Shown here piece after piece: positions 1-64,000 of a stretch of DNA of 64,000 nt. Position 1 is the first letter of the stretch. The number at the start of each line of letters is the position of its first letter. The stretch is taken from the NCBI GenBank assembly GCA_963755715.1, contig CAVWLW010000033.1, forward strand, positions 128,001 to 192,000, read 5' to 3'. The stretch is from an uncultured delta proteobacterium (GTDB lineage Bacteria; Desulfobacterota; Binatia; UBA9968). A program made the position numbers and the translations under genes. The notes below the pieces were generated by a model, which saw only the letters and a list, made by a program, of their open reading frames with translations, had not been told where the DNA came from and did no database searches.

Positions 1-613
1 CGACATGAAGCTGGCCGTCGGGATTCACGATGGCCGTATCGTAACCATGCGCCAGGTGCACGGCGATCACATCGTCGAAGTCACGGATAAAAAACTCAAA
101 GAAGCAGGCGAAGCGGATGGCATGATCACCGGCGAATCGGATATTTATCTCGGCGTGTTAACCGCCGACTGCGTGCCGATCCTCTTCGTTGCACCGAAAC
201 AACGACTCATCGCCGCCGTGCACGCGGGGTGGCGCGGCACGTTGGCGGGAATTGCTGACAAGACGGTGCGTTTATTCAAGAGCCAATACGACGTCGAAGC
301 GCATGATTTGGAAGTCGCGTTTGGCCCATCCATCGGTCCCTGTTGTTATGAGGTGAAGGAGGATGTGACGGTGCCGCTGATGAAAACTTGGGGGCGCTTG
401 ACGACCCCGAGCATCCACGTCAAAGAAGGAAAATCGTTTATCAATCTGCGCCGGCTCAATCGCGATATCGTGCGCGCATCCGGCGTCCCCGGAAAGCAGC
501 TCTTTAACGTCGGTCCTTGCACCGCTTGCGCCATGGACCAATTCTTTTCCTACCGGCGCGAGGGCGGAGAGACCGGCCGGCAAATAAGTTTCATCGGTTG
601 GTTGCCCTCCTAG
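1..613 (+). CDS. pgeF: Peptidoglycan editing factor PgeF/YfiH (laccase-domain protein), probably 5'-truncated by window edge
   Basis: Motifs QVHG, TADCVPI, HAGWRG, GPSIGPCCYEV, CTAC..FFSYRR. Confidence 0.9.
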   Translation, partial: DMKLAVGIHDGRIVTMRQVHGDHIVEVTDKKLKEAGEADGMITGESDIYLGVLTADCVPILFVAPKQRLIAAVHAGWRGTLAGIADKTVRLFKSQYDVEAHDLEVAFGPSIGPCCYEVKEDVTVPLMKTWGRLTTPSIHVKEGKSFINLRRLNRDIVRASGVPGKQLFNVGPCTACAMDQFFSYRREGGETGRQISFIGWLPS

Positions 614-901
614 CCTTTTGCGGTGATTAGCCCCTTTGAGGCCAATCCTGGATAAGATTTCGGCCGCTCGAGTGACCGATTTTGCCCTAGTGGATGGCCT
701 TCATGTGCGGACAGATGGTCCCGGGCATCAAACCGACACTATTACTCGCAATAGTTCGGTCGATCATTTAACATACGGCTTGCATTGCCGAGAGTAGAGT
801 AATGGCAAGGATAACCCACCCCAACTACGGATGACCGGTCCACTTTTTGGCGCCGTGGCGCCGGGTTTACGCCTATAGGCATCCAAGGTCGTCTTAATCC
901 C

Positions 902-2347
902 ATGGCCATGTCCGCACAAAAAATCCCCGCGGAGGAACAGCAGTGGCTGACTGATTCCTTCGTTGATCCCAATGGCCGGGTGTTCGAATGGCGCGGCGAG
1001 ATCTATCGAGTGATCGAGCCGGCCTATGCCGCGCGCTGGCAAGAATTGGCGAAGGACGGCACGATATCCACGCTTATCCGCGATGGTTTGTTGATCGAAA
1101 GCGAGCTAACGAGTCTTACGACCGAATCAAATCAGGCGGTTCTGCGTCATCGCCGGGTGCCGGTCGTCTCGTATTGCTATGAATGGGTGGCGCCGATGCT
1201 TAAAGCAGCGGCGCTCGTTACCGTGGAACTTTGCATTCGGCTCGCCGAAAAGGGGCTAACGCTGCAAGACGGTCATCCGTGGAATATTCTATTCGACGAT
1301 ACGAAGCCGGTTTATATCGACGCTGGTTCAATCGTTCCGGCCCGGGACGATATACTGTGGGCGCCATACCAGCAGTTCTGTAATTTTTTTCTCTTTCCGC
1401 TTTATCTTTATGCCGCCGACCGCGACCGGATAGCGCGTTGGTTGCTGCGCGATTACCTTTCCGGCGTGACCGATGAAGATTTGTTGGCGGCGCTGCCGCT
1501 GTCATTCAAATTACGCCATCCGCGGCGGACGCTCGGTGTCGCGGTGCCCAAATGGGCCGGCAAATTATTGGAACTCCTGCCCGACGATTTGCAGCAGCGG
1601 TTTTTTTCCATTTCTAAGACTGTCAATAGCGGGCCGACAAATCTAAACCTGAAAATCAAATTTCTGGAGTCGTTAAGGCGAGACATCGAGAGTTTGCGAC
1701 TCTCCGACGGCAACAGCCATTGGGCGCGTTACTACGGGACTACCGACAAGAGCTACTTTCAAACCGAGTTGTCGCCGGGCGACTGGCAGAAAAAGCAACA
1801 TATCGTGAGTGAGATTTTGGCCAGTGTTCGCGCGAAAAGCGTGCTCGACGTCGGCGCTAATACGGGGCACTACGCCAAACTTGCGGCGGACAGTGGTGCG
1901 CGGGTTACCGCCTGTGAACTCGACGTAGCGGCATTGACTGTTTGTTACGAGCAGGCGCGCGAAGAGAAAAATTGAACATCCTGCCGTTGGCGGTCAATGT
2001 GTTTAGCGACTCGCCGACCCCGGGTCGTGGCGGAGTGGCCTCGCCGCCGCCTGTCCGAGCGGCTGCGCAGCGACCTCGTCATGGGCTTGGCCCTCATTCA
2101 TCACGTCGTTGCAATGCAACGCATGAACATCCGCAGAGTGAGCGAGATCTTGGCCGCCTTGAGCTCTCGTTGGCTGCTCTTAGAATTCGCCGCACCGTTA
2201 AAGCCGAAGATCGGCGCGAGTCCCGTGCCGGGCTTGGACGATTACACAGTCGACGATCTCGAAAGCTGCTTGAAACAGCATTTCAAGGCTATCCGTCGAT
2301 TCTCTTCATATCCCGACGAGCGCAAACTATTTCTATGCGAAAAATGA
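902..2347 (+). CDS. NoeA-like protein: N-terminal kinase-like domain plus C-terminal SAM methyltransferase; two apparent frameshifts (~1970, ~2052)
   Basis: SFVDPNG, VSYCYEW, LQDGHPWNILF, VYIDAGS in 902..1975; LDVGANTG SAM motif; continues as KLNILPLAVN (1942 frame) and DLVMGLALIHH..WLLLEF (1997..2347). Confidence 0.75.
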
Positions 2348-4241
2348 CGCGCCTCTTCGAGATCTACGGCAAGATCGCGAGGCCTTGGCTCACGCTGGTC
2401 GTTTACCTCTGGATACTCGAGCTGCTGGCCACCTTCTCCGACTCGCGATCCGGAGCCGCTGTTCGATCGAATCGCCGACTGTAGCGCGATCTTGGCGACC
2501 TTGGCTTTCTGGATATGCGCCGCGGTCTTGTTGCCCTCGCTTATCGCTCTATTCGACAATCGCCGGACGATTTTCACCCTTAGCGCGTTCGCGCTCAAAG
2601 TCGCGACGATTCTGGTCACTGCTTTCTATTTCGTTCGCTGGATCTTTAATTGGGCGGCTTTATTCGGCGCTACGAACGCCGTTACATACCTGCTGCTCGG
2701 CGTCGGCCTGTTACTGGCGGTATGGAGTGGGTTCAGGCTCAAGAATCGCGTCCAATCGACGGCTGCTCAAGTCACATTAGAACGACGGCTGGTGCTATTT
2801 TGCGCGGCCCAGTTTTGCTAGCGGCGATACTCATTCTCGATGATAAAGGTCGGCAACAACTTTTGGTGGGAGTAAGACACTCGCCGGTCATTTGCTCATC
2901 CTTCCGCGCGCCGGCCCAATGTCGTCCTTCTCACGGCAGACGCATTACGCGCGCAAAACATGTCGTTATACGGTTATCATCGGAAGACCACGCCTTTCCT
3001 CGATCGCTTCGCCAGCGAGAGCAACGTTTATACTCAAATGCACGCTAACAGTACGTCGACGCGACCAAGCCTGACTACCATTCTCACTGGAAAAGATCCA
3101 TTTTCCCATGGCCGTTTGACAAAATTTCTGCCGGTTTACGACAGCCCGGAAAATCTGGTCGCGCTGTTGCGCGACCAGGGTTATACCACGGCGGCGATCA
3201 GCAGTAATGCGGATGCCACATTTTACTATCTTGGCTTGATTAAGTATCTTGTCCATGGCGAATATCCAAATTTTCGCCGGTTGACTCTGTCATTTTTGCG
3301 CGACAATGGCGTTTATCCGACCAACTCGGGAACCAGGATGTACGATGAATTCGCGCGCTGGTTTTTCCCTTGGGTTATCCGGAAAAGACGCTTGGTTATG
3401 GGCCTGCAAGCGACACGCTTCAGCTTGCGACTCAAATATTGACGAAGTTGCCGGAACCGTTTTTCTTGTTCGTGCATCTGCACGAACCGCATGACCCTTA
3501 TGAGACACCGCCGCCGTTCAAGGACAAGTACACAAGGCTCGGCAATCGTGAAGCTCGCGCGAAGCTGTCGGCGTTTTACTACCAGCGATATCAGCCGGAC
3601 TTGCAGCCGTTCGTCGACGCCGAGCGCGATCATTACGATGAGGCGATCGAATATTTAGATGCTGAGCTTGGAAAATTTGTGAACGCGTTGCGGCGAGACC
3701 CGAAAGAGTCAAAATACTCTGTTGGTATTGACCGCGGACCATGGCGAGTCCTTCGAGCGCGGCTTTCTAAATCACGGTGAGGATTTGTACGAAAGCTCCA
3801 TCCATGTGCCTTTAGTGATCAAATTTCCGGGTCAGCGAAAAGGCGAAAGATTATTTTTTCCGGTTCAGTCGATCGATATCGCGCCGACAATCGTGGAGAC
3901 GGCCGGTATCGCCGTGCCAACGTGGATGGACGGCGTCTCTCTCGATCAAACCTGAAGGGCTCGATGATAGGGAGAAAGTTTCGGTCAATTACAAAGACCC
4001 CGTGCAGCGAAAAATTTATGACCAGCCAACCAAGGCGGCGATCCGTTGGCGACAGTTCAAGATGATCGTGAGCTGCGATGTTGGACGAGCGGAGCTGTAC
4101 GATCTCGATCAGGACTCGGGCGAGCGCAATGATTTGTTCCAGTCGTCGCCGGCGCTGGTAGGAGAATTATGGGAAAAACTCCAGCGTCATCTCGCGAAGA
4201 GCGCGGCAAAAATGCCCTGTTTGTTTCATCCGAATGGTTAG
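2344..4241 (+). CDS. Membrane-anchored sulfatase/alkaline-phosphatase-superfamily hydrolase or transferase, split by several frameshifts
   Basis: ATG overlaps the upstream stop (ATGA). TM segments in 2344-2880; PNVVLLTADALRA, STSTRPSLTTILTG, HLHEPHDPY, YDEAIEYLD, TADHGE, SIHVPLVI, DIAPTI and ELYDL are spread over successive frames. Confidence 0.75.
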
Positions 4242-4286
4242 GCTGGATAGTGTGAAAACGTGATGCTCAGAAATTGAACCACTGCC

Positions 4287-4526
4287 TTGGGTATGATGAA
4301 AACAATTGCCGCATTGGTGTTTTTTTGTGTGTTCCAGCTAATCGTAGTTGGGCCCGCCGCGGCTTATATCGATCCGGGGACGACCGGATTGGTATCGCAA
4401 GTCTTGTACGTTCTGTTCTATGGCGCGTTGGCAGCCTGCCTCTATTTTTTTCGTTCTCTTATTTCGTTCGTGACCGGCGTCAAGGAGTTTTTAGCTAAAT
4501 TTTTCGGTCGTTGGCTCCGGCGCTAA
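4287..4526 (+). CDS. Small YIDPG-motif membrane protein (signal peptide, YIDPG, TM helix, basic tail)
   Basis: MKTIAALVFFCVFQLIVVGPAAA-YIDPGTTGLVSQVLY...FFGRWLRR. Confidence 0.7.
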   Translation: MGMMKTIAALVFFCVFQLIVVGPAAAYIDPGTTGLVSQVLYVLFYGALAACLYFFRSLISFVTGVKEFLAKFFGRWLRR

Positions 4527-4748
4527 TATATTGCAGGCGTATTCCCGGATGCTTGATTGGGTCCCACGGTGTCTAGAGCGCAGGCAACTTAGCGGTTCCA
4601 AGTCTTTTTTTATTTTTCCGGTTGTATTAAGCAGTAGAAAATTCAGGCAAAGGTGGACTTCGACGCGGTGCTGCGCAGGAGAAGTCGTCCTGGCTGCAGC
4701 GCCGATCGGGAGTCGAAGAACATTTACAGCTTAGCAGGAGCGCGAATT

Positions 4749-5711
4749 ATGAAATTCACTCGGCGAAACTTTCTCACTAAAGTCACCGTGGGTGTTGCCG
4801 GCGTATCACTCATGCGCGATCTCGGTTGGGCGCAGACGAAGGGCAAACTCGGTTACATGAAGATCGTCGACAACGCCGCAATGTTCATGGCTATGGAAAA
4901 AGGCTTCTTCAAAGCCGAAGGACTCGAGATCGAGACCGTGCCGATGGCAGGTGGCGCGGTGATCGTGCAAGGCGTGACTTCCGGCGATCTGCAATTTGGC
5001 TGGACGAATGTGATTTCACTCTATCAAGCCGTCGTCGAGGGTTTCGACTTTAAGTTGATCGCCGGCGGCGCGACCAATGTCAGGGGAACCAACGAGACCC
5101 ACGCCATCGAAGTCCTGAAAGACTCTCCGCTTAAAAGCGCGAAGGACCTTGAAGGTAAGACCGTTGCGGTCAACACGCTCAACAACATCGTTCACTTGAT
5201 GGCAATGGCTTGGGTCGACAAGAACGGCGGCACATCGAGCAAAATCAAATTTGTCGAGATTCCGTTCCCGCAAATGGAACCCGCTCTGGTTGCCGGCAAA
5301 GTAGACGCGATCAGCGTGCAAGAACCCTTTGCCGCAGCCGCGGCGCGCAAGCCGGAGGTCCGCGTCTTGTCGAATCCATGGGGCGATGTCGTGCCAAAAT
5401 TTTTGATCGCGAGCTGGTTCGCGTCCGACAAATGGATTCAAAAAAATAAGCCAACGGGTCAAGCCTTCGTGCGCGCTATCAATCGCGGCATCGATGCCAT
5501 CCACGCGGACAAAGAAGGCGGGAGGAGCGCGATGATCAAGTGGTCGGGGTTGAATCCGGACATGGTCGGCAAGATCGGCCTGCCCCTCTTCGAAAAAGCC
5601 GTGTCGGAAAAGGATGTCCAGGTCACCATCGATTTGACTTTAAAATACAAATTGATTTCCCAAGCGATCAAAGCGCGGGAAGTGATCAGCGACATCGCGC
5701 CGAAGGCTTAG
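4749..5711 (+). CDS. SsuA/NMT1/THI5-family ABC substrate-binding protein with Tat signal
   Basis: RBS AGGAG; MKFTRRNFL twin-arginine motif; [19 protein letters not shown]. Confidence 0.85.
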
Positions 5712-5718
5712 GAAAAAG

Positions 5719-5763
5719 TTGGAGTAGAGTAAGAGCCCAATACTCCAATTATTCCATTCTCCC
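5719..5763. repeat. Degenerate 8-mer tandem/inverted repeat (TTGGAGTA / TACTCCAA)
   Basis: ttggagta 5719-5726 pairs with tactccaa 5741-5748, followed by ttattcca ttctccc; same unit as 48836-48907. Confidence 0.55.
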
Positions 5764-6529
5764 GTGGCCATCCTCGAAGTCCAAGGTCTGTCGAAGAGCT
5801 ATCGTCAAGCTAGCGGCGAAACCACAGTCGCCATCGACAACATCACTTGCCAGGTTGAAGCGGGAGGATTCGTTTCGTTCGTCGGGCCGTCGGGCTGCGG
5901 CAAGACGACGCTGCTCATGTCGATCGCTGGCCTTTTGGCGCCGACGTCGGGGCGAGTCATTGTCAACGGCAATTCGGTCGCCGGGCCGCCGGCGAATTTG
6001 GTCCTGCTGTTTCAAGAATATAACAAATCGCTCTTCGCCTGGCGTTCGGTTCTCGGCAACGTTCGTTTCGGCCTGGAAGCGCGGCGAGATCAGCTCGGCG
6101 GATGCCGGAGAAAAGGCCAAAACGCTGATCGAGCTCGTCGGCCTCAAGGGGTTCGAAAACCATTATCCTTGGGAGCTTTCCGGCGGCATGCAGCAGCGCG
6201 TCGCCATCGCCCGGGCACTCGCGTACGAACCGGAAGTCTTATTGATGGATGAGCCATTCGGCTCGCTCGACGCGCTGACTCGTTTGGAGCTCGAAGATGT
6301 CTTGCTGCGGATTTGGGCGGAGCTCAAGACGACGATCCTTTTTATCACCCACGATATCGAAGAAGCGATCTATCTATCCGACCGCATCTGGGTATTGAGC
6401 CGCCGCCCGTCGCAGATCATCGACGAAATCGAAATCACTTTTACGCGGCCGCGCAACCAGGTGACGACTCGCGCGGAAGGGCGATTCATGGAAATCAGAA
6501 ATGCCATCTACGATCAGATCCGCAATTGA
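5764..6529 (+). CDS. NitT/TauT-family ABC ATP-binding protein, frameshift ~6080
   Basis: Walker [10 protein letters not shown] (5764 frame); [27 protein letters not shown] in the second frame. Confidence 0.9.
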
Positions 6530-7308
6530 TGGGTGCCGCGAAAAAATTCAACTGGCTTGGTTGGTCCGCCTTCGCTCTTTTGTTGTGCCTCTGGGAGCTC
6601 GGCTCGCGCGCGGCGCCCAAGCTGCAGCTTTATGTGCCGCCGATCAGCCAAGTGATGGTGGCGCTCGGGCAGTTGGCGTTGGCCGGTCCGATCGTAAAGC
6701 ACTTGATGATTACGCTCGGTCGATTCTTGGAAGGATATCTGCTCTCCGCCGCGATCGGCGTTTCGCTGGGAATCGTTCTCGGCTATTTTCGCATCGTCCA
6801 CAGTTTTCTAGAAATGTCGATCGAATTTCTCCGGCCGATGCCATCGGTGGCGATCATTCCCGTCGCCATTTTGGCGCTCGGCATCGGCGACTCGATGATT
6901 GTTGCAGTCACGGTTTATGCCACCGTCTGGCCAATCCTGATCAATACCCTCGACGGCGTCCGGCGCATCGAAAAGATCTTGCTCGACACCGGCCGCACGT
7001 TCAGTCTCGTGCGTCGGCAAATACTGTGGCAAATCATTTTGCCGGCCGCCTCGCCTTACATCGTTACTGGGTTACGTCTCGGTGTGTCCATCGCGCTTAT
7101 CTTGGTCACGACCGCCGAGATGATCGCCGGCAGCAAGGGCTTGGGCTTTTTTATCCTCGACGAAGAACGCTCCATGAACAGCGCGGCCATGTACGGCGGT
7201 ATTCTCCTGGTCGCAGCTCTTGGCTATACGCTCAATCGGCTGTTTCTCGTCGTCGAAGCGAGGACGATGCGCTGGCACCGCGGCGTGACCGCGCGGGAAT
7301 CGGCCTAA
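6529..7308 (+). CDS. NitT/TauT ABC permease
   Basis: ATG overlaps the ATPase stop; FLRPMPSVAIIP, ILPAASPYIVTGLR, AEMIAG. Confidence 0.9.
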   Translation: MGAAKKFNWLGWSAFALLLCLWELGSRAAPKLQLYVPPISQVMVALGQLALAGPIVKHLMITLGRFLEGYLLSAAIGVSLGIVLGYFRIVHSFLEMSIEFLRPMPSVAIIPVAILALGIGDSMIVAVTVYATVWPILINTLDGVRRIEKILLDTGRTFSLVRRQILWQIILPAASPYIVTGLRLGVSIALILVTTAEMIAGSKGLGFFILDEERSMNSAAMYGGILLVAALGYTLNRLFLVVEARTMRWHRGVTARESA

Positions 7309-7309
7309 G

Positions 7310-8083
7310 ATGCAGCCAAGGCGACTGAACGGAGTTTTGTTTTTATGCGCGTTATTGGTCGCGTGGGAGATCGTGGCGCAGGCGCAATGGATCAATCCGC
7401 TGATCGTGCCGCCGCTCAGCAGGATCTTGCGCATTTTCTGGGAGCAGGTTTCCTCGGGTCAAATCCCTGCGCAGATACTCGTCAGCATGAAGCGCGCGGC
7501 GGCGGGTTACTTCCTCGCCGCCGCGGTGTTTATTCCGCTGGGTATTTTTATGGGCCTGTCGCAGCGAATCTACAGTCTCTTCGAAGTCATCGTCGAGATG
7601 CTGCGGCCGGTGCCGCCGCCCGTGCTGATTCCGTTGGCGATGCTGTTTTTCGGTCTCGAAGACAAGATGAAAATCTTTGTAATCTTTTTTTCCTGCGCCT
7701 GGCCGATCCTGCTCAATACGCTCGACGGCGTGCGCAGCATCGACCCGGTGCTGGCGAACACCGGCCGGACGTTCGGCTTGTCGCGCCTGAAAACCCTATG
7801 GCAAATCGTTCTTCCCGCCGCCTCGCCGCAGGTGATGACCGGCATGCGCGTGAGCTTGCCGATCACGCTGATCCTCGTCGTGATTTCCGAAATGGTCGGC
7901 AGCACGGACGGCATTGGCTACTTTATTCTCGACGCGCAGCGAAGGTTTAAAGTCGCGCAGATGTACGCCGGCATGTTTTCCTTGGCACTGCTCGGCTACC
8001 TGCTGAATCAGCTTTTCGATCTAGTGTATCGACGGCTGCTCGCCTGGCACTGGGGGATGATGCGAGGAAAGGATGAAGGATAA
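7310..8083 (+). CDS. NitT/TauT ABC permease (second paralog)
   Basis: LRPVPPPVLIP, VLPAASPQVMTGMR, SEMVGSTDGIG. Confidence 0.9.
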   Translation: MQPRRLNGVLFLCALLVAWEIVAQAQWINPLIVPPLSRILRIFWEQVSSGQIPAQILVSMKRAAAGYFLAAAVFIPLGIFMGLSQRIYSLFEVIVEMLRPVPPPVLIPLAMLFFGLEDKMKIFVIFFSCAWPILLNTLDGVRSIDPVLANTGRTFGLSRLKTLWQIVLPAASPQVMTGMRVSLPITLILVVISEMVGSTDGIGYFILDAQRRFKVAQMYAGMFSLALLGYLLNQLFDLVYRRLLAWHWGMMRGKDEG

Positions 8084-8140
8084 AGGCAAAGGATAAAGGA
8101 TAAAGGTTTTATCCCTTATCCTTCCGCCTTTTGCCTTTCA
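8069..8140. repeat. Heptamer tandem-repeat hairpin (AAGGATA)n / (TTATCC-like)n between convergent genes; likely bidirectional terminator
   Basis: aaggatg aaggata aaggca aaggata aaggata then tttatcc cttatcc ttccgcc ttttgcc. Confidence 0.75.
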
Positions 8141-9052
8141 TTAGACCACGTGCATGCCGCCGCCCGGAGGTGGTGTCGGTTGATTTTTGCCTGGAAGCCA
8201 TTCTACTTCTTTGCGCGGGCTGTTGCCTTTGACCGCGAACTTGGCGCGGCCCATGTTGGCGAATTCGATTTCGATTGTGTCGCCGGAATTCACCGGCTTG
8301 AGCCCTTCATGGAAGGTGCCGGTGGCGATGATATCGCCGGGGTTGAGCCGGACGAAGCGAGTCAGCCAGGCGATCTGGTTCGGAATCTTGTGCGCCATCG
8401 CGCCGGTGTTATAGTTCTGCCGGGGTTCGCCGTTGGTCCACGACTTGACGTTGACATTGTGCGGGTCAGGGATTTCGTCTTTGGTGATGATCCACGGACC
8501 GCAACAACCATGGGAATCCTGTCCCTTGGGTACAAATTGCGTGCGCCGCACCATGCCGCGGGTTGAGATATCGAAGAACGGCGCATAGCCGAATACATAA
8601 TCCAGGGCCTTATTCTCCGGCACGTCCTTGGCTGTTTTACCCATAACGAAAGCGAACTCGGCCTCGGGCTGATAGACTACGCTGGCAGGAATGTCGCGCA
8701 GCTCGACCGTGCCGTCCGGTCCCACCAGATCGGGAGATTTGTAGAAATATTCGTTAGGGAAATTGTCCGCGGTCCGCTCGGGGCGATCGATATAATTGCT
8801 GAAGGCGGCGATGCACTTGCTCGGCCGCGGCAGCGGGCAACGAAGCTGCACGCTGTCCAGCGGCACGCCGCTCTGCTCCGCCATGATTTTTTCAAAACGA
8901 CGGCGATACTTGCGCCAGCCTTCGATAATCTCTTCCATGACCCGCTGCGGTCCCTTGGCCTTGCGCGCGCTGACGCTGTCGCTCACGTCGACGACCATGT
9001 TGCCATCTTTGATGACGCCGATTCGATCATCGTTGAATCTCAGGATTTTCAA
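8141..9052 (-). CDS. Fumarylacetoacetate hydrolase (FAH) family protein
   Basis: RBS GAGGAG before TTG; YQPEAEFAFVMGK, DYVFGY, KGQDSHGCCGPWI, LNPGDIIATGT. Confidence 0.88.
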   Translation of the reverse strand: MKILRFNDDRIGVIKDGNMVVDVSDSVSARKAKGPQRVMEEIIEGWRKYRRRFEKIMAEQSGVPLDSVQLRCPLPRPSKCIAAFSNYIDRPERTADNFPNEYFYKSPDLVGPDGTVELRDIPASVVYQPEAEFAFVMGKTAKDVPENKALDYVFGYAPFFDISTRGMVRRTQFVPKGQDSHGCCGPWIITKDEIPDPHNVNVKSWTNGEPRQNYNTGAMAHKIPNQIAWLTRFVRLNPGDIIATGTFHEGLKPVNSGDTIEIEFANMGRAKFAVKGNSPRKEVEWLPGKNQPTPPPGGGMHVV

Positions 9053-9202
9053 TTGCGTCTCCTCTCTGGGCGAATTTCGGCATATCATTGCGATAACGAG
9101 CCGGGGTTGTCAAACCGATCCCGCGCCCAATCGTGCCAGGGGTATAATGCCGTCATCTTTCAAATTCATGCGTGTTGGTGTAATCGATTCGAAGGAGGAA
9201 AC

Positions 9203-10291
9203 ATGCTGCTGATCAACAACCAGGAAGTGGAAAAGCTATTCACGATGAAAGATTGTCTCGAAGCGTTGGAAGACGCCTACGACGATCTGCTCATCGGCGA
9301 TGCGGTGTATCGGCCGCGCTTGGATCTTTGGATGCCCTGCGAGCGGCCGGACGGCTACTGGCGCTGGGGCACGATGGAAGGAGCGAGCCGCAAGATCGGC
9401 GTGTTCGCGATTCGCATGAAATCCGACGTGGTTTATTGGCCCAAGGGCGAGACGGAAGAAAAGTATTGCATGCAGCCGGGCACCTGGTGCGGTTTGATCA
9501 TGGTGTTTAGCGTGCGCAACGGCGAGCCGCTGGCGATCATCAACGACGGGCTCTTGCAGCATATGCGCGTGGGTGGCTGCGCCGGCTTGGGCGCGAAATA
9601 TTTATCGCGCGCCGATGCCTGCGATGTCGGCATCTTCGGTTCCGGTGGCATGGCGCGCAGTTATCTCGAAGCGTTTTACGAAGTGCGTAAGCTGCGGCGG
9701 GTGAGAGTCTACAGCCCGACCCAGGCGAACCGCGAGAAGTTCGCCAGAGAAATGACCGGTAAATTGGACATCGAAGTCGTCGCCGTCGACACTCCGGAAA
9801 GGGTCGTGCGCGAAGCCGATATCGTCGCGACCTGCACGGATTCGACACAAACGATCTTCGATGAGCCTGACTGGCTGAAAGAGGGCGCGCATATCACCTC
9901 CGTGCGTGCCTGTGAGATCGGCCCACGCGTGATCAAGCGCTGCGATCTTTCGGTCAAGCTCGGCAAGAACACCATTGAGGCGATGGACGAAGGCATGATC
10001 CGCTTGCACGGCAACGTCGGCTACATCGCCGGACAACCCGAGGAGCGGGCGCGCATTCCGAACCCGACCGTGGACAATTACAAAGGCGATTACTTTAAAT
10101 ACTTCATGGATGTTAGAGCGGGAAAAGTTCCGGGGCGGGTAAATAATCAGCAGGTGACGTATTTTATCAACGCCGGCACGCAGGGACTTCAGTTCGCCGC
10201 CTGCGCCGGGAAAGTCGTCGAGCTCGCCAAGCAAAAAAAGGCCGGGCGCGAGCTGCCAACGGAGTGGTTCTTGCAGGATATTCGGGATTAA
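9203..10291 (+). CDS. Ornithine cyclodeaminase/mu-crystallin family protein
   Basis: RBS GAAGGAGG; NGEPLAII, MRVGGCAG, IFGSGGMA, ADIVATCT, GLQFAA. Confidence 0.85.
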   Translation: MLLINNQEVEKLFTMKDCLEALEDAYDDLLIGDAVYRPRLDLWMPCERPDGYWRWGTMEGASRKIGVFAIRMKSDVVYWPKGETEEKYCMQPGTWCGLIMVFSVRNGEPLAIINDGLLQHMRVGGCAGLGAKYLSRADACDVGIFGSGGMARSYLEAFYEVRKLRRVRVYSPTQANREKFAREMTGKLDIEVVAVDTPERVVREADIVATCTDSTQTIFDEPDWLKEGAHITSVRACEIGPRVIKRCDLSVKLGKNTIEAMDEGMIRLHGNVGYIAGQPEERARIPNPTVDNYKGDYFKYFMDVRAGKVPGRVNNQQVTYFINAGTQGLQFAACAGKVVELAKQKKAGRELPTEWFLQDIRD

Positions 10292-10380
10292 GAGCGTCTA
10301 GCGTTCAGAGTTTGGTGTCTCGGGTTTTTTCGAAAAGTCCGGACGAACCTGAGACGCGAGACACTAGACCCAAAACACGA
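10292..10380. repeat. Degenerate heptamer tandem-repeat hairpin between convergent genes
   Basis: gcgtcta gcgttca gagtttg gtgtctc gggtttt ... gagacgc gagacac tagaccc aaaacac. Confidence 0.6.
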
Positions 10381-10758
10381 TTAATATCCCAGATCCTCGA
10401 TCTCCTCTTCGTCCATGCCGAAGTAGTGCGCGATCTCGTGCAGCACCGTCAGACGAATTTCCTCGCGCAGCTCCTCGGGATCGGGAAAATCTTCGAGCAG
10501 GGGTTCGGCAAAGATGGTGATTTTATCGGGCAACAACGGCGGATCGAGACTGGATCGGTCTGGGAGTGGGATTCCCTGGTAAATGCCATATAGAGTGTCG
10601 TGCCGCGGATCGAGCCCTTCGGCGCGCAGCAGCTCGATCGAAGGCCGTTCTTCAACGACGAATTCGACGTTCAGCAACCGCTCGCGAAACGAGCGCGGCA
10701 GGCGATCGATGACACGGCCGACTTCTTTCTTGATTTCCCGGTAATCCAACGTCCGCAA
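10381..10758 (-). CDS. Zincin_1-family minimal metallopeptidase
   Basis: LYGIYQGIPL, PDKITIF, TVLHEIAHYFG. Confidence 0.85.
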   Translation of the reverse strand: MRTLDYREIKKEVGRVIDRLPRSFRERLLNVEFVVEERPSIELLRAEGLDPRHDTLYGIYQGIPLPDRSSLDPPLLPDKITIFAEPLLEDFPDPEELREEIRLTVLHEIAHYFGMDEEEIEDLGY

Positions 10759-10769
10759 GTGTCGCGCAA

Positions 10770-12015
10770 ATGTTTTCTCGCTTCAAGCTTCTCGGGTTAT
10801 CCTTATTGACCTTGGCGGCTTTAATATTTTTCGGCTGTGCAGGTCCTCTGACTCCCGGGCCGATGACGGCTCCATCAGAGCCGGCGCGCTTTGGCGACGA
10901 TCTCGATGCCGATTCATTGCGCACGGCGGTGCGTTACAGCCTCGAGTATCTGCAAAAATTGCCGCCGGATCACGTCGTCGGCGTGCAGCCGCGTCGCTTT
11001 ACCGCACAGGAGATCATCGCTTCGCTCCAGGCCTTTGAGGAACTGCTCGATGATTGGCGCTGCGCGGCCTGCTTTTCCCGGCAATTGTCACGCCCGCTTC
11101 GACTTGGTGCCGTCGAGCGCCGATTCAGAGTTTTCACAGGTTTTGTTCACGGGATATTACCAGCCCGTGATCGACGGTAGTCTCGTGCCGACGGAAAAGT
11201 TCCGTTATCCGCTGTACGGCCGGCCGGCGGATCTCATCACTGCCGAACAGGTGACGCTCAATGGGCCCGCGAAAGTCGAGAAAGTTGTCGGGCGCGCCGA
11301 GGGTGAGCAGTTTTTGCCGTACTACACGCGCCGAGAGATCGATGAGGTGGGGTTGCTGCGCGGGCGCGGTCTCGAAATCGCGTGGGTGGCCGATCCGGTG
11401 GAGCTTTTTTTTCTGCACATTCAAGGCTCCGGGATTATTCGTTTGGCTGACGGCCGCCAATTGAGCGTCGGCTATGCAGCGCAAAACGGCTGGCCCTACC
11501 GCAGCATTGGCCGGCTGCTTATCGACGGCGGCAAAATTGCCAAGGAAGAGATGTCGATGCAACGCCTGCGCCGCTACCTGAGTGACAATCCTCGAGAGCA
11601 AAGCGATATTCTAAATTACAACGAAAGTTATGTTTTCTTTCGCGTGAACCAGGCGGGAGCGCTGGGCAGTCTCGAGGTGCCGGTCACCGCGGGTCGTTCG
11701 ATCGCGACCGACTCGCGATTGTTTCCCAAGGGCGCGCTCGCGCTGATTCAAACAGAAATCCCTGTGATCGATAGCGCGGGTCGATTGGCGGGCTGGCGGC
11801 CAATGACACGTTTTGCGCTCAATCAAGATACCGGCGGCGCGATTCGCGGTTTGCAGCGCGCGGACATCTATTTCGGCACGGGAAGCCAAGCGGAGGGTTT
11901 GGCAGGCTATATGAACCACCAGGGGAAGATGTTCTTCTTGATATTGAAGCAGGAGCAAACAGATTCCAGTGGCCGCGCGAATGACATGGACCGGGAGACG
12001 AAAAGCGATCGGTAA
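10770..12015 (+). CDS. mltA: Membrane-bound lytic murein transglycosylase A lipoprotein, frameshift ~11090
   Basis: Lipobox IFFGC; LFTGYYQP, FFLHIQGSG, NESYVFF, RSIATD, QDTGGAIRG..RADIYFG. Confidence 0.88.
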
Positions 12016-12108
12016 AACTTCGCTTTCATTTACGTCTACCGCCTGCGATCTTTATTCCCGCGCGCACTTGAGCCATACTTTGAATAATTTACGGATGACA
12101 TCCTCGAC

Positions 12109-12981
12109 ATGACGCGGCATACCGAAACGCGAAGGTTGCAGTGGGCATTGGCGATCAGCTCGATGTATTTTTTCGCCGAGTTGATCGCCGGCTTTCTCAC
12201 CAACAGTCTCGCCTTGCTGTCCGATGCCGGCCATATGCTGTCGGATATCGGCGCGCTCAGTCTCAGCTTATTCGCCTTTCGCATGGCGCGGCGTCCGGCG
12301 ACGCTGCACAGCACCTACGGTTACCACCGGATCGAGATCCTCGCGGCGCTTTTCAACGGCCTGACTTTGTGGTTGATCGTCGGCATCATTTTCGCCGCGG
12401 CCTACAGCCGGCTATCGCATCCGCCGGAGATCGCAAGCTTCGGCATGATGGTGGTGGCGATCCTGGGCCTGCTCGTGAATCTTGCCGCGGCGATGATTCT
12501 CCACGGCGGACACCATCACAACCTAAATCTGCGCGGCGCTTTTTTGCACGTGGTGAGCGACGCCGTGGGTTCGGTGGGCGCGATCGTCGCCGGTGTGATC
12601 ATGTTGACGACCGGCTGGTATCTCGCCGATCCGGTCATCAGTATTTTTATCAGCGTGTTGATTTTGTTTTCGTCTTGGAGCTTGGTGAAAGATTCGCTCA
12701 GTGTGCTGATGCAGACCGTGCCGAAAGGTATCCGTCTCGAAGACGTGCGCCGAACGATCGAAGCGGTGGATGGCGTTAGCGCCGTCCACGACTTGCACAT
12801 TTGGGCAGTTACCTCCGATATTTTTACATTGAGCGCCCACGCGGTGGTGGCCAACGGCGGGGATTTTCATGAGGTTTTGAACGGCATCGAAGATACCTTG
12901 AAGGTACAGTTCAATATCGAGCACACCACGATCCAACTCGAAATCGAAAGCCGGGAGGAAAAAGAGTTCAAAGCTTTTTGA
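12109..12981 (+). CDS. czcD: Cation diffusion facilitator (CzcD/ZitB-type Zn/Co/Cd efflux)
   Basis: NSLALLSDAGHMLSD, TYGYHRIEIL, NLRGAFLHVVSD, VHDLHIW, HTTIQLE. Confidence 0.88.
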   Translation: MTRHTETRRLQWALAISSMYFFAELIAGFLTNSLALLSDAGHMLSDIGALSLSLFAFRMARRPATLHSTYGYHRIEILAALFNGLTLWLIVGIIFAAAYSRLSHPPEIASFGMMVVAILGLLVNLAAAMILHGGHHHNLNLRGAFLHVVSDAVGSVGAIVAGVIMLTTGWYLADPVISIFISVLILFSSWSLVKDSLSVLMQTVPKGIRLEDVRRTIEAVDGVSAVHDLHIWAVTSDIFTLSAHAVVANGGDFHEVLNGIEDTLKVQFNIEHTTIQLEIESREEKEFKAF

Positions 12982-13017
12982 CGCCTGCCGGGTTTTTTGT
13001 ATTCCGGAATATCGTTT

Positions 13018-14190
13018 ATGAAACGACGAACTGTCATAGTCGCGGTTTTCGCCGCGGTGTTTGTTTTGGGCATGGGCTATTCGCTTTGGAACTACGCCGC
13101 CAATCGGGATTCATTCATGATTTCGGGCGTCATCGAAGCGGATGACATCCACGTCGGCTCGAGACTCGGCGGCCGGGTGCTCAAAGTGGTCGCGCGCGAA
13201 GGCGAGACCGTCAAAGCTGGCGAGCCGATGGTGCTTTTAGAACCCGATGAGCTTAATGCTTCGCTGGCCGAGGCCGAGGCCAATCTACGCCAAATGGAAG
13301 CTAAGTATGCGCTGCTCAACGCCGGCTATCGTACCGAAGAAATTGAACAGGCCGAAGCCGCGGCGAAGCAAGCGCAAGCCGAGCTCAATCATTTGATCTC
13401 CGCGCCGCGCCGTCAAGAGCTCGACCAAGCGGCGGCGGATTGGGCGGCAGCGAAAATTTCGGCGGAGAACTCGGACAAAACGGCCGAACTTATGAAAGAC
13501 CTCAGTAAACGCCATCTCATCGCCAAGCGAGAGGCTGAGGACGCCGCCGCGAAAGCGGAAGAAGCCGAACAAAAGGTGAAGACGCTGCGGCAGCGCTACG
13601 ATCAGCTGCTGGCGGGGACAGGTCCGGAAGAAATAGCGCGCATGAAACAACGGGTTGCGGAAACCGGCGCCCGGCTGCGCCAATTGCGCGCCGGCTACCG
13701 CAAGGAAGAAATCGCTCAGGCGAAATCGGCGCTGGAGGCGGCGCGCGCGAAAGTGCGGCTGCGCCGCGCCGAGCTGGATGAAACCGTCATCAAGGCGCCC
13801 GCCGACGCTCTGGTGGAAACCCTCGATCTCGAATCCGGCGATCTCGTCGCGGCCGGCAAACCGATCGCCACCTTGCTGCGCACCGGCAGCTTGTGGATAC
13901 GCGCTTATCTACCAGAGGCGCGCTTACGGTTTGTCCAAGCCGGCGACAAAGTGAATATTCGCGTCGATTCTTTTCCCGATAGGTCTTTCAGCGGTGTTGT
14001 GCGCCGGATTCAGCGCCAAGGTGAAGTTGAGCCGGCGAAGGCGCAGAGTCCTGAAGAGCGCGTGGCGCAGGTATTTCCAACTGAGATTGTGATTGACGAT
14101 CCCGATCACTTGCTTCGACCAGGCATGAGTGCCGACATAGCGATTTCAAAGGCCACCGTTCGAAGCCAAGCTCAAGTCCGGCAAATCTGA
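13018..14190 (+). CDS. HlyD-family membrane fusion (periplasmic adaptor) protein
   Basis: N-terminal TM; SRLGGRV..EGETVKAG lipoyl half; long coiled coil; IKAP; LRPGMSAD. Confidence 0.85.
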   Translation: MKRRTVIVAVFAAVFVLGMGYSLWNYAANRDSFMISGVIEADDIHVGSRLGGRVLKVVAREGETVKAGEPMVLLEPDELNASLAEAEANLRQMEAKYALLNAGYRTEEIEQAEAAAKQAQAELNHLISAPRRQELDQAAADWAAAKISAENSDKTAELMKDLSKRHLIAKREAEDAAAKAEEAEQKVKTLRQRYDQLLAGTGPEEIARMKQRVAETGARLRQLRAGYRKEEIAQAKSALEAARAKVRLRRAELDETVIKAPADALVETLDLESGDLVAAGKPIATLLRTGSLWIRAYLPEARLRFVQAGDKVNIRVDSFPDRSFSGVVRRIQRQGEVEPAKAQSPEERVAQVFPTEIVIDDPDHLLRPGMSADIAISKATVRSQAQVRQI

Positions 14191-14267
14191 AAGCGTTGAG
14201 CGCTTATCTGGCGCTTGCACCCGAGAGAAAATTTACTGTTTCGTGGTTTTTTGAGCGCGCGTTGGGC

Positions 14268-15497
14268 TCAAGATACGCTGGGACTCGAAACCACTCGTTG
14301 ACCGCGCGGCAGCAAGCAGGCCATCAAACCGACGCTGATGAACGAGAGGATGCCCAGCAGCCAGAAAATCGTCGGCAATTCGGCGCTGACCAGCATCAAG
14401 CCGACGATCGACGTGGATGTGGTTTTGGACACCTGTTGGATCAAGCGGTCGCACGACACGATGCCACCGCGCAGCTCGGCCGGGGCATTTTGCGTGAGCA
14501 GACTTTTCTGCATCGGCGAGATCACGCCATTGGCGAGTCCGTAAAAAAACAGTGCGGCGCCGACCAACCACACGCCATGGACGAAAGGAACGGCGAGCAC
14601 CGCGCCGCCGCTGACGAGGAAAGCAAGAAACAAGATATTCGCTTTATCTCGGCCCGCGGCGATGCGCCCGGCTTGACTCGAAGTCAGCATCGCGCCGATC
14701 GAAAAAAAGATATAAAGCAATCCCGCCGTCGCCGTCGAAACATTTTGCGTGCGCACGAGAAACAGCGGAAAGTAAGTGAGAAAACCGTAGTCGAGAAAGA
14801 AGCGCAGAAAACCCGCCGAGAACGCGATGACCAGCCGCGGATGGCGCGCCAGCCGGAGCATGTCGCCGAGATACGCCATAGTCTTTTCGCCGGACTTGCC
14901 CTTCGTTTCGGGCATCCAAACTAAAGCGATGAGGCCGACGGGGACGGCGAGAATGTAGCAGGCAAAAGGCCAAAACCATGCGATCGTGGCAAGCAAGCCG
15001 CCGAGCGGTGGAAAAATGAAATAACCGATGCGGTCGAGAAAAACTTTCAGTCCCTGGCCGCTGATTTCATTATCGCCTTCCAGCAAATCGCCGATCAACA
15101 CGATCGTCAGCGGAATAACCGCGCTGAAGCCGACGCCCTGAAGCGACCTGAAAACCAGCAGCCAGCCGAAGGTCGGCGCGAACGCCATCGCCGCGCCAAA
15201 TATGCCGAAGGCGATTAGCCCCAAGCCCAGCAGCAGGCGCCGTCCGTACAAGTCGGCGATGACGCCGAAAATCGGCGAGAGCACGATCGCCGGCGCGGTA
15301 AACAACGTCATGATCCACGAAAGCTGGGCGTCGGTAATGCCGAAAGGCTGGCTGAGCGCTGGCAAGGCCGGCTGGATAAAATTGACGCCCATCATGAGCG
15401 TGATGCTCGCGGCGTAGACGATGCTCAAGGCGCGCGCCTTTGCCGGTGCGAGCGTTTCCATGCCGAACAATGCCGTTAACGAAGTCATTCGCCGCAA
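14268..15497 (-). CDS. MFS transporter
   Basis: GVIADLYGRR motif A, about 12 hydrophobic segments. Confidence 0.88.
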   Translation of the reverse strand: MRRMTSLTALFGMETLAPAKARALSIVYAASITLMMGVNFIQPALPALSQPFGITDAQLSWIMTLFTAPAIVLSPIFGVIADLYGRRLLLGLGLIAFGIFGAAMAFAPTFGWLLVFRSLQGVGFSAVIPLTIVLIGDLLEGDNEISGQGLKVFLDRIGYFIFPPLGGLLATIAWFWPFACYILAVPVGLIALVWMPETKGKSGEKTMAYLGDMLRLARHPRLVIAFSAGFLRFFLDYGFLTYFPLFLVRTQNVSTATAGLLYIFFSIGAMLTSSQAGRIAAGRDKANILFLAFLVSGGAVLAVPFVHGVWLVGAALFFYGLANGVISPMQKSLLTQNAPAELRGGIVSCDRLIQQVSKTTSTSIVGLMLVSAELPTIFWLLGILSFISVGLMACLLPRGQRVVSSPSVS

Positions 15498-15686
15498 ACT
15501 AATTCAATCGGTCATGCCAGTCAAATCTCGGTTCTGTCGCCGCGAGTAAGCGCGCGCCGATTTTTCATCGCGCGCAGTACGCATCGCCGGAGATACAGAT
15601 GTCAAGTTTATCGACTGGTGAGCGTGGGGCGAGCGTGATATGGAGAAGCGCAGTCAGGGCAAATTTTTCAACGCAAGGAGCTTGTG

Positions 15687-17117
15687 ATGGGCCAAGACAT
15701 GCGCACATGGATCGATCGATTGGACAGGGCCGGGTTGCTCGCCAGAATCAGCAAACCGGTCGATCCGCGCACGCAGATGGGCGCGCTGCTCTGGCAGGCG
15801 CGCGATCGGGCGCTATTATTTGAGAACCTGCCGGATTATCCAGGCTGGCGTTGTTTGGGGCAGGCGCCGGGCGATGTGTCGCTCGCGCCCGTCGCGTTCG
15901 ATACGCCGCGTGAGGAGATGATCCCGGAATTCGTGCGGCGGACAGAGAAGCTCGGGACGACGCGCCTGGTCGAGACCGGTCCGGTTCAACAAAAAGTTCT
16001 GATCGGCGACGAAGTCGACATCACTCGAATGCCGATCCATCAGGCGGGCATTCGCGACGGCGGACCGTTTATCGGCTCCGGTTTGATGATCACCAAAAAC
16101 CCGCAAACCGGACAGCGCAACCTGAGCTTTCATCGTCTGCAAATGAAGGGACCGAAAAAGACCGGGATACTTTTATATCCGCGCCACGCCTGGACCAACT
16201 ACCAAATGTACGAAGCGCAGGATAAGCCGATGCCCGTGGCGATCATGATCGGTCATCATCCGATGTATTATTTCGCGGCCGCGACCACGACCCAATACGG
16301 CGTGGACGAGCTGGAGATCGCCTCGGCGCTGCTGCAGGAGGATGTCGAATTGGTGAAATGCCGCACCGTCGATCTGGAAGTGCCGGCGTTCGCGGAGATC
16401 ATTCTCGAAGGGGAAATTCCGCCCAAAGTGAGAGAGCCGGAAGGGCCGTTCAGCGAGTTTCAGGATTATTATTTAACCGGTTCGGGCATGAATCCGATCG
16501 TTAATATTAAAGCAATCACCATGCGCGCCGATGCGATTTTCAAAAACGTCCAAAACGGCACGGAGGTCGAAGGCTGCGTTTATCATAAGGTGCCCATGTC
16601 GGCGCAGATCCTGCGCCGCGCGCGCAACGTCGGCGGCTCGGCCGATGTCAGGAACGTTTTAGTGATGCCGGGGATTTTCGGCGTCGTGGTGCAGATGAAG
16701 CCGCGCTATTACGGCGAGGCGAAAAACGTCTTGATGTCGGTGTTATCGAGCGAGTACCAACATCCGAAAATAGCCATTGCCGTCGATGTCGACGTCGATA
16801 TCTTCAACTACGCGGAAGTGCTCTGGTCGATCAATACGCGCGTCAACCCCGCAGAGGATATCACCGTTATTCCCGGATCAAAGATACACGCGATGGATCC
16901 GTCCTGTCCCGAGTTCGGCCATCCGGGCGCGCCGGGCTGGCACCGTATCGGCGGCAAGATGATGATCGATGCGACCAAGCCGCCGGAGTGCGATGGCAAG
17001 CGCCGCGATGAATTCGAACGGCTCCGTCCGGTGGGCTGGGAAACGATCGATTTGGCGGACTATCTGCCGGCGGGCTCGCCGCCGCTCAGAATTAAACCGA
17101 AGATACCGATGGGATAA
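15687..17117 (+). CDS. UbiD-family prFMN-dependent (de)carboxylase
   Basis: DGGPFI, NLSFHRLQ, VPAFAEIILEG, EPEGPFSEF, VDVDVDI, IDATKP. Confidence 0.88.
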   Translation: MGQDMRTWIDRLDRAGLLARISKPVDPRTQMGALLWQARDRALLFENLPDYPGWRCLGQAPGDVSLAPVAFDTPREEMIPEFVRRTEKLGTTRLVETGPVQQKVLIGDEVDITRMPIHQAGIRDGGPFIGSGLMITKNPQTGQRNLSFHRLQMKGPKKTGILLYPRHAWTNYQMYEAQDKPMPVAIMIGHHPMYYFAAATTTQYGVDELEIASALLQEDVELVKCRTVDLEVPAFAEIILEGEIPPKVREPEGPFSEFQDYYLTGSGMNPIVNIKAITMRADAIFKNVQNGTEVEGCVYHKVPMSAQILRRARNVGGSADVRNVLVMPGIFGVVVQMKPRYYGEAKNVLMSVLSSEYQHPKIAIAVDVDVDIFNYAEVLWSINTRVNPAEDITVIPGSKIHAMDPSCPEFGHPGAPGWHRIGGKMMIDATKPPECDGKRRDEFERLRPVGWETIDLADYLPAGSPPLRIKPKIPMG

Positions 17118-17121
17118 AAGA

Positions 17122-17178
17122 TGGTTCAGGGTTCACGGGTTCAAAAGTTCAAGGGATGATCAATTAAACCGTGGAACG
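17122..17178. repeat. Short GTTCA-unit tandem repeat with partial inverse, between convergent genes
   Basis: ggttcag ggttcacg ggttcaaa agttcaag ... ttaaacc gtggaac. Confidence 0.5.
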
Positions 17179-17197
17179 ACTTCGCGGTGGTGCTACG

Positions 17198-17443
17198 TTA
17201 TTCCTCAGGTTCGCCGAAATAATCTCGCACGATTCTTTCTTTGATGTATTCTAAAGCGCCCAAATCTTGAATGATGTCACCGCCGGTATCATAGAAGAAA
17301 ATATCGCCTTTGTGATTTCTGCCGATGGCGACGAGCCATTCCAATTCGTCTCGATCTTCTAATAAGTAATTGATCGCTTGATTAGCCCCTTTGCTGGCGA
17401 TGATGGTGACTTTGGGGTTGGCGTTTTTTCTTGCCTGGGTCAT
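17198..17443 (-). CDS. Small hypothetical protein (81 aa)
   Basis: RBS AGGAGG upstream; protein-like composition; no recognised motif. Confidence 0.65.
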   Translation of the reverse strand: MTQARKNANPKVTIIASKGANQAINYLLEDRDELEWLVAIGRNHKGDIFFYDTGGDIIQDLGALEYIKERIVRDYFGEPEE

Positions 17444-17554
17444 GGAAGAAGCCTCCTGAATGCAATCGGAGTCTATAACAGAAGAGCCGACGCTACAACT
17501 TGGCTGGAAATCGTCCGAAAACCGCCGCGCGCTCTGGTCGACCGATTGGCGAGT

Positions 17555-20500
17555 TTATTTCATTGCAAAATCGACGCGGTTCGGCCGGCCTTTGAGCTTG
17601 GCTCGCTCTTCGTTGCTAAGCGGCTTGCCGGCGACGACAAACAGGCGATCGGCGCCGACTTGGCCGGTGGCGAGGAGCGCGTCGCGCACGGTTTGAGCGC
17701 GCTGCGTGGAGAGTTGACGCAGGTCATCGTCGCTGACTTTTGCGTACTGCATCATCAGCTTTTCCATCTCCGGAACCGGCAGATTTTGCGCTAAGCCGAT
17801 GGCGTTGCGCGGTTTGGGAAAACTCTCCTCGCCGTAAGCGGTCTTCAAATACTGTTCATATTCGCCTTTGTCGATTTGGACTTCGTCGACCGAACGCGGC
17901 GCTTGGCCTTTGCGCGCCAAGTCTTTCAGTTTCTGCGCTTTGACCTTGCGCTCGATGCCGACCCGCTTTAAGCCATCGAGGTCGCTAATCGGATCGACGC
18001 GGCCAATGATCTCCAGGTTGAGACTGGGACGATTGTTCAAAGCTTTGGCTAGTGTCGCGATTTTGTCGCGGTCCGGCTGCATCGAGGCTGGCCCGGCCAT
18101 TGGCGAATTCGATATAGCTCAACTCCTCGCCGCTGCCACCGCCGCCGAAGGCCGATGCGATCAGCGAGAACGGCGCGGTCACGGCTTTGGTAATGAGATT
18201 GATGACAATCCGCAAAACAAGACCGCCGACGCTGAATTGCGGATCGTCGAGGGAGCCACTGATCGGCAGATCGACATCGATGACGCCGTTGCGATCTTTC
18301 AACAGGGCGACCGCGAGCAGCACGGGTAGCTTCGTGGCGGTCGGACTTTCGATTTTTTCGCCGAAAGTGAGTTGGTTGAGAATGATCTTGTTTTCGGCGG
18401 TGAGCTTGCGGTTGTCCAGCTTGTACTTGACGTTAAACGACAGTTTGCCTTTTTCGATGCCGTAACCGACGTATTTCGCGGAGTAGGGCGTCATGGGGCT
18501 CAATTCGATTTCCCGCGCATCGGCGACGATGTCGAGGAAGAGCTCTTTGGAGAGCGGGTTGAGCTTGCCTTTAATGTCCACGGGCGCGGATTCGTCGAGT
18601 TTGGCTTTGAGATCGATATCTCCCGGTGTCTCCGGTTTCAGCTCGGAAATGGCGCCTTCGACGCTGGTGAGGTTGGCGGAGTAATTGGGCTTGACGAAGA
18701 AATCGCTAAAGTGGATGTTGCCGCTCTGAAGATTGATCTTGCCGATGCTGATCGCTTTGGGAGCGGCGCTATTCTCGACGGGCGGCACTGGTTTTTCCTC
18801 CGCCTTCGCCGGCGCGGCCGGCTCTTCTTTTTTCTCTTCCGGTTGGGCGGTTAACTTTTGCAAGTTCATTTTACCGTCGGCGCCGAGGATCAGGCGCGAG
18901 TAGAAATCCGCCAGCGTGATCTCGCCGATGCGCAATTGAAAAGGCTCCAGATCGAATTGAATCGCGTCGAGCGCCAAGGATTTCCACTTGAGCAGGTCCT
19001 GGGTGTCGTTCTTTTCGACGCTGCCGAAGTCCGCGACGCGCACGCTGCCTTGGTAATTGACCCGCATGCCGCCGTCGGCCGCCGTGTTAAGCGACAGCTC
19101 GCCTTTGGAGCCGATTTGGCCGCCGGTGAGCGATAAATTCACTTTGTCGCCCATGTAATTTTGAAAAGGAAGCAACTCGATGTCCTGGCCGTCCACGGTG
19201 AACTTGGCGTTCAATGGATTCACAGTCGCCGTGCCGACCAGACGCAAGAGCCCTTTGTTATTGATTCTGGTTCTGATCGTCGCCTTGCCTCGCTGATTTT
19301 TTGCCGTGGAGAAATTCTCGCCGTGAAGGGAAATTTCCGAGAGAGTCGTCTTTGCGCCGGCCGCCGTTCCGCGATCCTCGAAATCGATCTTGAAGCGGTC
19401 GAGAGCGATTTTTTTTGCGTCGACTCTCCAGTCGCCGTCGTTCTTTCTTCGCTGGTTGAGCAGGCGCGGCGGCCGGACTTTGAGGCTTTGTGATGCGGGC
19501 GAGATTGATCGTGCCGTCGGCGTCGCGTTGTATATAGCCGTTACCTTCTTTGCCTTCGATGCCACCAATGACTAGGTTTTTTTACCGACGTCCACTGCGA
19601 CGTCCGTCACCGCCAATGAAGCGATGCGCCAGAGCGGTGCGGGCTGTCCGGCGAGATCGAGGCGAAAGGCGCGCAGAGTGGCGTTCAAATCCGTAAGCTT
19701 GATTTCGTTCGCTTCGTCGCCAGCCGCGAAACTGTATTGTGTGGAGATATCGAGGGCTCCATCTTTCACCTCCGCCGCCAGCGCAGTTTCGTAATAGGGA
19801 CGCAGCGCGCCGATTTTAAGACCTTCGACGTCGAGTTTTCCCTCGGCCAGCAGCGGCGCGATTTGCAAGGTGCCGCTATGAGTGAGTTTTTCTTTACTGT
19901 CGGATTCGAAAGCAAGCTCGACGTTGGCCTTCTTGCCCGTCTGATTGGTGAGACCCGTGACCTTGAAGTTAACGTTGTCGAGGCGCGTCTTGTAGGGATG
20001 TTGGGGCCCTTCGTCGTCGATATAAATCATCGCCGACTCCAAGGCGATCTCCCCGACCGAATAGGCCAGAGGCTTACCTTCTTCTTTTTTTGCCTCCGCG
20101 GCGTCGGTTTTCACCGGCGTCGACGCCGCGACCAGGTTGGTCAGATTGAGACTGCCGTCCTTGGCGCGGTTCAGATGCAGCTCGAGACCCTGCGATTTGA
20201 CCGACTTGAGCGCGATCGTGTTGGTGAAAACTTCGATGGCGTCGATCAGAACGTCGAAGCTCGGCAGCTTGACCAATGGCGCGCCGCCGGTTTGCTGCAT
20301 ATCAAGATCCGTCAAGCCGAGATTACCGCCTATGGAGAGCACCGACGGATTATTTTTGGATGCTCTGAAACTGGCTGTTAGCTTGCCGTGCAGTTGACCG
20401 GACGGCACTGTGAAGTTCAATTTTACCGGCGAGTATTCGAGATACTTGGCGATTTCCAGTTTGTCGATATTGATATTGAAAGTGCTGTCCCGGGAATCTT

Positions 20501-21167
20501 TGAACGGGGTGGTGTCGCCGCCTAAGTGCAAAGGTGCGCCATTGATCACCGCGGCAAATTCCGGTTTGACTTTGATATCGACGTAGGAGGGCAAGCTCGA
20601 GATAAACGGCACGCCGAGCTTGATCTGAGTCACGCTGTGTTTGGTCTGTTCCGGGCGGTCGTCGAAGTCGATTTTTCCGTCGACGATCTCGATGTTGTTG
20701 AGCGAGAACCGTGGCGTCGGCCCGGGAGGGCCGGAAGTGAATTCCTCGATCAGATCCTGAAAGTTGTATTTCCGGTCATCGTTGCGAATCACGCTGATAT
20801 AAGGCTTTGCGATCTGCAGCGCTTTGATCACGGGAGCCAAACGAAAGATCGATTGCAGCTCCAGGTTGACGTAAAGCTCGTCGAAGGAGACGGCGGGCGA
20901 CGCGCTTTGGCGCTCCTTCATCAGAAAGCCGCGCACCGTCAGGCTCAGCGCGTAGGGGTTGATCTTGATTTGCTCGATCGAAACCTGGCGATGAAATTTG
21001 TCGGAAAGCGCGCTGGCGACTTTGCCGCGTATCAGCGGCGGGGCGACAAGCCCGAATAGCACGCCAATGGCGATAAAGATGCAAACCACCCAAATTGCAA
21101 TCTTTCGAGTGCGCGGATGACGCGCTATCCCCTTGGCTTGATCGCGGATCTCGCTGATCTTCATCAC
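17555..21167 (-). CDS. DUF748/AsmA-like envelope-spanning protein with C-terminal OmpA-like region, broken by indels (~19570, ~19450, ~18095)
   Basis: N-terminal TM; INPYALSL, FDELYVNL repeats; PYSAKYVGYGIEKGKL, LLKDRNGVIDVDLPISGSLDDPQF; C-terminal RVDF. Confidence 0.8.
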
Positions 21168-21276
21168 GGCTATCTGGATGGATTTTAGTTCGGCCCGATC
21201 TTAGCGCAGGGTTGGTTGCTTGTCCATGACAAGAACGGCAACCGCTGAAGTTACAACGGCGTGAAAGAATTTTATG

Positions 21277-21723
21277 CTATCGATCTTCCGCCGCTTGAAT
21301 CGCCTCGAGCAAAGCAAGATAGGTGGCGGGAAGTTTCCAGTGTCTCGCGCCTTCGAGAATGAGACTTTTATATTCGGCGTTGGACCGCGGAACGTTCGTT
21401 TCTATCTCGGCGACGTAGATCAAAACTACCAACGGCTGTGCCCCATCGCCGAGCGCATAAACCGGCATCAGCTCGCGACGATAACCATCCTCAAAACTAT
21501 CGAGCGTCACCAAATCGGCTTCATTGACATCGTAAACGATGCCGCAAACCTCTTTCCCTTGCGCCGGAAAAACATTGGCAGTGCCGCAGTTGCGCAAGCG
21601 CGAATGGCGCGTGATGCCGAACTCGTAATTGGCGAGCCGTGCGACGCAGACAAACTGCGCTGAGGGACAACGCCGCTGCATCTGTGGCCAGTTCATATTC
21701 GAGCCGTAAGCAAAGTAATACAA
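21277..21723 (-). CDS. Gamma-glutamylcyclotransferase (AIG2-like) family protein
   Basis: YFAYGSNM, LDSFEDGY, GARHWKLP; the upstream part of the 264-aa ORF overlaps mlaC and is probably non-coding. Confidence 0.82.
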   Translation of the reverse strand: MYYFAYGSNMNWPQMQRRCPSAQFVCVARLANYEFGITRHSRLRNCGTANVFPAQGKEVCGIVYDVNEADLVTLDSFEDGYRRELMPVYALGDGAQPLVVLIYVAEIETNVPRSNAEYKSLILEGARHWKLPATYLALLEAIQAAEDR

Positions 21724-21886
21724 AGGGATCTGCCTCGTGATGAACGTCTTATAGTAAGAAAAGCGCTTACCGGCTACAAGCATTCCGCAGTAAATCTCCA
21801 ACCTGCCAAATCGGGTTAAATCGCGTTTGCTTGTATCTACAAGAAAAGTTAAGATATGAACGATTTTGTTGTTTAGGGGAGAAATT

Positions 21887-22477
21887 ATGAAATTTTTTAG
21901 TAACTTAAGCGCCGTTATTATATTAATCTCGATGTTTTTGTTGCCCGCTCGTGGATCTGCCGGCGAAGCTACTGTCCAGCTCAGCGCGACGGTTAATGAA
22001 CTCGTCACCATCCTGGTGAACACTCCAGTTGCGGAACTGCGGGCAAACGGCCTGCCGGACAAGGCTCTCAAGCTCGTTTATGCAAGATTCGATTTCTCGG
22101 AACTGACCAAACAGTCCTTGGGCCGGCATTGGCTGGAGCTGGACCAAGTCCAACAGCGTGAATTCGTCGCTGCCCTCACGCAAAAGCTCCTCGTTGCTTA
22201 TGGCCGAACCGTACGCGCTTCGGGCGATGAAAAAATTGAGTTCAACGGCGAAGAACTGAAAGGAAACCTTGCGAACGTAGAGACAAAAGTCGTCAGCGCC
22301 AACAGCACATTGCCGATCGATTATCGTTTGCACTTCGTCGACGGCCAGTGGAAAGTCTACGACATGGTGATCGATCAAGTCAGTATCGTTCACAACTATC
22401 GCGCTCAATTCGATCGGGTCATCGCGAGATCATCAGTCAAAGAGCTGCTGCAGAAGATGAAAGAGCCGGCGTCCTGA
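21887..22477 (+). CDS. mlaC: MlaC/Ttg2D-family phospholipid-binding protein
   Basis: Signal peptide; FDFSEL..LGRHW, IDYRL, WKVYDMVIDQVSIVHNYRAQF. Confidence 0.8.
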   Translation: MKFFSNLSAVIILISMFLLPARGSAGEATVQLSATVNELVTILVNTPVAELRANGLPDKALKLVYARFDFSELTKQSLGRHWLELDQVQQREFVAALTQKLLVAYGRTVRASGDEKIEFNGEELKGNLANVETKVVSANSTLPIDYRLHFVDGQWKVYDMVIDQVSIVHNYRAQFDRVIARSSVKELLQKMKEPAS

Positions 22478-22504
22478 TGCTGGCATAGAATATTGCAAGT
22501 ATCA

Positions 22505-23444
22505 TCACTTCTGAACAAAGCTCCAGTCGAAAGCCCTGGACGGATCGGGTGCGGCTTCGAGCTTTAGCTCCGCGCGAATCTCTTCCATAGCAATTTGTAG
22601 TCCTTGAGCACTGGCGACGCCCGTAGCGGACCAGCTCGACGACGCCATCTCGTAGCTTCCTTCGGCCAACCCTTGGTCCATATCGGTCCATTTCATGATC
22701 GAGCGAATGCTCTCGTGCTCATTGTTCTTGGCGTATTGAATCCCGCGCAGCGTCGCACGCACCAGCCGGCGAATTTCATCCGGTTGTTTTTGGATCTTTT
22801 CCAATCGGGTTCCGAACCCGGCCAGAGGCGAAGGGATCAAATCACCGACAAAAAGAATCTTGCGAAAGCCCTTTCGCTCGAGCATGACGTTGTAAGGCGC
22901 TTCGATCAGCGCGGCATCGATGGCGCCGCTCTCCATCGCAGCGATACGGTTCGTGCCGCCGCCCAAAGCGAGAATTTTCACGTCTTGATTCGGCGTCAGC
23001 TTGTAACGGCGCAATAGTGCGCGCGCGTAGGTATCGGTGCTGGCGCCAAAGGATGAAATGCCCAGTAGCTTGCCTCTCAGCTCTTCGACTGAATGGATCC
23101 CCGGCCGGGCAATGAGAGAGAACAAGGGTTTGTCGGCGATCGTCATCACGACCCGCAACGGCACGTTGCGTAACGCGGCGCGGATAGTCGAGCCGAGCGC
23201 CGTCGTGTAACCGACGTCGCCGGCGATCAGCGCTTGCATGGCGACCTGCGGCTTCATGATGACGTAATCGACGTCGAGACCTTCCGCTCGGTAAAACCCT
23301 TTCTCGCGCGCAAGATGAATGGGAAACCATGAAAGCGACTTAGATGGCGCGGAAATGTGAATCTTAGTCGACTGGGCGGCGAGCCGGGTGAAGAATTGCA
23401 AGAATCAGCAGCACAATTAACATCGGTGCTCTAGGCGTGATCAT
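22505..23444 (-). CDS. SsuA/NMT1-family substrate-binding protein, frameshift in signal peptide (~23385)
   Basis: EKGFYRAEGLDV, ELRGKLLGISSFG, GAIDAAL; signal-like MLIVLLILAIL in the upstream frame. Confidence 0.82.
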
Positions 23445-23509
23445 GTCGGCGTACATAGCCAGTTCTTAAATAGCTTACAAGTCTCGGAGCGTTGTTTGGC
23501 CCTAGGTAT

Positions 23510-24818
23510 TTATGTCGAGGGTCTTTGCGGTGGAGTCGCCAGCAAAATCAAAAACGCCGACGTGAAGAGAGCGCAAGAAAAAATGGTGAACGATAGATCG
23601 TAGCTGCCCATGCGGTCGTGTAGAAAACCGAAAAACGGCGCGCCGCTGGCGGCGAACAAATGAGAGAAGAAAAGCGACAGGCCGCGCACCGTTCCCAGTG
23701 AAGTCCGGCCGAAGAAATTGGCCCAGATCACTTCGCGCAGGACAAAGCTGCCGGCCAGGCCCGTGCCGTAGAGAAAGAACCCGACGTAGGTGAAATGAAT
23801 CTGGCGGCTCGAGATCGCCATGATCAAGCCGATTCCCTGAATCAAAAACTGGATACAGGAGACCTTTCTTATATCGAACCTGTCGGCGAATACGCCCCAC
23901 ACCAGCGTGGAGCCGAGTTGCGTTAAAGCGATCGTACTCATGAAGGACGCGGCGATCAGCGGCGAGTAACCGATATCGGTGACATAAGAAAAGATGTGCA
24001 GATTGAGACCGGCGATGCCGACGCTGGCGATACCGAAGGTAACGACGAGGAGCCAAAAGGTCGGTACGCCGGATCGCCTCGGCTCGAGTCCACGATCTTT
24101 CAGTTCTTAGGTTTTGCGATTGCGCGCTAGATGGCGGCGCGCTGGTCGCTGGTGACTTATCGGCTGTTTGATGCGGCGGATCGCCATCGGGGCGAAGCCC
24201 CATGTCTTCGGGTCTCCGGCGTATGAAGATCAACGCCGGCGCTATGACCAACAGCGGCGCGACGATGCCGAATACCGCCCAGGTGCCGCGCCAGCCGATC
24301 AGGACAAACAAAGATGCGGCAATCAAGGGAATGCCGAGCTTGGCTAGGCCCGTGCCCAAGTTGGCGATGCCCATCGCTCGGCCGCGCTTGCGCACGAACC
24401 ATTGGGCGATCGTTACGTTGATGACCCAAGAACCCAGTAAAGCTTCGCCCGCGATTACTAAAGAGCAGCGGACGAAAACGAACTGCCAAAAGCTTTGCAC
24501 TAGACTGGAAAGCAACAGTCCTGTGCCTTCCATCAGAACGCCGAGGACGAGGACGCCGCGGCCGCCGTGGCGGTCGATCCACGGACCGAGCAGCGGCACG
24601 ATCAGCGCCGCCACGCCGATCTCGAAAGTGCGGATCAACGAAAACGCCCCGCGCGAAACGTTCAGCTCCTCGGTGATCGGTTTGAGAAAAATGCTGAGCG
24701 TGCTGGAGAATGCGAATGTTCCGGCGATGTTGACGAGAATGCCGACGCCGACAATGTACCAGCCGTAGAAATAACGCGGCTGGATTGTCGCACCATCGAG
24801 TTTGAGGTTTGTGGTCAT
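23510..24818 (-). CDS. MFS transporter (OFA/MCT-like), frameshift ~24065
   Basis: FYGWYIV, GPWIDRHGGR, WFVRKRGRAMG, RRPEDMGLRPDG; second frame ANFFGRTSLG. Confidence 0.85.
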
Positions 24819-25030
24819 GAAATGGAGGTGAATGAACGTGACAGCCAAAACAAGTATCAGTCTGGCGCGAGTTACCGCCGGGCGGCAGATGGATGAATGT
24901 GTTGCATGGTTTTGCTGTCGCTCGATAAAACAATAAGCGGCGGTGTTCTGTCAACCGATCGGCGGCGCGGCTTGAAAAATCGGCATCACGGCACTAACAA
25001 TGGCGGCGCAGAGGCGATAGGAGGCTTATC

Positions 25031-26107
25031 GTGCTGATTCTCTCCAACGAAGATATTGAAAAGATTTTGCCCGTCGGCGCTTGTCTCGACGTGCTCGAAG
25101 AAGCTTATCGCGATCTCGGCAACGGCATGGCGGCGACCGTGCCGCGCTACGATGTCTTCAGTCCGACCAAGCCCAACGAGTTCTATGAATACAAAACCAT
25201 GAGCGGTGTGCTGCCTGGTCGCAAGGTCGCGGCGCTGCGTCTGAATTCCAGTATCGTCAAGTGGTACGAAAAGGCCGGCGGCCTTCGCAAAGACAAGCTG
25301 CCGGTGGCGGGCGGCGACAAGTACGTCGGACTCGTCATGCTTTTCAGCACAGAGACCGGCGAGCCCTTGGCGATTTTCCCCGACGGTTACGTGCAGAAGT
25401 TGCGCGTCGCGGGCGCCAGCGCGATTGCGGCGCGCTATCTCGCGCGTCCGGATGCCAAAGTGATGGCGTTGCTCGGCGCCGGCTGGCAGGCCAGCGCGCA
25501 TCTGGTGACGTTGTCGATGATCCGCGACTTGAAGCAGATAAAAATATTCAGTCCGACGCCGGATTCGCGGCGGCGTTTCATCGCGGAGTGGTCGGGAAAA
25601 GTTGCTGCCCAGTTAATTGAAGCGGAAAGCGCCGCGCAGGCGATCGACGGCGTGGATATGGTGATCGCTACGACGAATTCGATCTCGCCGCTTTTTTCCG
25701 GCGATATTTTACGGCCGGGGATGCATGTTTCCTGTGTCAAGCCTTGCGAGCTCGACGCGGCGACGTACAAGCGCGCCGATCCGCTGATCATTCACTGGCG
25801 CGAGGCCAAGCCGTTTCAAATCGCGATCGGCATCGACCGCCAATCGATCCCGGACGTGGCAGAGGGTTGGCAGCATCCTATCACACGCAAAGAAGAAGCC
25901 GTCTGGGATTTTCCGACGCTCTCGGAATTGGTCAACGGTCAACATCCGGGACGAACGAAAGAAGATTCCATTAGCTGTTTCTGCAACAACGTCGGTCTGG
26001 GTCTGCAATTCGCGGCAGTGGGCAGTGAAGTGCTGGCACGGGCGCGGGAGGCGAGGGTGGGGCGCGAGATTCCAACCGATTGGTTCTTGGAAGACGTGCA
26101 TCCATAA
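25031..26107 (+). CDS. Ornithine cyclodeaminase/mu-crystallin family protein (second paralog)
   Basis: TGEPLAIF, LRVAGAS, LLGAGWQA, ATTNS, GLGLQFAA, GREIPTDWFLED. Confidence 0.85.
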   Translation: MLILSNEDIEKILPVGACLDVLEEAYRDLGNGMAATVPRYDVFSPTKPNEFYEYKTMSGVLPGRKVAALRLNSSIVKWYEKAGGLRKDKLPVAGGDKYVGLVMLFSTETGEPLAIFPDGYVQKLRVAGASAIAARYLARPDAKVMALLGAGWQASAHLVTLSMIRDLKQIKIFSPTPDSRRRFIAEWSGKVAAQLIEAESAAQAIDGVDMVIATTNSISPLFSGDILRPGMHVSCVKPCELDAATYKRADPLIIHWREAKPFQIAIGIDRQSIPDVAEGWQHPITRKEEAVWDFPTLSELVNGQHPGRTKEDSISCFCNNVGLGLQFAAVGSEVLARAREARVGREIPTDWFLEDVHP

Positions 26108-26149
26108 AAATAGTTTCAAGGTTCTGATCTCTAGGTTTTAGTTAAAAAC

Positions 26150-27133
26150 ATGAAGACCCTGAGCAGAGTGTTGATGTTGTTGCTTGTGCTGACGCCAAGA
26201 ATCTTAAGCGCGCAGACGAAGCTCAAGGTCGCCTATCCGACTACCGTCGGTTCGATGGCGGTTATTTGGGTGACCAAAGACGCTAAGCTGTTTGAAAAGT
26301 ACGGGCTCGACGTTGAGTTGATTTACGTTGCCGGCAGCTCGAGGATTGTCCAATCGATGCTGGCCAAAGACATTCCGATTTCCGAGATCGCGATTCCGGC
26401 GGTCATCCAGGCCAATCTTGCCGGAGCGGATCTGGTGATGCTCGCCGGTCCCAACAACAAGCCGGGACAAAAGATCATGGTCAAGCCGGAGATCAAGCGG
26501 CGCGAAGATCTGAAGGGCAAAAAGATCGGCATCAGCCGCTTCGGCACCTCGGACGATTTTTTGCTGCGCTACGTGCTCGGTCAATGGAATCTCCAGGCTG
26601 ACCGTGACGTGGCGTTGGTCCAGATGGGCGGCTCGCCTGAGACTCTCGCGGGCTTGGCGGCGGGCGCCATCGATGGCGGTTTGCTCGCTTCGCCGCTCCA
26701 TCTCCAGGCCGCCAAGTTCGGCTACCATCTACTCGCGGACCTGAGCACCATCGGCATCGATTATCAGGGCGCGGGTGTGGTGACGACGCGAAGCTACATG
26801 CGCGAGGCGCCCGATGTCACGCGGCGCTATGTGCGCGCCTACGTTGAGGGCTTGCACCGTTTCAAGACCGACAAGAATTTCGCCGTGAAAGTGATCGGCA
26901 AGTACTCGCGCAGCACGGACCAAGAAGCGCTGGAAGAAACCTACCAGCACTACGCCGTCAAGATTATGCCCAGAGTTCCCTATCCGACGATCAAAGGAAT
27001 TCAAATGGTGCTCGACGAAATCGGTTCGCGCACGCCGAAGGCCAAGAGCCTCGCGCCTGAGAGTTTTATCGACATCAGCTATTTGAAAGAGCTCGAGCAG
27101 ACTGGATTCATCAAGAAGCTTTACGGCGAGTAG
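26150..27133 (+). CDS. SsuA/NMT1-family substrate-binding protein
   Basis: Signal peptide; LFEKYGLDVEL, DLKGKKIGISRFG. Confidence 0.85.
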   Translation: MKTLSRVLMLLLVLTPRILSAQTKLKVAYPTTVGSMAVIWVTKDAKLFEKYGLDVELIYVAGSSRIVQSMLAKDIPISEIAIPAVIQANLAGADLVMLAGPNNKPGQKIMVKPEIKRREDLKGKKIGISRFGTSDDFLLRYVLGQWNLQADRDVALVQMGGSPETLAGLAAGAIDGGLLASPLHLQAAKFGYHLLADLSTIGIDYQGAGVVTTRSYMREAPDVTRRYVRAYVEGLHRFKTDKNFAVKVIGKYSRSTDQEALEETYQHYAVKIMPRVPYPTIKGIQMVLDEIGSRTPKAKSLAPESFIDISYLKELEQTGFIKKLYGE

Positions 27134-27279
27134 TTCGTCACATTGCTACTGATGTATCTGACAGGATCGCTTTGTCCAGTTCATCGATCAAAAAGCTCTC
27201 CGGCAATTTTGAATATTCAGTCAAAAAGTTTTTTCAGCGAGCGACAACGAGCGCGAGATTATATTCTCACGGATTATTA

Positions 27280-27308
27280 TTGACAGTTCGAAACCACTTT
27301 CGTAAACT
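27280..27308 (+). promoter_or_regulatory. sigma70-type promoter
   Basis: TTGACA (27280-27285), 17-bp spacer, TAAACT (27303-27308); AT-rich sequence upstream. Confidence 0.75.
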
Positions 27309-27339
27309 GCCTTCAGCAGGGAAAGGAGGTGGTCCAGAC

Positions 27340-27381
27340 ATGATTGATAAATGTATTGTCTGCGAGGTGGCTGAGACCTAG
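27340..27381 (+). CDS. Putative 13-aa peptide MIDKCIVCEVAET behind an extended Shine-Dalgarno
   Basis: GAAAGGAGGTGGTCCAG at 27321-27337, ATG 27340, TAG 27379-27381. Confidence 0.45.
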   Translation: MIDKCIVCEVAET

Positions 27382-27452
27382 GCTCTAGGCGGATTCTTTG
27401 ACGGGGATTCGGGCCTGGAGCCTGGGAATCCCCCTCAGTCCACCTATAGGTC
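27375..27452. terminator. Long imperfect hairpin (3' structure or bidirectional terminator)
   Basis: gaccta/taggtc, taggcgga/tccaccta, tga/tca, ggggattc/gaatcccc nested pairings. Confidence 0.6.
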
Positions 27453-27456
27453 CGCT

Positions 27457-28197
27457 TCAACGGCTGCTTCGGCTGTCGCTTGAAGCGGACCTTCTTTTTT
27501 TCAGCAACTCGAGCGCGGCGCCGGCGGTTTTTCTGCTCTCGCGATTCTCGCTTTCGCTGGCCTCGCGTAAAGCGATGACAAATTGCTCTGACGGCGATCC
27601 TAAGTCGGCCAGGACGATCGCTGCAGCATTGCGGACCCGAGAGTCCGCGTCTTCCAAGTAAGTTTTCAGCAAAAGACTCTTGTCGTTGTCATTGAGATCC
27701 GCTCTTTGCTTCAGGCAAATGGCGGCGGCGACTCTGACGGTTGGATTGTCATCGCGCAGCCCCTTCAGCAATGCCGCCAGACTGGCGTCGTCGTTTAGAG
27801 TCAGGTCGCGGATACAGTACAGCGCCATCCTTTTTTGGTTGGCTGTGCCGTTGGCGCTGAGTTCTATCAGATGGCCGATATGGTTATCATCGTTTTTGGC
27901 GAGGCGAACGAGCAGAAGGGCGACCGCCCACCGGATATCCGGTTCTTGATGATCCAGTGCGTCGAGTAAGACTCGTATGACGGTGTCGTTTGGAGACGGA
28001 AGTTGTCCTAGGATATATGCGACCGGCCAGTAATTTTTTTTTCCTGGTTGAGTGAGCCGTTCAAGAAGCAAGGCGCGCAGGTCGGCCGATTGCCCGGCCA
28101 ACGGGAAAAGGGCATCGACCGCGGCCCGAATCGTCGGCTTGTCGTGATGATCCAAGTCGGCAATGAGCGCGGCGATCTCGCTCTCGGCTTTAGTCAC
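27457..28197 (-). CDS. HEAT-repeat protein
   Basis: Repeats LDHQEPDIRWAVA, LRDDNPTVRVAAA, LEDADSRVRNAAA. Confidence 0.82.
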   Translation of the reverse strand: MTKAESEIAALIADLDHHDKPTIRAAVDALFPLAGQSADLRALLLERLTQPGKKNYWPVAYILGQLPSPNDTVIRVLLDALDHQEPDIRWAVALLLVRLAKNDDNHIGHLIELSANGTANQKRMALYCIRDLTLNDDASLAALLKGLRDDNPTVRVAAAICLKQRADLNDNDKSLLLKTYLEDADSRVRNAAAIVLADLGSPSEQFVIALREASESENRESRKTAGAALELLKKRRSASSDSRSSR

Positions 28198-28237
28198 GAA
28201 CGGTGTTCCCGTGTCGATATCAGACCGCCAGCGCCAA

Positions 28238-29437
28238 TCAAATTTCGAGAAACTGCGGACAATCGGTTAAATTGCGGTTGCCTTTGGCCGTGACCACCAC
28301 GACGTCTTCGAGGCGCACGCCGCCGACGCCGAGATAATACAGGCCGGGTTCGACGGTGACGACGTGACCGGTGCGTAGAATCGCATCGACCGGCGCGATG
28401 CGCGGCGGTTCATGAATATCCAATCCCAAGCCGTGGCCGGTGCCGTGAAAAAAACCTTGCATACGGCCGTTGATGCGGCCGGTGTGAAATCCCCGAGATT
28501 CGAAAAGATTCAAAATATTTTGGTGCACTTCCTTGCCGTTGACACCGTCGCGTATTTGCTCGTAGCCGATTTTCTGTCCCGCTTGCACCGTCGCGTAAAT
28601 TTCCTTGAGCTTGTCCGACGCGCGTCCGCGCACGACGGTTCGGCTGAGATCGCCGAAGTAACCGTTTCGTTGCGAGCGCGGAAAAATATCGAAGATGATC
28701 GACGTATTCGCTTTGATTGGCCCGCTGCCCTCGTGGTGCGGATCGACGCATTGATTGCCGGAAGAGATGATCGTGTGGCTCGGCAGCCAGCCTTGCGCCA
28801 TGATCGTCGTATTGACCGCGGTCTTGAGCATTTCCGAAGTCAATCGCGTTCCATTCAAATAGAGATAACCGTCGCGCTTGGTCCGCGTGCGCTTGAGCAT
28901 GCGGATACCGGCTTCCAGCCCGAGCCGCGCCACCCGTAGCGACTCGGTGATCTGCGCGACTTCGACGCGGTCTTTCGCCTCGCGCTCCGGCCAAAACGGA
29001 TCGCGTTTGATTTGCACGCTGTAGCCTTTGGCGCGCAGTTGGTCGGTGAGCAGCGCCGAGAAATTTGCCGGCACGATCAAAGCGCGGATGCCTCTTTCGC
29101 GAAACAGCAAATCGAGAATGTCGATCATGCCCGCCGGCGCCTTGCCGAGCTTGCGCAGCTTGCGCTGATAGGCCGAGAGCGACAGAACGCGATCGACGTC
29201 GGCCTGCTTCTTGGCGCGGTCGATTTCCAAGTCGCTCATGACGACGAACTTGATTTTTTTGTGCTGAAAAAAAATAAACGGGTCGGGCACGAAAAAGCCG
29301 ACCGCGTAGAGCATGTTCGCGTCGCCCTCGCTGGCGGTGACCATCAAAAGCGCCTGGTCGTTGCGCAATTTTGCCGTGCCTGGGTCGCGCGTGGCCATGG
29401 CTCTCGTCTTGCTGCGGTTGTTTTTTGTTTCGGCCAT
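28238..29437 (-). CDS. Xaa-Pro peptidase (M24 family)
   Basis: DPHH, FDIFP, YFGDLSRT, HGTGHGLGLDIHE, TVEPGLY, GGVRLEDVV. Confidence 0.9.
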   Translation of the reverse strand: MAETKNNRSKTRAMATRDPGTAKLRNDQALLMVTASEGDANMLYAVGFFVPDPFIFFQHKKIKFVVMSDLEIDRAKKQADVDRVLSLSAYQRKLRKLGKAPAGMIDILDLLFRERGIRALIVPANFSALLTDQLRAKGYSVQIKRDPFWPEREAKDRVEVAQITESLRVARLGLEAGIRMLKRTRTKRDGYLYLNGTRLTSEMLKTAVNTTIMAQGWLPSHTIISSGNQCVDPHHEGSGPIKANTSIIFDIFPRSQRNGYFGDLSRTVVRGRASDKLKEIYATVQAGQKIGYEQIRDGVNGKEVHQNILNLFESRGFHTGRINGRMQGFFHGTGHGLGLDIHEPPRIAPVDAILRTGHVVTVEPGLYYLGVGGVRLEDVVVVTAKGNRNLTDCPQFLEI

Positions 29438-29548
29438 GAGTTTTTTCGCTCGTGAAAAATTCACAGTGGATCGCTTGATCCGAATAGTAACGCGAGGTCG
29501 CGCCTAGCGCAACTTCGCCGCCTTCATGCGCTCGGCGGCGTAATTCTG

Positions 29549-29576
29549 TTGACACACCAAGGCCGTTTGTTATGAT
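29549..29576 (+). promoter_or_regulatory. sigma70-type promoter of the acyl-CoA carboxylase operon
   Basis: TTGACA, 16-bp spacer ending in TGn, TATGAT. Confidence 0.6.
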
Positions 29577-29629
29577 GCCGCAACTCGCTCGCGGGAACAC
29601 TTCGATTTCGCTTCTAAGGAATCCTTTTC

Positions 29630-31180
29630 ATGGTCATGATCAACAATTTCGACAAGCTCCGTGAGCTTAATCAAAGGGCCGAGGCTGGGGGCGGAGAAGA
29701 GCGCGCGCGCCGCCAGCACGAACAGGGAAAATTATTGGCGCGCGAGCGCCTCGATATTCTCCTCGACAGCGGCAGCTTCGTGGAGCTCGATCGCTTGCGC
29801 TTGCACGACTGCGTCGAGTTCGGCATGGAAAAGCAGAAATTTCCCGGTGACGCGGTCGTGACCGGTTACGGCGCCGTCGACGGCCGCTCAGTTTATGTCT
29901 ATTCGCAAGACTTCACCGTTTTCGGCGGCAGCTTGAGCCGCGTCGTCGCCGACAAGATTTGCAAAGTGATGGACATGGCGCTGAAGAACGGCGCACCGTT
30001 GATCGGCATCAACGACTCCGGCGGCGCGCGCATTCAAGAAGGCGTCGACAGTCTGGCGGGATACGGTGAGATTTTTCAGCGCAACGTCATGGCATCCGGC
30101 GTCGTGCCGCAAATCACCGCCATTATGGGCCCATGCGCCGGCGGCGCGGTTTATTCGCCGGCAATCACCGATTTCATTTTCATGGTGAAAACCAACAGCT
30201 ACATGTTCATCACCGGCCCCGATGTCATCAAGACCGTGACCCACGAAGAAGTCACCAAAGAAACTCTGGGCGGCGCCGAGACGCACACGGGCACGAGCGG
30301 CGTGGCCCATTTCACCGCCAATACGGAAAAAGATTGTCTGCTGCTGATCCGCGAGCTGATCGGTTTTTTACCGAGCAACAATCAAGAAGAACCGCCTTTT
30401 CATCCGAGCAACGACGATCCGCTGCGCCGCGACAAGCGGCTCAAAGATTTGGTTCCCGATAATCCCAATCGGCCCTATGACATGAAAGAGCTGATCGCGG
30501 CGGTGGTCGATGAAGGCTATTTTTATGAAGTGCAGCCGGAGTTCGCGCGCAATATTCTCATCGGCTTTGCCCACCTCGGCGGCCGCTCGGTGGGGATGGT
30601 CGCCAATCAACCGGCCCATCTGGCGGGCTGTTTGGACATCAACGCTTCCGTGAAGGCGGCGCGCTTTATTCGGTTTTGCGACTGCTTTAATATTCCCGTG
30701 GTGACGTTCGTCGACGTGCCGGGCTTTTTGCCGGGCACGGAGCAGGAATATCACGGCATCATTCGCCACGGCGCGAAGTTGCTCTATGCTTACGCCGAAG
30801 CGACCGTGCCAAAAGTCACCATCGTGACGCGCAAAGCCTACGGCGGCGGTTACATCGTCATGGCGAGCAAGCATCTGCGCGGTGATATTAATTTAGCTTA
30901 TCCGACCGGCGAGATCGCCGTGATGGGACCCGAGGGCGCCATCAATATCGTTTTTCGCGATCAGCTGCAGAAAGCAGCCGATCCCGCCAAAGCACGCGAC
31001 GAAATGGTCACCAACTATCGGGAGACTTTCGCCAACCCCTTCAAAGCCGCGGAGTCGGGCTACATCGATGCGGTGATTTATCCCGAGGACACGCGGCCGA
31101 CGTTGATCCGCGCGCTTGAAATGCTTAAAAATAAACAAGACCACAATCCGCCGAAGAAGCATGGAAATATTCCACTCTGA
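29630..31180 (+). CDS. pccB: Acyl-CoA (propionyl/methylmalonyl-CoA) carboxylase carboxyltransferase subunit
   Basis: [52 protein letters not shown]. Confidence 0.9.
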
Positions 31181-31183
31181 AGA

Positions 31184-31270
31184 AGGCACTAGGCAACAGG
31201 CAATTAGGCAACAGCGGATTCGCCTCGGTCTCTCAACTATTGCCTGTTGCCTATTGCCTCGTGCCTGCCT
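31184..31270. repeat. Heptamer tandem-repeat hairpin (AGGCAAY)n / (RTTGCCT)n inside the carboxylase operon
   Basis: aggcact aggcaac aggcaat t aggcaac ... attgcct gttgcct attgcct cgtgcct. Confidence 0.8.
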
Positions 31271-31274
31271 TCCC

Positions 31275-32816
31275 ATGTTTAAACGCATCCTCATCGCCAA
31301 TCGAGGCGAGATTGCCGTGCGCATCGCGCGCGCTTGCCGCGAGCTCGACATCGAGACCGTTGCGGTTTATTCGGCGGCCGACCGCGAATCTCTGCACGTC
31401 AAATACGCCGACCACGCCTATCCGATCGGACCCGCGCCGTCGATCCAGAGTTATCTGTCGATCGACCGCATTATTGAGGTTTGCAAAAAAAGCCGCGCCG
31501 AAGCGGTGCATCCGGGCTACGGGTTTCTAGCCGAGAACGCGGCGTTTGCCCAGCGCTGCAAGGACGAGGGCATCGTGTTTATCGGCCCATCGCCGCAAGT
31601 GATCGATCAGATGGGCGATAAAGTGAAGGCGCGGCAGATTATGAAAGGCGCCGGCGTGCCTGTAGTGCCGGGATCGGACGGTATTTTGACCTCGGAGGAA
31701 GAGGTCTTAAAGACGATCGAATCGATCGGTTATCCCTGTATGTTGAAGGCGGTGGCCGGCGGTGGCGGCAAGGGGCTGAGGCTCGTCCGTCGACCTCGCG
31801 AGGTATCATCCGCGTTTCGCGCGGTGGGCTCTGAGGCGTCGTCATCCTTCGGCGATGCCCGGCTTTACGTCGAGAAATTCATCGAAAAACCCCGCCACGT
31901 GGAGATTCAAATCCTTGCCGACAGCTACGGTCACGTGATTCATCTCTACGACCGCGAGTGCTCGATTCAGCGGCGCCATCAGAAAGTTCTTGAGGAGTCA
32001 CCGGCGCCGGGGATGGACGATCGCACACGCCGGCGCATTGGCCGGATCGCTATTCAAGGCGCGCGCGCCGTCGGGTACGTTGGCGCAGGGACGTTGGAGT
32101 TTCTGCTCGACCAGGAACAAAATTTCTATTTCCTCGAAATGAACACGCGTCTCCAAGTCGAGCATGCGGTGACCGAGCGGGTCGTCGGCATCGATCTGGT
32201 CAAAGCTCAGATTGAAGTCGCCGCCGGCGGTTACTTGCCGTGGCGCCAGCGCCATATCACGCAAACCGGCCACGCCATCGAGTGCCGCATTTACGCCGAG
32301 GACCCGGAAAGAGATTTCATGCCCTGTCCGGGTAAGATCGAAGGGCTGCGCTTGCCTGAGGGACTCGGCTTGAGAAATGACTGCGGTGTCTACGAAGGCG
32401 CCGAAGTGCCGATTTATTACGATCCGATGATCGCCAAGCTGATCACCTGGGGCGAAAATCGGATCGAGGCGATTCTGCGCATGCGCCGCGCCTTGCGCGA
32501 ATACCAAGTGCGCGGCATCAAAACCAACATTTCATTCAACCAGTGGATCTTGCGCCACCCGCGCTTCATGTCCGGAGACGTCAATACCGGCTTCATCGAA
32601 GAGGAATACCGCGCCTCGAATAGCGAAGAAGTGCTGCCGCACAAAGAAATCGCGCTTGCTTCCGCGGCGATCGCGGCGCTCCATCGCGAACAGGAACAGA
32701 CTTTGGGACTTTTAGCCCGAGGAGCCGCCGAACCGTCGAAGTGGCGCGAGCAGGGCAAGCGCAATTCGCTGCGCCGCCACGAAAGTTTCACAGGCCGCGG
32801 CTGGCGCCGCTCGTAA
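31275..32816 (+). CDS. accC: Biotin carboxylase subunit
   Basis: ILIANRGEIA, HPGYGFLAEN, GGGGKG, RECSIQRRHQK, EMNTRLQVEH, YYDPMIAK. Confidence 0.92.
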   Translation: MFKRILIANRGEIAVRIARACRELDIETVAVYSAADRESLHVKYADHAYPIGPAPSIQSYLSIDRIIEVCKKSRAEAVHPGYGFLAENAAFAQRCKDEGIVFIGPSPQVIDQMGDKVKARQIMKGAGVPVVPGSDGILTSEEEVLKTIESIGYPCMLKAVAGGGGKGLRLVRRPREVSSAFRAVGSEASSSFGDARLYVEKFIEKPRHVEIQILADSYGHVIHLYDRECSIQRRHQKVLEESPAPGMDDRTRRRIGRIAIQGARAVGYVGAGTLEFLLDQEQNFYFLEMNTRLQVEHAVTERVVGIDLVKAQIEVAAGGYLPWRQRHITQTGHAIECRIYAEDPERDFMPCPGKIEGLRLPEGLGLRNDCGVYEGAEVPIYYDPMIAKLITWGENRIEAILRMRRALREYQVRGIKTNISFNQWILRHPRFMSGDVNTGFIEEEYRASNSEEVLPHKEIALASAAIAALHREQEQTLGLLARGAAEPSKWREQGKRNSLRRHESFTGRGWRRS

Positions 32817-32826
32817 GGCTTGAGAC

Positions 32827-33330
32827 ATGGCTTTTATCGCCAAGCTCGGAGAGCAGAGCTACACGGTCGAGATCGAAGAGAACGGCAAGTCGGTCTACCG
32901 GGTTTCGGTCGACGGCAATGAATTCCTCGTCGATGGCAAGAAAACCGGACGGACCAATTTTTCCTTGATCGTCGATAACCGCTCCTTTGAAATCGAGGTC
33001 GACAACACGGATGACGAATACCGCGTGCTCGTCGACGGGCGCAATTATCGCATTCACCTCGTCGACGAGCGCCGCGTGCGGGTCGGCGCTGCGCAATCGG
33101 GTCTGCAACTTCAGGGGCGTCAGATGGTGTCGGTGCCGATGCCCGGGAAGATTATCGCGGTGCTGGTGGCGGTCGGCGACGCCGTAGAAATGGGTCAGGG
33201 ACTGGTGATCGTCGAGGCGATGAAAATGGAAAATGAGGTGCGCAGCCCGATCAGCGGGGAAGTCAAAGAGATCAAAGTCAAACCCGGCGACACCGTCGAA
33301 GGCGGCGCGCTGCTCGTGATCGTCGAGTAA
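32827..33330 (+). CDS. Biotin carboxyl carrier protein
   Basis: PMPGKI, EAMKMENE biotinylation site. Confidence 0.92.
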   Translation: MAFIAKLGEQSYTVEIEENGKSVYRVSVDGNEFLVDGKKTGRTNFSLIVDNRSFEIEVDNTDDEYRVLVDGRNYRIHLVDERRVRVGAAQSGLQLQGRQMVSVPMPGKIIAVLVAVGDAVEMGQGLVIVEAMKMENEVRSPISGEVKEIKVKPGDTVEGGALLVIVE

Positions 33331-33399
33331 CATGGTTTTAACCGATTTTTTGAGCGAAATTGTTGTCTGTCAGTTTTATTCGTGTTATAGCAGCGCTCG

Positions 33400-33951
33400 A
33401 TGATTCCGAAAAAATGTTTTTTTACCAAAGGAGTCGGCGTCCACAAGGAAAAGTTGGCGTCCTTCGAGTTGGCCTTGCGTTCGGCCGGGTTGGCCTACTG
33501 CAATCTAGTCCTGGTCTCGAGCATCTACCCGCCGGGCTGTAAGCGTATTTCCAAAGAAGAAGGCACCAAGCTGCTCCGGCCGGGCGAGATCGTCTTTTGC
33601 GTTTACGACCGCGAGAGCACCAACGAGCCGAACCGTTTAGTCGCGGCCTCGGTGGGCGTCGCCATTCCGGCGGATCAGGAGCAGCACGGTTATCTCTCCG
33701 AGCATCATTCGTTCGGCGAGACCGAAGAAAAAGCCGGCGAGTACGCCGAGGACTTGGCGGCCAGCATGTTAGCCACCACCCTTGGCATCGAATTCGACCC
33801 GGACACCGCCTGGGATGAGCGAGAAAACCTCTTCAAGATGTCCGGCAAGATCGTGCGCACTTCGAACATCACCCAATCGGCCATCGGCAACAAGGACGGG
33901 CTTTGGACCACGGTGTTTGCCGCCTGCGCCTTTATCAACGACGATAATTAG
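33400..33951 (+). CDS. pdaD: Pyruvoyl-dependent arginine decarboxylase
   Basis: [27 protein letters not shown] (Ser-Ser self-cleavage site), GYLSEHH. Confidence 0.88.
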
Positions 33952-34011
33952 CCGAGCCGGCTTCTTTTTCGGATGTGTTCCAAAGGGCTGACCCCATGCG
34001 GTTGGCCCTTT

Positions 34012-34785
34012 TTATTTAGCGTCGCGTTCCAAACGATTCATTCTGTAACGCGCGGCGTAGGCCGCGCCGATGCTGATGGCATAGAGCAACAGCAGCGGCG
34101 CCATCAGGAGCAGTTGCGAGATAAAATCGGGCGGCGTTAATACCGCGGCGAGGAGCGCAAGCAGGACAACGGCGTAGCCGCTGTGACGCAGCAAAAATCG
34201 GTGATCGATGAGTCCCACGCGCGCGACAAAGAACGCCAGCACCGGCAGCTCGAACATCACGCCGAAGGCGAGCACGAGGCGAGAGACCAGCGATAAGTAA
34301 TCGCCGACCTGCAGCAGCGGTTGGATGTCGATCGCTTCGTAGCGGTGCAGCAGAAAACTCAACCCACCGCCAATCACGACTGCGTAACAGAATACCACGC
34401 CGCCAATGAAGAAAAACGACCCGAAGAGGGCGAAGCTCCGAGTGTAGCGCTTTTCATGCTCGTACAACCCCGGCGCGACAAATTGCCAAGCCTGCCAAAG
34501 CCAAACCGGCGAGGTGACAATGATCGCGGCGATGAACGAGACTTTCATTTTGGTAAAGAAAGCTTCGGTCACCGTCGTGCCGATCAGCGCGAGCCCATGA
34601 ATGTGCAGGCGCCGCACCGGCGCGACTAGGATGGCAAATATTTCATCGACGACGGCGTAACAGCCGGCAAAAGCGACCGCGATCGCGAGCGCGCTTTTGA
34701 TCAGTCGTGAGCGCAGCTCCGCCAGATGAGAGGTAAAGGGCATCTGGACGTCAGAAGCCTGCCCGTTACCGACAATCGTGTTCAC
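34012..34785 (-). CDS. tatC: Twin-arginine translocase TatC
   Basis: [29 protein letters not shown]. Confidence 0.92.
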
Positions 34786-35054
34786 GTCTTTGCAGCAGTG
34801 GCTGGAGGATTTTCCGGCTTAGTTTCAGGCGGCTTTTCTAGCGACGGCTCGTCTTTATGGGTTGCGCTCGGCGCGGTATCTTCGGTGTCGCGCTCCATCT
34901 GGCGGAATTCGTCTTTCAATTCGTCAGTCGCGCGACGAAACTCAGCCAGGCCCTTGCCCAACGCGCGCGCGAGTTCGGGCAATTTCTTCGGTCCCAGCAC
35001 GATCAGCGCCAGGCCGAGAATCAAAAGCAACTCTGGCATGCCGATACCAAACAT
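34782..35054 (-). CDS. TatA/TatB-family translocase subunit
   Basis: [27 protein letters not shown]. Confidence 0.9.
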
Positions 35055-35139
35055 GAAGGTAAACTATGCGATTTCGCGGGCCGGCGCAAGAATTGCCCGC
35101 TACTTTGCAGGAGCGCCGACGAGATGTTAGGTTATTTCG

Positions 35140-36168
35140 ATGGCAAAGCCGCTGGTCGTCATCGACCAAGGATATTTAAAACATCTGCCCGGCGAGTCTC
35201 ATCCCGAACGTCCCGAACGTATTCAAGCGCTGCTCAACTTGGCCGGCGCTCTTGATAAACAAATGTTTGAGCTCGCTTCTCCCCGGGCGGCGACCCGCGC
35301 CGATGTCGAATACACTCACGGCGCCGATCACGTACGTCTGGTCGAATCGACCTCGAAGCACAATCGCTACGCGCTCGACGGCGATACGATTACCTGCCGC
35401 GATTCGTTCGGCGTCGCCTTGTTGGCGGTGGGAGGATTTTTAACTTTGTTGGATGCCATTGCGTCAAAGCAAAGCTCAAACGGTTTTGCCCTGGTCCGGC
35501 CGCCAGGCCATCACGCCTTGCGCGATCACGCGATGGGTTTTTGCTTGTTCAACACCATGGCGATCGGCGCCGAATATTTAAAGCGCGTCTACGGCGCAAA
35601 AAAGATTTTGATCATGGACTGGGACGTGCATCATGGCAACGGCACTCAGGCGGCGTTTTACGACGATCCTACGGTTTTATTTATTTCCACGCACCAGTTT
35701 CCGTTCTATCCCGGCAGCGGCGCGGTCAACGAAACCGGCGTCGGCGCGGGTGAAGGTTTTACGCTCAACGTCCCGCTTCCGGCCGGCTGCACCGACGCCG
35801 AATATCTGCAAGTCTTCCAAGATATCGTCGTTCCCGCCGCCGAGAAATTTCAGCCCGATTGGATTTTAGTTTCGGCCGGATTCGATCCGCACCGGCGCGA
35901 TCCGCTCGGCGGCATGAATGTCACCGAAGAGGGCTTCGGCGCCATGGCGCGTTTGCTTCTGGCGCTGGCGAACAGGTTTGCCGATGGGCGGATCGCCTTC
36001 TTACTCGAAGGCGGCTACGATCTGGCCGGACTGCGCGATTCCGTGGCGGCAGTGTTGGCCGCCATGCAAGCCCAAGTTCCGCCGCCCGCCGGGCATTTGC
36101 CACTGGCTGAGAGCAGGATCGAGCCGGTTATCCGTCGCATACTACAAGTGCACGAAAAGTATCAATAA
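35140..36168 (+). CDS. Histone deacetylase-family (AcuC/AphA-like) amidohydrolase
   Basis: HPERPER, RPPGHHA, GFCLFN, DWDVHHGNGTQ, SAGFD, LEGGY. Confidence 0.92.
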   Translation: MAKPLVVIDQGYLKHLPGESHPERPERIQALLNLAGALDKQMFELASPRAATRADVEYTHGADHVRLVESTSKHNRYALDGDTITCRDSFGVALLAVGGFLTLLDAIASKQSSNGFALVRPPGHHALRDHAMGFCLFNTMAIGAEYLKRVYGAKKILIMDWDVHHGNGTQAAFYDDPTVLFISTHQFPFYPGSGAVNETGVGAGEGFTLNVPLPAGCTDAEYLQVFQDIVVPAAEKFQPDWILVSAGFDPHRRDPLGGMNVTEEGFGAMARLLLALANRFADGRIAFLLEGGYDLAGLRDSVAAVLAAMQAQVPPPAGHLPLAESRIEPVIRRILQVHEKYQ

Positions 36169-36255
36169 ACTAAATTCCCATTAACTATTGACCCTCTCGA
36201 ATGACTCATCTATCTTTACGCAAATCCGCCACAGTTTAGCTAGGAATCGTAAAAC

Positions 36256-37500
36256 ATGCATGAACAACGCAGAGTTGTCGTCACCGGACTTGGTTTGATC
36301 TCGCCCTTGGGCACCGGTGTCGATAAAAATTGGCGTGCCTTGATCGAAGGGCGATCGGGCATCAGGTCGATCACGCGCTTTGCCACCGACGGATTCGCCT
36401 CGCGCATCGCCGGCGAGGTGCCGGATTTCAAAGTCGAAGATTTTATCGAGCCCAAAGAGATCAAGAAGATGGATATTTTCATCCATTACGCTGTGGGCGC
36501 GGCGTCTATGGCGATGGCCGACAGCGGTCTCAAAATCGAGGGTGAGTTTGCTGAAACGGTCGGTGTCATCATCGGCGTCGGTTTGTGCGGCCTCGATACG
36601 ATCGAAACCACCAAGGAAGCATTATTGAGCGGCGGTCCACGCAAAATATCGCCGTTTTTCATTCCTAAAGTCATTTCCAATCTGGCGCCGGGTCACGTCG
36701 CGATTCGCTTCGGTGCCAAGGGCGTCAACTGGACGCCGACCTCCGCTTGTGCTTCAGGGACGCACGCGATCGGTGAAGCGTTTCATCTCATTCAGCGCGG
36801 GCTCCAGGATGCGGTCATTGCCGGCGGCGCCGAATCGACGATTACGCCTTTGGCCGTGGGCGGGTTCGCCGCCATGAAAGCGCTCTCGACGCGCAACGAC
36901 GAGCCGGAGCGGGCAAGCCGGCCGTTCGACAAAGAGCGCGACGGTTTTGTCATCGGCGAAGGATCCGGAGTGTTAATTCTCGAAGAGCGCGAACACGCGC
37001 TCGCGCGCGGCGCGAGGATCTACGGCGAAGTGATTGGTTATGCCGCAACCGGCGATGCTTATCACATGACCGCTCCGGCACCTGACGGCGAAGGCGCGGC
37101 GCGCTGCATGCGCTTGGCGCTCAAAGACGCTGGGCTGGCGCCGACCGACGTCGATTACATCAACGCACACGGCACTTCGACGGAGTACAACGACGCCAAC
37201 GAAACCAAGGCGATCAAGACGGTATTCGGCGAGCAAGCGGCCAAGGTCGCGGTGAGCTCGACGAAGTCAATGACGGGTCACTTGCTCGGCGCGGCTGGCG
37301 CCGTCGAAGGCGTCTATTCCGTGCTGACGCTTTACCACGGTATCATTCCGCCGACGATCAATTATGAAAATCCCGACCCCGAGTGCGATCTCGACTATGT
37401 GCCCAACAAAGCGCGCAAGGCGGACGTAAAGGTGGTGTTGTCCAACTCTTTCGGTTTTGGCGGCACCAACGCTTGCGTGATTTTTCGGAGAGCCCAATGA
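36256..37500 (+). CDS. fabF: 3-oxoacyl-ACP synthase II
   Basis: [39 protein letters not shown]. Confidence 0.95.
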
Positions 37501-38489
37501 GCGCAGCGCAACGACGCAGCGTGATTTTGGGCACCGGCTCCGAGCTGCCCACGAAGGTGGTGACCAATCGCGACCTGGAAAAAATGGTCGAGACCAGCGA
37601 CGAATGGATCACGGTGCGCACCGGGATTAAAGAGCGGCGCATCCTCGAAGAGGGCAAAGGCAATGCCGACATGGCGTTTGTGGCCGCCCGGCGAGCCCTC
37701 GATGACGCCGGCGTCGAGCCCAATGATCTTGACGCGATCATCATGGGAACCGTCAGCGCGGACTATTTAATGCCGAGCTCGGCCTGTGTGCTGGAAGATT
37801 TGCTCGGCGCGCGCAACGCATTCTCCTTCGATGTCGGCGCGGCGTGTTCGGGATTTATCAATGCCATCTCGGTGGCGGATTCTTTTATTCGTTCGGGCAA
37901 AATCAACAAGGCTCTGGTTGTCGGTTCCGACACGCTCAGCCGCTGGCTCAATTGGCAGGATCGCACCACCTGCATTCTCTTTGGTGACGCCGCCGGCGCG
38001 GTGGTCCTGGGTGCTTCGGAAAACGGCGCCGGCATTCTCAGCACCAAGCTGCGCACCGACGGCTCTTACGTCAAACAGCTCTACGTGCCGGCGGGCGGCT
38101 CGCTCCAACCGGCGACGCCGGCGACCGTGCAGCGCAACGAACATACGATCACGATGAACGGCAAGGAAGTCTTCAAGATCGCCGTGCGTTCGATGGAGGA
38201 AATCAGCCGCCAGGCGCTGGCCGAGGCCGGCGTCGCCGTCGAGCAGGTTTCACTGGTGATCCCGCATCAGGCCAATCGCCGGATCATCGTCGCGCTCGCC
38301 GAGCGGCTCGGCGTGCCGATGGAAAGAGTGATGGTGAATGTCGATAAATACGGCAACACTTCCGCGGCGTCGATCCCGGTCGCATTGGACGAAGCCAAAC
38401 GCCAAGGGCGGATCAAGCCCGGCGACATCGTGCTGTTTAACGCCTTCGGCGCCGGCTTTGCCTGGGGTGCCGCCGTGGTGAAATTCTAG
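37497..38489 (+). CDS. fabH: 3-oxoacyl-ACP synthase III
   Basis: [36 protein letters not shown]. Confidence 0.95.
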
Positions 38490-38509
38490 CTCGCTCGTGC
38501 TCCGGCCAA

Positions 38510-39857
38510 TTATTTTCGCGTGTGTCTTTCCGTTACCTCTGCTCGGAGATCGTTGAGCAGCGCTGAGAATTCAACTGGATACTGATGCGGCTTTCGAATC
38601 GATTTGACCGCCGGCGGCAACCCGGCGAAGTCGGCGGCGAAGAGCTCCCGGCTCTCTTTCAAAGACGGGTCGGGCTCGGTTTTTTTGCCGCCGCGCATAA
38701 CTTCTTTCAGCAACCTCTCTCCGCCGAGCTGCTCGTCGCGCAAGCCGATAACGTCGCGTGTGAAAACTCCCGTGCTATCGCGCAGCCGAAACAACTGCTT
38801 TCGTCCGGGCAACGAAACTTTTCCGGTGCTGAGCTTTAGGACAGGCCGGTTTTGGTATTCCACCAGTTTGTAGGACATGTCCGTCCATGGCACGTCGGCC
38901 GACGTGCCCATTTTGGTGCCGACGCCGTAGCTATCGAAGGGCACGTTGGCAGCGCTAAACTCGGCCAAGTCATATTCGTCCAAGCCGCCGCTGCCGATGA
39001 TCTTCAGCTCCGTCAAATTGGCCTCGTCGAAAATCTTTCTGACCTGGCGCGCCAGTTCCGCCAAATCACCGCTGTCGATGCGCACGCCGAGCAGTTTCTG
39101 CCCGCGCGCGGTCATTTCTTTAGCCACCTGCACGGCATGGCGCGCGCCCTGCAAGCGTGTCGTAGGTATCGATGAGCAGGATCGCGTTCTGCGGGAAGCT
39201 GGCGACATAAGCTCGAAAAGCGTCGATCTCGCGCTCGAAGCTCGACACGAACGAGTGGGCCATGGTGCCGACGATCGGAATTCCATAGTCCTGTCCCGCC
39301 ATGACGTTGCTGGTGCCGACGAAGCCCGTGAGGTAGCTGGCGCGGGCGACTTTCATGCCGGCATCGATGCCGTGGGTGCGGCGTAGCGCAAAGTCAACCA
39401 CTGGCCGGCCCTGGGCGGCATAGACGCAGCGCGCGGCTTTAGTCGCGATGAGTGTTTGCAGATGGAGCTGATTGATGATGAACGTCTCGATGATCTGGGC
39501 CTGAATGACCGGCGCGGTGACTTCCAGGACCGGTTCGTCTTTAAAAAATATTTTTCCTTCAGGAATCGCCCAAACGTCGCCGGTGAAGCGGAGCTCGGTT
39601 AGGTGACGCAGAAATTCGTCCGAAAACTGTTTTTGCCGGGCTAGATATTCGATCGCGGCGGGATCGAAAGCGAAGTTTTCGAGATAATCCAAGACGTCGC
39701 ACAAGCCGGCCGAAACGAAATAGCCTCGATCGAGCGGATAGGAGCGGATAAATAGGCTGAAAGTGGCATCACCGAGCTGCTGCTCGCGAAAATAGCTCTG
39801 CGCCATCGTCAGTTGATAAAGATCGGTCAGCAGCGTCAAGTTTCTCTGCGCGGGCAT
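38510..39857 (-). CDS. pncB: Nicotinate phosphoribosyltransferase, frameshift ~39150
   Basis: LLTDLYQLTM, DFALRR, GTMAHS, LLIDTYD; second frame GVRIDSGD, SGGLDE, GVGT. Confidence 0.9.
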
Positions 39858-40004
39858 TGCGGCTCCAATCAAGCGCGAGTGTAGTTTAAAATGGGCCATC
39901 GAGTAAAGCTCGCGACCGGCCTGTGTTGTTGATTTATCCGCACCATTTTGTTAAGGATTTTCAATACTAGCCGCGCTTAATCGGTCATCAACAGGAGGAC
40001 GTTA

Positions 40005-40727
40005 ATGTTCACCGACAAAGTCGAACTCAAGGACTTCGAGAAACAGGATCCGGAATATCAGGATTTGCTCCGTCGCGTGCTCGCCATCCAGGCGGACTGC
40101 GAAATCGGCGGACCGAATCTTTATGTAAAGCACATTCTACCGTCGGCGCCGACCAAGCTGGATCAGCTCATTGTCGCCCGCACGGCCGCCGAGGAAATGG
40201 ATCATTTCCGAAAAATGGCCCGTTTGGCTGGTGACATTGGCGTAGATGTTACCTACACGCTCAGCCGACCCAACCAAGAAAGATATGTCGAGGCATTTCG
40301 CGGCGAAATCAAAACTTGGGAAGATTATGCCGTATTCGGATTTCTCGTCGATCGAGTCGGTCGGTTTCAGCTCGAGGAGTTTCTCGATTGCACTTACCTG
40401 CCGCTGGCCCGCGTCGTTGAAGATCCTGACATCATCCGCGAAGAAGAAGGACACGTCGACTTCGGCACCAACGCAGCGGCGGAGTACGCGGCCAAGGGCG
40501 GCGAGTCCAAGGAAAGAATTCAAAGAGCAGTCGACTATTGGTACGTCAAAGGTCTCGACATGTTCGGCAATTCCAAGTCGTACCGTTCCGAGCGCTACAT
40601 GTTCTGGGGCTTGAAGCGCCGCCAAAACGCGGTGGCGCGCCAGCAGTACAAAGACGAGATCGACGCGCTGATTTTGAAAATGGGTCTTACGCTCCCCGAT
40701 CCCAACAAGGGGCGGCTTTATACATAA
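40005..40727 (+). CDS. PaaA/BoxB-like ferritin-fold diiron protein (phenylacetate-catabolism family)
   Basis: QADCE, AEEMDH, DRVGRFQLE, EEEGHVDFG, GLDMFG; RBS AGGAGG. Confidence 0.78.
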   Translation: MFTDKVELKDFEKQDPEYQDLLRRVLAIQADCEIGGPNLYVKHILPSAPTKLDQLIVARTAAEEMDHFRKMARLAGDIGVDVTYTLSRPNQERYVEAFRGEIKTWEDYAVFGFLVDRVGRFQLEEFLDCTYLPLARVVEDPDIIREEEGHVDFGTNAAAEYAAKGGESKERIQRAVDYWYVKGLDMFGNSKSYRSERYMFWGLKRRQNAVARQQYKDEIDALILKMGLTLPDPNKGRLYT

Positions 40728-40744
40728 GGGAGAGAGGAAAAGCT

Positions 40745-40937
40745 ATGGAACCAGCAGCTAACACAGAAGCCTTAGATCAGCAGTTTAAGGAATTTATTCA
40801 AGGCGATAAAAAAAGCGGTGGGCGCCGGCATACCGCATCTCAAGGACGATCCGAAAATCGTCGACCAGTCGATTGCTGACTGCAAGGAGATTTTGGATGT
40901 CGTCATGGAAGGCAATGTGAAAGAGTGGCTTGCCTGA
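40745..40937 (+). CDS. Small hypothetical protein (~63 aa), one-base frameshift ~40797
   Basis: RBS GAGG; removing one base gives MEPAANTEALDQQFKEFIKAIKKAVGAGIPHLKDDPKIVDQSIADCKEILDVVMEGNVKEWLA; span is 193 nt = 64 codons + 1. Confidence 0.55.
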
Positions 40938-41047
40938 GCCGCCTTCAACATCGCGTCCGCTAAAGGTTTGTCAAAGGCGCCTGGATTTTCTAGGCGCCTT
41001 TGTTTATCAGCGACCGTTGCGTCGCTGTTCCAGAGGAGAGCGAAACA

Positions 41048-41827
41048 TTGAACGTTGTCGTTTGCGGTAAAGTAATTCCCGCCAGCACCGTCACCATCGA
41101 AATCGACCCGAACACCAAGCGCATGATGCGCAAGGGCGTGCCGCACGAGCTCGATCCGGCTGCCGCGAGCGCGGTGGAAGAAGGGCTGCGCCTGACCGAG
41201 AAGCACGGCGGCACAGTGACGCTTGTGACGATGGGCATCAGCGACATCACCATCGGCATTCGCAACGCTTTGGCGATGGGCGCGACTTCGGCAGTGCATA
41301 TTTTGGACGACGCCGTGGCCGGTTCCGATACGCTCGGCACGGCGAAACTCTTGGCCGCTGCCATCAAGAAACAAGAATTCGATTTGGTCATTTGCGCGAC
41401 GGAAAGCAGCGACAGTTACTCCGGCATCGTGCCCGGGCAGATCGCTCATTTTCTCGGCGTGCCGCCGCTGACCTTCGCCAAAGAAATCGTTGTCGACGGC
41501 GGTAAAATCACGATCAAGCGCCAAAGCGAGAGCGGTTACGACACCGTCGAGGCTGCGTTGCCTGCGCTGGTGGCCTGCAGCAGCGGTATCAATGAACCGC
41601 GCTATCCGCAGCTCAAGGGCATCATGGCGGCGAAGAAAAAAGAGATCAAAGTCTACACTGCAGCGGATCTTGGTCTGGCGGCGGATCAGGTCGGCGAGAA
41701 GGGCGCGCGGGAAAAAGTCCTCACCATCGGCCGGCCGGCCAAACGCCAGGCGGGCAGAGCAGTGACCGACGAAGGCGAAGGCGGCAAGCAGATCGCAGAT
41801 TTTCTTGCGGAAATCAAGGTGATCTAA
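41048..41827 (+). CDS. etfB: Electron transfer flavoprotein beta subunit
   Basis: RBS GAGGAG and TTG start; AVEEGLRL, ALAMGA, INEPRYP..GIMAAKKK. Confidence 0.9.
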   Translation: MNVVVCGKVIPASTVTIEIDPNTKRMMRKGVPHELDPAAASAVEEGLRLTEKHGGTVTLVTMGISDITIGIRNALAMGATSAVHILDDAVAGSDTLGTAKLLAAAIKKQEFDLVICATESSDSYSGIVPGQIAHFLGVPPLTFAKEIVVDGGKITIKRQSESGYDTVEAALPALVACSSGINEPRYPQLKGIMAAKKKEIKVYTAADLGLAADQVGEKGAREKVLTIGRPAKRQAGRAVTDEGEGGKQIADFLAEIKVI

Positions 41828-42796
41828 GTGGCGGACACAATCTGGGTATACGCTGAAATCAGCGAGGACAAAATAACCACGACCACTTTGGAGATGCTTG
41901 CCAAGGCGTCCGAAGCCGGCAAAGCGGAGGCGATACTCCTGGGACCCGCGCCCGAGGACGCCGTCCAGACGCTCGCTAAACATGGGGCGAGCAAGATTTA
42001 CCATTGCGCGGACGCGGTCTACACGGATTATTTAACCTTACCGGCGGCCGAGACGGTCGCCGGTTTGATTCAAAAGCATAGTCCAGCGGTGATGCTCTTC
42101 GCATCGAGTTATTCCGGCCGCGATCTGGTCGCCAACCTGAGCGCGCGGCTCGATTGCGGCGCGATTACCGACGTGGGCGATTTTCAACTCAAGGACGGCA
42201 GCGTCGAAGCGACGATTCCCGCGCTCGGCGCCAGCTACCAGAACACCAGCACGCTGGTGAGTCAGGGCACGAAGCTTCTAGTCGTGCGTCCTAAATCCTT
42301 CGAGCCGAAAGTCAACGAGCAGCCGGTGAGCGTCGAAGAAATACCGGCGGCATCGGCCGAAGGGCTGCGCAAAGTTCACATGAAAGAGCGGGTGGTCGTC
42401 AAGCGCGAAGGGCCGTCGCTCGAAGGCGCGAAGATCGTCATTTCCGGCGGGCGCGGGCTCAAGGGCGAAGAGCAATTCTCCATTCTCAAAGAACTCGCCG
42501 ATGTCCTCGGCGCCGCCGTCGGCGCCAGCCGCGCCGCGGTCGACGCCGGCTGGGTTCCCTACGCCATGCAGATCGGCCAGACCGGCAAAACCGTCAAGCC
42601 CGACGTCTACTTCGCCGTCGGCATCTCCGGCGCCGTGCAGCATCTCTCCGGCATGAAGACTTCCAAATACATCATCACCATCAACAAAGATCCCGAAGCG
42701 CCGATCTTTCAGTACTCCGACTTCGGCATCGTCGGCGATCTTTTCAAAGTCGTGCCGCAGTTGATCGAAGAGTTGAAAAAGCGCAAAGGCGCGTAG
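41828..42796 (+). CDS. etfA: Electron transfer flavoprotein alpha subunit
   Basis: [42 protein letters not shown]. Confidence 0.93.
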
Positions 42797-42824
42797 GTTC
42801 AATTCAACCACGAAGAAAACCACT

Positions 42825-42849
42825 GTAGGGGCGCGATTCATCGCGCCCT
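42825..42849. repeat. GTAG-type REP palindrome / terminator after etfA
   Basis: GTAGGGGCGCGATTCATCGCGCCCT followed by a T-run. Confidence 0.7.
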
Positions 42850-43085
42850 TTTTTGTTTTGCAGGTTGTCGCTCTGGTCAGGTTGGAATGTCGCATACAAT
42901 CCCGTGCGATTCGCGAATTCGGTGCGAACTTGTCGGTAGAAGGCCGCTTATTTCATATGAGAGATGAACCATTAAACAACATTGCCTAATTTGATGCTGA
43001 CAGCCAACGACATTCGCGCCGAAGGCAATTTGATATCGCCCAGGCGATCCCCTGCTATTCTAGCGATGAGTGGAGCGATTGTACT

Positions 43086-43283
43086 ATGAAAACTGATCTC
43101 AAGGCCGAACTAGAGTGGTTGTCGCTGGCCAAGTTGGTTGCCGAATTCACCCGGGAGCTAAGCTTGCAATACCTGATTCCTGTCGACCTGAGCGATGGAG
43201 GCAAAGACTATATTCGAAGCCTTATTGTGCCCAGTGGCTATCGGAACCTAGGGGTCGAGCGATTTCATTCCCTCGTTTCATAG
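43086..43283 (+). CDS. Possible small hypothetical protein (65 aa)
   Basis: GGAG upstream; fills an otherwise empty spacer; no motif. Confidence 0.3.
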   Translation: MKTDLKAELEWLSLAKLVAEFTRELSLQYLIPVDLSDGGKDYIRSLIVPSGYRNLGVERFHSLVS

Positions 43284-43329
43284 CTTACAATCAACCAATT
43301 TCATCGGTCGAATCCGGGAGGTGTGACGC

Positions 43330-44344
43330 ATGCGATTTGGTATCGAGTTCGGCAGTTATCCGGCGGACTTGGATCCTGTGGAGGTGTGTGAGCAGGTGAC
43401 GTTGCGGGCAGAGGCCGCCTACAAAAACAACTTCGAGGGATTGTTCTCCGCGCAGCATTATCTCACCGGGCCGGATGCGGCGATCTTACAGTCGATTCCT
43501 TTGCTTTCGTATTTAGCCGGGCGGGTGCCGGGGATGTATCTCGGCACATCGATCTTTCTTTTGCCTCTGCACAATCCTTTGATGGTCGCCGAATATGTCT
43601 CGACCTTGGACAATCTCTCCGGCGGCAAAGTGCTCTTCGGCGTCGGCCAGGGTTACCGAGAGAGCGAGTTCAAGTCCTTCGGCATCGATAAACGGGAGCG
43701 CCGCGGGCCGATTGGTCGAAGGGCTCGAGGTGATTCGCAGACTCTGGACCGAAGATGCCGTCACGTTTCATGGAAAATATTTCCATCTGGAGAAAGCGAC
43801 CTGCCTGCCGAGGCCGCGGCAGCGGCCGCGACCGCCGATTTTACTGGGCGCCGACTCGGTCAATACCGTGGCGAGAGTGCCGGAGGTCGCCGATCACTGG
43901 ATCGCCAGCCGGCGGCATTCGAAAACTTTTTTGCGCGAAGCCCTGCCGGCATATAAGGCGGCTTTGGAAAAGCAGGGAAGATCATTCAAAGGTTTGTTCA
44001 TTTTTCGCGATCTTTGCATCGCCGATACGACCCGCGAAGCAGAAGCGCGCATCAAGGAAGGCTATGAGCGGCGTTATCGACGTTACCAGCAATGGGGCCA
44101 GCCGGGCGAGCGTTACGATCTCGCTTTCGATGAGCTGAAGCGCGACCGTCTCATCATCGGCAGCCCCGCCGAAGTGGTCGAGCAGGTGATGTCCTACCAC
44201 GAAGAATTTTCCACTGAGGTGATGTGGTTTATGGTCGATTGGCCGGGAATGGATCCGCGCCTGACTTTGGAAACCATCGAGCGCTTTGGCGCCGAAGTGA
44301 TCCCGCAGATCAAACGCCTGCTACCGGAGAATCCGCTTCCGTAA
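43330..44344 (+). CDS. LLM-class flavin-dependent oxidoreductase, frameshift ~43705
   Basis: LPLHNPLMVAE..LDNLSGG..GVGQGYRESEF; second frame FHGKYF, PRPRQRPRPPI, IIGSPAEV. Confidence 0.87.
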
Positions 44345-44394
44345 GAACAGCACGCAAACAAAGGAGCAAATCGGTTGAAGTCGAGCGGCGAGAA

Positions 44395-45375
44395 TCAACG
44401 GTTTCTCTGCTGAAACGACAGATCCTTTTCTAACTCTTGTACCAGCGATGCATCGACGAAACTTGACGGGTTGGCGCCGGCGGCTTCGCTGCCTAAACCT
44501 TTGAGCAATCCTTTGACGCCTTCGAGATCGACGCTGATAGATTTCTGTAGGTGGTTCTGTCCGTAGCTGCGATAGACTTCCGCGAGGATTTCCGGGTCAT
44601 CGACGCGGACGTACTTTGCGAGAATTTTTAACGCCGAATTCTTATCATTGCGCGTTTCTTGCACTGCCTCGTAATAGGCGCGCAGGATGCGCAGGACGGT
44701 GTCGCGGTTGCTTTTGATAAAGGCCCGGCGCGTACTGAGCGGCGAATTGACGTAGGGGATTCCATAGTCGGCGGCGTCGACGAGCTCGCGCAGTCCCATC
44801 TTGATGCCCCTTAAATTACTGGGCGCAGAAATCATGCCGCCATCGACGAATCCTTTTGCGACCGAGATCAACAGCTCAGGCATGCCGCCACGGATGCCTA
44901 GAATGGTTACGTCCTTGTTGCGCTGAAGTCCCCAGCGTTCCAGCAGCAAACTGAGAACGAGGTCAGGAGAGTCGCCCAAATTGGTGACGCCGATCTTTTT
45001 GCCTTTGAGGTCTTCGGGTTTGCGAATCTCCGGTTTGGTCATCATCGAAAACACCGCGACGTTAATCGTGTTCGCGATGATCGCGAGATCGGCGCCGCGC
45101 AGCGTCGAGCGCACGACCGCGGGCGGCGAGGCGCGGACGAACTGCACTTCGCCGGCGAGCATGGCCTCGATGGCGACGCCGCGAATGTAGGTGACCTCGA
45201 CATCGACGCCGTGCTTCTCGAAGAGCTTTTTGTCTTTGGCGACCCACAGCGGCAGCATGGCGCCGCTGATCGAGCTGTAGGCGATGCGCAACGGCGCGGC
45301 GCCCGCCGCGCGGCCTGTGCAAACCAAGCTAGCCAGCGCGAGAGCGACAAGAAGGCGAGGCATGAATGCGATCAA
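44395..45375 (-). CDS. SsuA/NMT1-family substrate-binding protein
   Basis: Signal peptide; LFEKHGVDVE, DLKGKKIGV. Confidence 0.85.
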   Translation of the reverse strand: MIAFMPRLLVALALASLVCTGRAAGAAPLRIAYSSISGAMLPLWVAKDKKLFEKHGVDVEVTYIRGVAIEAMLAGEVQFVRASPPAVVRSTLRGADLAIIANTINVAVFSMMTKPEIRKPEDLKGKKIGVTNLGDSPDLVLSLLLERWGLQRNKDVTILGIRGGMPELLISVAKGFVDGGMISAPSNLRGIKMGLRELVDAADYGIPYVNSPLSTRRAFIKSNRDTVLRILRAYYEAVQETRNDKNSALKILAKYVRVDDPEILAEVYRSYGQNHLQKSISVDLEGVKGLLKGLGSEAAGANPSSFVDASLVQELEKDLSFQQRNR

Positions 45376-46148
45376 GTCGGAAAGGAAGCTTCGCCCGCGG
45401 GGTCGGCCCGACCGGCGGTGCCGTCGGCCTTTAGTCCCTGGACGACATAGGCCATGTAGATGCAGTCGGCCATGACGCGACGCATGTTGTTTTTCATCAG
45501 CTGCGCGTTGATGCAGGCTTCTTGCAGCTCTTTGGTGTCGGCGTATTTTTTTAGAATCTCTTTTCGGATCAAGCCATGCTCGACATCGACGTCGGCGTGG
45601 AGCTTGTAAAACGTCAAGGCGTCATCGGGAACCCATTTATAATGCTTGCGGAACGTATCGAGGTCGCGCGTCATGGCTTTCGCCGTATCATCGCCTTCGG
45701 AAACGGCGACGCCGAGGAGCCATGAAGTTTTAAATGCGGCGTTGGCGAAGCTATCGACGGCGAATTTAACGCCGTAGAGCGGTTCGGAATTCTTCACGAG
45801 CTCGCGGTCCATGCCCATGCCGACGCAGACATCGAGCCAATATTCCGGATGCGGCTTGTGGGTCCCGCCGATCAGATCTTCGCCTTCTTCTTCGATCGCC
45901 TTGGGCAGCCACATGCGGCGCACGTCGACGTGCGGGCAGTTGTAAAGAATCGAATACTCTTTGATCGGCACCTGTTTGGTAAAGTAGTAGCGCTCCTTGC
46001 CCCAGCCTTGCAGTTGTTCCTGAGTGCATTTGCCTTCGCGAAAAATCGCTTCCCAGGGATGGGGTGGGCGTTGGTGATCTTGCCGGTTCGCCTCGTAAAA
46101 GGTCTTGATGAATTCATCGGGGCCGAGTTTTTGGTCCAGCGTGAACAT
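45372..46148 (-). CDS. Heme-oxygenase-like diiron/redox enzyme (PqqC/CADD/TenA superfamily)
   Basis: HPW, EEEG..HPEYW, E, FYKLHADVDVEH ligand pattern. Confidence 0.75.
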   Translation of the reverse strand: MFTLDQKLGPDEFIKTFYEANRQDHQRPPHPWEAIFREGKCTQEQLQGWGKERYYFTKQVPIKEYSILYNCPHVDVRRMWLPKAIEEEGEDLIGGTHKPHPEYWLDVCVGMGMDRELVKNSEPLYGVKFAVDSFANAAFKTSWLLGVAVSEGDDTAKAMTRDLDTFRKHYKWVPDDALTFYKLHADVDVEHGLIRKEILKKYADTKELQEACINAQLMKNNMRRVMADCIYMAYVVQGLKADGTAGRADPAGEASFPT

Positions 46149-46178
46149 AAACGTGATTCCTTTCGATGATGTAACGAT

Positions 46179-46205
46179 GCAGGGGCGCGGTAGGCCGCGC
46201 CCCGT
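46179..46205. repeat. REP-like palindrome
   Basis: GCAGGGGCGCGGTAGGCCGCGCCCCGT; similar to 42825-42849. Confidence 0.55.
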
Positions 46206-46222
46206 GGGTGATAGCGCTGAGG

Positions 46223-47236
46223 TTACGCTTGCGCGTCTTCGCGATAGTGGCCGATGGCGTCCATCAGGGGTTTATCGGTCATCACGAAGAAGATTGCCGG
46301 ATCTTTGGAGGTGTTCTCGTGGCGATGGAAATTCCATAGAGGCACGACGAAGGAGTCGCCCTGTTCCCATTCGTAGCGCTTGTCGCCGACGTAGCTGACG
46401 CCGCTGCCGCGCCATACATGATAGATGACCGAACTGGTATGGCGGTGGCTCTTGGTTTTTTCCCCGGCGCGGAGCATGTGAATCTGGCACTCCATGGTCG
46501 GCAACGTCGGTCCTCCGGTCATCGGGTTGGCATAGTCCAACACAATGCCGTCGTAAGGATCGCCCGGTTGCTCGCCGACTTTGTTCAAGGCGCTTTCCGT
46601 ATCGGCCCATTTGTAACAGAAGGCCGGCGGTTGGATCGAGTTCGGTTTCATCCACGCCGGTCGCAGCGCGCCGACGGTGGCGAGCGTGTAACCTTCCGGC
46701 TTGGTCACCGGTTGTTTCTTGCGCGGATCGGGCTCGTGAAAATCGGTTTCTAACAATCTGACCAGCGGCGCGTCGAGGCCGTCGAGCCACATCATGCTCT
46801 CACCGTGGTTTTCGTGATCGTGCCAGGTCCAGCTGGGCGTGGTGACAAAGTCGCCTTCGCCGATCTCGAAGGATTCGCCCTCGACGATCAGCCGCGTGCC
46901 GTGGCCTTTCAAGATGAAACGGATCGCGCCGGCCATGTGGCGGTGGGACAGGGCGTTTTCACCGGGCTTGAGCAGTTGCAGATTGAGCACCAGCGTACGC
47001 GATGTGCCGTTCTTGAGCGCCGGGTTCCACAGCTGAATGACGCGGCGAAACGAGACATCCAGGCCGACAACGTCGCCGGCTTTTTCCATGGCGGCAAAAA
47101 GATCTTTGCCTTTCCAAAAGCAAGCGTCGAAAGACGGCACCGGCTCACGATTGACATCCCCCTGTTGGTTTTGCCAGTAGCCTTTGAAATTTTTGCTTTG
47201 CAATTCTTCTTCGAAGGCTTTGAGTGCTTCAGACAT
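46223..47236 (-). CDS. Gentisate 1,2-dioxygenase-like bicupin
   Basis: RRVIQLWNP, SHRHMAGAIRF, TPSWTWHDH, WLDGLDAP, YANPMTGG, HRHTSS. Confidence 0.85.
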   Translation of the reverse strand: MSEALKAFEEELQSKNFKGYWQNQQGDVNREPVPSFDACFWKGKDLFAAMEKAGDVVGLDVSFRRVIQLWNPALKNGTSRTLVLNLQLLKPGENALSHRHMAGAIRFILKGHGTRLIVEGESFEIGEGDFVTTPSWTWHDHENHGESMMWLDGLDAPLVRLLETDFHEPDPRKKQPVTKPEGYTLATVGALRPAWMKPNSIQPPAFCYKWADTESALNKVGEQPGDPYDGIVLDYANPMTGGPTLPTMECQIHMLRAGEKTKSHRHTSSVIYHVWRGSGVSYVGDKRYEWEQGDSFVVPLWNFHRHENTSKDPAIFFVMTDKPLMDAIGHYREDAQA

Positions 47237-47391
47237 CGGTCTACCTCCGTGCTCTATTTAAACCTTTTTTATCTCGATTCGCACTGGGGTTGCAAGGCAA
47301 GAAAAAACTAGCAACCCGCTGCGTTTGCTCTGCGGTATTCTCTGTAAAACAGCGATAGCGGGGACGTCGTGACGAGGGCGCAGCGTTTCGC

Positions 47392-48795
47392 TTACTCGAT
47401 CACCTTGACGGTGATCATGTTGGTCGTGCCGGCCTGATGCAACGGCAGGCCGGCGGTGATCGCGACTAAGTCGCCGCGTTTGACCAGGCCGGATTCGAGC
47501 GCTTTCTGTTGCAGCATGCGGACCATCGCATCGGTGCTCTTAAAACCGCTCGTCGGGACCGGAAAAACGCCCCAGACCAAGCAAAGCTGTTTGACGGTTT
47601 GCGGTTCGGGGCTGACGGCGATGATCGGATAATGCGGCCGATAGCGGGCGATCAAGCGCGCCGTGCTGCCGGAAGTGGTCGGGATTAAAAATGCTTTGAC
47701 TTGCAAGTCGCGCGCTAATGAAATGGCGCCCAGGCTGATCGCTTCCGGGATCGTCTTTTCGAGCCCGACGAAACGTTGGCGCGGCTCCAAAATCGTTTCG
47801 GTTTCCTCGGCGACTTGCGCCATGGTTTTAACCGCGTCCAGAGGATAATCGCCGGCGGCGGTTTCCTCGGACAGCATCAAGGCATCGGTGCCGTCCAGAA
47901 TCGCGTTGGCGATGTCGGTTACTTCGGCTCGCGTCGGCCGCGGGTTCCACACCATCGAGCGCAGCATCTGCGTCGCCGTAATGACGGGTTTGCCCAGACG
48001 ATTGGCCTTGGCGATGATCATTTTCTGCACGGCGGGAATTTTCTCCTGGGCGATTTCCAGGCCCAGGTCGCCGCGCGCGACCATGATACCGTCGACGGTC
48101 TCGAGGATGCCGTCGATGTGCTCCAGCGCTTCATGCTTTTCGATCTTGGCGATGAGCGGGACCGACGAGCGAAGTTTTTTGAGCTCACGGCGGGCATAAA
48201 GAATATCTTCCGCGTCGCGCACGAATGACAGCGCGATCATGTCGACATTCTGCGCGATGCCGAAAGCCATGTCTTGCTTATCGTGTCGGGTCAGGGCGCG
48301 GATGTTGAGACTTGTCTTGGGAAAATGAATGCCCTTGTGCGAGCCGAGAATGCCGCCGACCACAATGCGGCATTTGACCTCGTGATCGCGCACCTTGAGC
48401 GCTTCCAATTCGATCTCGCCGTCGCCGAGCAAGATCGGATCGCCACTATTGACCGCCGAGGTCAGGCCCGAAAAGTTGACCGAAACGGCGAGCTCAGAGC
48501 CCAGAATCTTGCGCGTCGTAAGAACGAAAGGACGCCGATTTTGCAGTCGCACGTGATCTCCGGCGACGGCGCCGATGCGGATTTTCGGTCCGGGCAGATC
48601 TTGCAAAATCGCCACGGGGCGCCGCAGCTTGCGCTCGAATTGGTGGATTTTCCTGATCACGCGGCGGTGCGATGGATAATCGCCATGGCTGAAGTTGAGC
48701 CGAGCGACGTTCATGCCGGCGCGAATCAAGCCTTCGAGGATTTTGTCGGGCGAAGAGGCGGGTCCGATGGTGCAGACAATTTTCGTGCGACGCAT
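47392..48795 (-). CDS. pyk: Pyruvate kinase
   Basis: RTKIVCTIGP, RLNFSHG, IAKIE, MVARGDLG, ATQMLRSM, MLSEETA. Confidence 0.95.
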   Translation of the reverse strand: MRRTKIVCTIGPASSPDKILEGLIRAGMNVARLNFSHGDYPSHRRVIRKIHQFERKLRRPVAILQDLPGPKIRIGAVAGDHVRLQNRRPFVLTTRKILGSELAVSVNFSGLTSAVNSGDPILLGDGEIELEALKVRDHEVKCRIVVGGILGSHKGIHFPKTSLNIRALTRHDKQDMAFGIAQNVDMIALSFVRDAEDILYARRELKKLRSSVPLIAKIEKHEALEHIDGILETVDGIMVARGDLGLEIAQEKIPAVQKMIIAKANRLGKPVITATQMLRSMVWNPRPTRAEVTDIANAILDGTDALMLSEETAAGDYPLDAVKTMAQVAEETETILEPRQRFVGLEKTIPEAISLGAISLARDLQVKAFLIPTTSGSTARLIARYRPHYPIIAVSPEPQTVKQLCLVWGVFPVPTSGFKSTDAMVRMLQQKALESGLVKRGDLVAITAGLPLHQAGTTNMITVKVIE

Positions 48796-48835
48796 TTCGA
48801 TTAATGTACACGAGACCGTGGGAGAATCAACGAAG

Positions 48836-48907
48836 GGGATTGGAGTGCTGGAGCGATGGAGTCATGGGTCGAGAAACCCAATACTCCAGTGCTCCATCAC
48901 TTCCATT
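48836..48907. repeat. 8-mer tandem-repeat hairpin (TGGAGTRN)n / (NYACTCCA)n
   Basis: tggagtgc tggagcga tggagtca tggg ... atactcca gtgctcca tcacttcca. Confidence 0.7.
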
Positions 48908-48915
48908 CGGCTCGA

Positions 48916-49821
48916 CTACAACCGCGCCCCCGTTCTTTTGAGCCGCGGATCGAGGATGTCGCGCAGAGCGTCGCCGAGCAAATTGATGCCCAAGACGGTG
49001 ACAAAGATGCAGAGGCCGGGGAAAAGCGGCAACCACCAGGCGGTGCTGATATAGATGCGCGCGTCGGCCAGCATGGTGCCCCAGGTGGGGATATCCGGCG
49101 GCACGCCGACGCCGAGAAAGCTCAAGCTCGCTTCGGCGATGATCGAAGACGCCATGGCGAAGGTGCCGATGACGAGCGAAGTTTGAATGAGATTCGGAAT
49201 AATATGGCGCGTGATGATTTGCCGGTTGCTCGCGCCCAGGCATTGCGCCGCCGTGACGAAATCGCGGCCGCGCAAGGAAAGAGTCTGGCCGCGCACGACC
49301 CGACAGTAGGGGATCCAGCGCTGCGCCACGAGCGCCAGAATCAGATTGAACAAGCCTTGGCCTAAAAATGCCATGATCGTTATGCCGAGTAGCAACGGCG
49401 GAAAAGCCCAGACGACTTCCACCAGCTTTTGAATCAGGAAATCGACTTTGCCGCCGAAATAGCCGGAGATCGCACCGAGCGTGATGCCGACAAAACCCGA
49501 AACGAAAACCACCGCAAAGGCGACCAGCAGCGACACACGGGAGCCATGAATCACGCGGCTGAGGATGTCGCGTCCGAGATTGTCGGTGCCGAGCACGTGC
49601 AGCGCGCCGATGCCCGCCGGCGCCTTCATCATCGCCGTGAGCTCCTGCTTATTCGGATCGTGCGGCGCTACGGCCGGCCCGATGATGCCCATTAAAATAA
49701 AAATTAAAACGATCGCGCCGCCGCTAAACGCTTTGACGTGCAAACGCGGCATCAGACGCGGCAGCGGGCGCGCATCTTTTTCAGTAGCGGATTCGAGGGT
49801 CAACGACTGCATAAAGTCCAT
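48916..49821 (-). CDS. Peptide/nickel ABC permease (DppC-like)
   Basis: HVLGTDNLGRDILSR, HIIPN, EASLSFLG, NLLGDALRD. Confidence 0.9.
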   Translation of the reverse strand: MDFMQSLTLESATEKDARPLPRLMPRLHVKAFSGGAIVLIFILMGIIGPAVAPHDPNKQELTAMMKAPAGIGALHVLGTDNLGRDILSRVIHGSRVSLLVAFAVVFVSGFVGITLGAISGYFGGKVDFLIQKLVEVVWAFPPLLLGITIMAFLGQGLFNLILALVAQRWIPYCRVVRGQTLSLRGRDFVTAAQCLGASNRQIITRHIIPNLIQTSLVIGTFAMASSIIAEASLSFLGVGVPPDIPTWGTMLADARIYISTAWWLPLFPGLCIFVTVLGINLLGDALRDILDPRLKRTGARL

Positions 49822-50794
49822 CGATAATCAGATTGATCGCAACGAAGGCCAGCGTATAAGTCATGACGATACCCGTCACCAGCGGGTAGTCGCGCGCATT
49901 GAGCGCGGTGATGAGCAAGCTGCCGCTGCCCGGCCAGGCGAAAACGGTCTCGACGATGATCGAACCGCTGAGCAGCGTGCCGAGCTCGAGGCCGACGACC
50001 GTGATCACCGGAATGAGCGCGTTGCTCGTCACGTGGCGCCACACGACGTTTTTCTCGCGCAGTCCTTTGGCTCGCGCGGTTTGAATATAATCTTCGTTCA
50101 GGACTTCTAAAATGGACGAGCGTGTGACCCGCATCAAAATGCCGAGCATGTTCACGCCGAGCGCCAGCGCCGGCAGAAAGATATGGGTCAACGCGTCCCA
50201 AACCGCCGGCCAATTTTTCTGCAGGATGCTGTCAAAAATATAAAATCCGGTCTGTTCCGGTCCGGCGATGCCATAGGTGCTGCGGCCCGAAGTCGGCAGC
50301 AGATTCAAAACGCCGGCGAGCAAGAGAATCAACATGATCGCCAGCCAGAAACTCGGCATGCTGATGCCGAAGAGGCCGAACGTAGTGCCGACATTGTCGA
50401 TCCAGGAATTGGGCCTGGAGCCGGACCACACGCCAAGCGGGATCGCCAAGAGCGTTGCGATAAGAATTGCAAAGAACGCCAGCTCGATGGTCGCCGGCAG
50501 GCGCGTTTTGATGACGTTGATCACCGGTTCGGCATATTTGAACGACTTGCCAAAATCGCCGGCAGCGGCGGACTTAAGAAATTTTAAATATTGGACGTAA
50601 AGCGGCTGATCCAAGCCCCAGCGCTCTTTCGCTCGCGCGACTTCCGCGGCGTTGGTTTCCTCGCCGAGGAGAAGGAGCGTCGGATCGCCGGGCGCGGCGT
50701 GGATCAGCAGAAAAACCAGCAAGCTGATGAGCAAGAGAACCGGCACCGTGCCGGCGAGGCGATGAAATAAATAGCCGGCCATTTCAGCGGCCAT
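49781..50794 (-). CDS. Peptide/nickel ABC permease (DppB-like)
   Basis: PGDP, GLDQPL, SMPSFW, TARAKGL, ETVFAWPG, RDYP. Confidence 0.9.
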   Translation of the reverse strand: MAAEMAGYLFHRLAGTVPVLLLISLLVFLLIHAAPGDPTLLLLGEETNAAEVARAKERWGLDQPLYVQYLKFLKSAAAGDFGKSFKYAEPVINVIKTRLPATIELAFFAILIATLLAIPLGVWSGSRPNSWIDNVGTTFGLFGISMPSFWLAIMLILLLAGVLNLLPTSGRSTYGIAGPEQTGFYIFDSILQKNWPAVWDALTHIFLPALALGVNMLGILMRVTRSSILEVLNEDYIQTARAKGLREKNVVWRHVTSNALIPVITVVGLELGTLLSGSIIVETVFAWPGSGSLLITALNARDYPLVTGIVMTYTLAFVAINLIIDGLYAVVDPRIRY

Positions 50795-50836
50795 CCCTCA
50801 TGTTTGGCAAGCTCGCCTCATTCCACCTTCGGCAGG

Positions 50837-51712
50837 TCACACGATGCGTTGGATAAAGCCACGCAGCATGTCGTTAAACTCGACCGGGTGTTCGCGATAG
50901 GAGAAATGGCCGGCGCGGTTGAAGATGTACATGCGCGCATCCGGCGTCGCGCGCGCGATCAGATCAAAGAGCGCGTGACCTTGTTCGATGGTGGCGGTGG
51001 GATCGTTGTAAGACCAGGCGAGCAACGTCGGCGTGCCAAGCCCGCGGTCGCGGATAAGCCCGAGCGTTTCGTCTTTTTGCCGCGCCAGGTGCGGCAGAAA
51101 GCAAGTTGTCCGCAGGCCGACTTCCTCCATTTTTTTTACCGCTTCCTGATACTTCGGCAACGCCGCGATGTTCATCATGACATCCAACCACTCTTCGCTA
51201 ATATGTTCAAAGCCGTAGGAGTATTTCTGCAACACCCAGCGTTGGCTCTCGCGGCTGAGGCGCGGCTTTGGTGGATTAGCCATGACCGTTTCGTTCTTGC
51301 TGATGCCCGGCGCGAGGGTGTTGGTGTCGACTAAAATGCAGGAATCGAACAGCTCGGGATGTTCCAGCGTCAGACGGGCGACCAGATAGGCGCCGCGCGA
51401 GTGGCCGACCGGATGGACATGACGCAAGCCCAGCGCTTTCAAAAAACCGTACGCGTGCTGCACCACGGTCGCCATCGTGTAGTCTTCGTCGCGCTTGGGA
51501 TTGTCGGTGTAGCCTTGGCCGATCTTGTCGACGGCGTAAACGTGAAACCATTGCGCCAAGCCGTCGAAGTTGAGGTTCCAGTCCTCGGCGCAGTCGGCGG
51601 CGTCATGAGAACCGAAGTGGCCGCCGTGAAAAAGCACGACGATCGGGCCGGCGCCCTTTTCGAAATAGCGGGTGCGGATACCGTTAACGTCGATAAATTT
51701 TTCATCGATCAT
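50837..51712 (-). CDS. Alpha/beta-fold hydrolase (C-C hydrolase-like)
   Basis: FHGG, DKIGQGYTD, GHSRG nucleophile elbow, AGHF. Confidence 0.85.
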   Translation of the reverse strand: MIDEKFIDVNGIRTRYFEKGAGPIVVLFHGGHFGSHDAADCAEDWNLNFDGLAQWFHVYAVDKIGQGYTDNPKRDEDYTMATVVQHAYGFLKALGLRHVHPVGHSRGAYLVARLTLEHPELFDSCILVDTNTLAPGISKNETVMANPPKPRLSRESQRWVLQKYSYGFEHISEEWLDVMMNIAALPKYQEAVKKMEEVGLRTTCFLPHLARQKDETLGLIRDRGLGTPTLLAWSYNDPTATIEQGHALFDLIARATPDARMYIFNRAGHFSYREHPVEFNDMLRGFIQRIV

Positions 51713-51843
51713 CGTCGCATCTCCGGAGCATCAGCGTCTTGCCGCTCGGACGCTGGTTCGAGCGCGGTAAGAGATTCCTGTTTCGACGGCGGAGGGCTTC
51801 TTTGATGTCTTTCGCTCGGTAAACCGTGAAAAACGCTATGGAG

Positions 51844-51870
51844 CCCTTCGACCAGGCTCAGGGCGAACGG
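51844..51870. repeat. Intergenic REP-like element CCCTTCGACnAGGCTCAGGGCGAACGG with decayed inverse (CCGTTCG at ~51901)
   Basis: Sequence seen directly; resembles a widespread TTCGAC..GCTCAG palindromic repeat family. Confidence 0.55.
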
Positions 51871-51929
51871 ATAAGTACCTTCACTTTTTTTGAAACCGCA
51901 CCGTTCGTAGCTGCAGTTTTTTTCAGCCG

Positions 51930-53453
51930 TTATTTTTTTACCGCCATGTCGATGGCGTACATACGCGCGTCCGGCAGCGGCTTGTAATCGACCCGCGCAT
52001 TCAGGCCCCAGAGGAGCTTGTGGCGCCACAGGAAGCAAGCCGGCGCATCCTCCGTCAAGATGCTCATCGCTTGCGATAAATACTGGCGCCGCTTTTTGGG
52101 ATCGAACTCCTGCTGTTCCTTGTCGAGCAGCTCGTCGAGCTTGGGATTAGCGTAGCCGATGCGCGGCGTTTCGCCGCTGTGAAAATATTGATGCAACGCG
52201 CCGCTCGGGTCTTGGACCGAGCCACGGCCCATGTAATAGAACGGTATCGTGCCTTTCTGCACGTTGGCCCAAAGCGTCGCCCACTCCGGCGTGAGCAGCT
52301 TGGCGCGGAATCCGGCGCCGTTGAGCATCGGAATCATCGCTTCGGTCAATTGCTTGTCCAGCGTGTAACGCCCGACCGGAGTCTGCAACTCGACGTCGAC
52401 GCCGTTCGGATAGCCCGCTTGCGCGAGCAGTTTTTTCGATTTCTCCGGATCGAAGCTCATCTTCGGCTTCAGATTCGGATCGAAGCCATATTGGCCCTCG
52501 CCGATCGGGCCGTCGAGGCGGCTGGCGGAGCCTTCGAGCAGCGTCGCAATAATTTGGTCGCGATTGATCGCGTGGCAAACCGCTTGGCGCACTTCTTTTT
52601 TGTCAAAGGGCGGTTTGGGCTGCATCGCCAGAAACATGATCTCCACCGAGTCGGTCGGCACGATGCGCAACTTGTTATTTTTCTCGACCCGCTGGCGCAT
52701 GTGGGGCGGAATGAACTGGGCGATTTGAATCTCGTCATTCAATAAAGCCGTGACACGCTGCTCGGGCTCGCGCATGATGCGGTAGACGACTTCGTCCGGC
52801 GCGCGCGGATTTTTCTTGGCATCGGGATGATCGGGCCGTTTCTGCAGCACCAGCCGTTGCCCGGGTATCAATTCCTTCAGTTGGTATGGCCCGCCGCCCA
52901 TCATGTGATCTTTGTCGGCGGCGTCCCGGCCATATTTGTCGAAAGCGGCTTTGCTGGTGACGATGAGTCGGTCGCAGAGAAACGACAGCAGCGGCGCGGT
53001 GGGCTTGTCGGTGGTGATCTTGACGGTGAATTTATCGACCGCTTCGGCTTTGACCACCGAAGGCGCGACGGAAGCTTTCTGTTTCGATTGCGGATCGCCG
53101 ATCACGCGGTTCATTATCGAATGGACGACGTCCTCGGCGGTCACCGTCGTGCCGTCGTTAAATTTGTAGTTCTTGCTCAGATAGAAATTCCACGTGGTCG
53201 GGTTTTCGACTTTCCAGCGCTCGGCGAGGCGGCCCTCGAAATCACCCTTCGCATAATTGTAGGTACAGAAGGGGCCGGTGACCTCGCTAAAAATTCCGTA
53301 AAGCAACGACACGCTGTCGCCGTAGGGGTTGTGGGTTTCGATGGTTTCCGTGACGCCGATCGAGACGCGGGTCTGGGCTTCTGCTCCAAGACCGCTGCTT
53401 AGGACCCAAGCAATTGCCGCAAATAGCGTCAGGTAATTTCGCATGCTTTTCAT
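51930..53453 (-). CDS. Family-5 (peptide/nickel) ABC substrate-binding protein
   Basis: Signal peptide; LAERW, FNDGTTVTAEDV, GGGPYQL, VRQAVCHAINR. Confidence 0.88.
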   Translation of the reverse strand: MKSMRNYLTLFAAIAWVLSSGLGAEAQTRVSIGVTETIETHNPYGDSVSLLYGIFSEVTGPFCTYNYAKGDFEGRLAERWKVENPTTWNFYLSKNYKFNDGTTVTAEDVVHSIMNRVIGDPQSKQKASVAPSVVKAEAVDKFTVKITTDKPTAPLLSFLCDRLIVTSKAAFDKYGRDAADKDHMMGGGPYQLKELIPGQRLVLQKRPDHPDAKKNPRAPDEVVYRIMREPEQRVTALLNDEIQIAQFIPPHMRQRVEKNNKLRIVPTDSVEIMFLAMQPKPPFDKKEVRQAVCHAINRDQIIATLLEGSASRLDGPIGEGQYGFDPNLKPKMSFDPEKSKKLLAQAGYPNGVDVELQTPVGRYTLDKQLTEAMIPMLNGAGFRAKLLTPEWATLWANVQKGTIPFYYMGRGSVQDPSGALHQYFHSGETPRIGYANPKLDELLDKEQQEFDPKKRRQYLSQAMSILTEDAPACFLWRHKLLWGLNARVDYKPLPDARMYAIDMAVKK

Positions 53454-53651
53454 GGGTTATCCTCCGCTGAAACCGATCGATTCGGGCGATCGATGCGAAA
53501 TCATTTACAGCACCGGCACTTCTTGTCAAGCCGGGAAAAACGAAATCCCCGCGGCGGTTTTGCGGTTGACACGAGGAAAGCTTAGGGACTAAGCGTTACA
53601 CAGCCAACAAGAAAACGCTGCTCATTATTATGAGCTGGCGAGGAGCGAGCC

Positions 53652-54803
53652 ATGGCAAAGAACGGTTACAAAATTCTCGATAGCGATATGCACGTGTTCG
53701 AGCCCCATGATCTCTATCTCAAATATATGAATCCGAAGTGGAGCGATCGGATTCCGCGCGGGCAACCGAGAACCACCCACGGCCAGATAAAATTCACCTT
53801 TGCAGACGGCAAGCCGATCCGCGCCTCCGGCACTCAAGTGCTTGCGGCAACCTCACCGAAACAGAATTCAGCGGAAAGTTCGCCGGGCGAAATGGAGGTC
53901 GCGCATCGCTACGCGAAGCCGCTGGCGCGTCATTACGATGCTCGGTCGCAATTGGAGGCGATGGACGAAGAGGGTTTGGACGTGGCAGTTTTATTTCGGA
54001 CCTTTCCGCTTCATTGCGATGATAGGCTGGAAGCGGAATACGCCAATGATCTTTGCCGGGCGTGGAACGATTGGATGGCGGATTTTTGCAAAGCCGATCC
54101 TACGCGGCTGCGCCCTTCGGCGCTCATCACGCTGCACGATATCGATCTCGCGATCGACGAAGCGCGCCGGGCGGTCACGGAACTCGGCGCGATCGGCCTG
54201 TGCTTGGTGCCGGAACCGATCAACGGACGCCACATTCATGATCGGTACTACGACCCGCTTTGGCGCGAAGCGGAAAAATTGGCCGCGCCGATCTGCTTTC
54301 ATCCGGCGGCAAGCCCCAATCAAGATCAAGCCGTGCACCGTTTCAAAGGGCACAGCAATGAAGCGGTGCTGATCAACGCTTTTCGCAATCCGGTGGAGCT
54401 GATGTTCGCGCTCGGCAGCTTTTGCGCCGGCGGGGTGCTCGAGCGCTTTCCTAATTTGCGGATTGCGTTTCTCGAAGGCAACTGCAGCTGGCTGCCTTGG
54501 GCGCTGTATCGCTTGGACGAGCGCTGGGAAATGCGCAAAGGCTACTGCAACGAACCGATGAGTTTGCGGCCGAGCGACTACTTTTTGCGCCAGTGTTTCA
54601 TTTCCGTCGACGTGGAAGAAGACTTGGTTCTCGATGTGATCCGGCGCATCGGCGACGACAACGTGGTGATCTCGACGGACTATCCACACGCCGACTCGCA
54701 CTGGCCCAATGCGCTGAATCACTTCTTGGCCGTGGAGATACCGAGCGACGCGAGGAGAAAAATTCTGTGGGACAATTGCGCGCGCCTTTACGGAGTCGAA
54801 TAA
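53652..54803 (+). CDS. Amidohydrolase_2-family metalloenzyme
   Basis: DSDMH, RAWNDW, CFHP, FLEGNCSW, STDYPH. Confidence 0.87.
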   Translation: MAKNGYKILDSDMHVFEPHDLYLKYMNPKWSDRIPRGQPRTTHGQIKFTFADGKPIRASGTQVLAATSPKQNSAESSPGEMEVAHRYAKPLARHYDARSQLEAMDEEGLDVAVLFRTFPLHCDDRLEAEYANDLCRAWNDWMADFCKADPTRLRPSALITLHDIDLAIDEARRAVTELGAIGLCLVPEPINGRHIHDRYYDPLWREAEKLAAPICFHPAASPNQDQAVHRFKGHSNEAVLINAFRNPVELMFALGSFCAGGVLERFPNLRIAFLEGNCSWLPWALYRLDERWEMRKGYCNEPMSLRPSDYFLRQCFISVDVEEDLVLDVIRRIGDDNVVISTDYPHADSHWPNALNHFLAVEIPSDARRKILWDNCARLYGVE

Positions 54804-54898
54804 AGACAATTTAGCGCCAGAGAACCTAGCGCGGGAAAGCCGCAACCAAAATGACAAGACGGATTAGGTGCTGTAAGTGGGAGTCATGACAACGACTC

Positions 54899-55510
54899 TC
54901 AAGACATCGCGAATAAATAGCGCAAGTTTTTGTTCAGCGACATCAGTCCGATGTTGAGGGTAGGGCACGGCTGGGATTGGCTTTGACTCGAGGGGCCCAA
55001 CAACAGCTTGCGCGCCCGCGCCAGTCGCGACATGACCGTCCTCATGGGGATGTCGGCGATCGCGGCGATTTCCTTATAAGAAGAATCTTCCAGTTCGCGC
55101 AGCACCATGACTTCGCGAAACTCCACCGGCAATCGATCCAAGGCGCGGTTGATCAGTTCTTGATCGGCGTGGCGCAATACCGCCCCAGAGGTCGACGGCC
55201 GGGCTGTTTTTCGCCGACGAGCTATGCGCTTCTTCGTCGTAATTCGTTTGGCAAATTCTCCACTTTTGCGTTTTGTAACCAAGTGTAACAAGTGTTGCGC
55301 CCAATCGTCAGGAGCCAGGCGCGCGCGTCGTTGCCGTGAAATCCATCAAAAACTTAAATGCGCGCAAGCGCACGCTCCTGCACCAGATTTTCCGCAGTTT
55401 CGGAGTGACGGGTAAGCCGGCGCGCAAGATTGCAAGCGGGGCTGAGGCGCGGCAGCACGACATTCTCAAAACGGGAGAGCGTTCTCAGCTGCTTTTCGGC
55501 TGCGCCACAT
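54899..55510 (-). pseudogene. Decayed ECF sigma factor
   Basis: Region 4 (LPVEFREVMVLRELEDSSYKEIA..TVMSRLARAR) is intact; region 2 (NLARRL..ENLVQE..LRAFKF..ARAWLLTI.RNTCYTW) is recoverable only across several frames, with substitutions at usually conserved residues. Confidence 0.7.
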
Positions 55511-55518
55511 TTCTATAA

Positions 55519-55593
55519 GACCGATCGCCGCACGATTTTATTCCCGACGGCAAAATCTAAAAATTTGGGAATAAAGTAGTCACGAAATGAGTT
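55519..55593. promoter_or_regulatory. Back-to-back ECF-type promoters
   Basis: Plus strand GGAATA(55568-73)-N17-GTT; minus strand GGAATA(55544-39)-N17-GTC. Confidence 0.6.
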
Positions 55594-55665
55594 CTCCTTG
55601 GCGAGAGCAAAATGCAATCTCGCTGCGCTGTTTACCAATTTCAGGCAACAAACAAGGAGGGTTCC

Positions 55666-56664
55666 ATGTTCACTAGATCAAGATACGTACTGCGCGGGCT
55701 TTCAAGCGCCGCCGCTATTTTATCCGCTCTGGCGGCAACTGCTGCTTTCGCCGCCGGCCCGAAGGCCTACGTCGGCAATTTCAAAGACAATACGGTGAGC
55801 GTGATCGATACCGAGGCCGGCAAGGTCGTCGCGACCGTTCCGGTCGCCGCCGGGCCGCACGGCATGGCGATCACGCAGGACGGCCGCACCGTCTACGTAA
55901 GCGGCGACGGCTCTTCGTCGGTTGACGTTATCGATACGGCCACCGACAAAGTCGTCAAGACGATCAACGTCGGCAAGGCGCCGAACGGCGTGGCGCTCAC
56001 GCCTGATGACCGGTTGCTGGTGGTCACGGTCTACGGCGAGGACCGTATCGCCTTCATCGATACCTCGACGCAAACCGTGGTTGCCAACATGGCGGTGCCC
56101 AAACCGCATACTGTCGCGATCAGCCCCAACGGCAAGCTCGCGTACGTCACGGTGCAGGAACCGGGTCACTTCCGTCTCGCCCTCATCGACATCGCTACGC
56201 GGAGTCTGGTTCGCGCCTTGGATCTCGACAAGACGCCGCGCGACGGAGAGTTCGGTTACGACGGCAAGTCGTTCTACTTTACTCAGGCCGGAGTCAGCTC
56301 GGTCCAGGTTCTGGATCCGGCCTCCGACAGGATGGTTGCAGAGATTCCGACAGGCGTATCGCCTCATTTCGTCAGTTATCCGCGCGGCTCGGCGTTCGGT
56401 ATCGTCGTCGTGCAGGGGCCTAGCGAGCTGCTCTTGTTCGACCCGGCGACGAACAAGCCAGCGCGCAGCATCGCGGTCGGCAAACAGCCGCACTGGGCGA
56501 CCGCGTCCGGCGACGGCAAAAAGGCCTACGTGACCAATGAGGGCTCGAACGATTTCACCGTCGTCGATCTCGCGACCGGTCAGACGACAACCATTGCCGT
56601 AGGCAACGCACCGCGCAAGGTAGTAGTCCAGCGAACCGCGGCGAGTGCAGGGAAGGGAATGTAG
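55666..56664 (+). CDS. YVTN/YncE-family beta-propeller secreted protein
   Basis: RBS AAGGAGG; signal peptide; repeats NTVSVIDT, DGRTVYV, DGKKAYVTN. Confidence 0.87.
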   Translation: MFTRSRYVLRGLSSAAAILSALAATAAFAAGPKAYVGNFKDNTVSVIDTEAGKVVATVPVAAGPHGMAITQDGRTVYVSGDGSSSVDVIDTATDKVVKTINVGKAPNGVALTPDDRLLVVTVYGEDRIAFIDTSTQTVVANMAVPKPHTVAISPNGKLAYVTVQEPGHFRLALIDIATRSLVRALDLDKTPRDGEFGYDGKSFYFTQAGVSSVQVLDPASDRMVAEIPTGVSPHFVSYPRGSAFGIVVVQGPSELLLFDPATNKPARSIAVGKQPHWATASGDGKKAYVTNEGSNDFTVVDLATGQTTTIAVGNAPRKVVVQRTAASAGKGM

Positions 56665-56665
56665 G

Positions 56666-57064
56666 ATGACAACCTACCATAAACAAATTAGCAGCAATTC
56701 GTCGAGGCTGCTCGCCATGGTCGGTGGCCTCTTGATCAGTGTATTCGTGCTCGGTGTCTGTACACAAATGGTGCAGTCGGTATTCGCCGCCCCGGCGGCC
56801 CCGGTGAAGGGTGGCGCCAAGGTCTCGATCGCTAACTTTGCGTTCACGCCGGGAGAGATCACGATCGCTCCCGGCGAGACCGTGACGTGGACCAATGACG
56901 ACGGCGCGCCGCACGGGCTGGAATACAACGACGGCGCAAAAGGCGTGGACCCTTTGCTGCCGGGATCGAGCTTTACTCGTCGGTTCGATCAACCCGGCAC
57001 TTACGAATACAATTGCTCGGTGCATCCTTATATGACGGGCCGCGTGGTCGTGCGGGTCCAGTGA
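56666..57064 (+). CDS. Cupredoxin (amicyanin/plastocyanin-like blue copper protein)
   Basis: FAFTP, VTWTNDDGAPH, YEYNCSVHPYM type-1 Cu ligands. Confidence 0.88.
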   Translation: MTTYHKQISSNSSRLLAMVGGLLISVFVLGVCTQMVQSVFAAPAAPVKGGAKVSIANFAFTPGEITIAPGETVTWTNDDGAPHGLEYNDGAKGVDPLLPGSSFTRRFDQPGTYEYNCSVHPYMTGRVVVRVQ

Positions 57065-57089
57065 TGCGTGGAGTTGCAGGGTTATCACG

Positions 57090-57530
57090 TGGCGAGAATC
57101 TCCTTGCTAAATTTGAGAGATCTCATCGCGAACTGATAGATATTTTCCACGTAATCGCTTTTTTGAGGTAGTCGCGCATGATCGCCAGCGATTCAGGTTT
57201 GTTGGTTTTCAGAAACTTCAGTCCCTTCAGCGTAGCCCGGACGACTCGTTAGATTTGCTCCGGGTTGCGCTGAATCTTGTCCGTGTTGACGGCGAAGCCG
57301 CCGAGACGCAGGTTCGCGACGTCGCCGAGGTAAAGGAGATTATTAAAGCCGAGTTTTTCGGTTCGCTGAATGTAAGCCACATCCAGCGGCGTCGCATCGA
57401 CAATACCCGCCGCCAACGCCGCCAATCTGTGTCCCCCGAGCCGCCGAGAGCAAGCATAGTGAATTTTTTTCCGGATTCCGTAAGTCAGCACAGTGAAACC
57501 ATCTTCACTTGCCTGAACAAGGACGAAATC
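57090..57530 (-). pseudogene. Fragment of an SsuA/NMT1-family substrate-binding protein
   Basis: RLAALAAGIVDATPLDVAY..GFNNLLYLGD..GFAVNTDKIQRNPEQI; no N-terminus, frames broken. Confidence 0.6.
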
Positions 57531-57614
57531 GTATGTTGACCGCCGTCAATGATCTTTTGCTCGGATCGGCGTTGACATTATCTAATCAAGGGACTCTCGT
57601 CGCTTGGCGGAGGG

Positions 57615-58616
57615 TTGATGAAAGTTTTTCGGGGAATTTTGTTCGGGCCGTTTATCGCTGTTTTTCTCGGCGTTTTTGCAAGCCCTGCACCGGCGCAGGA
57701 AAAAATCAGACTTGCGCACAGCGCCTTGGAGAGCAGCAATTCGGTCTGGTACGTTGCTAAGGACCGGGGTTTGTACAAGAAAAACGGCTTGGATGCCGAT
57801 CTGCTTTTCATCCCGAGCACGACGACCAGCGTATCGAGCCTCGTGGCGGGCGACGTACAGGTTGCCAACGCGTCAGGCGGCGGCGTGGCGAGCGCCGTGG
57901 TTGCCGGCGCGGATCTTGTCATGGTGGCCTGCTATCTCAATTCGCTACCCTATGAATTGGTTGTGCACGAGAGCGTAAAATCAGCCGAGGATCTCAAAGG
58001 CAAAAGCGTTGGCATCAGCCGGGTCGGCAGCGCATCGGACGTTGCGGCGCGCGCACTGCTTCGCGGATTGGGGCTCGAACCCGACAAGCAGGTGCCGATC
58101 CTGCAGGTCGGTGGTCCGGCCGAGCGGGCCGCATCGTTTCGGAGCGGCAGGATCGCCGGGTTTCCATCGCCTCCGGGCATCATTCATCTGACCAAAGGTT
58201 TTCCGTTTCGGATTTTGATCAGCACCGCGGATTTTCAGAAGCGGTTCGAATTTCCCTATATTTGCGCCACCACGACGAAGAGTTTTTTGGCGCGCCAAAG
58301 AGAGACAGTGAAGAAAGTCCTCATGGCGCACATCGAGGCGATGCAGTTTTTCAAAACTCATAAGGATGAGAGCAAAAAGTTTATCGCCAAATACAGCCGG
58401 ATAAATAACGAAGACTACCTGGAGGCCGCTTACACTGCGAGCGCGAAACTTTACGATGTGGTGCCGCTGGTAACGCGCCCGGGCGTAGAGATCCAGATCA
58501 AGGAAGCAACGGCGCGCAAGCCCGGCGCACAGCTTCGGTTTGAAGACATGGTCGATGAAAGTATCGTGCGCGAATTGGAAAAGAGCGGCTTTATCGACAA
58601 AGTGTACAAACAATGA
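57615..58616 (+). CDS. SsuA/NMT1-family substrate-binding protein
   Basis: Signal peptide; GLYKKNGLD, DLKGKSVGISRVGS. Confidence 0.85.
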   Translation: MMKVFRGILFGPFIAVFLGVFASPAPAQEKIRLAHSALESSNSVWYVAKDRGLYKKNGLDADLLFIPSTTTSVSSLVAGDVQVANASGGGVASAVVAGADLVMVACYLNSLPYELVVHESVKSAEDLKGKSVGISRVGSASDVAARALLRGLGLEPDKQVPILQVGGPAERAASFRSGRIAGFPSPPGIIHLTKGFPFRILISTADFQKRFEFPYICATTTKSFLARQRETVKKVLMAHIEAMQFFKTHKDESKKFIAKYSRINNEDYLEAAYTASAKLYDVVPLVTRPGVEIQIKEATARKPGAQLRFEDMVDESIVRELEKSGFIDKVYKQ

Positions 58617-58739
58617 CGGCACGGGTTTCACTGTCTAGTCCACCGCCGGATGGCTAAACGCGAGCTGGATGGACAGAGAATTCTTTTTGACAGGCGCCAT
58701 AGAGCTGCTATAGCTGGCGGCGAAAAGGAGCGATTCGCG

Positions 58740-59711
58740 ATGAAGCGAAGTTTGTCGGCGCTCGTGCTGATCGCGCTGATGCCGTCATGGGTCGTTGCCC
58801 AGGAGCGAATCAAGTTTCCCGTCGGGGTTTCCTCGAAAGTGCTCGGTTATGGCCATCTCTGGGCGGCGTGGCGGTTAAAATATTTCGAGCGCGAGGGGCT
58901 CGACGTCGACGTTGTCCTGATGCGCGGCACTGCTCCAGCGGTGCAGACCATGATCGCCGGATCGATCTTCGCGGGTCTTGTGGCCAACGATGGGCCGATC
59001 GCCGCGGTGGAGCAGGGAATGGACATCGCTATGGTCGCGAGCAGCAGCAAGCTGACTCACATGCTGATCGGCGGGAAGAACTACAAAACCTGGGAAGACC
59101 TTCGCGGCTCGACGATCGGCTCTTCGACCCTGACTTCCGGCACCGCATTTGTGCTGAGAAGAGCGTTAAAGGTAAAGGGGCTCGAATATCCGCGCGACTA
59201 CAAGCTGCTCAACGTCGGCGGAACGACTTCGGCGTTTGCGGCCATGAGCGCCGGGCAGATCGCCGCCGCCATGCTTGCCGTTCCCAACGCGTTTCAGGCG
59301 CAGGATGCGGGATTAAATCTGATCGGGCGTGTGGCGGATATCTTTCCCAACTATCTGCTCTCCGCCTACTCGGTCAGACGCTCTTGGGCGGAGAAGAATC
59401 GTCCGATCGTGGTGCGGTTTCTCAAAGCTGTGGTGCGGGCCAAAAAGTGGTTTGAGCAAGACAAAAAGGGTGCGACAGAGTTCTTGGCCAAAGAGTTTCA
59501 ACTAACCCCAAGTCTCGCCGAAAGAGGCCTCGACTACTATCTGACGCATCAGGCCTGGCATCCGGACCTCGAAATCGAGATGGACGGGCTTAGAACCGTC
59601 GTCGATATTTATGCCGAGCAGACCGGCATGAAGGGGCCGATTCCGAGCCCGGAAAAATATGTCGATCAAAGTTATCTTAGGCAAGCTCTGAAGGAGTTGG
59701 GTTTGCGCTGA
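58740..59711 (+). CDS. SsuA/NMT1-family substrate-binding protein
   Basis: RBS AAGGAG; YFEREGLDVD, DLRGSTIG; upstream TTGACA at 58687. Confidence 0.85.
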   Translation: MKRSLSALVLIALMPSWVVAQERIKFPVGVSSKVLGYGHLWAAWRLKYFEREGLDVDVVLMRGTAPAVQTMIAGSIFAGLVANDGPIAAVEQGMDIAMVASSSKLTHMLIGGKNYKTWEDLRGSTIGSSTLTSGTAFVLRRALKVKGLEYPRDYKLLNVGGTTSAFAAMSAGQIAAAMLAVPNAFQAQDAGLNLIGRVADIFPNYLLSAYSVRRSWAEKNRPIVVRFLKAVVRAKKWFEQDKKGATEFLAKEFQLTPSLAERGLDYYLTHQAWHPDLEIEMDGLRTVVDIYAEQTGMKGPIPSPEKYVDQSYLRQALKELGLR

Positions 59712-59778
59712 ATGGCAGCCGCGCCGGCGTTGCAGCCAACGATGGGTGAATCGATAATGCGCGAAAGAGTGACAAGCC

Positions 59779-60876
59779 ATGAGCACTAAAGGTCGAGCCG
59801 CGATCTTCGTCGAGCCCAGGAAGCCGTTGGTCGTCGATGAAGTTGAATTTCCCGATCCCGGCGCAGATCAAGTGCTGGTAAAATTATTCTCCAGCGGGAT
59901 CTGTCACTCGCAGCTCCACACGATGGGACGCGCGCCACGTCCCGGCCGGCGTCTGCCGGCGTTGCTCGGTCATGAATCTACCGGCGTGGTGGTCGCCAGA
60001 GGTCGTGACGTGACTCATGTAAAGGAAGGCGATCACGTGATCACGACCTGGGTCGATCGGAATAATCAGACGACGCCGCAGCCGCTCGTGGATCATGCGC
60101 TCAACGAGCGGGAGCAATACACGGCGATGTGGCAAGGCCAAGTAGTTTCCCATTCTGCCGCAACATGGGCCGAATACGCTTTGGCCTCGGAGCGCGTGGT
60201 GCTATCGCTGCCCAACGATATGGCGACTGATGTGACGTCGATTATCGGCTGCGCGGTCATGACCGGCGCCGGCGCGATCATCAACACACTACAAGTGCGG
60301 CCCGGACAATCGGTGGCGCTTTTCGGGGCGGGCGGCATCGGCCTTTGCGCCATCGCCGCCGCCGCGATCGTCGACGCGCACCCAATTATCGCGGTGGACT
60401 TAAATCGCGACAAGCTCGAGTTTGCCCGGCATTTCGGCGCGACCCATACGATCAACGCAAATGAGGTCGATGCAGTTCAGGCGATCAAAGAACTCACCGG
60501 TGGCGGCGCCGACTACGCCATCGATGCGATCGGTTTACCCGCTACACAAGAGCAAATTCTCCGTGCCGTGCGCGCCGGCTATTCGGGCATGAATCGAGGC
60601 GGCACGGCGCTCCTCATTGGCATCACACCGCCGGACGCGAAGGCAAGTCTCGACACGAGCCTATTCGTTGGCAACCGTTCGTTTACCCGCACCAGCGGCG
60701 GCGATTGCCGGCCGGAGCGCGACTTTCCGATCTTTATTCGCTGGTACCGTGAAGGCAAGCTCAAGCTTGACGACCTGATTACGAACCGCTACCGCCTGGA
60801 CGAGATCAACACCGCGGTAGACGATCTGGAACACGGACGGATACTCGGCCGTGGTATCTTGACGTTCGCCGAGTGA
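59779..60876 (+). CDS. Zinc-binding (MDR) alcohol dehydrogenase
   Basis: GICHSQ, LGHESTG, IGCAVMTG, FGAGGIG. Confidence 0.87.
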   Translation: MSTKGRAAIFVEPRKPLVVDEVEFPDPGADQVLVKLFSSGICHSQLHTMGRAPRPGRRLPALLGHESTGVVVARGRDVTHVKEGDHVITTWVDRNNQTTPQPLVDHALNEREQYTAMWQGQVVSHSAATWAEYALASERVVLSLPNDMATDVTSIIGCAVMTGAGAIINTLQVRPGQSVALFGAGGIGLCAIAAAAIVDAHPIIAVDLNRDKLEFARHFGATHTINANEVDAVQAIKELTGGGADYAIDAIGLPATQEQILRAVRAGYSGMNRGGTALLIGITPPDAKASLDTSLFVGNRSFTRTSGGDCRPERDFPIFIRWYREGKLKLDDLITNRYRLDEINTAVDDLEHGRILGRGILTFAE

Positions 60877-60967
60877 ATGCACTGTGCGAAATAGTCATCG
60901 CGCTCGGCTGCTCAGATGAGCGGCGCTCAGGATCGCAACACCAAATTCGAGAGAGAAACTACCTTCC

Positions 60968-61942
60968 ATGACGACAAAGTCACCCGTTGAAAATCGCACC
61001 GTTGGCCGCGACACCATCCGCTCGCGGCTGGTTTTAGAGATCGCCTCCGAAATAGTCGATCAGCCGGGCTGGCCGCACCGCCAGGCGCAGGTGAGCTTGC
61101 GTCCGCAGGGCGCGGACGGATGGGCCGTCAACATGATCGCGAGCGATGGGCCGGCTGCGATCGCGCAGGTCGCTGGCGGCGCCATGCAGCTTGCGATCAG
61201 CAATCCCGCCGGATTTCTCGCGCTAGCGGTGCGCGGCACCGGACCGTTTACGACGCCGATCGCGCTGCGCGCGATCACGGTCATTCCTTCGCTCGACCAG
61301 CTCGCTTTCGCCGTCACGGAGCGGACCGGCCTGAAGTCGCTGCGCGAGATTCGCGAGCGTCGGTTGCCGCTGCGCGTTTCGCTGCGCGGGCAGCGAGACC
61401 ACGCGCTCCATCCGGTCGTCAATGAAGTTTTCAGGGCTGCGGGATTTTCGTTGGACGATATCGTTTCCTGGGGCGGGCAGGTGCGCTACGACGAAGGCCT
61501 GCCGCAAAACGACAACCGCCTCGGCGCGGTGGCGCGCGGCGAAGTCGACATGGTGATCGACGAAGCGGTGCGCGGTTGGATCAACTCGGCGGCGGGAAGC
61601 GGCATGCGCGCGCTGCCGCTCGAGGAGACGATGCTCGCCCGGCTCGAAGCGATGGGCCTTCGCCGCGCGGTGATTCTAAAATCGCGATATCCGAACTTGC
61701 CCGGGGACGTGCCGGCGCTCGACTTCAGCGGTTTCGCGGTTTACACCCACGCCGACGTCGCCGACGAAATCGTCGGCGCGATCTGCGCCGCTCTCGAAGC
61801 ACGCAAGGACAAAATTATATGGCAGGAGCCGGGACCGCTGCCGCTGGAGCGCATGTGCCGCGACACGCCGGACGGTCCGCTGACAATTCCTTTGCATCCG
61901 GCGGCGGAACGTTTTTGGCGCGCTCGCGGCTATCTCGATTGA
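60968..61942 (+). CDS. TAXI/NMT1-like solute-binding-fold protein without signal peptide
   Basis: ALRAITVIP..LAFAV..GLKSL, C-terminal IPLHPAAERFW typical of TAXI proteins. Confidence 0.7.
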   Translation: MTTKSPVENRTVGRDTIRSRLVLEIASEIVDQPGWPHRQAQVSLRPQGADGWAVNMIASDGPAAIAQVAGGAMQLAISNPAGFLALAVRGTGPFTTPIALRAITVIPSLDQLAFAVTERTGLKSLREIRERRLPLRVSLRGQRDHALHPVVNEVFRAAGFSLDDIVSWGGQVRYDEGLPQNDNRLGAVARGEVDMVIDEAVRGWINSAAGSGMRALPLEETMLARLEAMGLRRAVILKSRYPNLPGDVPALDFSGFAVYTHADVADEIVGAICAALEARKDKIIWQEPGPLPLERMCRDTPDGPLTIPLHPAAERFWRARGYLD

Positions 61943-61976
61943 AATTTTCTTTCAAAACGGCGACGCCGATTGCAGA

Positions 61977-62762
61977 TCAGCTCATCAATCTGCCCCCAGA
62001 CACGTTCAGCGACTCTCCCGTAGTGTGCGACGAGTCGTTAGATGCTAAAAAGAGCGCCGCCTGGGCGACCTCTTCGTGCTTAGCGTACTTGCGCAGCGGC
62101 GTGAGTGCGAGGATTTGCGCTTCGTGGGCTTCGACCGTCATGCCCAGATTCTTGGCGCGTTGAGCGTACATTTCGCGCAGATCCGGCTCATCCATGCCGC
62201 CCGGGCAGATGATGTTGGCCCTGATTCCGTGCGGGCCATATTCCTTGGCGATGGTTTGGGTCAAGCCGACTACGCCCCATTTGGCGGCGCAAAGCGAACC
62301 ACGCATCGCCATGCCTTCTCGGCCGGCGGTGCCGGAAATGCTGACGATGCTGCCGCTTTTCTGTTTGACCATCTGCTTCAAGACCGCCCGACAGCACAAG
62401 AAGACCAGCTTGAGGTTGTAGAGAATCACGTCGTCGAATTCCTTTTCGCTGATATCGGTCACCTGCACCAGCGGGCCGCGAAACCCGGCGCTGTTGACGA
62501 GCACGTCGATCCGGCCGAAGCGGCGCACGATTTCGTCGACGAACGCATTGACCTGACGATCATCACTGCAGTCGGCGGTGAGCGCGACCGCCTTTCCGCC
62601 CTCTTGACTGATTGCTTGAGCGACACCGTCGAGCTGCGGCTTCATCTTTTTCAAGTCGACGAGAACAAGGCTTGCGCCTTCCTTGGAAAAAGTATGCGCG
62701 ATCGTCTCGCCGATGCCGCGCGCGCCGCCGACGATAACCGCGACCTGACCGTCTAGTTTCAT
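61977..62762 (-). CDS. Short-chain dehydrogenase/reductase
   Basis: VGGARGIG, DVLVNSAG, IRANIICPG, TGESLNVSGG. Confidence 0.88.
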   Translation of the reverse strand: MKLDGQVAVIVGGARGIGETIAHTFSKEGASLVLVDLKKMKPQLDGVAQAISQEGGKAVALTADCSDDRQVNAFVDEIVRRFGRIDVLVNSAGFRGPLVQVTDISEKEFDDVILYNLKLVFLCCRAVLKQMVKQKSGSIVSISGTAGREGMAMRGSLCAAKWGVVGLTQTIAKEYGPHGIRANIICPGGMDEPDLREMYAQRAKNLGMTVEAHEAQILALTPLRKYAKHEEVAQAALFLASNDSSHTTGESLNVSGGRLMS

Positions 62763-62938
62763 TATTCGTTCTCCCAGATTTTGTTCGTTGAATTAGCGAT
62801 ACTGCTGAACGGAGCTAGAGGACACCATACTGAATTGTCTTGACGAGGACAACGGACTTCGACTAGCTTGCCGATGAGTTTTTGCCGCCGTCTCGAACAT
62901 TTCGCTCTCGTGTCCAACGTCAGCGCGAGGAGATGAAT

Positions 62939-63949
62939 ATGAAGCAGAGAAGTTTTCGTCGATGGTTTGTTCTCACCGTGATTTCACTCAGCGAGCCGGC
63001 GTTTGCCCAGGACGCCAAGCTGATTGATGCCGCGAAAAAAGAGGGCGGCAAGGTCATCGTCTACAGCTCGATGGAGTCCAGCATTTCGGACGGGATTGCC
63101 GCGGCGTTCAAAAAGAAGACTGGCTTGGAGATGGAATATTGGCGCGGCTCGTCGACGAAGGTGCTCGATCGCGCCCTCAGCGAACACCGGGCCGGGAAGC
63201 CGCTCTTCGATGTCGCCATCACCATCGCGGATCCAATGTTTCTCATGCAGAGCGAAGGTGTTTTCGCCAAGTATGAATCGCCGTCGGCGGCGGACTATCC
63301 GAAATCGCTGATCGATCCGAACTTGGGACCGAATTATCGCACGCTGCTGATCGGTATCGTCTACAATAAAAACTCGATCAAACCCGCCGATGCGCCGAAG
63401 TCTTTCGAAGATTTGGTTAAGCCTCAGTTTAAGGGCAAAGTCATCATGCCCGATCCGACGCAACACACGACGACGACGCAGTGGGTCGCCAGTCTGCCAA
63501 AGCTTCTGGGCAAAGAGCGGGCCGACAAGTTTACTCGCGACCTGGCGGCAACAAAGCCGATTTTGGCTGAGTCACTCCTTCCGCCGGTCGAACGCGCGGT
63601 GAGCGGAGAGGTGCCGATCGCGATCACACTCCTTCATTATACCTATGTGTTCAGTCAGAAGGGCGCGCCGTTGGATTACGTGCGCATGCCGCGGCTGCTC
63701 GGCGACGCCAATTACGTCGCCCTGGCAAACAAAGCGCCGCATCCTAACACGGGCAAGGCGTTCATCGATTATTTTCTCGACGACGAGTGCATGAATCTGA
63801 TGGCGAAGCTCGGCGAGTTCGTAAATCGCAAGGGCATCGCTTCGCCGCTGGAAGGAGTGGATAAGATCCAGTTCGTACCGATGGAACGGCTCGACGCAAA
63901 AACTTACGCGGAGAAAAAGAAGGAATACCAGAAGTTATTTCTGCAGTGA
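62939..63949 (+). CDS. Fe(III)/thiamine-type ABC substrate-binding protein
   Basis: RBS GAGGAG; AAKKEGGKVIVYSS, IVYNKN, APKSFEDL, APHPNTGKAFIDY. Confidence 0.82.
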   Translation: MKQRSFRRWFVLTVISLSEPAFAQDAKLIDAAKKEGGKVIVYSSMESSISDGIAAAFKKKTGLEMEYWRGSSTKVLDRALSEHRAGKPLFDVAITIADPMFLMQSEGVFAKYESPSAADYPKSLIDPNLGPNYRTLLIGIVYNKNSIKPADAPKSFEDLVKPQFKGKVIMPDPTQHTTTTQWVASLPKLLGKERADKFTRDLAATKPILAESLLPPVERAVSGEVPIAITLLHYTYVFSQKGAPLDYVRMPRLLGDANYVALANKAPHPNTGKAFIDYFLDDECMNLMAKLGEFVNRKGIASPLEGVDKIQFVPMERLDAKTYAEKKKEYQKLFLQ

Positions 63950-64000
63950 ACCGCAGATGCTGTCCTAGTCACAGCAAGTAAAACGCGACAGTCGAGAATT

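What the first reader, a model, noticed from the sequence alone, without database searches (positions are those of the whole stretch)
27280..27452. Stand-alone mini transcription unit with a 17-nt anti-16S 'super Shine-Dalgarno', a 13-aa CxxC peptide and a long hairpin
Seen in sequence: TTGACA-N17-TAAACT (27280-27308); then, only a few nt after the likely start site, GAAAGGAGGTGGTCCAG (27321-27337); then ATG and MIDKCIVCEVAET* (27340-27381); then a nested ~78-nt hairpin (27375-27452) that takes in the stop codon. Established knowledge: bacterial 16S rRNA ends in ...CUGGAUCACCUCCUU(UC). The 17-mer pairs with this at every position, with one G-U wobble, which is far longer than a normal 4-8 nt SD and reaches into the 3' strand of helix 45. 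A second GAGGTG lies inside the ORF. Inference: a ~140-nt RNA that either expresses a redox/metal-binding micropeptide or acts as a 30S-binding/sequestering RNA. No listed gene lies downstream on this strand, so it is not a simple leader.
Basis: partly seen in the sequence, partly recalled or inferred. Interest (0 to 1): 0.85.

Follow-up and report, generated by a model that had tools for sequence, protein, structure and literature searches.

The report
Ribosome-grabbing small mRNA gene
This is a real, conserved and transcribed mini-gene whose RNA can pair with the whole free tail of the ribosome's 16S RNA and encodes a 13-residue peptide; similar genes are already known in two other bacterial groups, and nobody yet knows what they do.

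Summary
The promoter-like site, the 17-18 nt anti-16S stretch, the 13-codon ORF and a structured 3' domain are all present.

The element is single-copy and carries the longest anti-16S match in its 7.4 Mb genome. It occurs in 37 of 41 related genomes and in soil metatranscriptome contigs that begin at 27319-27335.

It is not a new kind of element. It is a distant homologue of Rfam Ms_IGR-5, an Actinobacteria sRNA (37.6 bits, below the cut-off of 45; E about 1e-6). It is the same kind of thing as rreB/rreR of alpha-proteobacteria: a small mRNA with a 17-nt Shine-Dalgarno that binds 30S, is weakly translated and has no known function.

The CxxC idea fails, because neither cysteine is conserved. 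The conserved features are:
- the extended Shine-Dalgarno;
- an ORF of 12-14 codons;
- an internal GAGGUG with a stop codon exactly three codons later;
- a covarying helix that pairs GAGGUG... with a downstream ...CACC.

This architecture recurs in genomes labelled Actinomycetota, Binatia, Rokubacteria, Acidobacteriota, Nitrospiria, Leptospira and an Ignavibacteriales-labelled relative. None of my paper searches found that breadth described.

The parts
27280..27308 (+). Sigma-70-type promoter: -35 TTGACA (27280-27285), 17-nt spacer, -10 TAAACT (27303-27308). The start site inferred from it is about 27314-27316.
   Evidence: 10 of 12 matches. TTGACA is invariant in the 30 relatives' loci, and the -10 is largely conserved. 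RNA-library contigs from 4 runs begin at 27319-27335 and none reaches further upstream (a weak hint).
27320..27337 (+). Extended Shine-Dalgarno: 18 nt that can pair with the 3' tail of the genome's own 16S rRNA (16 Watson-Crick pairs plus 2 G.U). It ends 2 nt before the start codon.
   Evidence: Positions 27321-27334 are invariant in the 29 aligned relatives.
27340..27381 (+). Small ORF of 13 codons plus TAG: MIDKCIVCEVAET*.
   Evidence: In relatives the length changes only in steps of 3 nt, and TGC/TGT and ACC/ACT alternate. Across lineages 139 of 151 distinct elements have an in-frame start, and 136 of those 139 ORFs are 12-14 codons long.
27364..27370 (+). Internal Shine-Dalgarno-like GAGGTGG (codons Glu-Val). 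The stop codon follows exactly three codons later.
   Evidence: Stop at that position: 30 of 30 relatives, 78 of 80 genome loci, 63 of 80 metagenome loci, but only 4 of 69 pattern matches in viral contigs, which serve as the control.
27365..27375 (+). P2, 5' arm of the closing helix. It lies inside the ORF.
   Evidence: It pairs with 27434-27445. Across 84 distinct sequences from many lineages 86% of cells are paired and all 11 pairs show changes on both sides (that alignment was fitted to the model).
27377..27389 (+). P3, a small hairpin (CCTAG/CTAGG) whose 5' arm holds the stop codon.
   Evidence: A hairpin is kept at this place with a different sequence in other families of the order.
27403..27433 (+). 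P4 hairpin: GGGGATTC (27403-27410) pairs with GAATCCCC (27426-27433).
   Evidence: 4 of 8 pairs show compensatory changes within the order.
27434..27445 (+). P2, 3' arm, ending in CCACCT. This resembles the anti-Shine-Dalgarno of 16S rRNA and could alternatively pair with the first Shine-Dalgarno (inference).
27449..27501 (+). Intrinsic terminator: a 12-bp outer stem (27449-27460 with 27480-27491) followed by TTCTTTTTTT. It overlaps the 3' end of the convergent HEAT-repeat ORF.
   Evidence: (inner stem only). 7 of 12 stem pairs show compensatory changes in relatives.

Best explanation
This is an independent gene for a small mRNA of about 185-190 nt, of the extended-Shine-Dalgarno kind. It is a distant homologue of the actinobacterial sRNA Ms_IGR-5 and the same kind of thing as rreB/rreR of alpha-proteobacteria.

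Proposed working:
1. A strong sigma-70-type promoter makes an RNA whose 5' end is almost entirely an 18-nt complement of the single-stranded 3' tail of 16S rRNA.
2. This stretch captures 30S subunits very tightly. Because the duplex runs to within 2 nt of the AUG, start-codon placement and release are poor (inferred from rreB).
3. Ribosomes that do start read a 13-codon ORF. The peptide sequence is largely free to vary. The length, the frame and the stop position are fixed.
4. The last five codons are the 5' arm of the helix that closes the folded 3' domain. A translating ribosome must therefore open that helix. It then stops with the internal GAGGUG at Shine-Dalgarno distance from its P site.
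5. Opening the helix frees a CCACCU arm that resembles the anti-Shine-Dalgarno.

So the ORF most likely acts as a device for placing and sensing a ribosome, coupling RNA structure and turnover to ribosome engagement. It is unlikely to be the gene of a working peptide.

Shown here: the anatomy, the conservation, the covariation, the homology and presence in RNA libraries. Inferred: 30S capture, weak translation, the helix-opening step and any physiological role, which is unknown also for the studied relatives.
For: - Sequence anatomy.
- Pairing with the genome's own 16S tail, which is the longest such match in the genome.
- Single copy.
- Found in 37 of 41 related genomes, including all 22 of 22 that are at least 90% complete and at most 5% contaminated.
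- Promoter, Shine-Dalgarno, ORF frame and terminator are conserved.
- Helices are supported by compensatory changes. Own order: 89.9% of cells paired against 32-54% for slid controls, and 11 pairs change on both sides. 84 distinct sequences across lineages: 85.4% against 28-46%.
- Rfam RF02471 aligns over its full length at E 7.8e-7. It is the best hit in the whole genome at E 1.5e-6, with the next hit at 0.22. The same model scores 175.8, 97.9 and 92.9 bits on the actinobacterial loci that my pattern found.
- Signs of translation. The stop falls exactly three codons after GAGGUG in 30/30, 78/80 and 63/80 loci, against 4/69 in the viral control. It is TAG, TGA or TAA (133, 18 and 10 of 161). 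An in-frame start is present in 139 of 151, against 3 and 63 in the other two frames. ORFs are 12-14 codons in 136 of 139.
- Ribosome footprints on Ms_IGR-5 homologues in two mycobacteria (passage of PMC4974804).
- rreB binds 30S, is weakly translated, and is stabilised when its start codon is removed (PMC5711450, Results and Discussion read).
- RNA libraries: 12 runs on record as RNA hold part of the stretch, each at least 48% of its sampled words. Contigs of 4 runs from 4 studies begin at 27319-27335.
Against: - No experiment exists for this organism. 30S binding and translation are taken over from relatives.
- The Rfam score is below the family's cut-off (37.6 against 45 bits).
- I could not compare the element with rreB or rreR sequences, because figures and supplements are not held. 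The CC2171 model gives only 24.8 bits against a cut-off of 75.
- Here the start is ATG, 2 nt after the complementary stretch. It is not a GTG overlapping that stretch as in rreB/rreR.
- The loci were picked with a pattern that already fixes 18-21 bases, so the scores of my own model on them are partly by construction. The alignment is fitted to the structure.
- The laid contigs have depth 2-3, are unstranded, and run on past the terminator to 27522-27626. They show presence in RNA libraries, not transcript ends.
- Overexpressing rreB had no growth effect, so simple ribosome titration is an unlikely role.
- In a sample of the same phylum my model found the element in only 2 of 151 genomes, so the distribution is patchy.
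Confidence: 0.62

Rival explanations
1. It is a non-coding, trans-acting small RNA. The small ORF is incidental, and the anti-16S stretch or the CCACC arm acts only by base pairing, either on ribosomes or on the ribosome-binding sites of target mRNAs.
For: - The fold is strong (z = -6.5) and the helices covary.
- The middle of the peptide changes freely, mostly by non-synonymous changes.
- GAGGUG and CACC are explained by helix P2 alone.
- Rfam files the relatives as sRNAs.
Against: - The stop sits at a fixed place but is any of the three stop codons.
- An in-frame start is present in 139 of 151.
- Length changes within the order come only in steps of 3.
- ORF length stays within 12-14 codons.
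- Homologues carry ribosome footprints, and an rreB fusion is translated.
Confidence: 0.15
2. The product that matters is the peptide: a 13-residue CxxC redox or metal-binding micropeptide.
For: - The ORF is conserved and has a very strong ribosome-binding site.
- Cys-x-x-Cys is present in this genome and in some relatives.
Against: - The first Cys is Ser, Thr, Tyr or Glu in relatives of the same order.
- The codon before GAGGUG is Cys in only 11 of 52 complete ORFs found without forcing it; the rest are Leu 13, Arg 14, Pro 6 and others.
- Only Glu-Val is constant, and those codons are an arm of helix P2.
- RreB and RreR peptides were unstructured and overproduction gave no phenotype.
Confidence: 0.06
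3. It is a leader or attenuator that controls a downstream gene in cis.
For: A short ORF followed by a hairpin and a terminator looks like a ribosome-dependent attenuator.
Against: - The next gene is convergent.
- Across 11 other lineages the neighbours checked are unrelated and in varied orientation.
- The terminator is conserved, with no competing anti-terminator found.
- The rreB genomic context is also not conserved outside its family.
Confidence: 0.03
4. It is a chance match, or a fragment of a 16S rRNA gene on the opposite strand.
For: The 17-mer is the reverse complement of the end of 16S, with one change.
Against: - Similarity to the 16S gene stops at the 18 nt.
- The whole unit is conserved in 37 of 41 relatives and in other phyla.
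- The pattern's matches in viral contigs lack the ORF signature (4 of 69), which shows what chance gives.
Confidence: 0.01

Closest known systems
rreB / rreR small mRNAs of alpha-proteobacteria (Hahn et al., RNA Biol 2017, PMC5711450; abstract, Results and Discussion read)
   Same: - A stand-alone RNA of about 165-190 nt with its own promoter and terminator.
- A short 5' end followed by about 17 nt that pair with the whole free 3' tail of 16S rRNA.
- A small ORF straight after it (14 or 18 codons there, 13 here), conserved within a lineage but not between lineages.
- The ORF runs into a folded domain.
- The genomic context is not conserved.
- The function is unknown.
   Different: - There the match is perfect and its last base is the G of a GTG start. 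Here there is one conserved G.U (two with the G at 27320) and an ATG 2 nt further on.
- The paper reports no internal GAGGUG with a stop three codons later and no GAGGUG/CACC closing helix.
- The paper reports such genes only in alpha-proteobacteria.
- I could not align the sequences, because figures and supplements are not held.
Rfam RF02471 Ms_IGR-5 (Actinobacteria sRNA)
   Same: - Full-length alignment to the model, positions 1-184.
- The same GGAGGUGGUCC stretch with the same G.U.
- The same kind of ORF, ending C-E-V plus three codons and a stop.
- The same closing helix.
- Transcribed in Streptomyces and ribosome-protected in mycobacteria.
   Different: - The score is 37.6 bits, below the cut-off of 45.
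- The host is a Binatia-like bacterium, not an actinobacterium.
- The inner hairpins differ.
- Rfam files it as an sRNA. The passages and listings I saw do not mention the ORF or the extended Shine-Dalgarno.
Rfam RF01867 CC2171 (Caulobacter sRNA)
   Same: The consensus begins with the perfect 17-nt anti-16S stretch, whose last G starts a GUG. This fits the paper's description of rre genes in Caulobacterales; that equation is my inference. It was seen on a Northern blot in Methylorubrum.
   Different: Only 24.8 bits against a cut-off of 75, E 0.0045-0.009. The similarity is essentially the Shine-Dalgarno and the terminator.

Membership tests
rre-type small mRNA (rreB/rreR) | At least 16 nt complementary to the 3' end of the organism's own 16S rRNA, directly upstream of a small ORF | tested here: met
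   17 nt with one G.U, or 18 with two, against the genome's own 16S end. It is the longest such match in the genome.
rre-type small mRNA (rreB/rreR) | The last base of the complementary stretch is the first base of a GTG start codon | tested here: not met
   ATG at 27340, 2 nt after the stretch. The feature is present in the Rokubacteria-type relative L049.
rre-type small mRNA (rreB/rreR) | A stand-alone small transcript with its own promoter and terminator | tested here: met
   A conserved promoter-like site and terminator. RNA-library contigs begin at 27319-27335. This evidence rests on sequence and contigs only; the transcript ends were not mapped.
rre-type small mRNA (rreB/rreR) | A small ORF conserved within the lineage | tested here: met
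   An ORF with a stop three codons after GAGGUG is present in 30 of 30 loci of relatives. Length changes come only in steps of 3.
rre-type small mRNA (rreB/rreR) | The RNA co-sediments with 30S subunits, is weakly translated, and its decay depends on the start codon | not testable with these tools
   Known only for rreB.
rre-type small mRNA (rreB/rreR) | Sequence similarity to rreB or rreR | not tested
   No rreB or rreR sequence was available. Figures and supplements are not held.
Rfam RF02471 Ms_IGR-5 | Score at or above the gathering cut-off of 45 bits | tested here: not met
   37.6 bits, E 7.8e-7. It is the best hit in the whole genome at E 1.5e-6. Homology is likely, but formal membership fails.
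Rfam RF02471 Ms_IGR-5 | The same parts in the same order: extended Shine-Dalgarno, ORF ending E-V plus three codons, closing helix, terminator | tested here: met
Rfam RF01867 CC2171 | Score at or above the gathering cut-off of 75 bits | tested here: not met
   24.8 bits.
CxxC redox or metal-binding micropeptide | Both cysteines conserved | tested here: not met
   The first Cys is lost within the order. The second is Cys in only 11 of 52 ORFs found without forcing it.
Ribosome-dependent attenuator (leader peptide) | A regulated gene downstream on the same strand | tested here: not met
   The downstream gene is convergent, and the neighbours checked in 11 other lineages vary.

The most novel reading that the evidence does not exclude
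The window's element, Ms_IGR-5, and by analogy rreB, rreR and CC2171 belong to one very widespread class of ribosome-engaging micro-mRNAs found in many bacterial phyla. In the large branch seen here a fixed module works as a latch that is opened by one passing ribosome. The module is an 18-nt anti-16S stretch, a 12-14 codon ORF, an internal GAGGUG three codons before the stop, and a CACC arm that mimics the anti-Shine-Dalgarno. The RNA would thereby report or adjust the supply of free 30S subunits, or shield the 16S tail in idle subunits. This would be a general layer of translation control that has gone unnoticed.
Probability: 0.3. Interest if true: 0.78.

Novelty: new member of a known kind. 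Interest (0 to 1): 0.55.

Why it matters
Small mRNAs with a Shine-Dalgarno as long as the whole free 16S tail were described once, in alpha-proteobacteria only, and their role is still open. This element shows the same design in a Binatia-like soil bacterium. It also ties that design to an Rfam family of Actinobacteria that is filed as a plain sRNA.

The same fixed module turns up in genomes labelled as several other phyla and in soil metatranscriptomes. That module is the extended Shine-Dalgarno, a 12-14 codon ORF, an internal GAGGUG, a stop three codons later and a covarying closing helix.

This gives three practical gains:
- a sharper definition of what is under selection, which is ribosome placement rather than the peptide;
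- culturable model hosts such as Mycolicibacterium smegmatis and Streptomyces in which to test it;
- concrete mutations to make.

For annotation, it is a gene that current pipelines and Rfam cut-offs miss.

Tried and rejected
- **CxxC peptide.** Rejected on conservation.
- **16S gene fragment or chance match.** Rejected.
- **Cis-acting leader.** Rejected.
- **Long overlapping ORFs** 27172-27381 (+, 69 aa) and 27221-27460 (-, 79 aa). No Pfam match at E up to 0.01. Not followed further.
- **RNAalifold on the plain MAFFT alignment**. It gave only a fragmentary consensus. This included a pairing of the Shine-Dalgarno with the region around the stop codon that rests on invariant columns, so I do not rely on it. 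The single-sequence minimum-energy fold pairs the P4 arms differently from what covariation supports.
- **Pairwise duplex search for the closing helix**. It is noisy and in some loci picks other partners. I used it only as a list of examples.
- **My model R1 on the pattern-selected loci** (75 of 80; 85 matches from 97 sources). These loci share 18-21 fixed bases with the model, so this is not independent proof of homology.
- **R1 on 151 genomes drawn from the phylum.** 2 matches, one of them the window's own genome, under stricter filters. The element was not found in the others searched.
- **Plasmids and phages, by blastn.** No match.
- **Viral contigs, by pattern.** 69 matches, 4 of them with the stop signature and none looking like the element. 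I used these as a chance control.
- **Other long anti-16S sites in the genome**. None resembles this element.
- **Conserved gene neighbourhood.** None beyond a convergent HEAT-repeat gene within Binatia.
- **Paper searches that found nothing on the point.** Peptide strings and DNA strings (only unrelated papers). Searches for 'rreB', for the paper's title phrase and for extended-SD terms returned only the 2017 paper and three later papers that hold its title phrase (not opened), of which I read none.
- **Not seen.** Supplements of PMC5711450 (extended alignments) are closed and could hold sequences that bear on homology with rreB/rreR. The original descriptions of Ms_IGR-5 and CC2171 were not seen; I recall them only as sRNA screens in M. 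smegmatis and Caulobacter.
- **Contig ends.** Parts of the laid stretch without cover, and contigs running past the terminator, are not used as evidence of transcript ends.
- **Unpublished genome.** G005 (locus L008) is unpublished.
Full report
**1. The observation**

- TTGACA-17-TAAACT at 27280-27308, the best promoter-like site of the region (10 of 12; 4 sites found against 0.6 expected in shuffles);
- GAAAGGAGGTGGTCCAG at 27321-27337;
- ATG at 27340 to TAG at 27379-27381, reading MIDKCIVCEVAET*;
- a second GAGGTG at 27364-27369.

The genome's only detected 16S gene ends ...CTGGATCACCTCCTTTCT. The 17-mer therefore pairs throughout with one G.U, and the G at 27320 adds an 18th pair.

I scanned all 8,678 GGAGG sites of the 7.4 Mb assembly. 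This run is the longest apart from the antisense of the 16S gene itself. The next are 16, 15 and four of 14. None of the five other long sites I inspected looks like this element.

The RNA from 27314 to 27505 folds far better than shuffles (-96.3 kcal/mol, z = -6.5).

The transcript should therefore be about 185-190 nt. The next gene, 27457-28197 on the minus strand, is a convergent HEAT-repeat gene whose end overlaps that terminator.

**2. It is a conserved gene**

The stretch is single-copy. A DNA search of 41 related genomes, the window's own included, found it in 37, among them all 22 of 22 that are at least 90% complete and at most 5% contaminated. The four without a match are 84-94% complete. 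One of the genomes, G005 (locus L008), is unpublished, and nothing rests on it alone.

In the alignment the following hold:
- the -35 box is invariant and the -10 largely kept;
- CAGCAG-r-GAAAGGAGGTGGTC is nearly invariant;
- the ORF keeps its frame, and its length changes only by +3 (L015) or -3 (L027-L029, L031);
- TGC/TGT and ACC/ACT alternate;
- the middle codons change mostly non-synonymously.

**3. Structure**

The plain RNAalifold consensus was fragmentary, so I wrote the structure by hand from the sequence and counted pairs.

In the 29 sequences of the order, 89.9% of cells pair, against 32-54% when the partners are slid. Eleven pairs change on both sides, mainly in hairpin P4 (GGGGATTC/GAATCCCC becoming GGAGATTC/GAATCTCC and other forms) and in the terminator.

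The closing helix P2 joins codons 9-12 (AGGTGGCTGAG) to CTCAG-T-CCACCT at 27434-27445. It hardly varies inside the order but varies between lineages, for example:
- GGTGGCTGC with GCAGCCACC;
- GGTGTCCG... with ...CGGACACC;
- GGTGACCA with TGGTCACC;
- GGTGACGT with ACGTCACC.

On 84 distinct sequences aligned to my model R1, P2 is 86% paired and all 11 of its pairs show double changes. The whole structure is 85.4% paired against 28-46% for slid controls. That alignment is fitted to the structure, which favours it.

**4. What it is related to**

A permissive Rfam scan gave two matches:
- RF02471, Ms_IGR-5, an sRNA of Actinobacteria: a full-length match (model 1-184, window 27315-27498) at 37.6 bits and E 7.8e-7, below the cut-off of 45;
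- RF01867, CC2171 of Caulobacter: 24.8 bits, E 0.0045, against a cut-off of 75.

Over the whole genome the Ms_IGR-5 model's best hit is this locus (E 1.5e-6), and the next hit has E 0.22.

The Ms_IGR-5 consensus carries the same GGAGGUGGUCC and reads as a small ORF ending C-E-V, three codons and a stop. The CC2171 consensus starts with the perfect 17-nt anti-16S stretch running into GUG.

A paper search then found Hahn et al. 2017 (PMC5711450; abstract, Results and Discussion read). It describes rreB of Bradyrhizobiaceae:
- rreB is a 165-nt mRNA with 17 nt of perfect complementarity to the 16S 3' end, a GTG start and a 14-codon ORF.
- It co-sediments with 30S subunits, and that binding needs the 5' flank of the Shine-Dalgarno.
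- It is translated only weakly.
- Its half-life rises from 10 to 37 min when the start codon is replaced.
- Overexpression has no growth effect.
- The function is called elusive.

From passages of other papers:
- CC2171 was seen on Northern blots in Methylorubrum.
- Ms_IGR-5 is transcribed in Streptomyces.
- Ms_IGR-5 carries ribosome footprints in M. abscessus and M. smegmatis.

None of these passages mentions the ORF or the extended Shine-Dalgarno of Ms_IGR-5. Searches for the peptides, the motif, 'rreB' and related phrases found no paper that links these families or reports them outside alpha-proteobacteria and Actinobacteria. These searches cover only the held library.

**5. Breadth and what is really conserved**

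*Genome scan.* I scanned one genome per species with a pattern of the Shine-Dalgarno core, a gap and TGYGAGGTG. By record titles the hits are:
- Mycobacterium and other Actinomycetota;
- Binatia;
- Rokubacteria;
- records labelled 'Deltaproteobacteria' and Syntrophobacterales;
- Nitrospiria;
- Solibacteraceae and Terriglobia;
- Leptospira weilii;
- one hit under an Ignavibacteriales label (L075).

Two hits (L037, L078) lie in what look like ordinary coding regions and are chance. Rfam at its own cut-offs names only the actinobacterial loci (175.8, 97.9 and 92.9 bits) and has no family for the others tested.

*Metagenome scan.* A second scan, of metagenome contigs, did not fix the codon before GAGGTG. 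Among 52 complete ORFs that codon is Leu 13, Arg 14, Cys 11, Pro 6 and others. The second cysteine is therefore lineage-specific, and the first is lost even within the order.

*Conserved features that the patterns did not force:*
- A stop codon lies exactly three codons after GAGGTG in 30 of 30 relatives' loci, 78 of 80 genome loci and 63 of 80 metagenome loci. It does so in only 4 of 69 matches of the same pattern in viral contigs, which is about what chance gives.
- The stop is TAG, TGA or TAA (133, 18 and 10 of 161).
- An in-frame ATG, GTG or TTG lies 2-9 nt after GGTC in 139 of 151 distinct elements, against 3 and 63 in the other two frames.
- ORF length is 12-14 codons in 136 of 139.
- The complementarity to the 16S tail is 14-23 nt, most often 17.

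I confirmed the tail for a Mycobacterium genome and a Rokubacteria genome, which have the same tail as the window's genome. In the Rokubacteria type the match reaches 21 nt or more and runs into a GTG start, as in rreB.

*Limits.* Within the window's own phylum, model R1 found the element in only 2 of 151 sampled genomes under stricter filters, one being its own genome. The distribution is therefore patchy. No match was found on plasmids or phages. The neighbours checked differ between lineages; only a convergent HEAT-repeat gene recurs within Binatia.

**6. Expression**

Twelve runs on record as RNA, all soil or rhizosphere, hold part of the stretch, each at least 48% of its sampled words (20 rows from 16 studies in all). 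I laid four of them, from four studies, on 26800-28000. Their contigs cover:
- 27325-27578;
- 27335-27572;
- 27327-27477 and 27476-27626;
- 27319-27522.

None reaches upstream of 27319. This fits a start near 27315. It is only a weak hint, because the contigs are shallow (depth 2-3) and unstranded, and they run past the terminator into the end of the convergent gene.

**7. How it most likely works**

Shown here: a conserved, single-copy unit of promoter, extended Shine-Dalgarno, 13-codon ORF, folded domain and terminator.

Taken over from rreB: such an RNA binds 30S subunits tightly through the flanks of the Shine-Dalgarno, is translated poorly, and decays in a ribosome-dependent way.

My inference from the conserved geometry:
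- The duplex with 16S ends 2 nt before the AUG. Placing the start codon in the P site should therefore need partial melting of the duplex.
- The closing helix begins 24 nt after the AUG's first base, just beyond an initiating ribosome. Binding therefore does not need unfolding, but elongation does.
- At the stop codon the internal GAGGUG lies 6 nt from the P-site codon, which is Shine-Dalgarno distance.
- The freed 3' arm, CCACCU, resembles the anti-Shine-Dalgarno. Because of the conserved A-to-G change in the first Shine-Dalgarno, that arm can pair with either GGUGG.

Selection thus appears to act on ribosome placement, ORF length and stop position, not on the peptide. The physiological role is unknown. 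Simple titration of ribosomes is unlikely given the rreB overexpression result.

**8. Verdict**

This is a real and unusual gene, but not a new kind. It is a new, distant member of a known family of unknown function (Ms_IGR-5), and of the known extended-Shine-Dalgarno small-mRNA kind (rreB/rreR).

What this analysis adds:
- the link between those two literatures;
- the breadth across phyla;
- the fixed module of internal GAGGUG, stop codon and closing helix;
- the rejection of the CxxC reading.

Noticed in passing
window 27457-28197 (-) and L048:1858-2478 (-): A HEAT-repeat gene lies convergent to the small RNA, and its last codons run through the shared terminator stem. The same convergent pairing is seen in another Binatia genome (L048). 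The downstream flank is also conserved in the genus and in L023/L024.
   Followed up: partly
window 27258-27286 (-): A promoter-like site (CTGTCA-17-TATAAT, 10 of 12) on the minus strand overlaps the -35 box of the small RNA's promoter and points the other way. No gene was assigned to it.
   Followed up: no
G000:C73 near 158315 (-), outside the window: A 14-nt anti-16S Shine-Dalgarno is followed by a 29-codon ORF for a hydrophobic peptide. It is possibly an unannotated small membrane protein.
   Followed up: no
L049:3753-3826 (+); also L044, L089, L055: Rokubacteria-type relatives carry 21 nt or more of complementarity, reaching into the 3' strand of helix 45 of 16S and running into a GTG start codon, as described for rreB/rreR.
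   Followed up: partly
L075:39-177 (+): In a relative under an Ignavibacteriales label, the only in-frame start candidate at the usual distance is ATT, not ATG, GTG or TTG. The close relative L057 has ATG.
   Followed up: no
G009 (L013, and C581:2687-2777): One genome of the genus shows a second, partial match (query 11-100, 88% identity) on another contig. It could be a second copy or an assembly duplicate.
   Followed up: no
window 27503-27626: RNA-library contigs that cover the small RNA run on past its terminator into the 3' end of the convergent gene. Either the terminator is leaky, or reads of the two convergent transcripts were merged.
   Followed up: no
window 27340-27348 and actinobacterial loci such as L046: The first codons (ATG/TTG ATT GAT) are alike at the nucleotide level in Binatia and mycobacteria, although the rest of the N-terminal half varies. 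This may reflect a constraint on initiation or on the RNA rather than on the peptide.
   Followed up: no
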